Assembly: GCA_965228855.1 (NCBI GenBank) | Contig: CBDDIJ010000005.1 | Location: forward strand, 320,001 to 384,000 | Length of the DNA: 64,000 bases | Direction: 5' to 3' | From: Candidatus Obscuribacterales bacterium | GTDB taxonomy: Bacteria; Cyanobacteriota; Vampirovibrionia; Obscuribacterales; Obscuribacteraceae | Shown here: one piece after another, positions 1 to 64,000 of the stretch | Layout of the letters: the number at the start of each line of letters is the position of its first letter | Numbering within the stretch: position 1 is the first letter of the stretch | The notes under the pieces: model-generated | What the model saw: the letters and a program-made list of their open reading frames with translations, nothing else | The model's database searches: none | Told to the model about the DNA's origin: nothing | Translations under genes and position numbers: made by a program

Positions 1-472
1 CCAAGCAATTTGCAGCATACAGGCAATGAAGGCTGTCGAGCTGGGTGATGGCATCTCTGCCTCAAGCAGCAAAGGCTCCAGGGTTCACGATGCGCTTTAT
101 CCGGCCTCACAAGAAAGTGACGGCTACTTGCCGTTTCAACGGAAAACTAATCGCGCAGGCGGTCTGGAAGGCGGTATGACAAACGGGGAGCGACTCGTAG
201 TTCGCGCATACATGAAACCAATTCCGACTTTGCTTCGTGGACTGGATTCTGTTTCCTATCCGGATTTCGTCGCGCACAAAGCAGACTACGAACGGTCCGA
301 TGTTTGTGCAATCGCTGCAGCTTCAGTGGTGGCACGCGCGATGGTGGCGATAATTCTAGCTGATGCGTTCATGGACAAATTTGGCGGCGATTCGATATCG
401 GACATACGTGACGCATATGACAATTATCGGACATCTCTGCGAAGCGCAAAACCCAAGCCCAGTCAGGTTTAA
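1..472 (+). CDS. aroC: Chorismate synthase, C-terminal part (5' truncated by the window edge)
   Basis: Motifs KAVELGDG, TNRAGGLEGGMTNG, MKPIPT and ERSDVCA; followed by aroB. Confidence 0.95.
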   Translation, partial: QAICSIQAMKAVELGDGISASSSKGSRVHDALYPASQESDGYLPFQRKTNRAGGLEGGMTNGERLVVRAYMKPIPTLLRGLDSVSYPDFVAHKADYERSDVCAIAAASVVARAMVAIILADAFMDKFGGDSISDIRDAYDNYRTSLRSAKPKPSQV

Positions 473-587
473 CAACATCATCAGCGAGTGATGTAAGCGC
501 GACCACGGAAAAAGCTTTCGATATGTAATAAACGCTTATAGGCTGGGCATAGAGGTCTATGAGTAGCTTGGATGAAACTGCTATGGT

Positions 588-1826
588 TTGATTTCCAGAC
601 CGTTACGCGAATCTTCTCAAGAACTTATGGCTACGCGGCCACGACGCGGTCAACTTCACACGCCGAAAGGGAGCATCTCTATCATGCGTCACAAAGCCAA
701 ACACCGGGGACCGGTCGTCACAATGTTGTGGAACACGGCGCTCGAAGTTCGCACACGAGTAGCTGTTGGAGCCGGTGCCCGACATAAGTTGTCGAGCACG
801 CTCGCACAAATCGGCGCTGGAAAACGGGTGCTGGTGCTGTGTCAGGCGTCGACAGCCGTTCATTGGCTCAGAGACGTATTAGACGACCTACCTGGCGAAG
901 ACTTCAAAGTGACCACGCTTGAAGTTCCGGACGGCGAAGCTTGCAAGTCGACAGACTGGTTGATTCGTATCTGGGAACACCTACAGGAACGCAGTTTCGA
1001 TAGACACGACACGATAGTCGCCCTGGGCGGAGGTTCAGTTTCCGACCTGGCCGGATTCGCGGCCTCGACTTACTTGCGAGGTTTAAACCTTGTGATTGTG
1101 CCGACTTCCCTTCTCGCGCAAGTCGACGCCGCCATCGGAGGCAAAACAGCAGTTAACTTACCGGCCGGTAAAAACCTCGCCGGTACCTATTTCTTTCCTA
1201 AAGCGGTCCTCGCGGATCAAGAGATGCTCAGCACGGTTCCACGAAAACAGGTAATGAGCGCTATTGGCGAGATCTTGAAATACGCAATGATCGAAGAAAC
1301 CGTTGCGAAAAACAGCGATTACGAGATGGGACCAACACCACTTATCGATGTGCTGGAGAAGATTATCAAGGACGGCTTCGATATTGAAGATCCGGGAATA
1401 TCCGGACTCATTACAAGCTGTATTAAGATGAAACTGTATATAGTGGCACGCGACCCGCGGGAAGCAAATCTCAGACGAATTTTGAACCTGGGACACACCG
1501 TCGGTCATGCCCTGGAGAAAGTCGGAGACTTCAAGCTCAGTCACGGAGAGGCAGTCGGCATCGGTCTTGTGCAAACGACAAAATTGTCAGTCGCACAAAA
1601 ACGCATAGAGAAAGCAGCGGTCGAGCGTGTCAAAGAGATTTTGATCAGGGCTGAATTACCGCATGAACTGCCGAAAGGAAGCAATAAAGAAGAGCTGGTC
1701 AGCACCATGGCTCACGATAAAAAGCGACACGGCGAAAACATCAAACTTGTCTTGCCGCACACGCGTCTCGGCATGGTCGACTACGAAGTGTCCTATCCTA
1801 TTGCAGACCTCAATAAACTCCTCTGA
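588..1826 (+). CDS. aroB: 3-dehydroquinate synthase (true start probably further downstream, e.g. ATG 627)
   Basis: Motifs GGGSVSDLAGF, PTSLLAQVDAAIGGKT and LNLGHTVGHALE. Confidence 0.95.
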   Translation: MISRPLRESSQELMATRPRRGQLHTPKGSISIMRHKAKHRGPVVTMLWNTALEVRTRVAVGAGARHKLSSTLAQIGAGKRVLVLCQASTAVHWLRDVLDDLPGEDFKVTTLEVPDGEACKSTDWLIRIWEHLQERSFDRHDTIVALGGGSVSDLAGFAASTYLRGLNLVIVPTSLLAQVDAAIGGKTAVNLPAGKNLAGTYFFPKAVLADQEMLSTVPRKQVMSAIGEILKYAMIEETVAKNSDYEMGPTPLIDVLEKIIKDGFDIEDPGISGLITSCIKMKLYIVARDPREANLRRILNLGHTVGHALEKVGDFKLSHGEAVGIGLVQTTKLSVAQKRIEKAAVERVKEILIRAELPHELPKGSNKEELVSTMAHDKKRHGENIKLVLPHTRLGMVDYEVSYPIADLNKLL

Positions 1827-2767
1827 TGAATGCGTCAGGTGCGACATCCGATCCGTCAAAGACTACCGCTGAGCTCTCCATCGCGTTCCAGGGAGCGCCT
1901 GGAGCCTACAGTCATGTCGCGGCTCGTATGTTTCTGGCGAAGAAGGGCAAGGAGCTGGGATTACCGACTGACCCCAAAAGTGCCGAAGAACTGTCGGTTG
2001 TTTTCGAGTCCTGCAAATCGTTTCAAGAAGTCTACGACAAGGTTCGCGATGGCGAATGCAAATTCGGAGTGATCCCCCTTGCGAATTCATCGATAGGTGC
2101 CATTACACCCGCCTGGGAGCTCATTCTTCAGTATCAGGTCTCATTCATCGCTGACGTCTACGTTCCGGTCCACCATCAGCTGCTCGGCCTTCCTGGGACC
2201 AATCCGAAAGACATCAGGGTTGTGCTATCACATCCGGTGGCGTTAAAGCAATGTATTCGTTTTTTAAACCAGATGCCGTGGGCGCAGAGTACGGGTTTCT
2301 GGGATACGAGCGGCGCCGCCTTTCATGTAAAAGAACAGAATGATCCATCGATCGTGGCAATCGCCGGTGAAGCTTCAGCAACCCTTACCGGATTAACTAT
2401 CCTCGCAAGAGATATCGAAGACTTTAAACACAATGAAACCAGATTCGGTATCATCGCGCCGGTGAATGTAGCCATGGATGCCGTCAGCAAAAACTTTCCA
2501 ACCCGGCCCCGACTGAGTTGTTGTGTAGAGCTTGATCCGGAGACCATCGAGTTTTCCACATTTGTAGCGTCGACGATCGGCAGGCACAACGCCAAGGTTT
2601 TATCAATAGTACCGCTGATGATTCCCGAACGCTCGTGGCAGTACCGATACGTTTTCGAGCTGGAGCTAGGCTCAAACCAACAAACTCAGAACATCTGGAC
2701 AGCAATTAGAGATAATGCGACGAAAGCTCGCATTCTCGGGGTCTACAGCTCTATTCGCATTACTTAA
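1826..2767 (+). CDS. pheA: Prephenate dehydratase with a divergent C-terminal ACT domain
   Basis: Motifs [19 protein letters not shown] and NETRF; start overlaps the aroB stop. Confidence 0.9.
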
Positions 2768-3159
2768 TCGCCGTCAAACTTGAGCGACGCGGAATTTATG
2801 CAATAACGCAGACCCGTCGGTCTCGGACCATCTTCGAAGACATGCCCAAGGTGAGCGTCGCAGCGAGAACAGTGCACTTCTACTCGCTTCATAAATAAGG
2901 TCCGATCCTCTTCCGTTTCGACAGCCTCAGGTGAAACCGGCTGGTAGTAGCTCGGCCACCCGGATCCAGAGTCGTACTTGGTGTCTGAGTGAAACAACTC
3001 AGCATCGCAACAGACGCAGAGATAGCGCCCTTTCTCTTTGTTGTCCCAGTATTTGCCGGTGAAAGCGCGTTCTGTTCCCTTCTCACGGGTGACGTGGTAC
3101 TGCTGCGGCTCCAGCTGCTGCTTCCACTCGTCCTCCGACTTCCTGATTTTTTCCGTCAT
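2764..3159 (-). CDS. msrB: Peptide-methionine (R)-S-oxide reductase
   Basis: Motifs [28 protein letters not shown] and RYCINS. Confidence 0.97.
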
Positions 3160-3223
3160 TGTGCCCTCAACCTCAGTCGATAATCGTTGTTATAGCACGG
3201 CGCCGAAAGATTTTTGTGTTTCG

Positions 3224-3250
3224 CGCAACTTTTCAAAACAGCCTGTGTAA
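3224..3250 (+). promoter_or_regulatory. Candidate ECF-sigma promoter (CGCAAC-N16-TGTAA)
   Basis: AAC-type -35 and GTA-type -10 at 16 nt spacing, upstream of the Spy-like/ECF sigma cluster. Confidence 0.35.
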
Positions 3251-3301
3251 TGTGTTTGAAGGGAGAGGGCTGACACTGCACAAGCCACAGGAGCAAATAT
3301 C

Positions 3302-3853
3302 ATGAGTTTCAATTCGAGTAAAACAGAATCACCGAAATGTCCAATTCACGCAATGCAAAAGTTGTGTTCAACGAAATTGCGGAAGTCCACCGTAGCTATC
3401 GTTAGCTTACTAACAGTTGCGGGGCTATCGGCATCACAGTTCGTTCCGGCATGGGCGGACAAAACGGTTGCAAGAGCTCTGGTCGATCCAGAGCTGGAAA
3501 TTGCTCTATCCAACCATTTCAAAAAGCGGTTCTTCAATCTGATAGAAGCAACGGACGAACAACAAAACAAGCTTTCCAGCATACTGACGAAACAACTGGA
3601 AGACGCGCGTCCGCTGCGCGCTCAGATCAAAGAAGATCTGCTTGACCTATCCGACCTGATGGCAGACGAGTCTTCGACTGACGAGGTCATAAAGAACAAG
3701 GTCAGCGAGATAAAAGAACTGCGCGAGCAAATTCAAGACAAGCGCCTCAACTCAATTCTCAGCGCCCGAGCAATTCTCACAGCAGATCAGAAGCGCATCG
3801 TCTCTCAACGCATGAAGGGCTTTCTGACCGGAAATCCGCGCCTCGGTCGTTGA
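3302..3853 (+). CDS. Spy/CpxP-family periplasmic protein
   Basis: Signal peptide, helical body, LTxxQ-type motifs (ATDEQ, LTADQ); AGGAG RBS. Confidence 0.75.
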   Translation: MSFNSSKTESPKCPIHAMQKLCSTKLRKSTVAIVSLLTVAGLSASQFVPAWADKTVARALVDPELEIALSNHFKKRFFNLIEATDEQQNKLSSILTKQLEDARPLRAQIKEDLLDLSDLMADESSTDEVIKNKVSEIKELREQIQDKRLNSILSARAILTADQKRIVSQRMKGFLTGNPRLGR

Positions 3854-3945
3854 GACCTGATAAATTCGTCGAATACTCAGGCGAGGTATATATGCTAGGA
3901 AGCGGCACATTGTGGCCCAAACGCAAAAAGATTTCCCTCTGGACG

Positions 3946-4557
3946 ATGGGCAACGTGGAGAATCCAAAGAGAAGCGCGAGCGACATAACTACAATTGCCG
4001 ACGCCGAACTCGTTGGGAAGACACGTGCGGGCGACAATAAGGCTTTCGAGGTCCTCGTGCGGCGGTATCAAAAGCTGGTCTACAACATCATTTATCAAAT
4101 GATTCGAAATCATGACTCAGCGTCCGATCTCACACAGGATACATTCTTGAAAGCCTACAAAGCGCTTCCTAGCTTTGATACAACAAAAAGCTTTAAACCA
4201 TGGCTTTTAAAAATTGCTACAAACTCGACACTAAACACAATCCGCGATCAAAAAGGTCAGCAATCGCTAGAAGAACTTTTGGAGGTGAATCCCCAAGCAG
4301 AACCGGCATCAACAGAGGATGTAGAACAGGAGGTAGAATGGAGAGTTTCACAGCACATGCTCTTCGACGCCCTGGGACAGCTTCCGATTCAACAGAGAAA
4401 AACTTTTGTGCTGCGTTATCAACAAGATTTGCCGTATGAGGAAATCGCTGAAATAAGCGAGCTTTCGGTGAGTTCGGTGAAGTCGCTGCTCTTTCGCGCA
4501 CGAGAAAACTTGAGAAAGATACTGTCCGAACAGCTTGCAGTCTCACAAAACGTATGA
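3946..4557 (+). CDS. ECF RNA polymerase sigma factor (start uncertain; frame open from 3850)
   Basis: Region 2 DLTQDTFLKAY / FKPWLLKIATN; region 4 YEEIAEI..SSVKSLLFRAR. Confidence 0.92.
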   Translation: MGNVENPKRSASDITTIADAELVGKTRAGDNKAFEVLVRRYQKLVYNIIYQMIRNHDSASDLTQDTFLKAYKALPSFDTTKSFKPWLLKIATNSTLNTIRDQKGQQSLEELLEVNPQAEPASTEDVEQEVEWRVSQHMLFDALGQLPIQQRKTFVLRYQQDLPYEEIAEISELSVSSVKSLLFRARENLRKILSEQLAVSQNV

Positions 4558-4572
4558 AGGTGGTGATTTAAG

Positions 4573-5034
4573 GTGGATGAATTGAACGAAACAAAATGCA
4601 GCAGAGTTCGAGAAATTTTGACAGAGATTCTGGACGATACTGCCGACTCAACCAGAAATAATCTGGAGAATAGCACTCAAGAAGTCGATGGTGAGCGCGT
4701 ATCGATTCACTTGCAGAGTTGCGATCGTTGTCAAAATTGGCAAGCGCAAACAGAAGAAATGGTGGACATGGCAAGATTGCTACCGCAATTTGACGTTTCG
4801 GAACGCCTGACTCAAAGCATTCTTGCGCAGGTGGCCGTGGTGGAAAGTTCTAAACAGCAACAATTGAGCTGGCTCGTATACGCCGCGGCCGTTGCTCTGT
4901 TCCTTTACGTAATGCTGTTCGTCGATGCGTTCGAATCGGTGTGGGGAATTGGTTCCTGGATTGTAGGTTTAGGAACTATGATTGGATTGAAACTGCTCAT
5001 TGCCGAGCCCAGAAAAGAAAGTCAGGTGGTATGA
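4573..5034 (+). CDS. Zinc-binding anti-sigma factor (ZAS/zf-HC2) with transmembrane helices
   Basis: HLQSCDRC (HxxxCxxC) motif and two TM segments; directly after the ECF sigma gene. Confidence 0.85.
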   Translation: MDELNETKCSRVREILTEILDDTADSTRNNLENSTQEVDGERVSIHLQSCDRCQNWQAQTEEMVDMARLLPQFDVSERLTQSILAQVAVVESSKQQQLSWLVYAAAVALFLYVMLFVDAFESVWGIGSWIVGLGTMIGLKLLIAEPRKESQVV

Positions 5035-5984
5035 ATTTTTGGCGCATGGTGACCAGGCAAAAGCCGACGGTGAGGACGCGAGCCGTTGGTTTTCGCTCGA
5101 CACCACATTTGATGGCACTACTACTGCTATTGTTCTATACCACAGTCAGTTTTACCGCATTCGACTCCAACAAAGCAGCAGCCCAAGCCGGCAATGAAAA
5201 CGCTGTTCACGCTCCGGTTGCGACCGAGTCGATTGCAGCAGAAGCGACTGATACCACATCAGCTAAACGCATACTCAGCAAGGAAAACTATCAAAGAAGT
5301 GATGCTCATGATTCGGCTAACGCCTATCCGGCTGGGATGGACGACGAAGATCGCTCTCGAATTGAGAAATTCAAACGTTTGGTTCCTGACCGCTGGCGAG
5401 CGTGGTTGCCGGATGCCCGAGGAAAAGCCCACCACCACACACCAGTTCTATCATACAAATATTGGTCTAACGAGCCAAAACGCTTCGCCCCTACTCTACT
5501 TTTCTGCTTATTCACCGGATTGATCGGCGTCGCATTTTTCTCGCGCCAGGTTACCGTCGCACAAGAATGCTGTAAAACTCAATTCTGGAGCTGCTTTTTC
5601 AAGGCGAGCTTGAGCGGCATCACGGTTCTTATCTCGGTAATCGTTCTCGATAGGCTTGGGATTACAGGCGCTCTGGCCACAACTTTGCTGGCAGTGTTAG
5701 AACTGGTAGTCGTAGCCGGACTATCGGTCGGCGTTTCGCTCATCGGGGAACGCGTACTTGAGAAGACAGGCTTGGCAAGACTCGAGTATTTCAAATCGCA
5801 TCCACGCATGAGCACCTTTACGAAGGTGTTCGTCGGCAGCCTTATTATCGCCCTTATCGTACAAATTCCCGGTCTCGGAAGACTTCCGCGAATCGGAATT
5901 AGAATTGCAACACTAATTGCAGTTCTAGGTGCTGGTGGTTTACTAAATACAAAGTTTGGAACGCAATCTGGAACTCCAGACTGA
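5031..5984 (+). CDS. Hypothetical multi-pass membrane protein of the ECF operon
   Basis: ATGA overlap with the anti-sigma stop; N-terminal hydrophobic segment and several C-terminal TM helices. Confidence 0.7.
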   Translation: MNFWRMVTRQKPTVRTRAVGFRSTPHLMALLLLLFYTTVSFTAFDSNKAAAQAGNENAVHAPVATESIAAEATDTTSAKRILSKENYQRSDAHDSANAYPAGMDDEDRSRIEKFKRLVPDRWRAWLPDARGKAHHHTPVLSYKYWSNEPKRFAPTLLFCLFTGLIGVAFFSRQVTVAQECCKTQFWSCFFKASLSGITVLISVIVLDRLGITGALATTLLAVLELVVVAGLSVGVSLIGERVLEKTGLARLEYFKSHPRMSTFTKVFVGSLIIALIVQIPGLGRLPRIGIRIATLIAVLGAGGLLNTKFGTQSGTPD

Positions 5985-6083
5985 CTACTCTTCCAGTTGT
6001 CCCCCTAACGACGTGTTGTCGTTAATCCATGCTGCTGCTACGGTTGCTACTACGAGAACGGCCAGACCTGCTAGGAATGACAT
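5985..6083 (-). CDS. Putative 32-aa single-TM small protein MSFLAGLAVLVVATVAAAWINDNTSLGGQLEE
   Basis: GAGG RBS shortly before the ATG; hydrophobic N-terminal helix. Confidence 0.4.
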   Translation of the reverse strand: MSFLAGLAVLVVATVAAAWINDNTSLGGQLEE

Positions 6084-6299
6084 ATAGGACCTCGAAGAGG
6101 GGATGACACAGCAACGTTTACTGCTGTGAGTGAAAGTGTACCAAGTGATATATATCGACTGATCAGACAAAGGCTCACGTTTTATATTAATCCGTGATCA
6201 AGTTGTCAGCAGAACATCCAACACCACTTCTTGGAAAGCCGCGCGGATGGAATCTCACAGACCGTCCACGGACTTTTTGCGAATTGGTTGTCATGGCGC

Positions 6300-7490
6300 T
6301 CATGCAACCACTCGTTTTGGCAGTGCATTTTCGACCTGAATTTGACGGCTGGCGTCCATGATTCGCTCGTATATGTTGCGAACCCGGGCGGCGACGCGCG
6401 GATCTGTGCATGCCAGACCAACCAGATCGAGAACCTCGCGTTCGCGAGCAACGTCACGCGAAGGCACCTTGAGCTCTTGCTTGAGCTCACCTGCACGCAT
6501 AGCGAGCATCAGACGCTCTTCCAGCAAAGCGGCAATGCTCGTGTCGGTTTTGTCAATTTCGCGACGAATATCTTTGAGTTCAGCGACCAAAGTTTCATAA
6601 CCCGTCAGTTTGTGCGACTCTTTGATCTCAGCTTGAGGCTCGTCCACGCCCTTAACTAGAGTCGGATTGCAAATGGTTCTTCCCACCGCCGCTGCAATTG
6701 GTTCGATGCTTCGAATGATTTCAATCATGTCATCCATGTGAATCGCCTGACGTGCGTCGGAAACAGACTTTTCCGGCTCAGGATGGCATTCGATCATCAA
6801 ACCATCAGCGCCGCACGCAATTGCCGCGCGAGCGAGGTCGGCGACCAGCTCTCGGCGTCCACAAGCGTGCGAAGGATCAACCAGAATCGGCAAGTGGGTC
6901 ATTTGCCGAAGGGCTACGACACCGCCGAGGTCAAGCACATTTCTCGTCGCATTATCGTAGCTTCTGATACCGCGCTCGCAAAGAATGACCTGATCGTTGC
7001 CGCCTGCGAGTATGTACTCAGCCGCGTTCACCAGTTCCTCCAGGGTTGCTGATAGCCCACGTTTGAGAATTACGGGCTTACGAAGCGTTCCGATGTGCTT
7101 CAAAAGTTCGAAGTTCTGCATGTTTCGGCTGCCGATCTGCAAAACATCGGCTGTGTGAACGGCGATATCAGCTTGCTTTTCGGACATTACTTCTGTGATA
7201 ACAGGCATACCGTACTTCTTCGAGGTGTCGGAAAGGATTTGCAGTCCTTCTTCTCCTAGTCCCTGGAAAGCGTAGGGCGAAGTGCGTGGCTTGTAGACAC
7301 CACCGCGCAGGGCGCTTACGCCTTGACCACGCAGCGCCGCGCCCACCTGGTCCATTTGCTCCTTCGACTCGACAGAGCACGGTCCGGCAACTATTAATAA
7401 GCTTCTTCCGCCACAGGTGACACCATCGGCGATCTCAACCACAGTGCGTTTTTGGGTTTCGGTAATGCTTGCTTTCAGATTCGTAGACAT
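6300..7490 (-). CDS. aroF: DAHP synthase (type I-beta) fused to a C-terminal AroQ chorismate mutase
   Basis: Motifs AGPCSVES, KPRTSPY, LCERGIR and DPSHA; C-terminal LKDIRREIDKTD..LLEER..RDVARE; AAGGA RBS before ATG 7490. Confidence 0.92.
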   Translation of the reverse strand: MSTNLKASITETQKRTVVEIADGVTCGGRSLLIVAGPCSVESKEQMDQVGAALRGQGVSALRGGVYKPRTSPYAFQGLGEEGLQILSDTSKKYGMPVITEVMSEKQADIAVHTADVLQIGSRNMQNFELLKHIGTLRKPVILKRGLSATLEELVNAAEYILAGGNDQVILCERGIRSYDNATRNVLDLGGVVALRQMTHLPILVDPSHACGRRELVADLARAAIACGADGLMIECHPEPEKSVSDARQAIHMDDMIEIIRSIEPIAAAVGRTICNPTLVKGVDEPQAEIKESHKLTGYETLVAELKDIRREIDKTDTSIAALLEERLMLAMRAGELKQELKVPSRDVAREREVLDLVGLACTDPRVAARVRNIYERIMDASRQIQVENALPKRVVA

Positions 7491-7513
7491 TGTTTTGGTT
7501 CCTTGTGAGAGTG

Positions 7514-7548
7514 AAAAAAAAGACCGACTCCGTTGCCCCGGGTCGGTC
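7514..7548 (-). terminator. Attenuator terminator 2 (proximal to aroF)
   Basis: GACCGACCCG-GGGCAA-CGGAGTCGGTC followed by T8. Confidence 0.88.
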
Positions 7549-7576
7549 ATCTAGGTCGCGTCAACGCTTCCTGGAC

Positions 7577-7627
7577 TTACCGCCCGGGGACTCTAAACGC
7601 AAAAAACCAAAAACCTTTATTACTCAT
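7577..7627 (-). CDS. Phe/Trp leader peptide 2, MSNKGFWFFAFRVPGR
   Basis: AAGGA RBS; 4 Phe and 1 Trp codons clustered; 3' end complementary to the 5' arm of terminator 2. Confidence 0.85.
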   Translation of the reverse strand: MSNKGFWFFAFRVPGR

Positions 7628-7653
7628 GACTCAATTCCTTTACTCGTGTTCTG

Positions 7654-7689
7654 AAACAAAAAGACCGCCTGCTTGTTTTGCATGCGGTC
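7654..7689 (-). terminator. Attenuator terminator 1
   Basis: GACCGCATGC-AAAACAA-GCAGGCGGTC followed by TTTTTGTTT. Confidence 0.82.
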
Positions 7690-7717
7690 CACCTCGGGTA
7701 ATCATCGTGAATCTAAC

Positions 7718-7777
7718 TCACCCCGGGTGAACCTCGCTAAACCAGAAAAATCCAAAATTGCGCATCGTTTTGCTCAT
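7718..7777 (-). CDS. Phe/Trp leader peptide 1, MSKTMRNFGFFWFSEVHPG (alternative start ATG 7765)
   Basis: 4 Phe and 1 Trp codons clustered; followed by antiterminator pairing and terminator 1. Confidence 0.8.
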   Translation of the reverse strand: MSKTMRNFGFFWFSEVHPG

Positions 7778-7815
7778 ATTGGGGCAGCTCGTGCCCGTGC
7801 GTTTCGTATGGAGCA

Positions 7816-7845
7816 ATCCTATGCGAGGTAGGTAAGAGCCGTCAA
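7816..7845 (-). promoter_or_regulatory. Sigma70-type promoter for the leader-aroF transcript
   Basis: TTGACG-N18-TAGGAT about 40 nt upstream of leader 1. Confidence 0.6.
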
Positions 7846-8013
7846 GAGAAATTTGAAGACCTGTATACAATTCCGTAAGAATTCGCAAAAGCGATGTGCA
7901 GTTTAGTCGCAAAAGCAAACAGACCTGGGGGTTTCGGATGTGAAGAATCGCACCGGATCGGCAAATTCGTTCTATATAATAAGAAAGCGTCCCTTCTATT
8001 CATATAAACAGCA

Positions 8014-8490
8014 ATGAACATACTCCTGGCAATCGATGGTTCGACTTTCTCTCATGCCGCTGTGGATGAGGTTCTCAACCGTCCGTGGCAGAGTGACACT
8101 CGGTTCAAAGTGCTAACGGTCGTCGAACCATTCCATCCCGAATACGCAGGTTGGCATGGCAATTACGTGCCCGTCGCCATGGAAGCTCAAAAGGAATTGA
8201 TTGATTCGTCTCAATCTTTAGTGAATCAAATAGCCGCGCAGCTCGGAGAGCGCTTCGCGCCTGAGCAGATTGAGAGCGAGGTAAGAGAGGGTTATATAAA
8301 AGACGTGATCGTAGAGGTGGCCAAAGATTGGCATGCGGACTTGATCATAATGGGATCGCACGGTCGAAAAGGAATAACAAAGTTCTTGCTTGGTAGCGTT
8401 TCCGAAGGAGTGCTGTCAGAGGCACCATGTTCGGTCGAAATCGTCAAAATCAAGACGGAGCAAGAGAAACTCGCCGTTGGAAACGCCTGA
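8014..8490 (+). CDS. Universal stress protein (UspA family)
   Basis: Motifs ILLAIDGS and ADLIIMGSHGRKG..LLGSVSEGV..APCSV. Confidence 0.95.
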   Translation: MNILLAIDGSTFSHAAVDEVLNRPWQSDTRFKVLTVVEPFHPEYAGWHGNYVPVAMEAQKELIDSSQSLVNQIAAQLGERFAPEQIESEVREGYIKDVIVEVAKDWHADLIIMGSHGRKGITKFLLGSVSEGVLSEAPCSVEIVKIKTEQEKLAVGNA

Positions 8491-8527
8491 CAATTAAACG
8501 GCTGCGCCGACATGCTAGACTCCTCGA

Positions 8528-9889
8528 ATGCAAAAGCTTCCCGTCGAGCAATCATGTTATTGGCTGGCAACGCGCGAAAATTACGTCGCGAGTGCTCCTC
8601 TTAGCGGTTCGCAGAAAGCAGATTACGCAGTTATAGGCGCGGGCTTCACAGGCTTGTGGACCGCGTATTTTTTAAAACAACTCAATCCATCGGCAGACGT
8701 CGTAGTGCTTGAACGTTCTGTCACCGGATATGGTGCCAGCGGGCGTAACGCCGGAATAGTAAGTACCAGTATCGACCACACGCACAACCTCGCCATCGGT
8801 CATTTTGGTCTCAAGGAAGCCGCTCGCCTGGCGAGTCTCGGCTTACAAAATATAGATGAACTCAGCGCGTTTGCAAGAGACTGCGACTTTGAGCGCACCG
8901 GACAATTGCAAGTAGCAATGACCCCTGCGCACATGGAAGAATGCAAGCGGAACTTGGATGTTGCATCCCAGCTCGGCATTCAGGGATATCGGCTTCTCAA
9001 TAAAGAAGAGATCCAACAGGAAGTGAACTCGCCGCTGTACCTGGGCGGATTATTCGTGCCGGGCGGCGGCAACCTCAATCCGATTAAATTGATAGATCGA
9101 TTGAAGGAAGATCTGCTAATTCGCGGTGTTCGCATCCACGAAAACACTCAGGTAGCAAGTCTGGACAATGGCTTAGTCAACTGCCGCGAAGGCAGCGTCA
9201 GAGCTCACAGAATTATTATGGCGACCGACGCCTATTCTCATCACCTGCTCCCGGAGTTGCTGTTTCGCTTCATTCCTCTGTACGACTACATTCTTGTAAG
9301 TGAGCCGTTGAACGATGACCAGAAACGAGCTATACGCTGGCATAATCGACAGGGAATGGTTGATGGCAGAACATTCTTCAATTATTATCGATTGACCGCT
9401 GATGACCGCGTTCTCTGGGGGACGAGCGAAGCGGTTTACTATCCGCCAAACAGAGTCGATGAGAGCTGCGACCATTCGGAAGGACATTACGAAACCCTGA
9501 GAGCCAGCTGGATTCGACATTTCCCGGAGGCGGCAGAGCTTAAGTTTCCATACGCATGGGGCGGGCCAATCGCATCGACGACCCGCCTGACGCCATTCTT
9601 TGGCACCGCATATGGTGACACTGTCGTCTACGGACTCGGCTACACCGGGCATGGTATCGGGACCACTAGAATAGCCGGCAAAATCCTCGCTAACATTGCC
9701 ACATCTAATAGGACAGATCTCTTATCCTTAAAAATGGTGACGGAAAAGCCATTCCCTTATCCGCCTGAACCAATCAGGTCATTATCCGTCAATGCCGTTA
9801 CCGCATCACTAAAGCGAGTGGACATGGGCGAAAGCCCCAACATGCTCCTGCGCATGCTCGACCTCTTCGGAATCGGCTTCTCCAGTTAG
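8528..9889 (+). CDS. FAD-dependent oxidoreductase, PuuB/OrdL-like (DAO family)
   Basis: Motifs GAGFTG, GASGRNAG, YAWGG and GYTGHGIG. Confidence 0.85.
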   Translation: MQKLPVEQSCYWLATRENYVASAPLSGSQKADYAVIGAGFTGLWTAYFLKQLNPSADVVVLERSVTGYGASGRNAGIVSTSIDHTHNLAIGHFGLKEAARLASLGLQNIDELSAFARDCDFERTGQLQVAMTPAHMEECKRNLDVASQLGIQGYRLLNKEEIQQEVNSPLYLGGLFVPGGGNLNPIKLIDRLKEDLLIRGVRIHENTQVASLDNGLVNCREGSVRAHRIIMATDAYSHHLLPELLFRFIPLYDYILVSEPLNDDQKRAIRWHNRQGMVDGRTFFNYYRLTADDRVLWGTSEAVYYPPNRVDESCDHSEGHYETLRASWIRHFPEAAELKFPYAWGGPIASTTRLTPFFGTAYGDTVVYGLGYTGHGIGTTRIAGKILANIATSNRTDLLSLKMVTEKPFPYPPEPIRSLSVNAVTASLKRVDMGESPNMLLRMLDLFGIGFSS

Positions 9890-9983
9890 CTAGTCCCTCG
9901 CAAACTTTCAAAACGTAAAATCATCGCCGTCCGAGAAAAGTGCTACCAAACACTGGTACGAAGAAGTTAGGAGATGGCGCCAC

Positions 9984-10913
9984 ATGTTGAAACAGCAAAT
10001 AATGATTGCTGCACTTACTCTGAGCGTTGTAGGCGCAGGAGGTACACCCGCGCTCGCGGCGGATAAGACGATGGAAGTGCAATCGGCTGCAGAGCAGGCG
10101 AAAGAAGAAAAGAAAGCGGACAAATTAGCCGCGGAAAACGCCAAGGACAGCGCGAAGCAAGAAGCGAAGGACGCAAAAGCGGATAAAAAGGCTGAGCCGA
10201 CCAAAGGTCAGGTAGAGCACGCGGCGAAGAAGCAAGAGAAAACTGATAAGGCGATGGTTGATGCCGCCAATAAAATTGACGGAGTCGAAATTGATCCCAA
10301 GACATTCGAAGCTGAAAAGAAAGGTTTCAAAGTCGGTGATCTGAATCCCATCAAGTGGGTATTCAAGCCGGTCATCGATATGCAAAAACAAGTCGTCCAC
10401 CTCGAAAAACAGATTATGCGACTTGAGGCTCCAATTGCGTCGTTGCAAAAACCCATGGTCGGTCTGCGAAAAGACATGGTTCAAGTACAAGAACAAATGG
10501 GCTCTCTTCGCGAGGACATTGGCGGCGTGCACGGTCAGATGGGTAGCGTAGACCAACGACTCAGTCGCGTCGAATCGCAACTCAATAAGATGTATGGTCC
10601 AATCGTCTCTCTCAAGGATCCGGTTGTAGAACTCAAGAAGCCGGTTGTCGGAGTCAATTCGGAACTGCTGACACTGAAAAAAGATTTGAAAGAACTCAAG
10701 GAAGTTGTTAGCGTCACCTCGACCCTGATTCTCGTAGCTGTAGTCGCAGTCGGTCTTTTGATTGTTGTTGGTACGCCTATCGCAGCGATGTTCGCATGGC
10801 GACACAGAAGAACAATCATGGAAAAACTCGGCGAAGATACAAGCAACAAGAAAGAGCCTCTGGACGAAACGCCAAAAGAACGCCGCGATGCAGCGGTGAG
10901 TTCAAGGCGATAA
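9984..10913 (+). CDS. Hypothetical exported coiled-coil protein with a C-terminal membrane anchor
   Basis: Signal peptide, K/E/A-rich segment, heptad-like LxxP repeats and a C-terminal TM helix. Confidence 0.7.
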   Translation: MLKQQIMIAALTLSVVGAGGTPALAADKTMEVQSAAEQAKEEKKADKLAAENAKDSAKQEAKDAKADKKAEPTKGQVEHAAKKQEKTDKAMVDAANKIDGVEIDPKTFEAEKKGFKVGDLNPIKWVFKPVIDMQKQVVHLEKQIMRLEAPIASLQKPMVGLRKDMVQVQEQMGSLREDIGGVHGQMGSVDQRLSRVESQLNKMYGPIVSLKDPVVELKKPVVGVNSELLTLKKDLKELKEVVSVTSTLILVAVVAVGLLIVVGTPIAAMFAWRHRRTIMEKLGEDTSNKKEPLDETPKERRDAAVSSRR

Positions 10914-10953
10914 CGAGCCGACTACAAAACTTTGTTCACAGAAAGTTGCCCAC

Positions 10954-10992
10954 AGGAGAACGTCATCAAACTGATGACGTTCTCCTTCTTTC
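10954..10992 (+). terminator. Intrinsic terminator
   Basis: Perfect 15-bp stem AGGAGAACGTCATCA-AAC-TGATGACGTTCTCCT followed by a T-rich tail. Confidence 0.75.
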
Positions 10993-11385
10993 AGGTGGAA
11001 CCTCTGCAATTAGCTCCAGAGATGGCGGTACGCAAAGTCAGAAAAGCCTCGCCAGCCTCTTGGTATCACCAACGGTATCAGATAAATATTGGCGGATTTC
11101 CCAATTGCAACCTGTTGAATTAAACTAATCGCGTGAAGAAAGGCATCAATGGTGTTTATTGAATACGCAAGTAGTGGTTACCTTTTAGAAAGTTTCCAGA
11201 AATGGAGGATCGAAAGTTTTAAGGAACAAACAGAACTTTCACCCGTCACTCTCGAAGATTGGCGACTGATGCCTTTATGCACTTGCATGTCGGTATTCAA
11301 ATGACGACCGAAAGATAACAGACATCCCGTTTGGACCGCGCGGATGATCCGGTTTTGCCCTTACCTCAAGTTCAGGAGAAACTTT

Positions 11386-13254
11386 ATGGACAATAACAAA
11401 AGCCGAGAGTCAACACGCGTTCTGCTCGCTTCGCTGACCGCATGTTCGATCACTCTTTTCGCGGCCATGGACGTGAAAGCTGCCAGCAAACGTTTTTATC
11501 ATGGTCGCGTCAGCGCTAGTGTCGCTGCGGCGGATAGTCTTATGATGAAAGGCAAATATGCCGATGCGGCAAAGTACTATCAATCCGCGCTAAAGAAAAA
11601 CCCCAAAGATGTGAACGCAAACATTGGCTATGGAATGGCGCTTGCCAAACAATTCAAGGTCGACGGCGCCGAGGATCAGTTCAACAAAGCATTGAAGCGC
11701 GATCCAAATAATCCGGGCGCTCACGCCGGCAAGGCACTCAACATGCTTAACCGATTGCAATCATCATCCAACACGATAAGGAAAAACCGCGATTCCATTC
11801 TGCGCGAAGCTGAAGCCGAAGCGCAAAAAGCTCTGGATGCCAATCTCGACATTCCCGAATCCCATTACGCTATGGGCATGGTCTACAAAGAGCAAGGTCG
11901 TTTAAATGAAGCAGCCAACGAACTCAAAAAAGCGATCAGCATGGACTCGAAGTATAACGACGGATACACCGGTCTCGGCATGATACAGCTCGCCCAGAAC
12001 AATCCAGGTGCGGCTGCAGCTAATTTCAAACAATCGATACGCTTGAACTCAGGTGACTGGACAGCGCACTACGGACTCGGCCAATCGCTGTTGACTCAAG
12101 GTCAGACAGACGCAGCATTGAAAGAACTGAACATCGCGCAGTATCAGTTTCCAAATAGCTGGCCCGTTCGCCTGGCGCTTGGAAAAGCCTACGAGTCACA
12201 GGGCAACACGGTCGCGGCGGTTCGTGAATATCAAGAATCTATCAGAATCAAGCCGGAAAACCCGGCGGCTTACCTCGGAATAGCAAATGTACGCGAAGTG
12301 CGTGGCGATATCGAACATTCGATTGCGGAACTGCGCTCTGGTCTCGAACTTATGCCGGACAATGCCGATCTCCAGTCACGAATTGGCGATCAGAGTTTGC
12401 GAGTTGAAAAAATCGACGACGCGATCAAAGCGTATCAAGCAGTTCTAAACGCACAACCGGGCAACGCGAGAGCAGCAGATGGGCTGACCACAGCCTATTA
12501 CATGAAGGCGAACAAGGAGACCACCGGCGGTTACTTTGGAGACAACGACTTCGATGACGCTCTGGCAATGCTCGATCGCGCAGTGCAGATGAATCCTAAC
12601 GATATGAAGCTGCGTCTTGCCCAAGCTAAACTTCGCTCGCTTGCAGGCGAGGAAGTTGACCTTGCAGCACTGGGAACTCCACGCAACGATGGCGAGCGGG
12701 TTAGTTACGCCCAAGCGCTGATGGCGCAGAACCGCTTCCAGGAAGCGAATCAAGAGATCCAAACCGTGTTGAACAACACCAACAACCCGAAACAGATTTT
12801 TAGTTTCGCAGATTTGCTCTTGATGGTTCATGACCTCGATAACGCCGAAGCCGCTTATAAGAAAGCAAGTACCACCGCGGGCGGTGCAGAACGAGCGCGG
12901 AGAGGTCTCACGCAGGTTGCTAAAAACCGCGAGAACGCTCGTAAGAGCTTGACTCTGGCAACGGATTTGTCGAGAAAGCACATGACCGGCAGCGCGGTCG
13001 ATACTTTCCACGAAGCCGTGTTCTCAAATCCGAAGTCCGCAGAAGCAAGGATCGGATTGGCAAAGGCGCTTGAAAATGTTTCCAAGCCGACACCGGTTCA
13101 ACTGCGGGAAACCGCGTTTCAGTATCGCGCCTATGTTGCACTATCTCCTGCAATGCCGGAGAAGGAGCAACAAAAATTCCTGTCGAAAGCGACTAAGCTT
13201 GATGACAAAGCTGGAAAGCGAGAGCGAAAAATGGCGAATGCTACAGCCAAATAG
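11386..13254 (+). CDS. Exported tetratricopeptide repeat protein
   Basis: Signal peptide, many TPR units; AGGAG RBS before ATG 11386. Confidence 0.9.
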   Translation: MDNNKSRESTRVLLASLTACSITLFAAMDVKAASKRFYHGRVSASVAAADSLMMKGKYADAAKYYQSALKKNPKDVNANIGYGMALAKQFKVDGAEDQFNKALKRDPNNPGAHAGKALNMLNRLQSSSNTIRKNRDSILREAEAEAQKALDANLDIPESHYAMGMVYKEQGRLNEAANELKKAISMDSKYNDGYTGLGMIQLAQNNPGAAAANFKQSIRLNSGDWTAHYGLGQSLLTQGQTDAALKELNIAQYQFPNSWPVRLALGKAYESQGNTVAAVREYQESIRIKPENPAAYLGIANVREVRGDIEHSIAELRSGLELMPDNADLQSRIGDQSLRVEKIDDAIKAYQAVLNAQPGNARAADGLTTAYYMKANKETTGGYFGDNDFDDALAMLDRAVQMNPNDMKLRLAQAKLRSLAGEEVDLAALGTPRNDGERVSYAQALMAQNRFQEANQEIQTVLNNTNNPKQIFSFADLLLMVHDLDNAEAAYKKASTTAGGAERARRGLTQVAKNRENARKSLTLATDLSRKHMTGSAVDTFHEAVFSNPKSAEARIGLAKALENVSKPTPVQLRETAFQYRAYVALSPAMPEKEQQKFLSKATKLDDKAGKRERKMANATAK

Positions 13255-13326
13255 TAGTATGCTGCGCGCAGCCCGTTTTGAACTCACCGGCAAAGAGTAG
13301 AACTGCGCGAAGAGAGTCCGGAACTG

Positions 13327-13360
13327 GAAGGCAGGGATCGTGTGCTCCCTGCCTTCGTTT
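13327..13360. terminator. Hairpin between convergent genes
   Basis: GAAGGCAGGGA-N8-TCCCTGCCTTC, 11-bp stem. Confidence 0.6.
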
Positions 13361-13399
13361 ACAACCTAACGTACCTAGATGCAGACAGGCGGCTGATGT

Positions 13400-14767
13400 C
13401 TAAACGGGAACCGATGCCGCGATCCCTTGTTCCTTATAAACCTGCTGAATCGACTCCTCAAGCGAACTGAGGAATTTATCGATTTGCTCATACGATATCA
13501 CTAGCGGTGGCTCGACCCTGAGCACGCGAGCGTTGATATAGGTTCCGGAAATCAAAATGTTTCTTGCGAATAAGTTCTTTGAGACCTGGTATCCAAGATC
13601 GTTGTTGGTGAATTCCATTCCGAGCATCAGACCGACACCTCGGGCACCTGCAAGCACTTCCGGATACTTCTCAGCGAGCTTGTTCAAGCGAGGTAGCATG
13701 TACTCGCCTTTCTCCCGAGCTTGATCGAGAAGACCTTCTTCGAGCAACACCGAGATCGTCGCGATCGCTGCGGCACATGCCAATGGATTGCCACCAAATG
13801 TAGTGGTATGCAAGAACGGATTCTCAACATATTTCTCCCATGTCTTGGCCGAACCGACGCACGCGCCGATTGGCATGACACCGCCACCGAAGCCCTTTCC
13901 GAGGGCCATCAGATCGGGAACAACGTCGTCGTATTCGCAATAGAACATCTTACCGGTGCGCCCCATTCCGCACTGAATCTCGTCGAAGATCAGCATGGCG
14001 CCGTACTTGTCGCAAAGCTCTCTGGCAGCTTTCAAATAACCGGGAGGGGCGACGTTAATTCCGCCTTCACCTTGAATCGGCTCCACAAGAAACGCGGCCA
14101 CTTTGTCACCGGAGAAGTCATTGCACTCGAGAGTCATTTTGAGCGCTTCAACGTCGCCGAACGGTAAGTGAGTCCAATTCATAAGAGGCAAAAATGGCGC
14201 GCGGAAAACAGCTTTAGAAGTGCCTCCGAGAGATCCCAGACTCTTTCCGTGGAAACCACCTACGGTGCCCACGAAGTGATGCCGGCCAGTCGCCAGCATC
14301 GCCATCTTCAAGCACGCCTCGACGGACTCCGTACCGGAGTTTGTCAGAAAAGAGTATTGCAGATCGCCGGGCGTAATGAGAGCCACGAGACGCGCCAGGT
14401 AGGTTCTCAGAGGGTCAATAAGTTCCTGCGAGTGAATGCACTGCTTTTCCAACTGCTCGCGTACGGCCTTTATGACCTTGGGGTGGCGATGCCCGACGCT
14501 GTAGATACCAAAGCCACCTAGCATGTCGATAAACTCTTTGCCGTTGATGTCGCGAAAGACAGCACCGTCATCTTCCCACTCGACGGCGGTATAGTCAGTA
14601 CTGACAGACTTTCGGTACTGCAAGAAGCCCTCATTAACGTGGTCGCGCCAATACTTAGCGGACTCATCCACGACCTTTTTGCGCTCACCTGGGTCGAGCG
14701 TCTTCTTAGAGATTAGCTCCAGCACATCTTTGGCTTTGTCTTTGGCCTGATTCAAATCTTGAGGCAT
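13400..14767 (-). CDS. patA: Putrescine aminotransferase (class III PLP enzyme)
   Basis: HVNEGFLQYRKSV N-terminus like YgjG; motifs NSGTESVEA, DEIQCGMGRTG and HTTTFGGNP. Confidence 0.9.
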   Translation of the reverse strand: MPQDLNQAKDKAKDVLELISKKTLDPGERKKVVDESAKYWRDHVNEGFLQYRKSVSTDYTAVEWEDDGAVFRDINGKEFIDMLGGFGIYSVGHRHPKVIKAVREQLEKQCIHSQELIDPLRTYLARLVALITPGDLQYSFLTNSGTESVEACLKMAMLATGRHHFVGTVGGFHGKSLGSLGGTSKAVFRAPFLPLMNWTHLPFGDVEALKMTLECNDFSGDKVAAFLVEPIQGEGGINVAPPGYLKAARELCDKYGAMLIFDEIQCGMGRTGKMFYCEYDDVVPDLMALGKGFGGGVMPIGACVGSAKTWEKYVENPFLHTTTFGGNPLACAAAIATISVLLEEGLLDQAREKGEYMLPRLNKLAEKYPEVLAGARGVGLMLGMEFTNNDLGYQVSKNLFARNILISGTYINARVLRVEPPLVISYEQIDKFLSSLEESIQQVYKEQGIAASVPV

Positions 14768-14953
14768 TATGGTTTTCCGAGTTGAGTAGCAGATATAAAA
14801 CGTATAAAACGAATTTAGAATTCTAACTCTAAATATATAGATTGGGAAACCACATCACCCATTTCCGCCTCTGAACGCCCATCAGTTCACAAAAACATCA
14901 CACCAGGGTTCCCAAGAGGCGATAGTACCGGCGCGAACGGTTTTCCTTCACGC

Positions 14954-14979
14954 AAAAAAGTAAACCGAGCGGTTTACTT
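14954..14979 (-). terminator. Terminator downstream of the small ORF 15020-15151
   Basis: AAGTAAACCG-CT-CGGTTTACTT followed by a T run on the minus strand. Confidence 0.5.
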
Positions 14980-15019
14980 CAAAGAAAAGGTAATTGAATT
15001 TTCAAGCCTGGTCGGCGTT

Positions 15020-15151
15020 TTAGTCTTCTTGTTTATCGACGTAGGGCTCGAAAAACACTTTGCGCCCGGCCAAGAAGAAGAATGCCAGGGCAAACCAGCC
15101 GAAGCAAATACCGATGAAAACCCAAGGATTGATAGGTACGAAATCTTCCAT
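15020..15151 (-). CDS. Putative 43-aa single-TM small protein MEDFVPINPWVFIGICFGWFALAFFFLAGRKVFFEPYVDKQED
   Basis: Read manually (below the ORF-track cutoff); one TM helix and a charged tail; downstream terminator. Confidence 0.6.
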   Translation of the reverse strand: MEDFVPINPWVFIGICFGWFALAFFFLAGRKVFFEPYVDKQED

Positions 15152-15414
15152 ATTATTCTTTGTTGCTAACCTTTCCTGCGACGGGAAGCTGCCACTGACT
15201 ATGAAAACACGGTCCGAGTACCTTTATACCCGGAAACACCTTCAGATTATAAACATTTGAGGGGATTCTGTGATCGGCCGCTTTCATTTGTCTTACCCCT
15301 TGTAATATCGGGTGGTCCGGCAATTGGAAAGTGTTACGGCGCTCATGGCAAGCCTCCAAACCTATGATATAAAAGACGGAACCTTTTACCAGAAACAGGA
15401 CCGAGGGGATTTTT

Positions 15415-16764
15415 TTGATGAACTCTTTAAAAGGGTATGTACCATTATCACTGGCCATTCTGCTCGCAGCGACTGTCCCTGCCGCAAATGCCGGGTCCGC
15501 GCTCGACCCCTACAAACATATACAGCCTGATGCGCCTGCTGCGAAGAAGAAAGGTAAGGATGAGCGCGCAGTCGTTCCGCAGTTCGATGACGCCCAGGCG
15601 AAAACTCAAACATTCACGAACAAATCAATAATTCTTCCGAGCGCCGACTTCGAAGAGAAGAAGCCAGAGAAGAAAGGCTTGCTTGGCATACCAAAAGTCG
15701 GCATGCCCAAAGTCGGGATGCCCAAAATGGGCGGTATCACCGGTGGTCTCAAAGCTGGCGCCGGCGCAATGGTTAGCGGAACCAAAAAGGTTGGTGGCGG
15801 AATCGCCAACGCTTCGAAGGACGCAGCCGGTGCCGTTGGAAGCGGAGTGAAGTCAACCGGCGACAAGCTCGCTGATGCAAAAGACAGCGCTATCAGCAAG
15901 ACCAAGAAACAAAAGAAAGAAAGCCCGAACAAGGTAGCAAGCAAGGCCGGCTCGGTAGACGAACTGTACACCGAAGCCTCTAAAGATGTACTTGCCGCAA
16001 ACAAAGACAAAGCCAAAGCAAAAGCTTCTGAAGGCAAGAAATCCCTCGCCTTTATGCCGAAGTTTGGAAAGAAGAAATCGAAAAAGGAAGCACCGAACGA
16101 CATCAATCTTCGCCCGAGGAGCGGTTTCGAAGCAGCAGCGACCGAGCCTGATGAAGAAGTTATAGCTGAAATCCAGGAAGAAAAAGCCAAACGTATTGCC
16201 GCGAAAAAGGCCAAAGCTGCAAAAGAAAAGTTTGAGCCGATCGTCAATCTTCCGGAAGACAACATAAAGACGACTTCAAATCAGGTCGCCGCCACGCCCG
16301 CACCAACCACCACAGTTAACAAACCAGCCAAGAAATCAAAGTTTGGAATGCCGAGTTTCAAGGCTAGTATGCCATCAATGCCAGGACTGAAGAAAAAGAA
16401 AAAGTCTGATGCACCGAAGCAATCGGTAGCAGCAGCTCCAAAGAAACAAGCTCCAGTTCCGGTTAAAAAAGAGATTGAGGAATCGCAAGTGGCGATCGAT
16501 CCCAACGAATTTTCAGAGGGAGATATCACGGCGGCGAATCAGTTCAATACTGGCGACAAGGAAATAGACAATGCAGTAGCAAAGTCTCCGGCACCACAAG
16601 CGCCAACCAACAAAGTTGCACAAAAACCGGCGAAGAAAAACAAGATCGGCGGAATGAGTTCGGCTATGAAAGGCGGTTTCGACAAGTTCAATTTCTTGAA
16701 CAAGAAGAAAAAGCAGCCGGATCCACAAACTGCCACCAAGGCGGATGCTCCTAAACAAATGTAA
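15415..16764 (+). CDS. Hypothetical exported Lys/Ala/Pro-rich low-complexity protein
   Basis: Signal peptide; PKVGM repeats and poly-K tracts. Confidence 0.7.
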   Translation: MMNSLKGYVPLSLAILLAATVPAANAGSALDPYKHIQPDAPAAKKKGKDERAVVPQFDDAQAKTQTFTNKSIILPSADFEEKKPEKKGLLGIPKVGMPKVGMPKMGGITGGLKAGAGAMVSGTKKVGGGIANASKDAAGAVGSGVKSTGDKLADAKDSAISKTKKQKKESPNKVASKAGSVDELYTEASKDVLAANKDKAKAKASEGKKSLAFMPKFGKKKSKKEAPNDINLRPRSGFEAAATEPDEEVIAEIQEEKAKRIAAKKAKAAKEKFEPIVNLPEDNIKTTSNQVAATPAPTTTVNKPAKKSKFGMPSFKASMPSMPGLKKKKKSDAPKQSVAAAPKKQAPVPVKKEIEESQVAIDPNEFSEGDITAANQFNTGDKEIDNAVAKSPAPQAPTNKVAQKPAKKNKIGGMSSAMKGGFDKFNFLNKKKKQPDPQTATKADAPKQM

Positions 16765-17674
16765 GACAGGTCTGAGACCCACCTTACTGGTGGACTCTGT
16801 CAAGCTCAACAACGAGCTTGGCATGAGGGTTCTCATTGCCTCGGAAACCTTTCAACATACGGGCAGCTTTAAATTCAGAGCTGCCTATAATGTTGCGCTG
16901 AGTTCTTCGGCACCACATCTGGTGACGGCATCGTCAGGCAATTTCGGGCAGGCACTAGCATATGCGTGCCAGCTGACCGGAAAAAACTGTACGGTCGTCA
17001 TGCCGGAAACTTCGACGAAGTCGAAAATCGAGGCGGTTGAAGGTTTCGGCGCAGAGGTCAGGCTTGTCGATGTCGGAGTCAAGAGCCGCGGCGAGTGGCT
17101 GCTTGATGTTTTGATCGAGCTTGGTACCGAAGTCGAAACAGTCAGTCCTTATGACGACGAGAGAGTGATCGAGGGGAATTCAACGCTTGCTGATGAACTC
17201 GTCAACTACAAAGACGACTTCGATTCAGTCATAGTGCCTATCGGCGGGGGCGGTTTGAGCGCCGGACTGATAGAAGGGTTCAAACGCAACGGCGTGGATG
17301 TCAAAGTTTTCGGCGCGGAGCCAAAGCTCGGCAACGACGCTGCGCAGAGCCTGGAGAAGGGTGAGATCGTTTCAAACGAACAGGAGCCTGCCACCATTGC
17401 GGATGGCGCACGCACTCTTAGCGTCGGCAAGCATAACTTCCCGATTTTGAAGAGTGGTCTCACTGAGATTCTCGAAGTTGAAGAAGACGAGATCGTGGCG
17501 GCAATGCGGTTATTGTTCATGCAGGCGAATTTGAAGTGCGAACCGACAGGCGCGCTCAGTCTTGCAGCGTTGATGGCGAACAAGGAGCGCTTCGAGCACA
17601 AAAAGCCGCTCGTGATCGTAAGCGGCGGGAATGTTGATGCTGCGCAGTATGCAAAGCTGATCGCGGGCGACTAG
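16745..17674 (+). CDS. Threonine/serine dehydratase family PLP enzyme (no regulatory ACT domain)
   Basis: Motifs ETFQHTGSFKFR, SSGNFGQ, GGGGL, CEPTGA and SGGN. Confidence 0.88.
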   Translation: MLLNKCKTGLRPTLLVDSVKLNNELGMRVLIASETFQHTGSFKFRAAYNVALSSSAPHLVTASSGNFGQALAYACQLTGKNCTVVMPETSTKSKIEAVEGFGAEVRLVDVGVKSRGEWLLDVLIELGTEVETVSPYDDERVIEGNSTLADELVNYKDDFDSVIVPIGGGGLSAGLIEGFKRNGVDVKVFGAEPKLGNDAAQSLEKGEIVSNEQEPATIADGARTLSVGKHNFPILKSGLTEILEVEEDEIVAAMRLLFMQANLKCEPTGALSLAALMANKERFEHKKPLVIVSGGNVDAAQYAKLIAGD

Positions 17675-17803
17675 CTTCAAGCTCAAATAGAAACAGGCGA
17701 GTGTTTCCACCCGCCGCTTCCATTTGATTGTTGTCGCGCAAACAAAAGAAAGTCGCAGGCCATCACTGTTTGAGCTTGACCTGCGACCCGGTTGTTTCGA
17801 TGC

Positions 17804-18229
17804 TTAGCTGACTGCGGTCAGACGAGCTCTTTCGCCTTCGACGATCGCACGAGCGCGTCCTGCGCTGCGTGGGAACTCGCGGCCTCTCATGAACACTTCC
17901 TTGTCAAAGCTCTCAGGCTCGAAATACGAGTTGAAGAATTGGACTGCTTCTTCAACATCGAAGTCTTTGCAAGAGAAGATATCAAGGGTTGCAAAACCCT
18001 TATCAGGAAACGTGTGAATGGAGATGTGAGACTCAGCAATGAGCACCACTCCACTAACTCCCCAATCATCCTCAACTGCGCCGTGGTACGTGAAAACGTA
18101 CGGTGGCATTATTTTGGTCATACCTAGTTGAGGCGGATACGCATCAAGCATCTTACACATTGAGTTTACGTCTGCGAGTTTTTCTTTGTTGCAACCGTAA
18201 GCTTCAAGAATTAGATGTGGTCCGAACAT
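17804..18229 (-). CDS. speD: S-adenosylmethionine decarboxylase proenzyme (class 1B)
   Basis: FGPHLILE, the self-cleavage motif AESHISIHTFP, and DIFSC. Confidence 0.92.
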   Translation of the reverse strand: MFGPHLILEAYGCNKEKLADVNSMCKMLDAYPPQLGMTKIMPPYVFTYHGAVEDDWGVSGVVLIAESHISIHTFPDKGFATLDIFSCKDFDVEEAVQFFNSYFEPESFDKEVFMRGREFPRSAGRARAIVEGERARLTAVS

Positions 18230-18745
18230 TTCTTTCCCCCTTTCCGCATCGCTGCTAAACGAGCGGTGAAAGTGATTCCTATACATGCCAAGACTCGAAC
18301 AACCTCATGGTTAGCCAGTCTTGTGGGGTACACGAAACGCTTACTTAACACCATCGGACAAATGCCTTCTGGGAGTTGGGCGTTGTTGTGTCTAGCTGAA
18401 ACCTCCTTTGGATTTCGTTTCCAATATTTTGGAAGAGAGTAATTCTACATTAAAACTACCTGTCTTCCATCGTTTAGCACCTGCTGATCAAAATATTTAC
18501 AAGATTGTTTTTCAACCAACAGCTACTCAAGACAGTGTGCGACTTCCGAATGTTCCCGCTCCGGAAATCGCTTCATAAACCATTACGAATCCCGACCGGC
18601 AGCGGGAGATCACCGGTCAGTAATCGGGTAGGACGGGCCTGGGATAAACACAGACTCGCCGGTAACGATTGGATTTTTTTCGATTTACAGCGCGAGTGTT
18701 TTCCGTGAAGAGCCGCTAGAATAGAGGGAAATCTGAGGTTCAGCC

Positions 18746-20056
18746 ATGAACGATCTTTTCGTAGCTCGTTCGCAAATGGGCATGTCACTTGCCTTCCACA
18801 TCATCTTCGCGGCAATCGGTGTCGCTCTTCCACTAATGATGTGTATCGCAGAGTGGCTCTGGCTGAAGACCGGCGATGATGTTTATCTTGAACTGGCAAA
18901 GAGATGGTCCAAAGGTGCGGCAATTCTTTTCGCCGTCGGCGCAGTATCGGGCACGGTGCTCTCCTTCGAGCTTGGACTCCTATGGCCGGTCTTCATGAAG
19001 TGGTCGGGCGAAATTATCGGTCTGCCTTTCGCACTCGAAGGCTTCGCATTCTTCACGGAGGCGATCTTCCTCGGCATCTACTTATATGGATGGAAACTCG
19101 TGCCGAAAGCGGCGCACCTTGCTGCAGGTGTCGTCGTCTCGCTGAGTGGCGCCCTCTCCGCTTTCTTCGTAGTGCTTGCGAACGGATGGATGAACACGCC
19201 GACCGGCTTTCGCATCGTCGATGGCAAAGCCGTCGACATCGAGCCGGTAAAAGCGATGTTCAATCCGGCTGGTCTTCCTGAAGCGGCACACATGATCATC
19301 GCCGCTTATGCCGCAACCGCGTTCCTCGTGGCGGGCATCCATGCGTACATGCTACTGAAAGACAGGTCGAACATCTTCCATCGAAGAGCGATCGCCATTG
19401 CGCTTGTCCTTGGAGGAGCCATGGCCGTTCTCCAACCGCTTAGCGGCGACATTCTTGCCCAAATGGTCGCCTATATGCAACCGGTGAAACTTGCAGCGAT
19501 GGAAGCGCACTACGAAACCCGACGCGGAGCACCGATAATCGTAGGAGGAATTCCCGACAGCGAAAAAGCTGAAGTCCATTACGGCATCGAAATTCCCTAC
19601 GGTCTAAGCTTGCTGTCCTTCCACGATCCAAACGCGGAGGTGAAAGGACTTAAAGACTTCGCAAGAGAAAACTGGCCGAACGTCGCCCTCGTACACTACA
19701 ACTTTCAGGCAATGGTCGGATGTGGAATTCTCATGATGTTGGTTGCCGCCTGGAGCGCGCTTTTGTGGTGGAAAAAACGCTCACTCCCCGACTCCGATGT
19801 GTTCTTGAAAGCGCTGATACTGACGTCGCCTTTAGGTTTCATCGCGCTTGAAACTGGCTGGATGGTTACCGAGCTTGGACGCCAACCTTGGGTAGTCCAC
19901 AATATTATTCGTACGCGAGATGCCGTCACTCCTATGCCCGGATTGATAGTTCCATTCACAACCTTCACCATCCTCTACATCGTTCTGATGATAATAGTCA
20001 TTTTCCTAATCCGGCGGCAGGTCGTCAAAAGCCCAAGCCTAAAAAAGGTGGATTGA
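18746..20056 (+). CDS. cydA: Cytochrome bd ubiquinol oxidase subunit I
   Basis: Motifs AFHIIF, FFTEAIFLG, QPVKLAAME and GWMVTELGRQPW. Confidence 0.96.
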   Translation: MNDLFVARSQMGMSLAFHIIFAAIGVALPLMMCIAEWLWLKTGDDVYLELAKRWSKGAAILFAVGAVSGTVLSFELGLLWPVFMKWSGEIIGLPFALEGFAFFTEAIFLGIYLYGWKLVPKAAHLAAGVVVSLSGALSAFFVVLANGWMNTPTGFRIVDGKAVDIEPVKAMFNPAGLPEAAHMIIAAYAATAFLVAGIHAYMLLKDRSNIFHRRAIAIALVLGGAMAVLQPLSGDILAQMVAYMQPVKLAAMEAHYETRRGAPIIVGGIPDSEKAEVHYGIEIPYGLSLLSFHDPNAEVKGLKDFARENWPNVALVHYNFQAMVGCGILMMLVAAWSALLWWKKRSLPDSDVFLKALILTSPLGFIALETGWMVTELGRQPWVVHNIIRTRDAVTPMPGLIVPFTTFTILYIVLMIIVIFLIRRQVVKSPSLKKVD

Positions 20057-20057
20057 C

Positions 20058-21074
20058 TTGAACATCCCTTCACCTGAGCACATTCTGGGCCTTGCTGCGA
20101 TTATCTCACTGACATTTTATGCCCTCATGGGCGGTGCCGACTATGGCGGCGGCGTCTGGGACTTGCTTGCGTTCGGTCGCAGGGCAGCCAAGCAACGAGA
20201 GACGATCGCAAACGCTATCGGTCCGATTTGGGAAGCAAATCACGTCTGGCTCATCCTTGTAATTGTGATTCTGTTTGCCTGCTTTCCGCCGGCGTTCTGC
20301 GCAATCTCAATTGCGTTGCACATTCCACTTACAATTCTATTAATAGGTATCGTCCTGCGCGGCTCCGCATTCACCTTCCGGACCTATGACTCGCAACGCG
20401 ACAATGTTCAACGTCTGTGGGGAAGAATCTTTGCAATTTCCAGCACAATCACGCCAGTCGTGCTCGGTATAATTGTCGGTGCGATTTCGAATGGTGCTCT
20501 GACAATCGATGGCACCGACTTCTTGCAGATATACGTTCACTCATGGGCGCAACCGTTCCCCATCGCGGTAGGACTATTCGCATTGGCATTGTTCGCCTAT
20601 CTGGCAGCGGTTTATCTAACATCCGACACACTTGACGCAGAACTGCAAAACGATTTTCGGACGCGAGCTATGCTCTCGGCAATAGTAAGTGCGATCATGG
20701 CGGCAGTCGTTTTCTTTCTGTCGAAGAACGAAGCGCCCGCAATCTATGCAGACATCTCTCGTGTGATACCACTACATGTGGTGACCGCGCTTCTGGCACT
20801 CGGCTCGCTTTCATGTCTGTACTTTCGAAAGTTCGGCGTCGCCAGATTTTTCGCGGCCGGTCAAGTCGCCTTCGTTCTCTGGGGATGGGCGCTCGGACAG
20901 TATCCCTTTCTGGTTCGGCCTAACTGGACGATCACAAACTCAATGGCGAACAAAGAAACCCTGGATCTGGTAATCATTGCGCTGATGGCAGGAACAGTTT
21001 TACTTTGTCCATCGGTCCTTTATCTTCTCAAGATCTTCAAGTCGCGTTCGGATGTTCCCAAGTTAAACAGTTAG
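20058..21074 (+). CDS. cydB: Cytochrome bd ubiquinol oxidase subunit II
   Basis: Motifs GADYGGG, IGPIWEANHVWL and LRGSAF. Confidence 0.95.
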   Translation: MNIPSPEHILGLAAIISLTFYALMGGADYGGGVWDLLAFGRRAAKQRETIANAIGPIWEANHVWLILVIVILFACFPPAFCAISIALHIPLTILLIGIVLRGSAFTFRTYDSQRDNVQRLWGRIFAISSTITPVVLGIIVGAISNGALTIDGTDFLQIYVHSWAQPFPIAVGLFALALFAYLAAVYLTSDTLDAELQNDFRTRAMLSAIVSAIMAAVVFFLSKNEAPAIYADISRVIPLHVVTALLALGSLSCLYFRKFGVARFFAAGQVAFVLWGWALGQYPFLVRPNWTITNSMANKETLDLVIIALMAGTVLLCPSVLYLLKIFKSRSDVPKLNS

Positions 21075-21152
21075 CCCAAAACTCGACAAGCTTCGGGCAC
21101 TGACCTCGCTGACCTGTGTAAGAACAGCGGCAGCACCGCGAACTAAGCCATC

Positions 21153-21809
21153 CTACGAGCCAGACCCTGAATCCTCGCGGTGCTCTTCTTCCATCTTTTT
21201 CCACATCTCCTCTTCTTCGTTCTCAAACTGTTCAAGCTGTTTCAATGTATCGGCTTGAATCTTCAGCTGTTCATCCTCAGCCCAGGATGCAAGTCTTTGC
21301 TCTTTGCTTTGCCGCGCATCCTGCCAGAGTCGCTGGGCGTGAGTGTAAAACTCCAGCGCCGAAGTATGGCTGTCGAAAGCATAGGAGGGAACGTAGATGC
21401 TCGTGAAGATTTTCGAGAGAAAGTATACGCTGCCATTGTCGAACTGAACCTTGTCGACCTTACCCCAGGTCAACTTTGTATCGTTGACCTTATCGGTGAA
21501 GTCACGCACTCCGTCTTCCGAGATTGTGGTGGTGCACAATCTTGGCTTCGAAAGCAACTTGCGCACCATGAGCCACGATAAAAGTATTGGCGCCAGAAGT
21601 GTAAATGCAATAATGAACATGATGTCTACCAGCGGAAAGTGAATTCCTAAACCAGCAGCGCAGACGACGATGACTATAGACGAGATAAGAATGAACGTTG
21701 GAAACAACTGCCCCTTCTTTAATAGATACAGATTGCAGCGCCAAATCTCGTCGCCATTGCTGGCGTCATAACTTATCTCTCGACTCTCCATCGGCACAAG
21801 CTCGGACAT
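21153..21809 (-). CDS. Two-TM membrane protein with a YcxB-like C-terminal domain
   Basis: Two TM helices, then ISEDGV..LTW..IYVPSYAF. Confidence 0.6.
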   Translation of the reverse strand: MSELVPMESREISYDASNGDEIWRCNLYLLKKGQLFPTFILISSIVIVVCAAGLGIHFPLVDIMFIIAFTLLAPILLSWLMVRKLLSKPRLCTTTISEDGVRDFTDKVNDTKLTWGKVDKVQFDNGSVYFLSKIFTSIYVPSYAFDSHTSALEFYTHAQRLWQDARQSKEQRLASWAEDEQLKIQADTLKQLEQFENEEEEMWKKMEEEHREDSGSGS

Positions 21810-21887
21810 CTTCGCTCCGATGTTTAGTGTGAACTGAAACGTTCGGGTGTGAGACTTGAACGTTCGCGGCGCTCTTGGACTGGGAAA

Positions 21888-24800
21888 TTAAGCTCTAACT
21901 CTACTTGCCGACACCCTCAACGCATCGCTGAAGTTCGCTTTGATGTCGGTGATCAACTCAGGCGAAGCGCTAACCCAGAACTGCGAGCCGACAAGAATGA
22001 CCTTACTTTCTTTACCCATTCTGAAGTGCAGCATCACAGGGTCCTCGCCCTTATGCGCGTTCAAAATGTCTTTCAAGCGGTGCATATCCGAAAACGACGG
22101 GTCTCTGCCGATGACGATATCAACCATTGAGGCGTCCGCGATCCTTCTTACTGACGTAGCGACAATACTGAAGTTATCTTCGAACTTCTTGACCTTCCCT
22201 TTTATCAACACGAGTGCTTGAGCTTGCAATGTCTCCGGCGGAATTTTCTCGAGCAGATCGCTATAGATGACGACTTCGCACTTGGAACTAAGGTCTTCCA
22301 TGTGAACAATACCGAGCAGCTTGTTCGACTTGGTGAGCCGCTTCTCAACCGCGTTGGCGAGACCTCCGATAATAGCGTTTGTTCCATCGGCCGATTCGCG
22401 CAATTCCTTTATAGAGTGAGTAGTGAGGAACTTCAGTCGATTGGCAACCCGATTGAGCGGATGACTGGAAACATAGAAGCCGAGAAGTTCATGCTCCATA
22501 ACCTGCATTTCCGCTTCTTCAAATTCGGAACCATCGCCGCGCAAACTCATATCGAGTTTCATCAGCGCGCCGCTGTCGTCATCGCTTCCGCCGAAAGAAA
22601 ACAGACTCATCTGCCCACTCGCTTCGGAACTCTGCCTGCGAGCAGAGGCATCGACGATAGCGTCGAGGTTTTCGAGAGCTTGTTTGCGCGTGATGTTTAA
22701 ACTTAAGCAAGCACCGCATTTGATGAGCGCTTCAAGCGTCCGCTTGTTGACGGTTTTGAGATCGATGCGATTGCAGAAATCATGCAGGCTTTTAAATGGT
22801 CCACCGAGTTCGCGTTTTTTGACAATCTCCTCGACTGCGGCTTCGCCGACGTTCTTAATACCGGAAAGTCCGAAACGAATGTTGCCACCATCAGCGGTGA
22901 ATTCCTTCCCGGACACATTGACGTCCGGAGGAAGAATTTCGATGTTCATCGACTGGCATTCGGCGATGTAACCCTGAACCTTATCTTGTTCTCCAGCGAC
23001 CGAAGACATCAACGCGGTCATGTATTGGACCGGATAGTGCGTCTTCAGATACGCAGTTTGGTAGGTTAGAACACCATACGCAGCGGAGTGCGACTTGTTG
23101 AAGCAGTACTCAGCAAACTGAACCATGATGTCGAACAGTTTGTCGGAGATTTCCTGCGCAACACCACGCTCCGCAGCACCAGCGATAAACTTGCCGCGGT
23201 GCTTCTCCATCTCCTCCGGCTTTTTCTTACCCATGGCTCGACGGAGCAAGTCGGCTTGACCCAGACTATAACCACCGAGCTGCTGAGCGATCTGCATGAT
23301 CTGCTCTTGGTACACGATCTGCCCGTAGGTGTCCTTGAGAATCGGCTCAAGCAGCGGCGTGTCGTAGGTAATTTTCATCTTGCCGTGTTTACAGCCGATG
23401 AACTTATCGATCATCCCTGAGTCCAACGGACCTGGTCGATACAACGCGATTAGCGCTGAAATATCTTCCATGTTGGACGGCTTCATGTCGCGCGCGACTT
23501 GACGCATCCCTGAAGAGGTTTCTAACTGGAAGATGCCCGAGAGGTCCCCGTTACTGATTGTTTGATACGTCTTCTCGTCGTCTAACGGAATGTCGTCAGG
23601 ATTGATCTCGACTCCAACGGTTTGCTTGATGCACTTGACCGCTTTGTCGATCATAGTCAAGTTTCTCAGACCGAGGAAGTCCATCTTCACCAGCCCGACA
23701 TAGGCGGCGTCTTCCATGTAGAACTGACAGATGACTGTTCCATCATTGTTCTTCTGTAGCGGAACAAGGTTTTCCAGTGGTGTATCTGAGATTACAACAC
23801 CCGCGGCGTGCATACCGAAGGTTTTGTTGGTGCCTTCAAGTTGCTGAGCGAGATCGATAACTTGTCGAGCTTCGTCGCTGTTCTGATATTCCTTTTTAAA
23901 CTCAGGGTGCTCAACAAGCATGTCCTTCAATGGAGTCGGTTTACCGCGAACAACCGGCACCATCTTAGCGAGCTTCGTGGACTCAGCAAAAGGAAATTCC
24001 AACACACGAGCAACGTCTTTGATGACTGCTTTCGAAGTCATTTTGTTGAACGTGATGATCTGTGAAACGTGATCCTGACCATACTTTTCCGCGCAGTATT
24101 TGATGACCTCGTCACGACGTTCGATACAAAAGTCGGTATCGATGTCGGGCATGGATTGTCGTTCCGGGTTCAAAAATCTTTCGAAGAGCAATGCGTTCTT
24201 GATCGGATCAATGTTCGTGATCCCAGTCGCGTAAGCTACTAAACTTCCTGCAGCAGATCCACGACCTGGGCCCACGGGAATGCCATTGTCGCGCGCGTAC
24301 TTTATGAAGTCAGCGGTCATGATGAAGTAGGACGCGAACTTTTTCTGCTCGATACATTCGAGTTCCATCTTCGCTCGGGCTTCATACTCAGGTGGAATCA
24401 CTCCTTCGCAACGCTCTTTAACACCTTCCATTACGATGTGGGTGAGGTAACTATCTGCCGTGTGACCGTCAGGCATCGCAATGATCGGTAGCCTCGGCTC
24501 GCCGGCTAATTTGATGGTCTCAACTCTGTCGGCAATCTCAAGAGTGCTGTTTAGCGCCTCTTCGATGTATTCGGTATCAAGGTGATCGCGGAAAAGATAC
24601 GACATCTCGTCGCCGTTCTTCAAATATTCCCAGCCGGAGAACTTCATGCGATTCGCATCGGTAACCATCTTGCCCATCTGAATACAGAGCAAGCAGTCAT
24701 GCGCCATAGCATCATTCTTGTTGGTAAAGTGCGAGTCGTTGGTTGCACAGAGTTTGATACCAAGGTCACGCGAAATTTTGATCAGCTCACGGTTAACTTT

Positions 24801-25349
24801 GCGGTCTTCCCAGTAGCCGTGATCCTGTATTTCGATGAAATAATCATCCTTCAGTGTGTCTCTAAACCAAGCCGCTTTCTCGCGAGCCTCGTCAAATTTG
24901 TCCTTCAAAATGAGCTGCGACAGCTCCGCACCAAGACAGCCGGAGAGAACTACCAGTCCCTCTTTGAACTCGGCGAGCATTTCTTTGTTGATTCGAGGTT
25001 TGTAGTAATAGCCGTTCAAGTGAGCGCGAGAAACCAGCTTCACCAGATTCTGATAGCCAGTTTTGTTTCGCGCAATTATCGTAAGGTGATAGAGACTTTG
25101 CTTCGTCTTCTTGTCAGTTACGTCACCATCAATGATGTATGCTTCGTAGCCCAAAATGGGCTTAACACCACCTATTTCATTGCAAGCTTTGGTAAGTTCG
25201 ACCGCACCATACATGACACCATGATCGGTGATCGCAACAGCCGGCATGTTTTCAGCTTTTGCCTTCTTGACCAAATCTTTGATCTTAGTAGCGCCATCAA
25301 GCAAGCTGTATTCCGTATGCAAATGTAGCGGTACATAAGGGCGCGGCAT
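21888..25349 (-). CDS. dnaE: DNA polymerase III alpha subunit (single chain, no intein)
   Basis: PHP domain LHLHTEYSLLDG; motifs GRGSAAGS, MPDIDTD and AEYCFNKSH; start re-placed at MPRPY. Confidence 0.98.
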   Translation of the reverse strand: MPRPYVPLHLHTEYSLLDGATKIKDLVKKAKAENMPAVAITDHGVMYGAVELTKACNEIGGVKPILGYEAYIIDGDVTDKKTKQSLYHLTIIARNKTGYQNLVKLVSRAHLNGYYYKPRINKEMLAEFKEGLVVLSGCLGAELSQLILKDKFDEAREKAAWFRDTLKDDYFIEIQDHGYWEDRKVNRELIKISRDLGIKLCATNDSHFTNKNDAMAHDCLLCIQMGKMVTDANRMKFSGWEYLKNGDEMSYLFRDHLDTEYIEEALNSTLEIADRVETIKLAGEPRLPIIAMPDGHTADSYLTHIVMEGVKERCEGVIPPEYEARAKMELECIEQKKFASYFIMTADFIKYARDNGIPVGPGRGSAAGSLVAYATGITNIDPIKNALLFERFLNPERQSMPDIDTDFCIERRDEVIKYCAEKYGQDHVSQIITFNKMTSKAVIKDVARVLEFPFAESTKLAKMVPVVRGKPTPLKDMLVEHPEFKKEYQNSDEARQVIDLAQQLEGTNKTFGMHAAGVVISDTPLENLVPLQKNNDGTVICQFYMEDAAYVGLVKMDFLGLRNLTMIDKAVKCIKQTVGVEINPDDIPLDDEKTYQTISNGDLSGIFQLETSSGMRQVARDMKPSNMEDISALIALYRPGPLDSGMIDKFIGCKHGKMKITYDTPLLEPILKDTYGQIVYQEQIMQIAQQLGGYSLGQADLLRRAMGKKKPEEMEKHRGKFIAGAAERGVAQEISDKLFDIMVQFAEYCFNKSHSAAYGVLTYQTAYLKTHYPVQYMTALMSSVAGEQDKVQGYIAECQSMNIEILPPDVNVSGKEFTADGGNIRFGLSGIKNVGEAAVEEIVKKRELGGPFKSLHDFCNRIDLKTVNKRTLEALIKCGACLSLNITRKQALENLDAIVDASARRQSSEASGQMSLFSFGGSDDDSGALMKLDMSLRGDGSEFEEAEMQVMEHELLGFYVSSHPLNRVANRLKFLTTHSIKELRESADGTNAIIGGLANAVEKRLTKSNKLLGIVHMEDLSSKCEVVIYSDLLEKIPPETLQAQALVLIKGKVKKFEDNFSIVATSVRRIADASMVDIVIGRDPSFSDMHRLKDILNAHKGEDPVMLHFRMGKESKVILVGSQFWVSASPELITDIKANFSDALRVSASRVRA

Positions 25350-25608
25350 GACGTGATCTCCCAAAGAGCAAATTGGCTGCCGAAAACAAAACAAATCGGC
25401 GACAATCGATCGATATATCCAATGGATACAGGCTAAAAACCCCGCAATCCATATCATCCTCCCCATTTTCGCACGTTCGTCGAAAACTCGGAGGCTATAT
25501 ATCGTTTATACGATGAAACCGCGCAAAAAGTTCAGCTCACAAAAGCCGCTGCTATTGCCTGAAACCAACGAAACAGACAAGGGGAAAGATTAAATCTCAA
25601 ACTTTCAA

Positions 25609-26622
25609 TTACTTGCCGCGCACCCAATCGCCAAATCTGCGCAGCTGTCCATCGACCGAGAGCGGGTTGATGGCATCCTGCGGCGCGCCCGGTCTGGTCG
25701 GATCAGACGACGGTTTCGGCTTCGGTGCGTTTTTGCCAAGATAATCCTGAACAGACTTCTGCACCTGCCTTCCGTCCTTGTCAAAATCTAGCTTGTCATT
25801 GAATGTTCGTGTGCTTCCGCCTGGGGGCTGCCACCGCGTTCCGTCCGAGGGTAGCGCTCGAGGTTGATACGGCGCGGGAGGCTGCGACGGCTTTGGCGTT
25901 GAATCGGCTGGTCGAAGCTGCTGTTCTCGCCTATCAACGTCACGACGCATCTGCTGTTCGCGATCCGAGAGAACTCGCCCGGCTCCTGGGTCGACTCCGA
26001 ATCGAGCGCGTCCACTCGGAGGAAGAGGCGCAAGCGGTCTCGCCCCCTCTTCAATTCTGTCGATGTCTCTTCGATCTTGTTGATTTCTGTTGTCCAGTTG
26101 CCTGCCAAGGTCCGTAGGCACTCCATAACGAGCGCGTCCTCCCGGAGTGGGTCCAACAGGTGCAGGCGGGGTTAGTGGATTCGGAACGTACCTTTTCGAT
26201 TCTTCGATGTCATGTTTTCTGCGCTCTTCTGCTTCTTTAGCCAGTCGCTCTCTTACGCCTTGCTGCTCGCGGCGCGCTTCCATGATGCGCCTGCGATTCT
26301 CAGCCTCTCGCTGTGCCGCTGGATCCAAGCCGCCTTCCGAAACAGGGTTTACAACCTGTGGTGAACCAGGTGCGCGATTAGGCTGACCTTGCGGCTTTGG
26401 AGTTAGATAATGATCAAGAATCGTTGGTTGCTGAAACGGATTTGGTGTTGTCGCAGGCGAGGCCATTCGAGGGGGCTCAGCAGTTTTCGGCACCACAGGT
26501 GGTGCTACAGTTTGCGCGGTTCTTTTCTCAACCGGAGGACTCAGATACAAGTCAACAAGACTCAACTGGCGCTGCGGCGGTGACGCTTCAACTCTGGCAG
26601 GATCCACTTCGTTGTTCGCCAT
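25609..26622 (-). CDS. Hypothetical Pro/Gln/Arg-rich protein with two internal ~30-aa repeats
   Basis: GGAGG RBS; repeats GRARYGV..RRDIDR and GRARFGV..RRDVDR. Confidence 0.65.
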   Translation of the reverse strand: MANNEVDPARVEASPPQRQLSLVDLYLSPPVEKRTAQTVAPPVVPKTAEPPRMASPATTPNPFQQPTILDHYLTPKPQGQPNRAPGSPQVVNPVSEGGLDPAAQREAENRRRIMEARREQQGVRERLAKEAEERRKHDIEESKRYVPNPLTPPAPVGPTPGGRARYGVPTDLGRQLDNRNQQDRRDIDRIEEGARPLAPLPPSGRARFGVDPGAGRVLSDREQQMRRDVDRREQQLRPADSTPKPSQPPAPYQPRALPSDGTRWQPPGGSTRTFNDKLDFDKDGRQVQKSVQDYLGKNAPKPKPSSDPTRPGAPQDAINPLSVDGQLRRFGDWVRGK

Positions 26623-26904
26623 GACATTCCTCCATGTAGAAACTGCGCCTGAATTGACAGGCGATAAACTTTTCCCGATTACGTATCTACAATTCTTCTC
26701 GAGTCATCGGTCAAGAACAATACGCAAATGCACAGTCGCAATGTTGAAAACCGCACTCAAAGCCGCGACTCACTAGAGTTTTTCCCACTCATAATGCGGT
26801 TCTAAATGTTAAAGATCTCCAATATCAAAACTAGGATGTTTTAGTTCAAAGCTGCGAAATTGAACTCATTTTTGCTATTTCGTGAAGTCTCTAGCGAGAT
26901 GGTG

Positions 26905-27516
26905 TCAGATTCGCTTGATGATTTCCGTGATTTGGTTCCTATGTATCTGTTGATGCATAGGAGCGAACACCTGCCACTGCTGAGCGTTTAGCGGACCAAA
27001 CCAGGGATGGGCGTACTTTAACTCCGGAAATTTGTCTACTGCGAGGCCTGTGATCGTAGCTATAAAATCATCCGAATTTTTCCGGTAATCGTGACAAATG
27101 GTTTCTGGATTTACATCGGCTGACGGTTTAACGTCCGCAGTTGAAGAAGGTTTATCTGTTTCCACCTGTATGCCGTTCGATAGGCTAACAATCAGGCTTT
27201 TCATACGATCGTTCACAATGATTAGATGCTGCAGCGTCATCGCCACAGACCAGAACCGTGAGCTGTCCTCTAATCCACGTAATCGAGGAATGAGACGCCG
27301 GGTGGCCAGCTCAACAGGAGACAAACGACTAGCAGCTGCAATTATCTTGCCAGACTCATCGGCGAACTGGTCGAGCGCTTGTCTCGGCGTTGTCGTGCGA
27401 AGTCGAATCGGGACCAGGATGTAGTTAGCCAGCGCCCATTCGTAAAATGGCAAACCATCTCCGGGCTTCGCGAGGTGAGGCTCTTTCTGCTCAGTTCGAA
27501 TCATGATTAACACCAT
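26905..27516 (-). CDS. DinB-family protein
   Basis: Motifs WSVAMTLQHL, HPWFGPL and MHQQIH. Confidence 0.8.
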   Translation of the reverse strand: MVLIMIRTEQKEPHLAKPGDGLPFYEWALANYILVPIRLRTTTPRQALDQFADESGKIIAAASRLSPVELATRRLIPRLRGLEDSSRFWSVAMTLQHLIIVNDRMKSLIVSLSNGIQVETDKPSSTADVKPSADVNPETICHDYRKNSDDFIATITGLAVDKFPELKYAHPWFGPLNAQQWQVFAPMHQQIHRNQITEIIKRI

Positions 27517-28018
27517 TGTCCAACTTCTTCACATAACCGAGCACCACCACATCCGGTGCCAGATGAAAATCTATCTCACTGAATCGTTGATACCCCCTGC
27601 GCTCATACATTGCTTTGGCGACTGCCATCAGCCTTGTCGTGTGCAGAGTTATGGCGGCAGAGTTCTCTTGCGCCGCCTTCTGCTCGCATGCGTTTATCAA
27701 CTTATCTGCAATACCTTTATTGCGATGGCGGGGCAAAATTGACAGCAACCGCATCTCTGGATAGGGATTTTTTATACGCTGCGCACCGAAGTCCTTTTCA
27801 TACGGCGGACAGTAAACAACTGACCCAACAATATCGTCGTCCTCCACCGCCACCATCCGAAGCAGAGACGGGTCAGTCAGTATCAGTTCGCGAGTAGATT
27901 GCGCGTAACGCAGCCACGACTCTTCACCCATTTCGTCTGCGTATTCGGCATAAGCATCGAGCGTCAAATCGGCAATTGCCGGTCGCTCTTCGAGCGTCGC
28001 CTGGCGCAAAGTAATCAT
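27491..28018 (-). CDS. GNAT family N-acetyltransferase
   Basis: Motifs RHRNKGIA and AKAMYERRGY; start re-placed at MITLRQA. Confidence 0.88.
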   Translation of the reverse strand: MITLRQATLEERPAIADLTLDAYAEYADEMGEESWLRYAQSTRELILTDPSLLRMVAVEDDDIVGSVVYCPPYEKDFGAQRIKNPYPEMRLLSILPRHRNKGIADKLINACEQKAAQENSAAITLHTTRLMAVAKAMYERRGYQRFSEIDFHLAPDVVVLGYVKKLDNGVNHDSN

Positions 28019-28054
28019 CAGACCCCGAGCCTCTCTATATAAGGAACCAAAACC

Positions 28055-28112
28055 ACTTGCATTTTGCAAGTACTCTTCAAGCATACCCTTAGCGCTTGCA
28101 AATTGCAAGTAC
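28055..28112. promoter_or_regulatory. Twin palindromic operators CTTGCA-N3-TGCAAG
   Basis: ACTTGCATTTTGCAAGT (28055-28071) and CTTGCAAATTGCAAG (28095-28109) in the divergent GNAT/HxlR intergenic region. Confidence 0.75.
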
Positions 28113-28122
28113 CTGCTAATAT

Positions 28123-28575
28123 ATGAGTGTGACCCAATCCAGCAAAGCCAAACCACGTTCCGAATGCGTTTTCAGCAATGTCCTCGATTTGTTCGGCGAC
28201 AAATGGACGCTGCTGGTCATAAGGGACATTTTCTTTTTCAACAAGCACGAATTCAAAGAGTTTCTCGCCAGCCCTGAGTGCATAGCCACAAACATTTTGT
28301 CGGATCGATTGAAACGACTTCTAGCCAACGGCGTGATCGCGGAACAAGTTCATCCGGAAAACAAATCGCGCAAGTTTTACTACTTGACCGAGAAAGGAAA
28401 GGCGCTTCTACCCATGCTGATCGCGATGGCGAAGTGGGGCGCTATCTACATGCCGGACTTAAACGAGATGCAAAAACTCTACGCCCGCCTTCGCGAAGAC
28501 GAGGACAAATTGTTGAGTGAGGTTTTGGAAGCTATCGAGCAGTGGGAAGTGCAGAATATTCCGCAATCCCGGTGA
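28123..28575 (+). CDS. HxlR-family winged-helix transcriptional regulator
   Basis: Motifs C..LDLFGDKWTLLVIRD, LSDRLKRL and YYLTEKG. Confidence 0.92.
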   Translation: MSVTQSSKAKPRSECVFSNVLDLFGDKWTLLVIRDIFFFNKHEFKEFLASPECIATNILSDRLKRLLANGVIAEQVHPENKSRKFYYLTEKGKALLPMLIAMAKWGAIYMPDLNEMQKLYARLREDEDKLLSEVLEAIEQWEVQNIPQSR

Positions 28576-28827
28576 GCGCGGAGGGTTTCCGAACAAACGA
28601 TCAGAATCGCGAGGGAGACAGCGCAACTAACCGAGAATTCTGCGCGCCGGTGTGAAACCCGCGCTCATCGGCGCAGGTTGGCTCGCGGCTGATGACGCCT
28701 AGGAAGACTATGAGAATTTGAAAAGCAACTCTAAATAATGTTTCGGAAAACATCCCTATTCGAAGCGGTATGCATGAGATTCCACCGATGAATTTTTACG
28801 ACCCTTTATTGCCATTACGACAAGGAA

Positions 28828-29592
28828 TTACTTTTGCCGCGTTTTTGAAGTTTCCAGAAAATCGAACTTCGGAAATGTTTCAATAGAAAGATGATTGTAG
28901 CGAATATTTTCAATTGTCCAGATGTCTGGCTCCAGAGCTTTTTCCAATTCATTTCGCATTTCCGGGGTAAAGGTACGAGGAGAAATGCTTCGAGCAAGAG
29001 TGGCGCCGATGGTCAACACACTCGAAAAAAACTCGTTGAATAGTGGAGTTCCAGCCAACTCGCAACGCCTAATAGTAAAATCTGATTTCGAAACCCAGAT
29101 CAAATTGGGTTTATAGATTTCACGCAGGACAAAACAGTCTTCGCCGTTCAAAAAAGCGTCTGTGAGCAAGCTGTGCTTTTGGGAAATCCAGTAAGCTTTT
29201 CCGCTCAGCAGTGGGCTAATCGTGAAATCGCTAAAACAGTGAGTGAAACCTCTCACACCACAGATAATGTCATTGTAATGCCGTACGCTTTCCAATCTCA
29301 AATGCGCTGACTTCGGAATCCAGGCCAGACTTTCTAGAGCCATAAGTTCGTTACTGTAAAGACTGCTAAGGAGTTGTCCTTTTTCGCCCTTAACTATAAA
29401 AACTAGCTTGTTTTTATCGCCAGCATGTGGTGACCACTCAAATCGCAGCTGCAGCGGAGACTTAAGGTAAACCGTTTTGAACCAGCCGCCTGACCGCAGC
29501 ATTCTATCTGACCGATAGGTTCCGCTGTCCTCGTACGAATCAATGGAGTCGTATGTTGTTTTGATTTGTTCCTTGAGACTTTCTGGGTCCAT
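28828..29592 (-). CDS. Hypothetical protein (start uncertain)
   Basis: Long ORF; no motif recognised. Confidence 0.55.
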   Translation of the reverse strand: MDPESLKEQIKTTYDSIDSYEDSGTYRSDRMLRSGGWFKTVYLKSPLQLRFEWSPHAGDKNKLVFIVKGEKGQLLSSLYSNELMALESLAWIPKSAHLRLESVRHYNDIICGVRGFTHCFSDFTISPLLSGKAYWISQKHSLLTDAFLNGEDCFVLREIYKPNLIWVSKSDFTIRRCELAGTPLFNEFFSSVLTIGATLARSISPRTFTPEMRNELEKALEPDIWTIENIRYNHLSIETFPKFDFLETSKTRQK

Positions 29593-29876
29593 GCTTTCGA
29601 ATCCACAGTAGTGATTCCATAATACATTGAAAAATCCTACAGCCACTAGAAAGGGATTATGTCGCAAGACTTATTCGCTCATCCAGCGAACTCAGGAAGA
29701 CGGATTGTTTTGGGAATGCCACTATAAATGGTGTTTAGAGTGTGAAGATAATTCCCAAAATTTCTAAGTTCAAACTCAGTCGTACGGGTGATTTTGCATC
29801 CAAACAATATGCCTAAGCAGAGACAGCAGAGGGTCTTTGTGGTTTATTAGAGTAAGCGATCACCAAGAATGAAGTT

Positions 29877-30569
29877 ATGGAAAACAACGACAACACCGAC
29901 GACAAAAAAGCTAGTGACAAAAGTCGAGAGAATAAAAACTTTGTCGACCTAGGACCCAGAACGCGCGTCTTACAAACTCTTTTGAGCGTCGCAATCTTCA
30001 TGCGGCTGTTCGATCTATTTTTCGGTCTTTTAGTTTTTGCCTTTCCTCAACTCGTCAACACTGATGTTTGCTCGCTCTTAGTTAGAATAATTACGTTTGG
30101 AACTCCGCTCGCCACGATACCCGCCGGGATAGCGCTCCTGATGTGGATGGGTCGAGCATTCACCAATCTACAAGCGATGAAAGTCAAAACTCTCGGGAGA
30201 AAGAGCATTCAATGTTATTGGGGCTGGATCATTCCATTGGCAAATATCGTGATACCTGTTTCTACAATGCAAGACATTTGGAAAGCGAGTGATCCGAGTG
30301 AGATGGACCAGAAACGATGGAGACTGCTGAAATCGTCTTTACTGATTTCGACGTGGTGGGCAACATACCTGCTAGCAGGAGCGCTGGGAGTCGCTCAGCG
30401 ATTACAAATGAATGCTGATCCCATGGTACAGTTCACCATAGGTATCGCACTGGACATAATGTTTAGCGCGGCGTTTCTGCAGCTAATATTTATAGTTCGA
30501 GATATTGGTACGCGTCAGCAGTCGAAGAAGGCACTTTTAGAAACACCAGATTCGGTATCATTAGCTTGA
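29877..30569 (+). CDS. DUF4328-like membrane protein
   Basis: Motif WGWIIPLANIVIP..MQDIW..S; four TM helices. Confidence 0.7.
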   Translation: MENNDNTDDKKASDKSRENKNFVDLGPRTRVLQTLLSVAIFMRLFDLFFGLLVFAFPQLVNTDVCSLLVRIITFGTPLATIPAGIALLMWMGRAFTNLQAMKVKTLGRKSIQCYWGWIIPLANIVIPVSTMQDIWKASDPSEMDQKRWRLLKSSLLISTWWATYLLAGALGVAQRLQMNADPMVQFTIGIALDIMFSAAFLQLIFIVRDIGTRQQSKKALLETPDSVSLA

Positions 30570-30645
30570 TCCAGTTTCGATTGCCCAGTCAATTTCAACT
30601 CAGGGATCGCTCTCAACAATTGAGGATGCTCGTATAGGAAGTTTT

Positions 30646-31467
30646 ATGCGAAGGCGACAGCGTCTTAACTACGAGAAATCACAGAAGTTCGCAGCAAACT
30701 GTGTACACGTCGCAATATTTATTCAGGTAACAATCCTCACCTACTTTCTCTATCAGGTCACTCTTGGCGGTCAGACGGACTGGGAGAATTTGTATGGCTG
30801 CTACCTTTGTGTCTTAATATCAGGCGGCCTTCTCATAGCGTATGTAGCCAAGCGCAACCTCGAAGATATGGACGGAGACAGACTGCGGTCGATGTTACAA
30901 GGAATTCGAATTTGGTTTCCCCTGATTTGCGGTTCGATTTTCGGATTTCTCCTGACATGGCCGCTCTTTTTCTCTCCTAATCCGATTGATCCGTGGAAAA
31001 TTTGCCTGCTATTTTCGATTCCATTTTCTTTCGGCGTTTTTTGCCAGTTAATAACCTTCGGTGCGACGGTACCGCCGCCATCAGCGACAGAAACGCGAAT
31101 GTGCATCTACCGCTGGCCCTGGCTTCAAAGGTTTTTTCTCGAAAAATCTTTGCATGCCGGACTGTCACTTCAGGACCGCCCTGCTCCCAAAACTCGGTTG
31201 ATAGCGGCCGAACTAACGCACCTTCCAACCTCAAAACTCTGGACGTTTAAAACCCAATTCGACGGACAACAACAGGTAATGCTAGATTTTTTCTGGGACA
31301 TTTACGGACAACGGTTTCACTGCGAACGCTTTGCGATCTCAAATATACCGGTGGGTATTGCTGGTGAGACTTTTGAGATTCTGATTTACGTGAATCAAGA
31401 GAGAGCTATCGAATGCGAAGTCGCTGAGCCACTAATAGTGACCAGAATATGTGTTCAGCCAAAGTAA
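30646..31467 (+). CDS. Membrane protein with a C-terminal Hsp70 substrate-binding-like beta domain
   Basis: Four TM helices, then LPTSKLWTFKTQFDGQ..FAISNIP..FEILIYVN, resembling the DnaK SBD-beta. Confidence 0.55.
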   Translation: MRRRQRLNYEKSQKFAANCVHVAIFIQVTILTYFLYQVTLGGQTDWENLYGCYLCVLISGGLLIAYVAKRNLEDMDGDRLRSMLQGIRIWFPLICGSIFGFLLTWPLFFSPNPIDPWKICLLFSIPFSFGVFCQLITFGATVPPPSATETRMCIYRWPWLQRFFLEKSLHAGLSLQDRPAPKTRLIAAELTHLPTSKLWTFKTQFDGQQQVMLDFFWDIYGQRFHCERFAISNIPVGIAGETFEILIYVNQERAIECEVAEPLIVTRICVQPK

Positions 31468-31698
31468 GCTTGAGTGGGGACAGAACAAAACGACATCAAC
31501 AGAATGCCCTAATTAATGTACTGACATCACACATGCATTGAACTTTTTGTATGAATTGATCGTTATACATATTAGGACGCTGCGTACTCTAGTTTTTCTC
31601 AAAGCGAATTCCAGAAGAACTGCTTTCGGAATCCTCGACCGAAATATTCAAACCCGCCCAAGCATTCAGTCTGGATGCTCATCTTCGGTGGTGCTTTT

Positions 31699-32670
31699 AT
31701 GATGGACCATGACCGACTATTTAAGGAATTGCTGACGACGTTCTTCACCGAGTTTATCGAGCTGTTCTTCCCGGAACTCTTTGATTGTTTAGACCCAACG
31801 TCAGTCGTCTTTCTGGACAAGGAAATCTTCACCGATGTCACCGCCGGCGATGCGCACGAGGCCGACCTGGTGGCACAGGTAAAGCTGCGAAGCGACGACT
31901 CATTTATTCTTGTACACACCGAAACCCAAGCGCACTCCCAAGCTTCTTTTGCAAGGAGAATGTTTTGCTACTTCGCTAGACTTCATGAACGACACAGCTT
32001 GCCGGTCTATCCGATTGTATTGTTCTCGTTTGACCGCCCCAAGAAAGAGCAGGCGTCGGGTTATGAATTAAGACTCCCGGGCCTTGACGTACTGCAGTTT
32101 CAGTTCAAAGTAATTCAGCTGAATCGATTGAACTGGCGTAGCTATATGAAACGCGACAGTCCAGTTGCTGCGGCTCTTATGGCGAAGATGAAAATTGCTC
32201 ACGACGAACGATTCAGGGTAAAATTGGAATGCCTGAGGATGATTGCCGATTTGAAGCTTGACAGAGCCAGATCTCGGCTAATTGCCGGTTTCGTAGACTC
32301 CTACCTGAAGCTGAATGAGAATGAGAAAACCCAGTTTCTGGCCGCTATGAAAAATCTGGAAGAACCTCACAAGGAGGGAATCATGGAAATTGTAACTAGC
32401 TGGATGGAAGAAGGCATTGAGAAGGGCATTGAGCAAGGAATAGAGAAAGGCATAGAAAAAGGCATTGAAAAAGGCATCGGACAAGGCCGGTACGAAGAAG
32501 CCTCTATTTTAATATCCAAGCAGCTGACTCGGAGATTTGGGCCGCTACCAGAGTCTATGGATACTCAATTGAAAAAACTCACTTTGCCACAGCTAGAGAG
32601 ACTCGCCGAAGATTTGCTCGACTTCGGTAGGCTAACGGACCTCGACAAATGGCTTGCAAACCAACAGTAA
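31699..32670 (+). CDS. Rpn/YhgA-like PD-(D/E)XK nuclease with a C-terminal DUF4351-like domain
   Basis: Motifs HDRLFKELL, ADLV..ILVHTETQ and RMFCYF; EKGI repeats; QLTRRFG..LERLAEDLLDF. Confidence 0.88.
   Translation: MMDHDRLFKELLTTFFTEFIELFFPELFDCLDPTSVVFLDKEIFTDVTAGDAHEADLVAQVKLRSDDSFILVHTETQAHSQASFARRMFCYFARLHERHSLPVYPIVLFSFDRPKKEQASGYELRLPGLDVLQFQFKVIQLNRLNWRSYMKRDSPVAAALMAKMKIAHDERFRVKLECLRMIADLKLDRARSRLIAGFVDSYLKLNENEKTQFLAAMKNLEEPHKEGIMEIVTSWMEEGIEKGIEQGIEKGIEKGIEKGIGQGRYEEASILISKQLTRRFGPLPESMDTQLKKLTLPQLERLAEDLLDFGRLTDLDKWLANQQ
32410..32478 (+). repeat. Degenerate 12-bp tandem repeat encoding (E-K/Q-G-I)n
   Basis: GAGAAGGGCATT-like units repeated about 5-6 times. Confidence 0.8.
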
Positions 32671-32817
32671 ATCTCAAGCTTCCAGTTCTCTTACTTCAAA
32701 CCTTTACGTTTTTGACGGCACCAATTATGATACCGAAGTCCATCAGAGCTGAACTTCAAAAGATGCACGCGTAAACGCAACGAGCGGCGGGACCATACTC
32801 GTTTGCAGAAAAACTTT

Positions 32818-33330
32818 TTACGCGTCTTCGCTCTGAATGTAGGCGATCACAGCATCTCCACGCTCCGCGGCCTCGCCGTAAAACTCGAGGAAGCCATCAA
32901 GATAGTCAACGAGTATGGTCAGGTCCTCATCAAATTCTTCGGGAACGAACGAATACAAATTCGCTTCGGTGAAGTCTTCTTTCGAATATTTGCTTTTCAG
33001 GTCTACTAAGTCGAGGTCGTTAAGCGCGGCGGCAATCAGTTTCACTTGATCAGGTTTGATAAATCGCGCGGGTCCATATCCAAAAGCATCAGGTCCCACC
33101 TCTTGTCCGCCGAGAACAACTTGGGAAAGGGGATTGTCCTCATCCACGTCCCAGGCGGTTCCAGTTAGTAAGAAGTGCAACTTTTGCCAAAACTCCTGCA
33201 ATTCGAAGAAACCACTGTTTTCATCGTCGTGCAGGTCGGACCAGATTATGTCGTGAATAGCGTCTGGGTTTGCGAGAAGACGTTTTAGCTTGCGCTGACT
33301 GATGCTTTCAAAATAAGCACACATCGCCAT
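32818..33330 (-). CDS. YfbM/DUF1877-family protein
   Basis: Motifs WQKLHFLLTG, GYGPARF and FYGEAAERG. Confidence 0.85.
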   Translation of the reverse strand: MAMCAYFESISQRKLKRLLANPDAIHDIIWSDLHDDENSGFFELQEFWQKLHFLLTGTAWDVDEDNPLSQVVLGGQEVGPDAFGYGPARFIKPDQVKLIAAALNDLDLVDLKSKYSKEDFTEANLYSFVPEEFDEDLTILVDYLDGFLEFYGEAAERGDAVIAYIQSEDA

Positions 33331-33500
33331 TTCGCGCTCACCTCTTAATCCGAGTGACACATCGAATCCCGGATGATTTTGACGATAATGTTTTGTCGGA
33401 GCCCATTCAATAGAAAGTTTCGCAAAGTTAAGACCTGTTCCTCTAAAGGAACAGGCCTGTGAAACTCTTGTGAGAACCGTTTCGACTGAAACAGCCTCGC

Positions 33501-33713
33501 TTAATATGCCAACTCTTTCAGATGCGGGACGATCTGGGTGCGACGTGATACTGCTCGACGAGCCGCATGCACACGGTGTTTACCCTTTTCATCAGCATAA
33601 TGTTCAGCATACATATTTGTGGTGCACTCTTCTTGCTCAAGTTGAGCAATAGCTTGCCTGAACCACATTCTGAGAGCGCGACGCTCATCTTCAGTGATCG
33701 TATCTTCAGTCAT
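33501..33713 (-). CDS. Hypothetical 70-aa protein
   Basis: AGGAG RBS before MTEDTITEDERRALRMWFRQ. Confidence 0.5.
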   Translation of the reverse strand: MTEDTITEDERRALRMWFRQAIAQLEQEECTTNMYAEHYADEKGKHRVHAARRAVSRRTQIVPHLKELAY

Positions 33714-34320
33714 CTTTCCCGCTCCTATGTGTCCGTGTAGCAGCCTGGGCTGTAACGCCATAACCAGAAGCACCGCTCGGCCGAATGCGTTGCCTAAATA
33801 CGCAACGAATACCAGCAACGCTTTTGAGCGATAGCTAGATCCCACTTTCGCACCGGACCAGCTGTGTGCCGCCGGTGGCGAGGCGCATTAGAAGCGCACC
33901 TCTCGTGAAACTCACATTACGATCATAAGTGCTTCTCAAGTGGGGGCAATGCTTGACATCACCGTTTTCCATTAGCTGTAACTTATTATTTTTCGAGGTC
34001 TATAAAAGCTGATTTCTACAGCCTTTCAGAAACCGAAATTTCGCTCGAAGTATTGCTAACTTTGTTAAGTTTCAGATTTTGCTCATAAAACTGCTCGATT
34101 TATGAATGACTGCTCACGAACAAACGACCGCTTAGCATCCCCAGCGCAGTCGAATCGATATACGAACGAGCACTCACAAGGCAGTCACCGCTCAACATCG
34201 TAATAATGAATTGACGGCGAATTATTCTAACGGAACCAGCAGCGTACAAATTAATTGGTAACGACGCTATGAGCATGCGTGGATTGTGACCCATAGCGCC
34301 GAGAGGCGGAAAAAAACTTT

Positions 34321-35250
34321 CTACAGATTGATCTCGAACACCTCGCTAAAAACCCATTTGGTCGTCTGCCGAGCCGAAGACTCAGGATTTTTCCGCAGAA
34401 AATCGTGAATCGCTATGCGTCGATATCTTTCATACATTGATGAAACCGCACGCAACTCATCCCACTCACGGAGCTGATCGCCGCTCGGCATCAGGAACTG
34501 CGTAGAGGAGATCATGTGAGGAGACGAGTTTCCAGAATCGGGGAAATCAAAAATTAGACAGTCCGTCGCTTCGCGCTCGGATATCTGTTCACCGCAATCA
34601 GTTGGAAATACGCCAATCGTTTTTTTGCTAAAAACCTTTGCTGGTTGTCCTGACTTCAACGCAAGTGACTGTTCTCGATGGTACCGAGAAACACCGCTCC
34701 AACTCTCACTTGCATAGACTTCAGCTAAAAACAGCAATTGCTCTAGCTCAAACAAGTAGGCTGTTGGCTCGAACACTCCGGGAAGAACATTCAATACGAC
34801 ACCATCAGCGGTGCAGATCATTGTCGCTATTTTACCCGAGTACGCCTGCTCAAGCGGCGCAGCATCTACCGGGCTGATGCACTCGTTTTTATCGTTCCAA
34901 CACACTGGAATCGACTGCCAGGTAACATCAAAGGAAGTATTTCGAACATTTTGCCATGCCGGTTCGAAATTATTCATTATGAACAAAGCGATTTCCGGAG
35001 CAGAGAACAGCATTTGACGAGCGTATTGTCCGGCAATCTCGCAATCACCGTTATTCAAATTTCCGCTTAACTGAAACACTAGAATCGGTTTACCGGAACG
35101 TGATGCTGCAAGGCAAGCAGATTGATAATCAGGATGCCACGGCACCAGATTCGGTGCCTCAGCATTTCCAGTTTCAACAGTTTGCAGCAGCGATTTCAAT
35201 TCTTCCTGTTCTTTCTTGGAAGAAATTTTCGCGATTAATTCTTGCAGCAT
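34321..35250 (-). CDS. Thioredoxin-fold protein, selenoprotein-N-like
   Basis: Motif WHPDYQSACLAASRSGKPILVFQLSGNLNNGDC..LFS..I..NFEPAW. Confidence 0.6.
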   Translation of the reverse strand: MLQELIAKISSKKEQEELKSLLQTVETGNAEAPNLVPWHPDYQSACLAASRSGKPILVFQLSGNLNNGDCEIAGQYARQMLFSAPEIALFIMNNFEPAWQNVRNTSFDVTWQSIPVCWNDKNECISPVDAAPLEQAYSGKIATMICTADGVVLNVLPGVFEPTAYLFELEQLLFLAEVYASESWSGVSRYHREQSLALKSGQPAKVFSKKTIGVFPTDCGEQISEREATDCLIFDFPDSGNSSPHMISSTQFLMPSGDQLREWDELRAVSSMYERYRRIAIHDFLRKNPESSARQTTKWVFSEVFEINL

Positions 35251-35675
35251 TTTTCTATACCCCTTCGCGAAGCGCGCGGATGCAGAGTTAAGCTCAAGCA
35301 GCTAGCCAAACTGCCGAGAGTAGCCGCTCAGGAGCGACGTTTACCTGATGACTCAGTTTGCGAAATTTTGATTGCGAACGTCCCTTTACCGCCAACTAGG
35401 CGACCAACAATCACTTCAATTGCGACCGATTCGACTCTCAATCGCCACGCGAATACGCAGCAAATGGCGCTGGAGTATGACTATGCGAGCCACCGGATGA
35501 GCCTCCCCCCTGTGCTTTTCCGCGCTCGATAAATAGTAGACCGAGATTAAACGGATGCCCGTTTATGAGTTGAGATAATTCCACTCTATCAAACGACCTG
35601 AAAAACTGCCAAGTGCATTTGTAACGAGCAACGTAATATCTCGATTCAAATTCGACAGCTCCATGCGGATAGCTC

Positions 35676-36641
35676 TCACGACCTGACCTTATCAGGAAAC
35701 AGCCAGTTCATTCCAATAAACAAACCGGGAATAGCCAGCAGCGGAAACCAGGCTTGAAAAACAAGTGGCAAGCCAGTAAGTGTAACGAGCCAGCCGGCGC
35801 AGATAGGATGGCGCAGGAGAAATACGGCTCGGGTTGGTGGCACATGCGGTGCATGATAGGTTTCAGAATCATCGATCAATGAAACCGGAAATTCTCCCCC
35901 ATGCGGAAACGATTTTAGATGCGCGCCTCTTACTTTGCTTTCGTCGGACACAACTGACACCAGACGGACGTTAGCTTTCGAGTCCACACGAGCAAACAGG
36001 CCTCTAATAATCATGTAGAGTCCAATGACCGCTGTGCCGACGCCAACAGTTCTAATCACTTCAGCTGAGACCGGATCTGAAACGATGTTGCCTAATCCGA
36101 GCTTCTGACACAGCACGGCACACATAACAAATAAAACTAGATATAGAAAGATTAGCAATACGTTTGTACGTCCTTTGCTTTTGGCCGTCCAGAAACCCCT
36201 CTTTGCCTTGCGCGGGCCACCGGATAAACATTCCTCGAATACCGGTTCTGTCAAAAGAGGCAACTCATCGTCGCTGGGCGATACTAGTTCACCGTTTTCA
36301 ACGAGACTAGTTTCAGCACGGGCAGAACTCGTTTCAGAGGAAACGGAACTTGTATCGATGCGAGCCGACTTTGTTTCAACAACATCTGACCGGAGGAAGG
36401 CAGCATACTCTTGTGACTCAGCCACAATCCGCCCGAATTCTCGATATGCCAGGCGAGCACCGCCCACGGTTCCAGTTAGTAAACAGGAGGAGTAAAGAAC
36501 AAGCTCCTGCCAATCGACTACAACCAGATTCAACTCTTTCCTGACGCCCCAAACAGGCACCAGCACGAGAATACCGACCGCCAACAGTCCGGCGATCGCT
36601 CCCAGAAAAACCGCACCTAACTTCGATATTGAAGCAGGCAT
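35676..36641 (-). CDS. Hypothetical membrane protein with a possible ICMT/Ste14-like C-terminus
   Basis: Multiple TM helices; LRHP motif near the C-terminus. Confidence 0.55.
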   Translation of the reverse strand: MPASISKLGAVFLGAIAGLLAVGILVLVPVWGVRKELNLVVVDWQELVLYSSCLLTGTVGGARLAYREFGRIVAESQEYAAFLRSDVVETKSARIDTSSVSSETSSARAETSLVENGELVSPSDDELPLLTEPVFEECLSGGPRKAKRGFWTAKSKGRTNVLLIFLYLVLFVMCAVLCQKLGLGNIVSDPVSAEVIRTVGVGTAVIGLYMIIRGLFARVDSKANVRLVSVVSDESKVRGAHLKSFPHGGEFPVSLIDDSETYHAPHVPPTRAVFLLRHPICAGWLVTLTGLPLVFQAWFPLLAIPGLFIGMNWLFPDKVRS

Positions 36642-36662
36642 CTCACCAAACTCCGGTCATAC

Positions 36663-37292
36663 TCAAGATAGCGCAGACGCGCCCAATACCTTCAAGCTAT
36701 ACCTTACCAGGCTTTCCACATCTTCGCTCACATTCTCCTCGAGCTGAGCTTTGCGAAGTGCCATGGCGATTTCCGTGACCGTGTAACCGAGCCCGGTGAG
36801 AATGGCGCGCACTTCTTCTTGAACCTCTCCTTTAACCTTGACCGGTTCAAGCGGAGCGCCCATTTTGGAGCTGAAGTCCTCAATCTTAGCGTGCAATTCC
36901 AAGGCGATTCTTTGAGCCACTTTCGGTCCGACGCCTGGAGTCTGGCTGATTGTTTTCGTATCCTCAGCCAGAATTGCATCTACTAAAAGTTTCGGCCCAA
37001 GAGTTCCGACAATGGCAAGGGCCAGTTTAGGTCCGACGCCGCTAACTGTTTGCAGAATTAAAAACAGTTGGCGCTCATCGACCGACTCGAAGCCGAAAAG
37101 CGTGATCTCTGTTTCTCTCACGGCCATATATGTATGGATTGTCGCTTCATCGCCCGGTTTGCCAATGTTCAACAAACTGCGCGTCGCCATCCACAACTCG
37201 AAGCCTACTCCCGAAACCTCGATGACCAGCCGATTGACTGTGCCGCCGGTCAGTTCTTTGGAATGAATGATGCCTTTGAGAAACGCAAACAT
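36663..37292 (-). CDS. ruvA: Holliday junction DNA-binding protein RuvA
   Basis: Motifs EVSGVGFE, LFGF, VSGVGPKLALAI and PGVGPKVAQRIALEL. Confidence 0.96.
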   Translation of the reverse strand: MFAFLKGIIHSKELTGGTVNRLVIEVSGVGFELWMATRSLLNIGKPGDEATIHTYMAVRETEITLFGFESVDERQLFLILQTVSGVGPKLALAIVGTLGPKLLVDAILAEDTKTISQTPGVGPKVAQRIALELHAKIEDFSSKMGAPLEPVKVKGEVQEEVRAILTGLGYTVTEIAMALRKAQLEENVSEDVESLVRYSLKVLGASALS

Positions 37293-37413
37293 ACAAAATG
37301 CCCACCAAGATATATCCGTTCAAAACTCGCAAAACCAGCGAGCGCTAGAACTAAGAATAGAGCCTCAAGCCCGTCTTTGGCAGAGAACTTCGTTTATCTA
37401 AGTTAGGAAAAAA

Positions 37414-37487
37414 TCGGGGCGAGAGGATTCGAACCTCCGGCCTTCCGCACCCGAAACGGACACGCTACCAAGCTGCGCTACGCCCCG
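37414..37487 (-). tRNA. tRNA-Pro(CGG), CCA not encoded
   Basis: CGGGGCG acceptor stem, D-loop TGGTA, anticodon arm TCCGT-TTCGGGT-GCGGA, T-loop GTTCGAATC. Confidence 0.96.
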
Positions 37488-37664
37488 ACGACGTATCTCC
37501 CTTGACTTCAAGGGTGGCACTAGAGTGTATTGTCACACAGCTCGCTCTTTCGTGCCACTGCTCAAAGCTTGGAATTCACATAGATTTGCGTCCGAAGATT
37601 CCGAAGGAAAATCAGGTCCGAAGCCGATGCCAAGAGAGAGCAATTTGTTCAGCTTTCAAGCCGT

Positions 37665-38618
37665 CTATTCAGCCATCAGGCTGCGGTTGCCGCCGTCTTT
37701 GTGGGCGTGCTCGACCGCGGCGCGGGCATGGCTGAGGAGCACTTTGCCATCGTCGTCCATGTGGGGAGCGAACTGGCAGATTCCGACGCCAACCGTAATG
37801 TTTAGAGTGTCCTTATCGGCCAGGAAATTGTTGTCCTGAATGCAGGTGCGCAGGCGTTCAGCAACTTCGATAGCGCCGTCGCGCGGCGTGACCGTCAAAC
37901 CTACGATGAATTCGAATGGACCGGATCGGACTATGATGTCCGAATCGCGCATCTGTTTACCGATAACAGTGCCAATCTGCGCTACTACGCCATCGGCGAC
38001 CTTTTGACCATAGTGCTTCAGAAGGTCTTTATGATTGTCGACTTCGAGGACGACGACACTGAGCGGCACGCCATAACGGCGCGCTTGCTTGATTCCAAGC
38101 TTGAGGAATTCGTTTAAATAACGAATGCTCTTGAGGTCCGTTAGGTTGTCGGTAAGAGAGAGTTCTTTAATCTGAGCTTCTTTCTTCCGAAGCTCGTCGC
38201 GCAAGGCTTTCTCACGAAGAATGCTCTTGACGCGGGTCAAGAGTTCAGTCGGCTGGACCGGCTTGAAAATGATGTCTTCATTCTCCGGTTCGTCGCCCAC
38301 GATGTCGGGCACAGGCTCATCTTTGGACCCGAGAAAGATAATTGGAATGTGGCTGGTTTTCTCTTCCTTTTTCAGACGTTGATAAACAGCCATGCCGCCC
38401 ATGAGCGGCATATTGAGGTCCAGAATGATTACGTCCGGAGTTCTGACTTTGCAAGCAGCAATAGCCTTGAAGCCGTCGTTAGCGGAATCACACACATATC
38501 CCGCGTCTTTGAGCACCTCGGAAAGCAGCAAGGTGATTGCGTGTTCGTCGTCAACTACAAGAATTTTTTGGCCGGTTTTCACTTTTCGATTTCGTCTTTC
38601 TGGATCGCCTGGTCTCAT
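37665..38618 (-). CDS. Response regulator receiver plus degenerate GGDEF domain
   Basis: REC motifs ILVVDDE and LDLNMP; TDNLT; RSGPFEF in place of GGDEF. Confidence 0.85.
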   Translation of the reverse strand: MRPGDPERRNRKVKTGQKILVVDDEHAITLLLSEVLKDAGYVCDSANDGFKAIAACKVRTPDVIILDLNMPLMGGMAVYQRLKKEEKTSHIPIIFLGSKDEPVPDIVGDEPENEDIIFKPVQPTELLTRVKSILREKALRDELRKKEAQIKELSLTDNLTDLKSIRYLNEFLKLGIKQARRYGVPLSVVVLEVDNHKDLLKHYGQKVADGVVAQIGTVIGKQMRDSDIIVRSGPFEFIVGLTVTPRDGAIEVAERLRTCIQDNNFLADKDTLNITVGVGICQFAPHMDDDGKVLLSHARAAVEHAHKDGGNRSLMAE

Positions 38619-38681
38619 GGAAACTTGTGAGACAAAGCAAAGCAGTGCTCCTGATTGTGATAATAGCGGGTTGGCGACAAT

Positions 38682-39074
38682 TCAACAATGCGGGGCCGGG
38701 GATATAAATCCAATTCTTGGAATCCGAAGCTCGCTAGCAGGCGGATGTTCGATTAATTCCGTCGTTCTAACGTCTTCTGAAACGTTTGCAATAAATGGGC
38801 TCAGGTCGAGATCGAAGTATATGGGAGCGAATTTTTCGACCCTCCAGAGCCCCCTCTTTAAAAGCTTCAGAGCGCCCAAGGAATTTTTTCGGAGCAGGTG
38901 GTAATAACCGACTGATATTTGAATGATGCCTTGAATCAACTCGCGATCGTCCTCGCGATATTCTTGCCAGACATGCTCAAGCGTCTCGTGACACTCAAAA
39001 AATTCTCGAGAATTGAACTCATGAATGCCTTTGAGAAAATCGTCTTGAAGATTTGAAGGAAGTGTTGCAGTCAT
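38682..39074 (-). CDS. DUF309 domain protein
   Basis: Motif FNSREFFECHETLEHVW..QGIIQ. Confidence 0.88.
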   Translation of the reverse strand: MTATLPSNLQDDFLKGIHEFNSREFFECHETLEHVWQEYREDDRELIQGIIQISVGYYHLLRKNSLGALKLLKRGLWRVEKFAPIYFDLDLSPFIANVSEDVRTTELIEHPPASELRIPRIGFISPAPHC

Positions 39075-39101
39075 ACTTAGATCAAAAATATTTTAAGGTC
39101 G

Positions 39102-41249
39102 TTAGTTCAGTCGAGCGATGGCAACAACCTGAGCATCGCGGGGCATCGACTCCATTTCGGCACGCGCCAGGGCAAGTACCTGCGTGGAATCCAGAAGACC
39201 AGACAGGTCAATGATTTTCGCTCCGGCAAGCAACACCATATCTGGTATCACTTTACCGGCATCGCCCCATTCGGAAAATTCTTCGATCAAACCGCCGATA
39301 GTTCTATCTGCCGCATCGACAGTACAATCACGAAACGCCGCATTCCGGAATTGCAGACGAATGCCACCAGCCTGGTCGAGGACGCGAACGCATCGCAAAT
39401 GATGTTTGAATAAACCCATTAGGCGTGATTCGACTTTGTCACTGGAATAAACCTGGAAGAACCTACCATCGAAGTCCAATTTCACTTTTTCAGTCGTCAC
39501 ACGCATGGACTCAGCGACCAGCACTTTGCGCTCCTCTGAGTTGCTTGCCTGTTTCACGTCCGAATCTTTAGTCATGCTGGTTGCACCACATGCGGTAGCA
39601 CGAACAACACTTGTTCGGGTGTCGATCTCGATATGCACTTCGATCGAAGCAGGGTCGGCGCCCATCTTTTCTACCGAGGCATGTGCTTCCTGACGGATTC
39701 GGAGAATATCGTCGTCTGTCGGGTTAACAACCTGGCGTTCAATGGTTTCTCTGATAAGAGCAAGACCGACTCCGATTGCAGAGATAACGTCCGCATGTTC
39801 AGCAATTTGAAAGCGCAGGTTCATCTCCTGGGCAACGAACGGGACTATCGCAGCCGCACCACCACCTCCACCGATAAGGTTGACTAAGTCAGGGTCAAGT
39901 TTATGATCTTTGATCAGCGCCTGTACGACGGGGATACACTTCTTTGCCGCCAGACGCAGCATTTCAGTCGCAGCCTCACTCGGCTGAGAATTCACGGTCG
40001 CAGCAAGTGCAGCCATCGCCGATTGAACGGAGGCGAGATTTCCCTTCGCACAATTATCTTCGGGCACGAGATTCAACAAATTTGAAGCGCAGGTCGGTGT
40101 GACGCACTGCTTACGCTCACCGGTGGCATCCTGAATCATGACGTAATCGTCCGGATCATCAGCCATTGGCTTTATAAGTTTAACGGTCGGGTTCGGAATC
40201 GGTTCTTCAAAAGCAGAATAGTGAAGACCGGCTATATGAGCGCTCCTCGGTCCAATATCAAATAACTTACCATCTCTAACTCGAGGGAGTGAGCCTCCTG
40301 CGACACCTACGGTTCGAACATCCAGGGTGCGCATATAGACGCGGTGTCCGCCGATTTCGGCAGACTTAATTTTCGCCCGACCATTGCTGATGGCAGAAAT
40401 ATCAGTGGAAGTTCCACCAACCTCGAGAAAGATGCCGTCTGAGATTCGGAGAAACATCATGGCGGCCGCCACACCGGCAGCGGGACCGGAGAGCATTGTC
40501 AAAATTGGTCGTTTCCGCATTGCGGCGATGTCCATCACACCACCATCGGAACGCATGATCATAACGGGAGCAGTGATGCCGGCATCGCGAACGCTAGACT
40601 CCGTCATGTCTGCGCTTTCGATCATTTTCGGCAGCATTGATGCGTTAATGACGGCTGTGCGCGTTCTCACCTTATAACCGTATAGTTGGCTGACTTCGTG
40701 ACCCGCAGTTGCAGGCAAATTCATTTCCCTGACGATACTAACTACAAACTCCTCATTCCTGGAATCGTCAACCGCGAAAGCCTCACTCACGGCGATGGCT
40801 TTGGCGCCTTGCTGCACAAGCCGATCTACAGCCGAAGTGACCATTTCGCGCGTGATAGGTTTTCCAGAATTGATGAACTCATGGTAGGTCGTGAGATATT
40901 TGTCCGGTGCAAGCTCAATCTTTCCAAGCTTCGAAACACCACTTGCAATACCCGCGTTGAGCCCAGCTCCCATTGAGATAATTCCGACGCTTGCAACATC
41001 TCCTTCCAGCAAGGCATTGGTCGCCTGAGTAGTCGAGTGCGCAATAAAACCGACGTCCTCAGGAGCGATATTCGCTTCGCTCAGCAGCTTCTTCAATGCC
41101 TCGATGATACCGAGGGCTACGCCTTCGGCCGCGCGGTGCGTAGTGGGAACTTTGACACGACCAACCAGTTTCATCGCTTCCGAATTAATCGCGACGGCAT
41201 GCGTGAACGTGCCACCAACATCGATACCAACTCTTATTCGCCCTGCCAT
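39102..41249 (-). CDS. Hydantoinase/oxoprolinase family protein
   Basis: Motifs GIDVGGTFT, HSTTQATNALLE, LSGPAAG and EVGGTSTDI. Confidence 0.9.
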   Translation of the reverse strand: MAGRIRVGIDVGGTFTHAVAINSEAMKLVGRVKVPTTHRAAEGVALGIIEALKKLLSEANIAPEDVGFIAHSTTQATNALLEGDVASVGIISMGAGLNAGIASGVSKLGKIELAPDKYLTTYHEFINSGKPITREMVTSAVDRLVQQGAKAIAVSEAFAVDDSRNEEFVVSIVREMNLPATAGHEVSQLYGYKVRTRTAVINASMLPKMIESADMTESSVRDAGITAPVMIMRSDGGVMDIAAMRKRPILTMLSGPAAGVAAAMMFLRISDGIFLEVGGTSTDISAISNGRAKIKSAEIGGHRVYMRTLDVRTVGVAGGSLPRVRDGKLFDIGPRSAHIAGLHYSAFEEPIPNPTVKLIKPMADDPDDYVMIQDATGERKQCVTPTCASNLLNLVPEDNCAKGNLASVQSAMAALAATVNSQPSEAATEMLRLAAKKCIPVVQALIKDHKLDPDLVNLIGGGGGAAAIVPFVAQEMNLRFQIAEHADVISAIGVGLALIRETIERQVVNPTDDDILRIRQEAHASVEKMGADPASIEVHIEIDTRTSVVRATACGATSMTKDSDVKQASNSEERKVLVAESMRVTTEKVKLDFDGRFFQVYSSDKVESRLMGLFKHHLRCVRVLDQAGGIRLQFRNAAFRDCTVDAADRTIGGLIEEFSEWGDAGKVIPDMVLLAGAKIIDLSGLLDSTQVLALARAEMESMPRDAQVVAIARLN

Positions 41250-41258
41250 CTCAATACC

Positions 41259-42671
41259 TCACTGGAAGGGCACAAATTTAAACATACACGCGAGAATCAA
41301 CCCGGCAACGGAGCATAACCAGGCATAGAGAACGGTTTTCTTAAACAATGTCTGGGTGTCTGTTCCGAGGTATGTGGCAATCCAGATGTTGTGCGTGTTA
41401 GTCGGGTCGCAGATGCCTTGAACCTGGCCGACTGACATCAGCATGCCCATGATCGCCTGACCCGAGAGGCGCGTGGAGTTTTGAACAAGTGTAATCAATC
41501 CGCTCCCCATGCCCCACAAGCTTAACGGTCCTCGGTAGAGAGCCAGAGGAGTCATAAGGGTGAAGACGATGACATAGGGAATTGCGGTTGTTGGAATGAT
41601 CCCGGCAATAATTGGACTTATGGCACCTGCGACCTTCGCATGACTCACAGAGGCGATCAGCATGCCGATACCGATCATCAAGAAAATTGCCGGAATGACG
41701 GTAGTGATACCATCTATAATGGCGCGCGTCAGCATAGTGATCGAATCTTTCTGCCATGTAGCGAGCACTCCGAACGCTATCGCAGCGACAAAGGCAGGCA
41801 TGATCCCCCACCCGCACGCCAGTACAAGAAACAATGGCAAAACCGGTGTGATCAATGCTAGCCATGTAAGTGAAGCCGTTTTGCTCCGACTTCGCATGAT
41901 GGCATTCAAAACCATCAGGCCGCAGACCACCAATGCTGCCGGCATCGACCAGGGCGCCACCGTCTGAACTGCAGACGACGTAGTCGGATTGAATCCTGCG
42001 TGCAATCCAAAGGACGCCGCAAGCAAGACACCCACGCCACCAATAAAATATTTGATGTTTTTCGCATTCTGCAACTCGATGGCGAGAAACAGCATAACCG
42101 CAAAGCAAATGATAAACGCAAAAGGAACGATAAATTGGATGATCGTGGTTTGATCGACTTTAAGAACGTCGACATAAAACTGCCAATTCGCAAGATTGAA
42201 CATGCCACCAAGACTGATACCAAACAAATAAAGACCGCCTGCAGTAGCAGTCGAGATTCCAATCGAAAGCATGACCGGCAAAATAATCGTGCCTATCATA
42301 ATTACCGCTCCCAATCCACCCAGCGTAGAGAAGAGAAGAGCAGTTACGATTGTAAGAATCATTCCAAGCACATAGGGATTGTCACCGGCAAATTCAGCAA
42401 CCCAGCGAACAAGCGCCTTGGCTATGCCGTGCCGATTCATGAGTTCGGCGAGAACCGCGCCGAACATCGTTGTCGTATATGCCGAGTGCAGCTTCACCGA
42501 GCCCTTGGTGATAACTTCGTCTAGAATATCCGGTCCCGGAATTCCACCAACCATTGCAATAGCGATCGCCATGATCGGAAGCGCAAGCAAAGCCGATACG
42601 CGCCTCGTATACATGAGACCGGCCATGATCAAAAATACGACTATGATTGCGGCAGCGACGAAAGCGGACAT
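41259..42671 (-). CDS. Ion-transporter superfamily permease
   Basis: About 12 TM helices; immediately upstream of the hydantoinase gene on the same strand. Confidence 0.75.
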   Translation of the reverse strand: MSAFVAAAIIVVFLIMAGLMYTRRVSALLALPIMAIAIAMVGGIPGPDILDEVITKGSVKLHSAYTTTMFGAVLAELMNRHGIAKALVRWVAEFAGDNPYVLGMILTIVTALLFSTLGGLGAVIMIGTIILPVMLSIGISTATAGGLYLFGISLGGMFNLANWQFYVDVLKVDQTTIIQFIVPFAFIICFAVMLFLAIELQNAKNIKYFIGGVGVLLAASFGLHAGFNPTTSSAVQTVAPWSMPAALVVCGLMVLNAIMRSRSKTASLTWLALITPVLPLFLVLACGWGIMPAFVAAIAFGVLATWQKDSITMLTRAIIDGITTVIPAIFLMIGIGMLIASVSHAKVAGAISPIIAGIIPTTAIPYVIVFTLMTPLALYRGPLSLWGMGSGLITLVQNSTRLSGQAIMGMLMSVGQVQGICDPTNTHNIWIATYLGTDTQTLFKKTVLYAWLCSVAGLILACMFKFVPFQ

Positions 42672-42767
42672 CGGTAGTACGTGCAGAGACTCGTAGAATC
42701 ACATAATTGTACTCTGCTTTGGCTGAGAAAAACCTAGCACTCCCGCATATATCCAGCATATCGAGGA

Positions 42768-43028
42768 TTACAAGCCGGCAACGAAATCCTTCACTTTTTT
42801 CGGCAGATCCGCAACCTTAGCCTTGCTGGCGTCATAATCCCAGACCTTTTTGTCGGTCTTGATCTCGCCGGCAGGAAGTTGCTCGTCTCCGATATCACCC
42901 GCATCCGTGTACTCACTCGTGTCGATTTTGTCATCTTCTTTGGCGTCGCCATTCTTCACATTGACGTCCTCGTCAGCAGTTTCGACGACCTCGTCGGAAA
43001 CATCTTTATAGTCCTTAGATTTACTCAT
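42768..43028 (-). CDS. Hypothetical acidic small protein
   Basis: GAGGG RBS; start overlaps the upstream stop. Confidence 0.55.
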   Translation of the reverse strand: MSKSKDYKDVSDEVVETADEDVNVKNGDAKEDDKIDTSEYTDAGDIGDEQLPAGEIKTDKKVWDYDASKAKVADLPKKVKDFVAGL

Positions 43029-43336
43029 TAGTGTCCCTCTTTCCTCTCTATAGTCCATCCCGACTTGTCGGATCTAGCGTCGGGGTTACCTTCAGCGACC
43101 TGATAGATCTCTTCTTCCACGTCGTTATATAGCATTCCATCACCGACTTGCTGCGGAAGACCGGGATCACGCGAGGTTTCTCCCAGCTTCTCGAGTTCCT
43201 TTTCCAGGTTCTCGATTGCTCTGTCATACCGAGGCAAACAACCACTATGCAAACTGTTATTTACGTACTTCCCATCGTGTAATTGCTTCTGCAACTTCAA
43301 ATTTTCCAATGTGTTTTTAAGGTATGTTCTGTCCAT
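43028..43336 (-). CDS. Hypothetical protein
   Basis: ORF coupled to the downstream ORF; start uncertain. Confidence 0.5.
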   Translation of the reverse strand: MDRTYLKNTLENLKLQKQLHDGKYVNNSLHSGCLPRYDRAIENLEKELEKLGETSRDPGLPQQVGDGMLYNDVEEEIYQVAEGNPDARSDKSGWTIERKEGH

Positions 43337-43546
43337 CGTAGCCGACCCATCCACCTGTTTATCCAGCAGCACCGCTGGTCTCCTTCCTAGACATTAAGAT
43401 CACGCCCAAGTTCCAATATGTTAAACACGAGTGAAAGAGGTGAAAGCCGGGAAAAAGCAAATATGCGGACGTCTAACAGCGCCAGACAGAAGACGCCGCG
43501 ACCGAATTATCGTTCACAACCTTTCTGAAGCTTGCTAAGGTAGTTC

Positions 43547-46500
43547 ATGGACTGGCCGAATCCCCAAGATTACAACGAATCGATCCAGCATCCCCATCTC
43601 TGCTTCTCCAGAGAAGACTTAAGAAGCGCGCAAATTGAGGTCAACGCGATCGGCTTGCCTCGCCCCGTCACTGGCGCCTTCGCAAGTGTTTACAAGGCAA
43701 TCAATTCTGACGGAACATTCGCTATTCGCTGTTTTCACACCGACGTACCAGATCTTGCCAGACGATACGCGGAAATCTTGAGTGAATTCAGGTCGTGGAA
43801 CTCAAAGTGTGTAATAGACACCGAGTATATCGAGGAAGGCATTTTCATTCGCGGTCGCTGGTACCCCATCGTGAAAATGAACTGGGCGGACGGTTTACCA
43901 CTGGATCGCTATCTTGCTAAACATGGTCAGAACCAGACAAAAGTCACGAATGTAGCAAAACAGCTGCGCTCCATCCTCGACGATTTAAAAGCGCGCGGTA
44001 TCGCCCACGGTGACCTACAGCATGGAAACATCCTTGTCTGCGGAGATGAAGTTAAGCTTCTAGATTACGATGGATTCTTCGTGCCGGCGCTCAAGGGACT
44101 CAAAAGCGCCGAACTTGGGCATGCAAACTATCAACATCCGTACCGCACTCGTGAACATTTTGGCAGCTACATAGACAATTTTCCGGCCTGGCTCATCACA
44201 GTCTCTCTCCTGAGCATCGCCGCAGATCCGGAACTTCTCAGCGTCGGTCACGACCGTGAGTGCCTCCTGTTTGCACATTCAGATCTCGTGTCTCCATACG
44301 AGTCCGAATTGTTCAAGAGACTCAGAGAACATCCACTTGATGAAATCAAAGAAGCCAGCCGCACTCTGATTCGTTTGCTCAGCTGCCCCGTGGAGTCAAT
44401 CCCCTTCCTGGACGCTAGCGAAGACGAGTTGCTCGATCTCCCGGAGATGGATCTGGGCGAACAAATACGATTGATCGACAACGTTTCAGAAACAGACTCT
44501 TTTCGCTTTCTCGAGCGTCCCCAGTCGCTTGCCGCGCTAGAGCAGTTGAGCACGTCGAAAAGAGTAAACAAGAATAGATTTGGCGCCCTGTTAAAACAAG
44601 CGTCGGCACAGGGCGCAGCCATGTTGTCTTCCATGATGAAACAGAATATGTCCACGCGCGAGAATGCAGCGCGTGGAGACAGCGCCTACGCAAAAGGAGA
44701 TTACGATGAAGCCATCGAATACTATCTCCGAGCATGGGAACAAACAAACGCGACAATTGAAGCCGACACAAAGCGAGGCGGAACGCGCGCGAAAGTTGGT
44801 CTGAGAAAACTAGACGATCACTTGAACATGCGGCTCGGTATCTGTCAGCTGATGAACAACAACGCCGGATCAGCTGTCTTCCACTTTAAAAACATCGTAG
44901 AAAAAGTACATGCACAGTCGAAAAACTCTTTTACTCTAGAAGCGATTGTCGGATTGATGATGGCTTACTGTCAGCAAAACCGAGCGAAAGACGCTTTGAA
45001 ATTGATGCAGGAGATGTGCGAACTGGAGAGCTTCAAAACCGCAGTCATCTCACCAGAGGAGCTTTCCGTATTGATGCTGGCTTACGGAAATGGCATGCTT
45101 GCTCAAGTTCCCGGTTTAAAGAAAGCACTACGAGTGGTGGCAAAGTATTTTGAACAGCAGCGGCAGTATGAATATGCCGCTTCACTTTACGCCTCGTCGC
45201 GAGAGCAAGAGGAAGCAGGCACTGAGAGGGAGTTGGAACTATCGCTAGTCATTGGACACTGCCACATACTTGATGGCAGACCTGACCTTGCGATGGGTTT
45301 TCTTAACAGTATCAGGAGCGCGCCAAACGCCAGTGAGCAAATTCTGGATCGAGCAGCGGTGGCACAAGCGGTGGCATTTAAGATGACAAACGAGCGACAG
45401 GATGTCGCAAAAGTGATGAGAACCCGACTGCCGGAAAACCTCTACAACTGTTTCAAAAGCGAAGCCGATGGTTTGCTGGGAAATCTGGAGGTATTTGCAG
45501 AGGTGATCGCCGCATTCGGCGCCGAGCTCGGAGAAGCTAACCTTATGGGCGGAGTGCGCATGGCGACTCGGCTGGCAGCGGATAATTTCAAACGCATCGA
45601 TGACAAAAACTCTATCGAAGAAATCAATCGCCTTCTGAATACAAATAACTTTGAGGCAGCAGACAAACTCGTTACGGAAGAGTTTCTTCAGGACGCAAAT
45701 CTGAGACGCAAGTTCTACAACAAGGCACAGATCTGCGCACGAAACCTCGCGTCATCTGGTTCTTACAGACAAGCATTCACTATATTGGCAAAATATGATT
45801 GCCCCCAAGATCTGGTAGTAGAGGCAATTGAAAACGACATTTGTGATTCAGTTCGCAGAGAGACCCGAGAGTTGAGATGGGACAGTGCCCGATTCGAACG
45901 CACGATTTCTTCAATGGAAGCCTATTTCAGCGAAGTGACGCCGAGACCAGAATTTTTCAAAAATTTGAGTGATTTGATTATCGCCAGCAACGACCGCACC
46001 GATGAATTTCTAACGGACGTTCGAAGACTGGCGGATGTGATGGCAAGTCGCCTTCCTGATGGCGGCTCGAATCAACTAGTCTTGAGAATGCGCGCCTTCG
46101 TTTTAGAAGCAGAAACAAACGAAGGCGATGATTTTAGGGAGACGGCTAAGCCGCAGAAGTCAGAATCCGCGCTCGGTGCTCAACTCATGAAAGCGACTCG
46201 GGCAGCAACAGTGTCGACAACTGAATCGACGAGAGCAAGACAACTGGAGGGCGAAGTTTTACAGACTCTGCGAATGTGCTCCCAAACAAATTGGGATGCG
46301 GCAAAATTTGAATCTGTGCTCGAACAATTTCACGAGATGAAGCGTCAGCGATCTCTTACGAAAACATTCTGCGATAAGGTTGCCTCGATAATCTTGGAAC
46401 ACTTTGCCCCGTCAAGCGGCTTGACGAGATGGAATAAACAGGCCAGCGATCTTTTAGAAGAACACGCCAGACAATTAGAATCGACGTTGACAGCGATGAT

Positions 46501-46588
46501 GGGAATTTTCGCATCGGTACCGGACATCGACCCGGGCACTCTGAGAAAGTTGAGACGGTGCATGGAAAGATTTGAAAAGCGCGGTTAA
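43547..46588 (+). CDS. Ser/Thr-kinase-like domain followed by TPR/helical repeats
   Basis: Motifs GAFASVY, HGDLQHGN and LLDYDG; TPR GDYDEAIEYY. Confidence 0.85.
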   Translation: MDWPNPQDYNESIQHPHLCFSREDLRSAQIEVNAIGLPRPVTGAFASVYKAINSDGTFAIRCFHTDVPDLARRYAEILSEFRSWNSKCVIDTEYIEEGIFIRGRWYPIVKMNWADGLPLDRYLAKHGQNQTKVTNVAKQLRSILDDLKARGIAHGDLQHGNILVCGDEVKLLDYDGFFVPALKGLKSAELGHANYQHPYRTREHFGSYIDNFPAWLITVSLLSIAADPELLSVGHDRECLLFAHSDLVSPYESELFKRLREHPLDEIKEASRTLIRLLSCPVESIPFLDASEDELLDLPEMDLGEQIRLIDNVSETDSFRFLERPQSLAALEQLSTSKRVNKNRFGALLKQASAQGAAMLSSMMKQNMSTRENAARGDSAYAKGDYDEAIEYYLRAWEQTNATIEADTKRGGTRAKVGLRKLDDHLNMRLGICQLMNNNAGSAVFHFKNIVEKVHAQSKNSFTLEAIVGLMMAYCQQNRAKDALKLMQEMCELESFKTAVISPEELSVLMLAYGNGMLAQVPGLKKALRVVAKYFEQQRQYEYAASLYASSREQEEAGTERELELSLVIGHCHILDGRPDLAMGFLNSIRSAPNASEQILDRAAVAQAVAFKMTNERQDVAKVMRTRLPENLYNCFKSEADGLLGNLEVFAEVIAAFGAELGEANLMGGVRMATRLAADNFKRIDDKNSIEEINRLLNTNNFEAADKLVTEEFLQDANLRRKFYNKAQICARNLASSGSYRQAFTILAKYDCPQDLVVEAIENDICDSVRRETRELRWDSARFERTISSMEAYFSEVTPRPEFFKNLSDLIIASNDRTDEFLTDVRRLADVMASRLPDGGSNQLVLRMRAFVLEAETNEGDDFRETAKPQKSESALGAQLMKATRAATVSTTESTRARQLEGEVLQTLRMCSQTNWDAAKFESVLEQFHEMKRQRSLTKTFCDKVASIILEHFAPSSGLTRWNKQASDLLEEHARQLESTLTAMMGIFASVPDIDPGTLRKLRRCMERFEKRG

Positions 46589-47352
46589 CGCGTTTCCAGC
46601 TTCGTCACTGGTCTTTCTTCGTCACCTCGCGACTGTGTTGCGCTTGCACGAGCTTCAAGCAACTTCGTCATCTCTGACGACGAGTTGGAAAAGCTCTGCT
46701 CGATTGCATCGCTTTCCGAAATTGGGTTCAATCCGTGATTGGTTAAGCGATCGTACTCTCGCGTAACCATCAAAGCATAGTCGAAAACGGTTCCACGATA
46801 GTTAGAGTTCAACTGGTTTATAGCGCGCTTGTATGCGTCATGGACAGCGAGTTCGACGCTTGCACCTTCGCCCCTGTATTCGGAGGTGTAGGTTTGAACT
46901 GCATAATGCTTTAGAATATCGCCGGCGAATTGGTAAACACGCTCAGCAATCATGCGATGTCCCTCCTCATGCCTGATGCACTTCTGAGGTGCCCCCGGTG
47001 GCAACCAGATAACCACAGGTAGAGACATCGAGGCATGAACGTCTTTCGGCCGGATCGTGACGAACCAGCGTCCATGCCGCTCGTCCTTTTGCAAAATGTC
47101 GACATCGTCGAACCGAACCTTGAGGTTAAACGCGAACTCGGTAAGAGCTTTTTGACCCTTTTCAAGTTTCGGCTGCGGAGTGAATGGAATCCACGGGTTA
47201 AATTCTTTACGCTCGACAGTGGGAGCGGCTTTCTCAACGAAGACCTTTTCGGACTCATCCAGTGCGATGCCATCAGCTGCGGTGGCAGCGCCGGCAGATA
47301 AAAACAGAAACGCAAATAACTGAGGTAATTTTGAAAGAACTCGGAGCCGCAT
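46585..47352 (-). CDS. Exported putative zinc metalloprotease-like protein (DUF922-like)
   Basis: Signal peptide; HEEGH motif; YDRLTNHG. Confidence 0.55.
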   Translation of the reverse strand: MRLRVLSKLPQLFAFLFLSAGAATAADGIALDESEKVFVEKAAPTVERKEFNPWIPFTPQPKLEKGQKALTEFAFNLKVRFDDVDILQKDERHGRWFVTIRPKDVHASMSLPVVIWLPPGAPQKCIRHEEGHRMIAERVYQFAGDILKHYAVQTYTSEYRGEGASVELAVHDAYKRAINQLNSNYRGTVFDYALMVTREYDRLTNHGLNPISESDAIEQSFSNSSSEMTKLLEARASATQSRGDEERPVTKLETR

Positions 47353-47418
47353 TCAGGTCAACGTTCCAACTAAGTCATGTTATCATCCTACCAGCTTCTT
47401 ACTAATGCGATTGAAACC

Positions 47419-48162
47419 ATGACATTCAACGATCATTTTTCGACTCAAGCAGCAACCTATCGCCGTTTTCGGCCAATGTATCCGAAAGAATTGTTCGATT
47501 ATCTAGCGTCGATCACGCCAGCTCATAAGAGAGCCTGGGATTGTGCGACTGGTAACGGACAGGCAGCGGTCGCACTCGCTGACTACTTTGACAAGGTCAC
47601 CGCCACTGATGCCAGCGAAGAGCAAATCCGTGAAGCGATAACTCACCCTAAGGTTTTGTACGACATATCCACCGCTGAAAATAGCGAGCTGGACGATAAT
47701 TCCCAGGATTTGATCACCATCGCAAATGCTCTGCATTGGTTTGATATGGATGCATTCTTTCTGGAGGCAAAACGCGTTCTCAAGAAGAAAGGTATTATTG
47801 CGGCGTGGTGCTATGGCGCGTTTTCGATCGAAGACAGCGTGAGTTCGGCGTTCGAGCGCATATACACAGACCTTGAGCCGTTCTGGCCGCGGCAGATAAA
47901 TCACGTGAGAGACGAATATAAATCAATCGAGTTTCCCTTTAAGGAACTCGACCATCCTGATTTCCTTATGGAGCTCGATTGGAACTTAGCTCAGTGCCTC
48001 GGATATATGTCCAGTTGGTCTGCGATTCAAAATTATCGAAAACAGCATGGCAAAGATCCGATCGAGACACACTTCGATCTGATTTGCGACGCCTGGGGTG
48101 ACTATTCGAAAAAACGCAAAGTCACATGGCAAGTACACCTTCGAGTAGGACGGGTGAAGTAG
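47419..48162 (+). CDS. Class I SAM-dependent methyltransferase
   Basis: Motifs WDCATGNGQ and ALHWFD. Confidence 0.92.
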   Translation: MTFNDHFSTQAATYRRFRPMYPKELFDYLASITPAHKRAWDCATGNGQAAVALADYFDKVTATDASEEQIREAITHPKVLYDISTAENSELDDNSQDLITIANALHWFDMDAFFLEAKRVLKKKGIIAAWCYGAFSIEDSVSSAFERIYTDLEPFWPRQINHVRDEYKSIEFPFKELDHPDFLMELDWNLAQCLGYMSSWSAIQNYRKQHGKDPIETHFDLICDAWGDYSKKRKVTWQVHLRVGRVK

Positions 48163-48329
48163 GCGTGGTTGCACACGCGCCATATCACGCCAATCAAAAT
48201 TTTCCCAGGTGGTAAAACCCGAGATTGAATCTAGTCATTCCCCCAGAATGTTCTTGAGTCTAATGGCAGTGCGCCTTTTGACCGGTCCCAATAGACTGGG
48301 TTTCATGTCGAGCGCATTGGGACAAGACT

Positions 48330-50054
48330 ATGAACAACAACCAAAATCAAGGCGGCCTTCTGGTGCCAGCCTTACGAGACCCTCTGGTAGCAACCTCTCT
48401 ATCGGTTATCCCAGGGTTGGGACAAATTTACAATCTGGAGCCGCGCAAAGGCGTTCTCTTTTTCCTGGTTGGCTTTACGAACATAATTCTTATTGGAACG
48501 CTTGCCTGGAGCCAACAATTAGTCAATGCTCTAAAAGCCATAGGCACCGAATACAATATCACTCCCAATAGTGATGTCGCTCACGCACTAGCTGGAATGC
48601 ATTTTGGCAGTGCCGCGATGAATGTGCTCTTCGTTCTGTTTGCAGCCTTCATCGCTTATGCGATGAGAGACGCATACGATCACGCAAAGACTGTACGGCG
48701 AAATGCGATCTACGCACCGACCGCAATGCATATCTCGGAAGCATCAAGCGGCAGCTATCTCTTCCACGCCGCATTGATGGTTACTCTCTTCATATTCGCG
48801 TTTTTCTTTCTGATGCCGGCACCACCGCAAATTCAGGTGACAACGATTGAATTTGCAAATCCCAAAATTGAAACGCAAAAGCCTCCGAGGGTTAAGACGA
48901 AAGCACGCATAAACGCAGAAGCTCAGCATGACCCCAGACACACTCGCATCGTGAAGAATCCGTCAGAATCGAACAGCGGCGGTCGTCCGCAAACGTTACA
49001 GCGACAGGCGGAGCCGAAGTCTGCAAAACCAGCAGAAGCGAAACCGGAGCCGAAATCCAGTGCAGCAAAGCCGCAGGAAACAAAGCCAACTCCGGTCAAA
49101 CCGCCTGCAGCGGCAGCTCGTCCAGAAATAGCTAAACCTATGGAAACTCCCAAACCGCATATAGCGCCTGTAGCCCAGTCCACTCCATCGCCCGCAAAAC
49201 CCACGCCCTCGCCGATGCAGCCGCAAACACCGCTCAAAGAAGTGCCGCCATTGCCCAGCATGGGTCAACCAAACAGTCCTGCAAAACCGCTGCTCGACCC
49301 GACAAAACTCCTTGCGACATTGACGCCGCAGGGTACTCCGGCGGCATCCACACCACTTCCACAAGCCCATGCCGTTGATGTCAAATCAAATGGGGCACCG
49401 AAATTGGTATCAAGCACCGGAGCGCCCAGCTCCTCTAACGTGCCTGCACCAGCAATTGCGACATCATCAGCCAGACACACTGGAGCAACGGGCCCTAAAA
49501 TCGTGGAGACGGGAAGAGGCGAAAGAGAATCGAAAGGCACCTCGGATTCGACCGGTCCACGCCCCAGCAGAGAACGGAGCAGAGGCGCCAATGAACCTTA
49601 CGGGAAAGGCAGCGATGTCGACAAATTCATAGGCATGACACCCAGCCTGCCTGCTCCAGACAAAGGCGACCATACCGGGACGAAGCAAACTGGCGAGCCA
49701 GGCATGACTTCGAATTCTCGAAAGAGTGACAAAAGTCAATCAGGCGCAAGAGCGGACATCAACTTCGGTCCCTACATGGCAGAGCTGCAGCGCCGCATCA
49801 AGCGCAGTTGGTTTCCTCCAACAGACTCAGCTTCTAAGCGGGTCACTGCCCGATTCACTATTCATGAAAACGGAAAGCTCAGCAATCTTCAGCTCTCCGT
49901 AGCTTCCGGATCGTCAGTGGCGGACCAGGCTGCGCTCAAAGCTATTTCAAACGCAGCTCCTTTCCCGCCGCTACCAGCGGGCTCCCCCGAATCTGTGGAC
50001 ATTGAGTTCAAGTTCGACTACAACGTGTTCAAAGGAACCGGCTCGATCCGCTAG
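48330..50054 (+). CDS. TonB/TolA-like energy transducer with an N-terminal membrane module
   Basis: TM helices, Pro-rich linker, C-terminal YMAELQRRIKRSW..DQAALKAI..APFPPLP. Confidence 0.85.
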   Translation: MNNNQNQGGLLVPALRDPLVATSLSVIPGLGQIYNLEPRKGVLFFLVGFTNIILIGTLAWSQQLVNALKAIGTEYNITPNSDVAHALAGMHFGSAAMNVLFVLFAAFIAYAMRDAYDHAKTVRRNAIYAPTAMHISEASSGSYLFHAALMVTLFIFAFFFLMPAPPQIQVTTIEFANPKIETQKPPRVKTKARINAEAQHDPRHTRIVKNPSESNSGGRPQTLQRQAEPKSAKPAEAKPEPKSSAAKPQETKPTPVKPPAAAARPEIAKPMETPKPHIAPVAQSTPSPAKPTPSPMQPQTPLKEVPPLPSMGQPNSPAKPLLDPTKLLATLTPQGTPAASTPLPQAHAVDVKSNGAPKLVSSTGAPSSSNVPAPAIATSSARHTGATGPKIVETGRGERESKGTSDSTGPRPSRERSRGANEPYGKGSDVDKFIGMTPSLPAPDKGDHTGTKQTGEPGMTSNSRKSDKSQSGARADINFGPYMAELQRRIKRSWFPPTDSASKRVTARFTIHENGKLSNLQLSVASGSSVADQAALKAISNAAPFPPLPAGSPESVDIEFKFDYNVFKGTGSIR

Positions 50055-50165
50055 TTGGGACAATTTGATACAAGAGGGAAGCCGGTCTGACGGAGCACGG
50101 CTTCTCGGCTTTGGAAGCATCCTCCGTGGGTATAAGAAAAGAACTCCTTACAAACGACTTTTCTA

Positions 50166-52355
50166 ATGTATACGGCGGAGCAGCTAGAGCGCGAACTCAA
50201 CCAGACCAACTTCCCGATGGAGCGTTACAAGCCAATCGAGAAGCTTGGCGGCAGCGCTGTCTCGGACTCCTATCTGTGTTACGACGAATTTCTCGAAGAA
50301 GAAGTCGTGGTCAAGAAACTCGGAGTACTTGAATTCGACGAATTGATTCACTTTCAACGAGAAGCAACTGCGCTCTGCCGCATACGCAACAAGAGCCTTG
50401 CACAAGTAGTTGATTTTGGAGCCACCGCAGATGGTGCAGTCTATCTGGTGTACGAATACCAGACGGGCATCAGCTTAAAAGTACACTTGCGCGGAAATGA
50501 TGCGGAGGTGAGCTTCGAACAGTCGCTCGTTTTATCACCCGAACTGGCATACCGAGCTTTCATCCCCGTCGCCGAAGCAATAGCAGCGATGCATTCACAG
50601 GGGATTCTCCATAGGGACATCAAAGCATCGAATATTCTCCTGCGAAACCTGGAGTCACAAGATTCCGCGGTCTTTCTGATCGACGCAGGCAGCGGCATAG
50701 TCAGACATGCTACCGCTCAACAGATATCATTCGAAGGCCGCACGGTGACTGGAGATCCGAACTATCTTGCACCGGAACAGTTGCTCTTGCAACAATACGA
50801 TGCGCGCTCCGAAATATTCGCCCTGGGTTGTGTCTTCTTCGAAGCGCTTACAGGGCGCACGCCTTTCTCCGGAGATGATGCGCTTTCGCACCTCGCTCGT
50901 CGAAGCCCGCCAAGCTTGTCGCAGGTCTCGGATGGTCTGACGTACAACTACAAAATCGAAGGGTTTGTAAGACGCTGTCTTGAAAGAAATCCCGACGCTC
51001 GATACAAGTCGATGCAAGAAGTTTTACACGCGCTAAAGGATCTAGTCAAACACAAAGTATCGATCGACCGACATTACGAGGCAAACAGCTCTGGCGGCAT
51101 GTCCTTCGCTGAGGCGGAACGGGAACGGGCCCGGACAAGAAGAGCTAATTTTAAAAGCACGGGAAACAAGCTGAAGTTATTGGCCCCCGATGACGAACGG
51201 CTCGACACGAATTCGCCTCGGAATCAGCTTCCAAACAGTCCGCGCCCGCCGGAGCAAACTGAGACAACACCTCGATCGAACGAATTAATCGAAAAGAAAC
51301 AGGAACGCGTCTCAAAGCTATCCGAGGGCGTGACACCGCCCGGCTTGCATGTTGTTGAAACGTCCGCGTTAAAACACACGCCAGCGGTGCCACACTCACC
51401 CAACACCGCCACCGTGAGCAGTGGCACAATATCAACCCCATCTAACAACGAAAGCAAAGATTTTAAAAGTTATATCGCCAGAGCTCGTCAGATGGTAGCC
51501 TGGGTAACCACGACTCGTCAGGGCATGATAGCGCTCGTAATTGTTTCAACCACTATTGTCTGCGGATGGCTAACCTTCAGTTACGTAGAATATCTAGTCG
51601 CCCCCCGAAGCGAAGAGGATGGATTGGTTTATGCTTACCAGCCAGCAACCAAGTCAAACCCTGGTCAACTCACTCTGGGAGTGGAGACAACTCGACCGGG
51701 CATCACGTATCTCAGCAATGGAAAACCGCGAGGTCTTCTGGAAAAACATCATATCGTGATCGAGAGTCCATCCGAGAATCTACCTTATATTGAATCCGGG
51801 CCAGGATTCGCCAACGAGCTTCATGACACCACTCTATTCGATCGAGACAGTCTCAACTTAACCTCGATGCGCTCCGGAAGGGACCCGGAAGAAGAATCTG
51901 AAAGTGATTTGAGAGTCGGTGAAACCTGGCGCGTGAAGATTCGCACGCAGAATGGTACCCGCTTTCTTGAATCAGTCAAAAACGGCTCGGCATATTTGAT
52001 CAATCCGGAAATGCAAGACATTCATATCGCGATCACAAAAATGTATCGCGCCCTGATAGCGCAGTCTCGAAATCATGATAATGAGTACGCGTACATCAAT
52101 CCTGAGTGGGCGGCGTCCAACTTTAACACAAGCGTCAGTCTGAGTCCGCCACCACATCCGATGGCACGTCCCATCTTGTTTCCAGCCCAAGATATCAAAC
52201 TTAAAAACTTCGATAGCCAATGCGAAGTGCTGCTGAGAGCGCCCACGTGGATGACCGGAGTTGGTTTTCTAGATGTGACTTTGCGTGTTGAGCGCGATGG
52301 TTGGAAGATAATGGATATTGCCCCGGCAACACAGGCCGAGTGGGACGAACTATGA
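50166..52355 (+). CDS. Membrane-anchored Ser/Thr protein kinase
   Basis: Motifs HRDIKASN, YLAPE and IFALG; TM helix followed by an extracytoplasmic domain. Confidence 0.88.
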   Translation: MYTAEQLERELNQTNFPMERYKPIEKLGGSAVSDSYLCYDEFLEEEVVVKKLGVLEFDELIHFQREATALCRIRNKSLAQVVDFGATADGAVYLVYEYQTGISLKVHLRGNDAEVSFEQSLVLSPELAYRAFIPVAEAIAAMHSQGILHRDIKASNILLRNLESQDSAVFLIDAGSGIVRHATAQQISFEGRTVTGDPNYLAPEQLLLQQYDARSEIFALGCVFFEALTGRTPFSGDDALSHLARRSPPSLSQVSDGLTYNYKIEGFVRRCLERNPDARYKSMQEVLHALKDLVKHKVSIDRHYEANSSGGMSFAEAERERARTRRANFKSTGNKLKLLAPDDERLDTNSPRNQLPNSPRPPEQTETTPRSNELIEKKQERVSKLSEGVTPPGLHVVETSALKHTPAVPHSPNTATVSSGTISTPSNNESKDFKSYIARARQMVAWVTTTRQGMIALVIVSTTIVCGWLTFSYVEYLVAPRSEEDGLVYAYQPATKSNPGQLTLGVETTRPGITYLSNGKPRGLLEKHHIVIESPSENLPYIESGPGFANELHDTTLFDRDSLNLTSMRSGRDPEEESESDLRVGETWRVKIRTQNGTRFLESVKNGSAYLINPEMQDIHIAITKMYRALIAQSRNHDNEYAYINPEWAASNFNTSVSLSPPPHPMARPILFPAQDIKLKNFDSQCEVLLRAPTWMTGVGFLDVTLRVERDGWKIMDIAPATQAEWDEL

Positions 52356-52424
52356 AGTTTCTGACTAAATAAAGCGTATATGCCGCATGCTTCCTGCGAG
52401 TGTCAAAGCAGTTCGAAACGATGG

Positions 52425-53672
52425 TTAAACAGTTGCGGCGTTTTCCTTTTGAAGGAGATGCAGTTCGAACGCCTCGTGAATTAGACGAGCGGCTTGATCA
52501 GCTGCGGCGCGAGACACAATGCAGCTTATCTTCATCTCGCTCGTAGAAATCATTTTGATGTTTATCTTGTTTTCGCCAAGGGTTGTGAACATTCGCGACG
52601 GAATATCGGGCTGCTCGACCAGACCGGCTCCAATCAAGCTGACTTTGGCGCAGTCGCCGTCGACTTGAACAACGCGAGCTCCAAGGGCGTCCTTAATCTC
52701 GTTCAATACAGCCACTGTTTCGTCCAGAGCATCAGACTGAACCGTGAAGGTAATGCTGTTGTGATCGGTCGACGGATGGAAGGATTGCACAATCATGTCA
52801 ATCCCGATATTGCGTTTCGCCAGCGCACCTGTGACCTTACCGGCGATACCAGGCTGATCCGGTACATCCATGATGGCAACCGCTGCCTGGTCCTTATCCA
52901 CAGCCACCGAACTGATTGCACGAAAGATTTCCATATCACCTCCAACGATCAAAGTACCCTTGTCCTCGGGCTTAAATGTATTGCGAACTCGCAGTTTAAC
53001 GCCATATTGCCTCGCCAGCTCCACAGCACGCGGGTGAAGCACCTTAGCGCCCAGGCGAGCCATCTCCAGAACCTCTCCGTACGAAACCGTTCGCAACAAC
53101 GAAGCATTGTTGACCAGATTCGGGTCTGTTGTAAAAATTCCATCTACGTCGGTATAGATATCGCAGCCGGCTGCATTGACCGCAGCTGCAAGAGCAACAG
53201 CCGTTGTATCAGAACCGCCGCGCCCCAGTGTGGTAATATCGCCGTCCGGAGTAACGCCCTGAAAACCGGCGACGACAAGCACGTCGTTGTCTTCAAGATG
53301 CTTTGCCAGAGCCTCTTTTCTTATGTCTACGATGCGAGCATTAGTGTGAATACTCTCGGTAAAAATTCCAACTTGACCGCCTGTGAGTGACCGAGCTGCA
53401 ACACCGATATCGCGCAATCGGATAGCGAGAAGAGATATAGACATCTGCTCTCCGGTGGAAAGGAGGGCATCGAGTTCACGCTTGTCCGGCGTCGCGGAGC
53501 AGCCTTTGGCAAGTTTGATCAAATAATCGGTGGTATCACCCATAGCGGAAACAACGACGATCACCTTTTGCGTCCTGGCACACTCGGCGATAATACCTGC
53601 CACGTGCTCGATTCGACCAATACTCTTAACGGAAGTACCACCAAACTTGAGTACTTGAATTTCGTTAGCCAT
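52425..53672 (-). CDS. lysC: Aspartate kinase (alpha2beta2 type)
   Basis: Motifs KFGGTSV, TLGRGGSD and TDVDG; two ACT domains. Confidence 0.96.
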   Translation of the reverse strand: MANEIQVLKFGGTSVKSIGRIEHVAGIIAECARTQKVIVVVSAMGDTTDYLIKLAKGCSATPDKRELDALLSTGEQMSISLLAIRLRDIGVAARSLTGGQVGIFTESIHTNARIVDIRKEALAKHLEDNDVLVVAGFQGVTPDGDITTLGRGGSDTTAVALAAAVNAAGCDIYTDVDGIFTTDPNLVNNASLLRTVSYGEVLEMARLGAKVLHPRAVELARQYGVKLRVRNTFKPEDKGTLIVGGDMEIFRAISSVAVDKDQAAVAIMDVPDQPGIAGKVTGALAKRNIGIDMIVQSFHPSTDHNSITFTVQSDALDETVAVLNEIKDALGARVVQVDGDCAKVSLIGAGLVEQPDIPSRMFTTLGENKINIKMISTSEMKISCIVSRAAADQAARLIHEAFELHLLQKENAATV

Positions 53673-54588
53673 AAGTTGCTGTTAAACCCTCTCTGTCGAC
53701 TTCGAGACTCATTACTTTGACTTTGCCTTCGCGTACGGAAGACCAGCTTTCCAGCTCGTTCTTCACATAATCAACATGCCGCGCCTCCGACAGTACAAGT
53801 ATTGATGAGCCGGCACCGGATAGCACAACTCCGAGTACGGGTGAATCACGCAAAACGTTTTTAACTTCCTGCAGTTCAGGAATGAGCGTTTGACGATGGG
53901 GCTCGTGCAGGCTGTCTATGAGACCCGCGCGAAGCAGTTCTCTATCTCTCTTTTCGATAGCCATCAGCAATAACGCAGTATTCTGAATGTTACTGACCGC
54001 CTCCGGCATAGATACTTGCTTCGGCAGAACCGCACGCGCATGTGCAGTACTGACTTCACGGTCTGGTACAACCAAAATCGGTCGCCAGTCCTCCGGCCAT
54101 TCCACAGTAGCAGCGACAAAGTCCTTTGACTGTTTGACATAAGCACTGGCTGTCAACGCACCAAACAAGCTCGCTGCCACATTATCCGGATGTCCTTCGA
54201 TTGACGCTGCATATTGCAATGCGGTTTTACGATCGGGAAGTTGTCCTGTTAAATAAATGCCGGCCCAGACAGTTCCGGCAATACAAGCAGCACTGGAACC
54301 CAGTCCTCGAGCCAGAGGTATTTCCGACTTTATAGTAACCTTCAGTCTATCGAACGAGGATTTCAAAACTGGAAATTGTTCTTCCAGTACTTTGAGAACC
54401 AGGTTGTTCTGATCGCAAGGCAGGCTGGATGCAGCGCTTCCCTCAATCTCGACTATCGGACCCTTGCAGCTGTCGTCACTCAATTCAAAAGTCAGAGTGC
54501 AATACAGTTCATAAGCTAATGCCAGTGTGTCGAAACCTGGGCCGAGATTGGCACTGCTAGCTGGAACTCGTACTGTGACTTTCTTCAT
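53665..54588 (-). CDS. thrB: Homoserine kinase
   Basis: Motifs PASSANLGPGFD, PLARGLGSS and EGHPDN. Confidence 0.96.
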   Translation of the reverse strand: MKKVTVRVPASSANLGPGFDTLALAYELYCTLTFELSDDSCKGPIVEIEGSAASSLPCDQNNLVLKVLEEQFPVLKSSFDRLKVTIKSEIPLARGLGSSAACIAGTVWAGIYLTGQLPDRKTALQYAASIEGHPDNVAASLFGALTASAYVKQSKDFVAATVEWPEDWRPILVVPDREVSTAHARAVLPKQVSMPEAVSNIQNTALLLMAIEKRDRELLRAGLIDSLHEPHRQTLIPELQEVKNVLRDSPVLGVVLSGAGSSILVLSEARHVDYVKNELESWSSVREGKVKVMSLEVDREGLTATYG

Positions 54589-54594
54589 TCCGAA

Positions 54595-55737
54595 TTACAG
54601 ACCCATCGCAGAAACCAGAACATCGAGATCCGGTTTAATCGGTTCTAATTTCACATCGCTAACTTTCAGCGCGTTATCAGGATCTTTCAAACCGTTACCG
54701 GTAAGAACACAAACCACGGTCGCGTCGTGAGGAATTCCGCCTTTAGCGGCCAACTTTTTGAGACCAGCTACAGATGCGGCACTTGCCGGTTCACAGAAAA
54801 CACCTTCCAACTGAGCAAGCATCTTATACGCTTCGAGAATTTCCTCGTCAGTCACCATGTCGACTAATCCACCGGATTTATCGATCGCATTCTGAGCTTC
54901 TTGCCAGCTGGCCGGATTACCGATCCTGATAGCCGTAGCTAGAGTTTCCGGGTTCGGTACCGGTTTGCCGAGTACCATCGGCGCAGCTCCTGCAGCCTGG
55001 AAGCCGCACATTTGTGGTACTTTCAGCGTACCTTTGACGATCTCGATCTCTGCGGTTGCGCTGCCCTTATAGCGCATCTGCTGCCCGGTAGTCGGGGCGC
55101 GATGATACTGAGTGAAACCCCGGAAGTACGCGCTGATATTTCCCGCGTTCCCGACCGGGATGCACAGATAGTCGGGGGCTTCGCCTAGTGTATCCATAAC
55201 TTCGAATGCGCCGGTCTTCTGACCTTCAAGCCGGTAAGGGTTGATCGAATTAACGATAGTGACTGGGAACTTCTCGCCAATCAGGCGCACCAGATCTAGT
55301 GCCTGATCAAAATTGCCATCGATTTGAATTACTTTCGAGCCATACAAAATTGCCTGTGCAAGCTTGCCGAGTGCGACCTTGCCGGCCGGAAGCAACACAT
55401 AGCAAGCCAGTCCGGCTTTGGCAGCAAAGGCTGCAGCCGATGCACTGGTATTACCTGTAGAGGCACAGATAACGGCTTTTGAACCTTCCTCGACAGCTTT
55501 GGAAATCGCCATCGTCATACCACGATCTTTAAAGCTGCCTGTCGGGTTCAATCCTTCTAGTTTCAAACGAATATCAACTGTTGGAATACCCAGTGCTTTG
55601 GCAAGCTTTTTAGCTGCGACTAGCGGTGTAAAACCCTCACCGAGACTGACGATGGGAGTTCGGTCAGTCAGAGGTAGATAATCTCGAAAGCGTTCAATTA
55701 GTGGCACGCGGCCGCGGATCGATTCAGTCGTATTCAT
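54595..55737 (-). CDS. thrC: Threonine synthase
   Basis: Motifs NPTGSFKDRG, CASTGNTS and LTGNGLKDP. Confidence 0.96.
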   Translation of the reverse strand: MNTTESIRGRVPLIERFRDYLPLTDRTPIVSLGEGFTPLVAAKKLAKALGIPTVDIRLKLEGLNPTGSFKDRGMTMAISKAVEEGSKAVICASTGNTSASAAAFAAKAGLACYVLLPAGKVALGKLAQAILYGSKVIQIDGNFDQALDLVRLIGEKFPVTIVNSINPYRLEGQKTGAFEVMDTLGEAPDYLCIPVGNAGNISAYFRGFTQYHRAPTTGQQMRYKGSATAEIEIVKGTLKVPQMCGFQAAGAAPMVLGKPVPNPETLATAIRIGNPASWQEAQNAIDKSGGLVDMVTDEEILEAYKMLAQLEGVFCEPASAASVAGLKKLAAKGGIPHDATVVCVLTGNGLKDPDNALKVSDVKLEPIKPDLDVLVSAMGL

Positions 55738-55749
55738 TGAGTCAGCCTT

Positions 55750-57030
55750 TTATTTTCCGGCACCGTTTTTGCCGTTGAAGATTGCAATACAGGTTCCCTG
55801 GTCCTTTAGAAACTCTTCCGTCTTCATTTGTTCGATCGCTTTGTTGACGCGACCGGTTTCAACTGGATGCGTGAGGATCACGACGGAAGCGCCCTGGTCC
55901 TCTACACCACGTTGAATGATACTTTGAATGCTGATTTGATTGGCACCAAATATGCTACCAATCTTTCCGATCACACCTGGATGGTCTTCGACTTCCAGCC
56001 TGATGTAATATGGCGTTTTCCAACTATCTGAAGAGGAAACCGCTTGCCAGGTATCGCCCACCTCGGTGTGAAAGTAACTCGCGAAATCTTGCAGACGGAG
56101 AGCGGCCGCAAGGTTTATAACATCACCCATGATCGCTGACGCCGTCGGCAGTTGACCCGCTCCCGGACCGACCATCATGAGTTCACCTACAGCGTGACCG
56201 TTTACAACAATCCCGTTGTTGCCACCAGAGACGCTGGCGAGCGGATGAGACACAGGCACGAAACAAGGCTCCACGCGAGCCTGGACGTTCGAATCGGTTC
56301 GATCTGCTCTACCAATCAGTTTTATTCGATAGCCGAATTCTTTTGCATGTTCAAGGTCGACAGGCTTTATATGAGTAATTCCGCGACGAAAGATTTCTTG
56401 CGGTTTAACGAAACTGCCGAAGGCCAGAGCCGCGAGAATCGAGACTTTGTACGCAACATCGAATCCCTCGACATCATTTGTCGGGTCGGCTTCGGCAAAA
56501 CCGAGTTTCTGAGCCATTGCCAGAGCGGCGTCAAAACTTTCACCCTTTTCTTCCATCTGCGACAGAATGAAATTGGTGGTACCGTTGAGAATTCCGAGAA
56601 TCGACTCGAGTTGATTGGCGCCAAGTCCCTTTTGAATCGTGGAGATAAGGGGCACACCACCAGCTACCGACGCTTCAAAAAATATAGCAACACCCTTTTC
56701 CCGCGCCAGTTTAAACAAGTCCGGACCATGCTTTGCTAAAACTTCTTTGTTCGCCGTGACCACGTGCTTACGTGACTCAATCGCTTTAGTGATAAGGTCG
56801 AGGGCAGGTTGCTCGCCACCCATAACCTCGATTAGAACTTCTATTTCCGGGTCGTTGACCACCTCTTCAGGATTCGTCGTCACCTGACAGCGCGGGTCAA
56901 CTTCGCGGGCTTTGCTCAAATCTTTTACAGCGACTCGCTTCAGAGACAGCGATTTGTGGTTACTTAGAAGTTTGACGACGCCGGTGCCGACTGTTCCCAG
57001 ACCGAGCATACCGACCACAACCTTTGCCAT
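55750..57030 (-). CDS. hom: Homoserine dehydrogenase with an ACT domain
   Basis: Motifs GLGTVG, VVTANK, NGTTNFIL and GFAEADP; AAGGAG RBS. Confidence 0.96.
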   Translation of the reverse strand: MAKVVVGMLGLGTVGTGVVKLLSNHKSLSLKRVAVKDLSKAREVDPRCQVTTNPEEVVNDPEIEVLIEVMGGEQPALDLITKAIESRKHVVTANKEVLAKHGPDLFKLAREKGVAIFFEASVAGGVPLISTIQKGLGANQLESILGILNGTTNFILSQMEEKGESFDAALAMAQKLGFAEADPTNDVEGFDVAYKVSILAALAFGSFVKPQEIFRRGITHIKPVDLEHAKEFGYRIKLIGRADRTDSNVQARVEPCFVPVSHPLASVSGGNNGIVVNGHAVGELMMVGPGAGQLPTASAIMGDVINLAAALRLQDFASYFHTEVGDTWQAVSSSDSWKTPYYIRLEVEDHPGVIGKIGSIFGANQISIQSIIQRGVEDQGASVVILTHPVETGRVNKAIEQMKTEEFLKDQGTCIAIFNGKNGAGK

Positions 57031-57101
57031 ATGTGCTCCTTCGCGATTCACTGGGCTGAACGAGCGCTCGACCGCGTTTTGCAATCATGAAGCCCTGCTA
57101 A

Positions 57102-58097
57102 TTATTCTGGCACGCCCTGCTCAGCCGCACTATTGTCCCCGACATCGACTGAAAATGGCTCTTTTGATGCGATAGATGTTTTCAAATACGAAATAATTGC
57201 GTTGACGTTGCCCAGGTTCTTCCCCATGTCAACAGTGGTACCCTTCTTGGAAGATTCGCTCCACACAATGCAATTCGTTCGGCTCACATCGATCATCGAG
57301 AAAACCATCAATATCTCTTGCCCTTCCTCCAGCACCTGTTTCCGCACCTTCGCTTCAATGGTTCCGCCGCGCAAATCTACCGCTACCGGCTTGCAATTGT
57401 CGATTGTTGTAAGTGACCGAACACCGCGCTCGAACGCCGAGGCAAAGTCCACCGGCATTTCAATTTCGCTGAACTGAATGGTCGAGGCCGAAACACGGTT
57501 TAACGTATCGCTCTTCAAACGGCGGATACTCGCCCACTGGAGCACTACCATAATGGCACCGAATATGACACCAAAGAGAAACGCGAACGGAATCAGATGA
57601 ATCACGTTGTAGGCGAGCATATAGAAGGTAAAGGCGATAAAGGTGGGCGCAAAAAAGGTCATAAAAATTTTGGCATAGACGCGATGGTCGTGCTCGATCT
57701 CGTCGTCTAGACTGATGTGCGTACCAAGCACATGACCGGCTCCACTCAGACACCACTGGCGGTATCCGTTCAACTCAATATCTTGAACAGGTCGAGTTCC
57801 AACCAACACCGGGCGCATCAAGCTGAAAAGCTTGCGGGAAACCGGATAGGACATATCCCGGGATTGTGGCGCGCTCACCGTTTCCAACGTCGCGACCGTC
57901 ACATCGATTGCCGCACTTCCGGGTCTTTCTGAAAAGCGCTTGTCGTATACGAATATGTGAAGTGCCCCTGGTTGGATCTTCACTATTTTCGCGATCTTAT
58001 AGATACTCTCGCCGTTTAATCCATAAATACTGAACAAGTCCGCTTCATGGAGATGATCGGCGGTCGCATCAGTTGCGTCGGGCAAGGATGAGTTCAT
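57102..58097 (-). CDS. Hypothetical membrane protein
   Basis: Two central TM helices. Confidence 0.6.
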   Translation of the reverse strand: MNSSLPDATDATADHLHEADLFSIYGLNGESIYKIAKIVKIQPGALHIFVYDKRFSERPGSAAIDVTVATLETVSAPQSRDMSYPVSRKLFSLMRPVLVGTRPVQDIELNGYRQWCLSGAGHVLGTHISLDDEIEHDHRVYAKIFMTFFAPTFIAFTFYMLAYNVIHLIPFAFLFGVIFGAIMVVLQWASIRRLKSDTLNRVSASTIQFSEIEMPVDFASAFERGVRSLTTIDNCKPVAVDLRGGTIEAKVRKQVLEEGQEILMVFSMIDVSRTNCIVWSESSKKGTTVDMGKNLGNVNAIISYLKTSIASKEPFSVDVGDNSAAEQGVPE

Positions 58098-60120
58098 TTC
58101 CGCCGGTGAGATCTCCTCGGTGCTTCAGAATATATCCAGGATTCAAGCTCTTTGGAATAAAACCGTGGCGAGCCACTATTTCAAGACTATCGCGAGTGGG
58201 CGCCGGAAGCGCGTCGAAATCGACGTTCTTAATCATTAGCCAGTGCGTTCCGGGACTTGAGAGAAAGGCTGACAGTTCCTCAGGGTTACTGAGTTTCACC
58301 GGCTCGCGCTCGGTTCTAAAAGTCACTTCGTCAATCCAGTGTTCGACGCCGGTATACATGCCGATCGTGAGACTATGAGCATCAGTGACAGGCTGACTTG
58401 CACCGGCAGCGCCCGCGAGGTTTCGGGTCGGATCGGCAAGACCGCGTTTTTGCTCCACAAGTTTCTTCAACTCGGCAGTCCTATCTGCCCCGGTATCCGT
58501 ACGCCTGATAGTTTCCGCGTACTGGAGCGCCGGCGACATGCGAATTAAAACGGGCATGGCGAAGACGGCAAACACGGAGCCTGTCAAAATGATGCCACTG
58601 AATATAGTGGCAAAGGACGCGAACTGTTTAGCTTTAAAAACTTGAGATAGACCAAACAAACCGATTACAACCGGAAGAGCACCCACGGCAACCGGCGGAA
58701 TTGCCGGCGCATAGGGCATCTCGTTGAGAAGCGCCGTGATTCCGAAGCCTACGACAATCAAGGCGACGTTTAACGCAAAAGCAGCCGCGCTCGTCAATCT
58801 ATTATTCTCACAGATCCACTTGTCGAGGAAATAGCCGGTCAACATCGCACAGGCGGGAAAAGCAGGCAGCGCGTAATAGTCGATTTTGCCTCGCGACACC
58901 GAAAAGAATCCGATGGAGACGGCAATCCAGAGCCACAGGTAGACATGCAGCGAGTTGACTCGTTTCTGCTCGTCATCGGAAACGGCAATCGGCGCATCGC
59001 CTTTCTCTCCGTTGAAGCGAACATTCGCTATCTTTTCGGCTTGCTGCATCGACGGGCGCTTTCTTGAAGAAATCAAATTCTTCACGCAAACCCAGAGAAT
59101 TGGTGGCAGGAAGATAGACCAGGGCAAGAACCCACCTAACAGCGAAACGACCATAAACCAGATCGGTCGGTGCGTGTCGTAAGTGGACCCGGCGAAACGC
59201 TGGACGTTTTCCTTTATAAAGAAGTAGGTGATCGCATCGATGCCGTTTGCCTGATAGGCGAGGTAAAACCACGGCGCAGCGATAACGCAGAGCGCCATCG
59301 CGCCGAAGAGCACGTGTTTAAACTTGACCAGTTTCAGCTGTTTCTCCACGAATAGAAAGGCGAGGAAGAACACAGCTGGAAGTACAACGGCAACAGGCCC
59401 CTTGGTCAGGAAACCGAAACCCATCGACGCTGCGGCCAAAAACCAGAGGATCGTGCGGGTCGGTTTACCGGCAGGGAGTGCGCTAAAGGGCTGCGACTCG
59501 CTTTTCTCGCCGCCAAGAAAACCTGCATATAAAAGGATGAGGGTTACAGTGTCGACAAGGACAAGCATCGAGTCGGACATGCAGAGCGCGCTGAAAGAGA
59601 GATACATGAAGGACGTACCCAGAGCCATGGCGGCTATAAGGGCCGCACGTGGTCCAAAGATGGCGCGGCATGCGTATCCCGTTACCAGCAAGGTCGAAAC
59701 TGAGGCGATTATCGATGGTATACGGGCGGCAAAGTGAGACGTGCCGAAGCTGTTGAAGCATCCGATGATGAACCAGTAGACGAGAATCGGCTTATCGAAA
59801 AACGCCTGCCCGTGGTAAAGCGGGGTGACGAGGTTTGAGGTGGCAATCATTTCGCGGGCACACTCGGCGAAAAACACCTCGGCGCGGCTGAACTTGGGCC
59901 AGAAAGCGGACAGCAGGGCGTAGAGAACTGCGCACATTACCGCGATGAAGGCGAGCGATAGCGAAAACTTGCCGCCGCCGACCGAGCCTTGCTTGGCAAT
60001 ACCTTCGCGGCTTTCGCTTCTGCTGGACGGCGCCTCGACGGACAACCCGTCTGCACAGGTGAAGGTGGAAACGTCTTCGCTGGGAACTTCTCTACTGATT
60101 ACTTTCATCGACCCCGTCAC
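58069..60120 (-). CDS. ArnT/GT39-like (GT-C) glycosyltransferase
   Basis: Motifs FAECAREM, FFDKPILVYW, LTKGPVA and YALPAFP. Confidence 0.88.
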   Translation of the reverse strand: MTGSMKVISREVPSEDVSTFTCADGLSVEAPSSRSESREGIAKQGSVGGGKFSLSLAFIAVMCAVLYALLSAFWPKFSRAEVFFAECAREMIATSNLVTPLYHGQAFFDKPILVYWFIIGCFNSFGTSHFAARIPSIIASVSTLLVTGYACRAIFGPRAALIAAMALGTSFMYLSFSALCMSDSMLVLVDTVTLILLYAGFLGGEKSESQPFSALPAGKPTRTILWFLAAASMGFGFLTKGPVAVVLPAVFFLAFLFVEKQLKLVKFKHVLFGAMALCVIAAPWFYLAYQANGIDAITYFFIKENVQRFAGSTYDTHRPIWFMVVSLLGGFLPWSIFLPPILWVCVKNLISSRKRPSMQQAEKIANVRFNGEKGDAPIAVSDDEQKRVNSLHVYLWLWIAVSIGFFSVSRGKIDYYALPAFPACAMLTGYFLDKWICENNRLTSAAAFALNVALIVVGFGITALLNEMPYAPAIPPVAVGALPVVIGLFGLSQVFKAKQFASFATIFSGIILTGSVFAVFAMPVLIRMSPALQYAETIRRTDTGADRTAELKKLVEQKRGLADPTRNLAGAAGASQPVTDAHSLTIGMYTGVEHWIDEVTFRTEREPVKLSNPEELSAFLSSPGTHWLMIKNVDFDALPAPTRDSLEIVARHGFIPKSLNPGYILKHRGDLTGGNELILARRN

Positions 60121-60363
60121 GAAATGCTCGTGAGCCCAAAATAGGGATATTTCCGAGATTATGACATCTAAGCCTGTCCAAAACGTGAGCGTTATTTATA
60201 GCAGCACATTTGCAGTTTTTCACGGGGGATATTTTGGGGTAGTTGGCATGGTGAAATTACTAACCTAGTCGGGAATTCCCCCAATCGACTATCCCCTGCC
60301 ATCAAGCTACGATTCTACCTGTCAAGCGCAGTTCGTTTCTTTTACAGTCGCGGGGAAACCAAA

Positions 60364-61956
60364 ATGGTTCAACCACATATCGAGTCAACCGCATTCGGCG
60401 GTGGTAACAACGCTCCGGACTTGTCGAACAGCGATCTCTTGAAAAAAGGCACGAATCGAAAATCGACCTCCCACTTTGATGGTGTCCTGAGTAAGGACTT
60501 CGCCAAAGGGGGAAGCGCGAAAGAGGCACTCAGTAAATTCCACGCCTCATCTCTGAGAATCACGGCTACTCAAAATTGCGACGCACACTTACACCCTCGT
60601 TCGGAACTTTCAGTCAACATGATAGAAGCAGTACAAAGTTTTAAATCAGTTCACCTCTCTGAAGCTCGCAGTGAAATGCGCGAACCCCTGCATGGTGGTC
60701 GCCGTTCCAGCGCTGAATCGACCGGCTCGCGCTCGTCCGGGAAAATCGACGCATCACCGAATATGGTGCCAGGCGTAGAACCAATTGTTCGAATCGTTGA
60801 GAACGGAGAATCGAAAAACTCGGCGATGGTCCTCAGCACCGTTGCGCCGGCGACGAAATCCGACGTTCTCTCGTTACGCATGGAACGGGCGTTCGCGGAC
60901 GCCCAGCGACACGCAATGGCGTTTGAGCACCAGCGCATCCAGCGCCAGCTGGAACGAGAAATAACAGATATCGAATGCGGGCGAAAGAGATTCAATTCGC
61001 AGTCACAGAAAGAATTGATTTTAGATCAGTTGAAGCTGAAGAAATCGGCAGTCGACGCAAGCCTGAAAGATAGCGGTCCTCCGCGATACGCTCAAACATT
61101 GAAAAAATTGCATGATGTGACGACTGCGATCGAAACAGTCTGCAAAAATCAACTACATTCTATGACCGGGCTAGTTGCCAGACTCGAAGAAGTGATGGCA
61201 CCGATCGATAATATCTGGAGCGGAATTCCAGGAAAAACGCCGGACCTGGCGCGGCCTGGAACTGCAGGACCCAACGGCGAAGCGATATCGTCTGATGCCA
61301 GACTGACCGAGATACAAAAACACCTTGAGGCGAAGATTAACACCGTCGATGGTGCCCAACTCCAGCGTATAAGTGTTGTTAAGGACAACATTGCCTTCAA
61401 AGAAATCATTAAACTCCACGACGCAGGCGAACTGCCGAAAGATGGCTCTCTTATATTCTTCACGAATGACGGATTGCTTCTTTATCAATCGGAATTGAAA
61501 GTATCGCAACGCTCAACGCAGTCGCGCGCCAAAGATGCTGCATCAGCCGAGCGACATGCAAATAACACACCGGCCTTTATCGATGTAATCAGACTCAGCA
61601 ATGGTCTTGGACCTGAGGGAGCCGGTCTCTGGAGATTCATCGGGCAAGAGACACGTATAATCGGTGCGGCTGTTTTGCGACCGGTCATGAAGGACGGAAA
61701 AGCCGTCGAGTTGCCGGGCGCTCGTAACGGACGCGGTGAGCCCATGGTCAAAAAGGAAGTAGCCCTCACTGTAGGAACAATTCCGCCGGAGGTTTCGTTG
61801 AACATGGCATACGGTCATCTTTTAAACACACTACGCGCCAAGAAATCTGCGATGGAAAAAAGCAACTCAGGCAAGCAAGAATCTTTCGCACCGGATGCGG
61901 TGCCTGGCAGCGCAATGCATATGCAGGCTCAAAGCACGGACTGCGCGGCATCATAA
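60364..61956 (+). CDS. Hypothetical protein
   Basis: 530-aa ORF; no motif recognised. Confidence 0.6.
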   Translation: MVQPHIESTAFGGGNNAPDLSNSDLLKKGTNRKSTSHFDGVLSKDFAKGGSAKEALSKFHASSLRITATQNCDAHLHPRSELSVNMIEAVQSFKSVHLSEARSEMREPLHGGRRSSAESTGSRSSGKIDASPNMVPGVEPIVRIVENGESKNSAMVLSTVAPATKSDVLSLRMERAFADAQRHAMAFEHQRIQRQLEREITDIECGRKRFNSQSQKELILDQLKLKKSAVDASLKDSGPPRYAQTLKKLHDVTTAIETVCKNQLHSMTGLVARLEEVMAPIDNIWSGIPGKTPDLARPGTAGPNGEAISSDARLTEIQKHLEAKINTVDGAQLQRISVVKDNIAFKEIIKLHDAGELPKDGSLIFFTNDGLLLYQSELKVSQRSTQSRAKDAASAERHANNTPAFIDVIRLSNGLGPEGAGLWRFIGQETRIIGAAVLRPVMKDGKAVELPGARNGRGEPMVKKEVALTVGTIPPEVSLNMAYGHLLNTLRAKKSAMEKSNSGKQESFAPDAVPGSAMHMQAQSTDCAAS

Positions 61957-62130
61957 AAGAGTTTCAATTGTCAACCTGACGGAGGAGACATCGAAAAGTA
62001 ATAATAGGCTTCCGGCTGAAGAGCTGACCTGTGATGGGCAGACAAAAACTCTCTCCGGGACCCGAATACAGCCCAGACAGACTTAACTACTCTACAGGAT
62101 AGATAGAATCGGCAGAGTTGGGCATTTCTA

Positions 62131-62161
62131 AATAAGGAGGAGGAAACTCCTCCTTTTATTT
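62131..62161. terminator. Probable bidirectional terminator
   Basis: AAGGAGGAG-GAAA-CTCCTCCTT flanked by A/T runs, between convergent genes. Confidence 0.75.
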
Positions 62162-62188
62162 GCGAATTTATGCTGGAAGATAGTCGAG

Positions 62189-63289
62189 TTAGTTTGAACC
62201 TGGTGTCGCGCACGCTACAACTAGACGCGGCCTAGGCTCACCTTGTTGCCCGGCGACAGCAGCGGCTGTTTCGTCAAGCCCTTTTAGCGACTCAAACAAC
62301 GCCAGCGAATCTGACGAGATTAACGCCAGGTCGTCGGGAGTAATCGCCTGTTCGGCGTCACTGATCGATTGATTCGGCTGGCAATGGGTCTCAATCATCA
62401 GGCCGTCCGCACCACATGCAATGGCAGCCCTGGACATCGAGCGGATCAAACTTCTTTTGCCGGTTGCATGGCTGGGATCAACAATCACCGGCAATCCTGT
62501 CATAGACTTGAGTAGCGGAACCGCGCTCAAATCAAGCGTATTACGCGTGCGAGTCTCGAAAGTTCTAATCCCGCGCTCGCAAAGAACGACCTGATTATTA
62601 CCTGCCAACATGATGTACTCGACGGCGTGGACGAACTCATCTATAGTCGCCGAAAGTCCGCGTTTCAAAAACACGGGCTTGCCGGCTTTCCCAACTTCCT
62701 TCAGCAACTCGTAGTTGTACATATTGCGAGCACCGATCTGGAGCATATCGACATAATCTAATGCGATCTCGATTTGCTCTGCGGACATTACCTCGCTGAC
62801 TACCGGAAGTCCTGTGGCAATACTGGCTTCTCTCAGATAGCTGAGCGCGTCCTGCCCAAGACCTGGAAACTCATAAGGGCTGGTACGCGGTTTGAATGCA
62901 CCGCCTCGCAGCATCGTAGCTCCAGCCGACTTCACTTTCTGCGCGAGGTCCAAAAGCTGTTCGCGACCTTCGACGGAGCAGGGACCAGCCATAATCACAG
63001 GAGGAGCGCCACCACCGATGGTGAGACTGTTCTGCGTTGAGGTGAGATCAACCGTTCTCAACTCATCAGAAAGGGCCAGGGGAGATGTCGGCGCGGTTCT
63101 CATAACTCTCGCCACACCAGGAATTCTGGTGAACTTATGGGTCGGTACCGCCCGCACGTCACTGTGGACGAAAATCAAAACCTGTTTGGAGGACCGCACC
63201 AATTCCGCTTGCATGCCTAGTTGAACGAGCGCGTCGAGAATGTCAGCGCTTGCTTTTTCGTCGAGACGGTCTTCTAGTACGAGAAACAT
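62189..63289 (-). CDS. aroF: Second DAHP synthase (type I-beta) with an N-terminal ACT-like regulatory domain
   Basis: Motifs [23 protein letters not shown] and DPSHATG; ~70-aa N-terminal domain ending IPGVARV. Confidence 0.92.
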
Positions 63290-63582
63290 GGGTCTTCCTG
63301 TTTGGATCGGGCTTCAAGCTGCCCTACTGGCGTTGATCTTCCCATATTTTGTCAAGAACGGAGGTTAGAGGTAGCTCGTTCAGCCTTCATTAAACCAAGG
63401 TTTTCCGCACCTCGCCCAAGAACACTGATTGGTGCTTAATTTGCCAGCTGCAGTTTCCAAGCTGCTCGGTAAACCTCTGTTAACTGATTGCTCCACAAAA
63501 TGAAGTTGGACTAAGCAAACCGAACGACTATGCGCAGGTGTTCAGACCCAATAGAATGTTGATGGCAGCTCACCTCAAATTC

Positions 63583-64000
63583 ATGAACGAATCGCTTTCA
63601 GCCGCTCCACTCATGCCAGTCACACGCAACCTCAAACTGGGGTGCGGCTTTCTGCCTCGCCTGCGCAACCCCCGATGGTGGAGGCTCTGCGCTCAAAGTG
63701 TAATGGAGCTTCAGAAGTACCTCTGTAAGCCGGCAGTAGCGCTCGGTTTTGCCTTCACGACACCCTACGTGGCGTACGATCTCGCCGTAACCATCATTCA
63801 TTCGCACAAAGATGCCTACAGCGGGCTGGCGGATGTATTGCAAACGATCGCCCTTCCCATCATCGGCTACCTCGTTCTAGGTCTACTTTCGCTGGCCGCG
63901 ATGGTCTGGGGGCTCGGCGCTTGCGTTGTAGGCACAACCGCCCTTTGCAAAACTATCCTGACTATAGAACCTGAGGCGATTCCCGGCGACATCACCCTAC
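63583..64000 (+). CDS. Hypothetical membrane protein (runs off the window end)
   Basis: Open frame MNESLSAAPL.. with hydrophobic segments, open to the end of the window. Confidence 0.5.
   Translation, partial: MNESLSAAPLMPVTRNLKLGCGFLPRLRNPRWWRLCAQSVMELQKYLCKPAVALGFAFTTPYVAYDLAVTIIHSHKDAYSGLADVLQTIALPIIGYLVLGLLSLAAMVWGLGACVVGTTALCKTILTIEPEAIPGDITL

Follow-up and report, generated by a model that had tools for sequence, protein, structure and literature searches.

The window analyzed here is a stretch of 64,000 nucleotides from a Candidatus Obscuribacterales bacterium, a host that appears to be a non-photosynthetic member of the Cyanobacteriota and whose class we take to be Vampirovibrionia. 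The minus strand of the window carries aroF (6300-7490), whose 396-aa product joins a type I-beta DAHP synthase to a type II chorismate mutase domain at its C-terminus. An earlier reading of the letters alone, the preliminary description, had named the gene a DAHP synthase-chorismate mutase, and this identity was borne out by a TIGR01361 match and by matches to PF00793 (residues 22-258) and PF01817 (residues 308-385). The window protein gave no match to PF18152, the N-terminal ferredoxin-like regulatory domain. A longer 416-aa reading frame from 7550 begins within the second of the terminators described below, and the homologs begin at the position of 7490.

Ahead of aroF on the same strand lie a promoter, a leader, a terminator, a second leader, and a second terminator in series, each of which we located where the preliminary description had placed it. 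A sequence scan identified the sigma-70-type promoter TTGACG-N18-TAGGAT at 7816-7845, a motif that is unremarkable by itself (6 sites found against 3.0 expected). A small GC hairpin (7782-7796, -7.7 kcal/mol) lies close to where the transcript is predicted to begin, and hairpins resembling it are visible by eye in several homologs. Translation and homolog comparison delimited leader 1, MRNFGFFWFSEVHPG, at 7718-7765 with an alternative start at 7777, and its regulatory codons lie at 7756-7739. In antiterminator 1 (7686-7733), the 3' end of leader 1 (7733-7722) pairs with 7698-7686 and occupies the base of the 5' arm of intrinsic terminator 1 (7654-7690), which has a stem at 7690-7662 and a U-rich tail to 7654; both structures were assigned by folding and covariation, and the folded terminator stretch has an energy of -17.1 kcal/mol. 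The second unit begins with an AAGGA ribosome-binding site (7636-7640), followed by leader 2, MSNKGFWFFAFRVPGR, at 7577-7627 (by translation and homolog comparison), with regulatory codons at 7612-7595. Antiterminator 2 (7536-7589, fold of -34.4 kcal/mol) pairs 7589-7579 with 7536-7547 and sequesters almost all of the 5' arm of intrinsic terminator 2 (7514-7548), which by folding consists of a stem at 7548-7522 and a U8 tract at 7521-7514, the folded stretch being -18.4 kcal/mol. The AAGGA ribosome-binding site of aroF is at 7504-7500. The four Phe codons and one Trp codon that had been read in each leader (7777-7718 and 7627-7577) agree with our translations, and folding reproduced the proposed pairings of 7733-7726 with 7686-7693 and of 7589-7579 with 7536-7547. 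For leader 1, the frame and translation originally proposed from 7777 to 7718 held, and the start at 7777 probably did not. The second ATG, at 7765, is the most probable start and gives 15 codons: in the near-identical locus L002, the first ATG is thrown out of frame by an additional A and only the second stays in frame.

A simple terminator scan flagged neither terminator 1 nor terminator 2, and an Rfam search of 7300-8100 returned no match to leader, T-box, or riboswitch families at E up to 5. A scan of 7337 upstream regions of the genome, which was not exhaustive in that it missed a paralog tandem and a leuA leader, gave 36 single leader-plus-terminator matches and one double match, the aroF locus.

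A search for the enzyme over 104 family genomes found it in 99. The 127 non-redundant loci were oriented, and one with 41 nt upstream was excluded; the remainder comprised 101 close homologs (at least 58% identity, short N-terminus) and 25 distant loci, other families included. Under a strict detector, 65 close loci had two units, 1 had three, 18 had one, and 17 had none, and one of the units at the three-unit locus is probably a chance match. Among the 25 distant loci, 24 had no unit, one had a single unit, and none had two; a looser detector gave false single matches at 4 of the 25. The preliminary description had proposed comparing Phe and Trp codons at related aroF-chorismate mutase loci, and aromatic tandems were indeed found at 66 of 101, a lower bound since two aromatic leaders are visible at 9 of 18 inspected one- or zero-unit loci. 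Counted over the close family loci, at least two units occurred in 57 of 73 genomes and under 24 of 31 genus labels. Loci with a single unit also exist (L018, L037, L120, L125, L126, L177). At L017 (1175-1434) there are two near-identical copies of unit 1 and no unit 2, the other three members of its clade being single-unit, which suggests that the pair was rebuilt by duplication of unit 1. Elsewhere, the DAHP synthase copies at L019, L197, L203 (genus g3) and L048 have just one leader, Trp-rich and differently designed, and L202, L205 and L206 (genus g3) have Phe/Tyr tandems without Trp.

In 63 of the 65 two-unit loci leader 1, read from its nearest start, has 15-17 codons, and in 60 no more than 45 nt separate terminator 1 from the start of leader 2. 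A Shine-Dalgarno word ahead of leader 1 is not clear in the window and occurs in only 17 of the 65, and a Shine-Dalgarno-like word precedes leader 2 in 26. Of the 65 loci, 64 had a match to the promoter pattern TTGAC-N17-19-TAnnnT upstream of leader 1 and none had one between the units; none of 127 coding control windows had a match. An internal second promoter serving an independent unit 2 was therefore rejected.

An RNA model of unit 1 (R1) matched 21 of 30 family genomes and found exactly two sites in the window genome, both ahead of DAHP synthases. In 120 genomes from other families of the class it gave two weak matches, each a plain terminator downstream of a gene. Among 75 genomes from other classes of the phylum, 18 had the short enzyme at E below 1e-100; of these 18 loci, 16 had two leaders with hairpins, one had unit 1 only, and one had unit 2 only, and 17 of the 18 scored 70-88 bits against the unit 1 model. 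Two further, more distant loci from other classes had no leaders. The carriers in other classes would be oxygenic cyanobacteria.

We then asked how the leader codons are used. The codon test used only the RNA motif of unit 1 as its anchor; this motif was present at 71 of 102 close loci and 0 of 25 distant loci and yielded 60 distinct units. In these 60 sequences, codons -7 to -3 were aromatic in 92, 93, 98, 90, and 78%, and a stop stood at +4 in 59. The 360 unit 1 codons included 125 TTY and no TTR, 127 TAY, and 48 TGG and no TGY; the aromatic frame contained no stops and the other two frames contained 10 and 22. Judged by these counts, the unit 1 region is apparently read as aromatic amino acids, beyond mere U-richness. 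The reading frame of leader 2 ran for 30-54 codons at 24 tandem loci out of 65, a count in which kin are not independent, and the N-terminal extension of this leader varied in length and sequence.

If the gates act in series, the amino-acid menus of the two leaders should track each other, because serial gates open only to amino acids in both leaders. The menus of leader 1 and leader 2 agreed in the presence of Trp at 65 of 65 loci, in having at least two Phe at 65 of 65, and in Tyr at 63 of 65. Mapped on a FastTree phylogeny with a weak backbone, and with a Phe cut-off set after inspection of the data, all four Trp changes and all five Phe changes were shared by both leaders; change-matched simulations reached the observed agreement in 0 of 2004 runs for Trp, 0 of 4165 for Phe, and 1 of 4796 for Tyr. 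Strictly independent pairs numbered only 2-3 (sign test p 0.25-0.5). Copying of sequence between the tracts was rejected as the source of the match, the longest shared run being 7.05 nt against 7.05 nt after synonymous randomisation. The matched menus show that the same selection acts on the two leaders, although the match alone leaves multiplication of the two gates unproven. Sensing of Phe and Trp, as originally proposed, fits the codons of the window locus but does not extend to the family, whose menu is Phe, Tyr, and Trp. Within the window genus, Phe/Trp leaders precede one paralog and Tyr-only or Tyr-dominated leaders precede another, and the comparison supports the Phe/Trp-only menu as a likely local specialisation paired with the Tyr-only paralog.

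Stem covariation, another comparison that the preliminary description had suggested, was evident in unit 1. In an alignment of 49 sequences chosen by eye from about 70, partly by motif, 94.1% of antiterminator 1 cells and 91.1% of terminator 1 cells were paired, far above slid controls, and in each helix 7 of 11 pairs had changed on both sides. The alignment of unit 2 (A2) was too variable for a pair count, and family support for antiterminator 2 is weaker than that for the unit 1 helix. Median unit 2 duplex energies were -15.2 with the locus's own partner, -14.7 with partners from other loci, and -10.7 with shuffled sequence, and the own partner beat the row mean in 41 of 56 loci. Leader 1 showed no sign of pairing with terminator 2, the median of -11.2 being at the shuffled level.

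The two units differ in architecture, antiterminator 1 taking about four basal terminator pairs and antiterminator 2 most of the arm. Mean terminator pair probability was uninformative for unit 1 switching, in which only the basal pairs are contested, and a sequestration measure was noisy for this unit, its shuffled control matching the real leader (median 0.56 versus 0.57). We replaced it with the cost of closing the four basal pairs, calculated by equilibrium folding with the whole terminator made. With a ribosome on the first aromatic codon, the median closing cost was 0.65 kcal/mol for unit 1 and 0.28 kcal/mol for unit 2; with the ribosome at the stop, it was 0.04 and 0.05 kcal/mol. The difference between stalled and stop positions exceeded 0.5 in 36 of 66 loci for unit 1 and 21 of 66 for unit 2, and compared with shuffled sequence the cost was higher, though by little, at 62 of 66 loci for unit 1 and higher at 38 of 66 for unit 2. 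Under this model, the antiterminators compete only weakly with the terminators at equilibrium. In the window, antiterminator 2 is the minimum-energy fold at every nascent length tested, and the full-length unit 1 regains its terminator in the minimum-energy fold. Folding of each unit, also suggested at the outset, thus predicted both of the alternative structures per unit, but the equilibrium competition between them was small. Because the unit 1 terminator re-forms at full length, the switch would need kinetic trapping, and given the small equilibrium effects the antiterminator would have to fold first, while the 3' arm of the terminator is still in the polymerase. An antiterminator winning by earlier folding is standard for attenuators. 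Ribosome-free folds resembled the stalled state, and unsystematic inspection noticed no conserved 1:2 protector helix.

The aroF tandem is real and conserved and, on this comparative evidence, very probably functional. We consider it highly likely that it consists of two classical ribosome-operated attenuators in series that multiply aroF repression; two leader-peptide attenuators in series had been the central proposal of the preliminary description, and conservation, codon selection, and unit 1 covariation back it. A single promoter would produce one transcript that meets two gates in succession, at each of which a ribosome would translate a short leader. When charged tRNA-Phe and tRNA-Trp are ample, the ribosome would reach the stop and mask the 3' end of the leader, and with this end masked the terminator would fold and most polymerases would halt. 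When these tRNAs are scarce, the ribosome would stall on the aromatic codons, leaving the 3' end of the leader free to pair with the emerging 5' arm of the terminator, and the polymerase would continue. Because the transcript must pass both gates, read-through would approximate the product of the two, so that the leak is squared and the range widened, and only amino acids common to both leaders could open aroF. The arrangement had been expected either to multiply repression or to sharpen the response. In a toy series model, the range rose from 9-fold with one gate to 80-fold with two, but steepness hardly gained, with an apparent Hill slope of 1.0 versus 1.13.

Other readings of the region were weighed against this one. 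Only one gate might regulate, with unit 1 acting mostly as a constitutive terminator or dampener, or with unit 2 being dispensable. The weak equilibrium competition, the hold of antiterminator 1 on only about four basal pairs, the existence of single-unit loci, and the rarity of a Shine-Dalgarno word before leader 1 (not clear here, and present in only 17 of 65) would all fit such an arrangement, which we nonetheless consider unlikely given the compensatory change in antiterminator 1, the aromatic codons kept in both leaders with menus that change jointly, and the doubled unit 1 of L017 in an otherwise single-unit clade. It is quite unlikely that the leaders act as peptides, whether as TnaC-like tunnel sensors of aromatics or intermediates or as trans-acting small hydrophobic proteins. 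The tails EVHLG and RGSPG look conserved and the cores are hydrophobic, and leader 2 reaches 30-54 codons in 24 of 65 loci, but the tail appears to be fixed at the RNA level: 48 of the 49 sequences (a set partly chosen by motif) have T as the third base of its Val codon, and His and Arg alternate through G-U and G-C pairs. Phe, Tyr, and Trp are moreover freely interchangeable, and the N-terminal extension of leader 2 is variable. For the trpL peptide of Sinorhizobium, trans-acting roles have been reported, according to the accessible part of the source (PMC7298713).

That the region is a T-box-like element or a metabolite riboswitch in which the small ORFs are incidental seems very improbable. 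At its 5' arm, terminator 1 has GGUGGACCGC, which superficially resembles the bulge of the T-box antiterminator, as judged against what we take to be the T-box consensus. This identity was rejected on the lack of an Rfam match at E up to 5, on the variability of UGG, whose second G is replaced by A in 22 of 49 homologs in a word that pairs with the leader, and on codon selection confined to one reading frame. Chance, by which U-rich stretches would merely read as Phe codons beside ordinary hairpins, does account for false matches, including most of the 36 single matches of the genome scan and those at 4 of 25 distant loci; as an explanation of the tandem it is scarcely credible, being refuted by conservation, unit 1 covariation, and the codon counts. 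Two ribosome-operated attenuators in series thus remain the reading that we adopt.

Serial gates of other kinds are known. Tandem T-boxes are serial termination gates, and synthetic tandem attenuators, presumably of the pT181 type, have been built. An attenuator at aroR-aroF of Corynebacterium glutamicum was reportedly described by Neshat et al. in 2014. In the accessible parts of the sources, the C. glutamicum system has a Phe-Tyr-Phe leader before its DAHP synthase gene and works by ribosome stalling (PMC11802643; leader PMC4046766). It is the closest likeness to each single unit, having the same kind of aromatic-codon leader ahead of a DAHP synthase gene, but in this actinobacterium, as far as these texts go, there is one leader with three codons, whereas the aroF tandem has two full units with 4-6 aromatic codons each, Trp among them in most. 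The trpL, pheL, and hisL attenuators likewise combine a short ORF of cognate codons with an antiterminator opposed to an intrinsic terminator (PMC11802643, PMC3641672, PMC1262725, each in its accessible part), and of the features of this class we found clustered end-product codons, an intrinsic terminator between leader and gene as a predicted hairpin and U tract in both units, and a mutually exclusive antiterminator, with covariation, in unit 1. The overlap at the base of the unit 1 terminator, GGU / ACC / GGU, parallels the complementary triples of the trp attenuator as given in the available text (PMC1262725). The aroF tandem differs from these systems, so far as they are described there, in being doubled, in its mixed Phe/Tyr/Trp menu, and in having no clear 1:2 helix and no Rfam match.

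The preliminary description knew of no tandem ribosome-dependent attenuator, which proved too strong a statement: two are present in Salmonella mgtCBR (PMC3641672), and a double lock is described for mefA-msrD (10.1101/2021.11.29.470318). Judging by the accessible text of these two sources, neither is a pair of adjacent same-signal amino-acid attenuators with intrinsic terminators. The mgtCBR leader has two short ORFs, mgtM and mgtP, each steering alternative stem-loops, but these respond additively to two different signals, ATP and proline, through stem-loops unlike intrinsic terminators (PMC3641672); the aroF tandem, with one signal class and two predicted intrinsic terminators, falls outside that type as described in this text. 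In mefAL/msrDL, two ribosome-dependent attenuators also share a signal and are proposed to suppress basal expression (10.1101/2021.11.29.470318), but in the part of the report available the stalling is that of a nascent chain induced by macrolide and the units lie a whole gene apart. Tandem riboswitches (Bacillus clausii metE, PMC3641672) and the synthetic attenuators (10.1101/003335) are independent termination gates in series too; in these and in T-boxes, on the accessible descriptions, the RNA itself senses ligand, antisense RNA, or tRNA, whereas here the translating ribosome would do so. The aromatic supraoperon of Streptococcus pneumoniae has two predicted attenuator units whose type the available text leaves unstated (PMC1173090). 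The aroF tandem was not described in the accessible parts of PMC1262725, PMC1173090, PMC13613805, or 10.1101/003335, nor in a literature search whose reach left out most subscription papers and supplements, and genome-wide attenuator or Ribo-seq tables could already list it. The mechanism proposed for each gate is textbook.

The window genome encodes further DAHP synthases. The second (L233 / L031; G000:C3, approximately 413600-413950, minus strand) has its own tandem, with the Tyr-only leaders MTRKYYYYHNDEVHQM and MSQQRTYYYYQSRTLRGSPR, and is followed by a separate chorismate mutase gene confirmed by Pfam. The third, at 62189-63289 on the minus strand of the window, has a weak match to the ferredoxin-like regulatory domain and no leader. 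A prephenate dehydratase-like gene on the plus strand (1826-2767) lies about 3.5 kb off, within an operon, with no leader or terminator ahead of it. Across the loci, the largest cluster of downstream genes (59 proteins) resembles a separate chorismate mutase, and no downstream tyrA/pheA linkage was seen that would explain Tyr-only or Phe-only menus. PF18152 was matched in 10 of 11 long homologs without attenuators, mostly below the curated cut-off, and in none of 12 short ones. No credible attenuator was seen in one clade of 11 short enzymes, whose four tested members also lack PF18152; therefore, loss of the domain does not require the cassette. Tight control of transcription would suit an enzyme without the usual allosteric domain, and we infer that aroF encodes a starvation isozyme that is without the ferredoxin-like feedback site and needs a firm off state. 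The attenuator-less clade of short enzymes speaks against this as a general rule, and feedback may also come from the fused chorismate mutase domain, as in other DAHP synthase-chorismate mutase fusions.

Single cognate leaders precede hisG (L223), trpE (L230), ilvD (L225), and leuA (L236) in the same genome (G000:C3 1552775, 2451609, 3643179, and 3641020), with six His codons, Trp, Ile/Val/Leu, and Leu codons, respectively. Terminator-like hairpins were found by the detector at hisG, trpE, and ilvD and by eye at leuA, and the trpE terminator has a AACCGCAG...CTGCGGTT design in common with unit 1. Among the his, trp, ilv, leu, and DAHP synthase leaders, only those of the two DAHP synthases are doubled. 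Upstream of 1628227 (L224; G000:C2, minus strand), a leader with five consecutive Asn codons, an antiterminator, and a terminator precedes the gene for a non-discriminating aspartate-tRNA(Asn) ligase and is a candidate Asn-tRNA-sensing attenuator; a similar Asn/Asp leader occurs at L263 (G019:C7). At L269 (2650-3060, minus strand; G023:C20), the full cassette and promoter stand before DIT1/PvcA-family and TauD-family genes, with no DAHP synthase. This gene pair is tyrosine isonitrile synthase-like, making L269 one case of transfer of the cassette to another operon. Both of its leaders are Tyr-rich, with Cys where relatives have Trp, and the arrangement would put a Tyr-consuming pair under induction by Tyr shortage.

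In a broader reading, which we offer tentatively and with slightly more doubt than belief, the cassette would be a two-gate ribosome sensor that is portable and has spread through photosynthetic as well as non-photosynthetic Cyanobacteriota; its two gates, though built differently, would stay tuned to the same amino acids because of their action as an AND gate, and the sensor would replace the missing feedback domain by control of transcription, with retuning of leader codons splitting the paralogs into Phe/Trp- and Tyr-controlled isozymes. In E. coli the AroG/AroH/AroF isozymes are split by their allosteric sites; under the portable-sensor reading the split would here be made by leader codons. 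The tandem places classical leader-peptide attenuation in a lineage for which our literature search found no report of it. As a natural tandem responding to one signal, it offers a direct test bed for the product rule of serial gates, and codon menus that change together are a rare comparative signature of AND logic. The cassette could also be used to sense the supply of aromatic amino acids with low leak.
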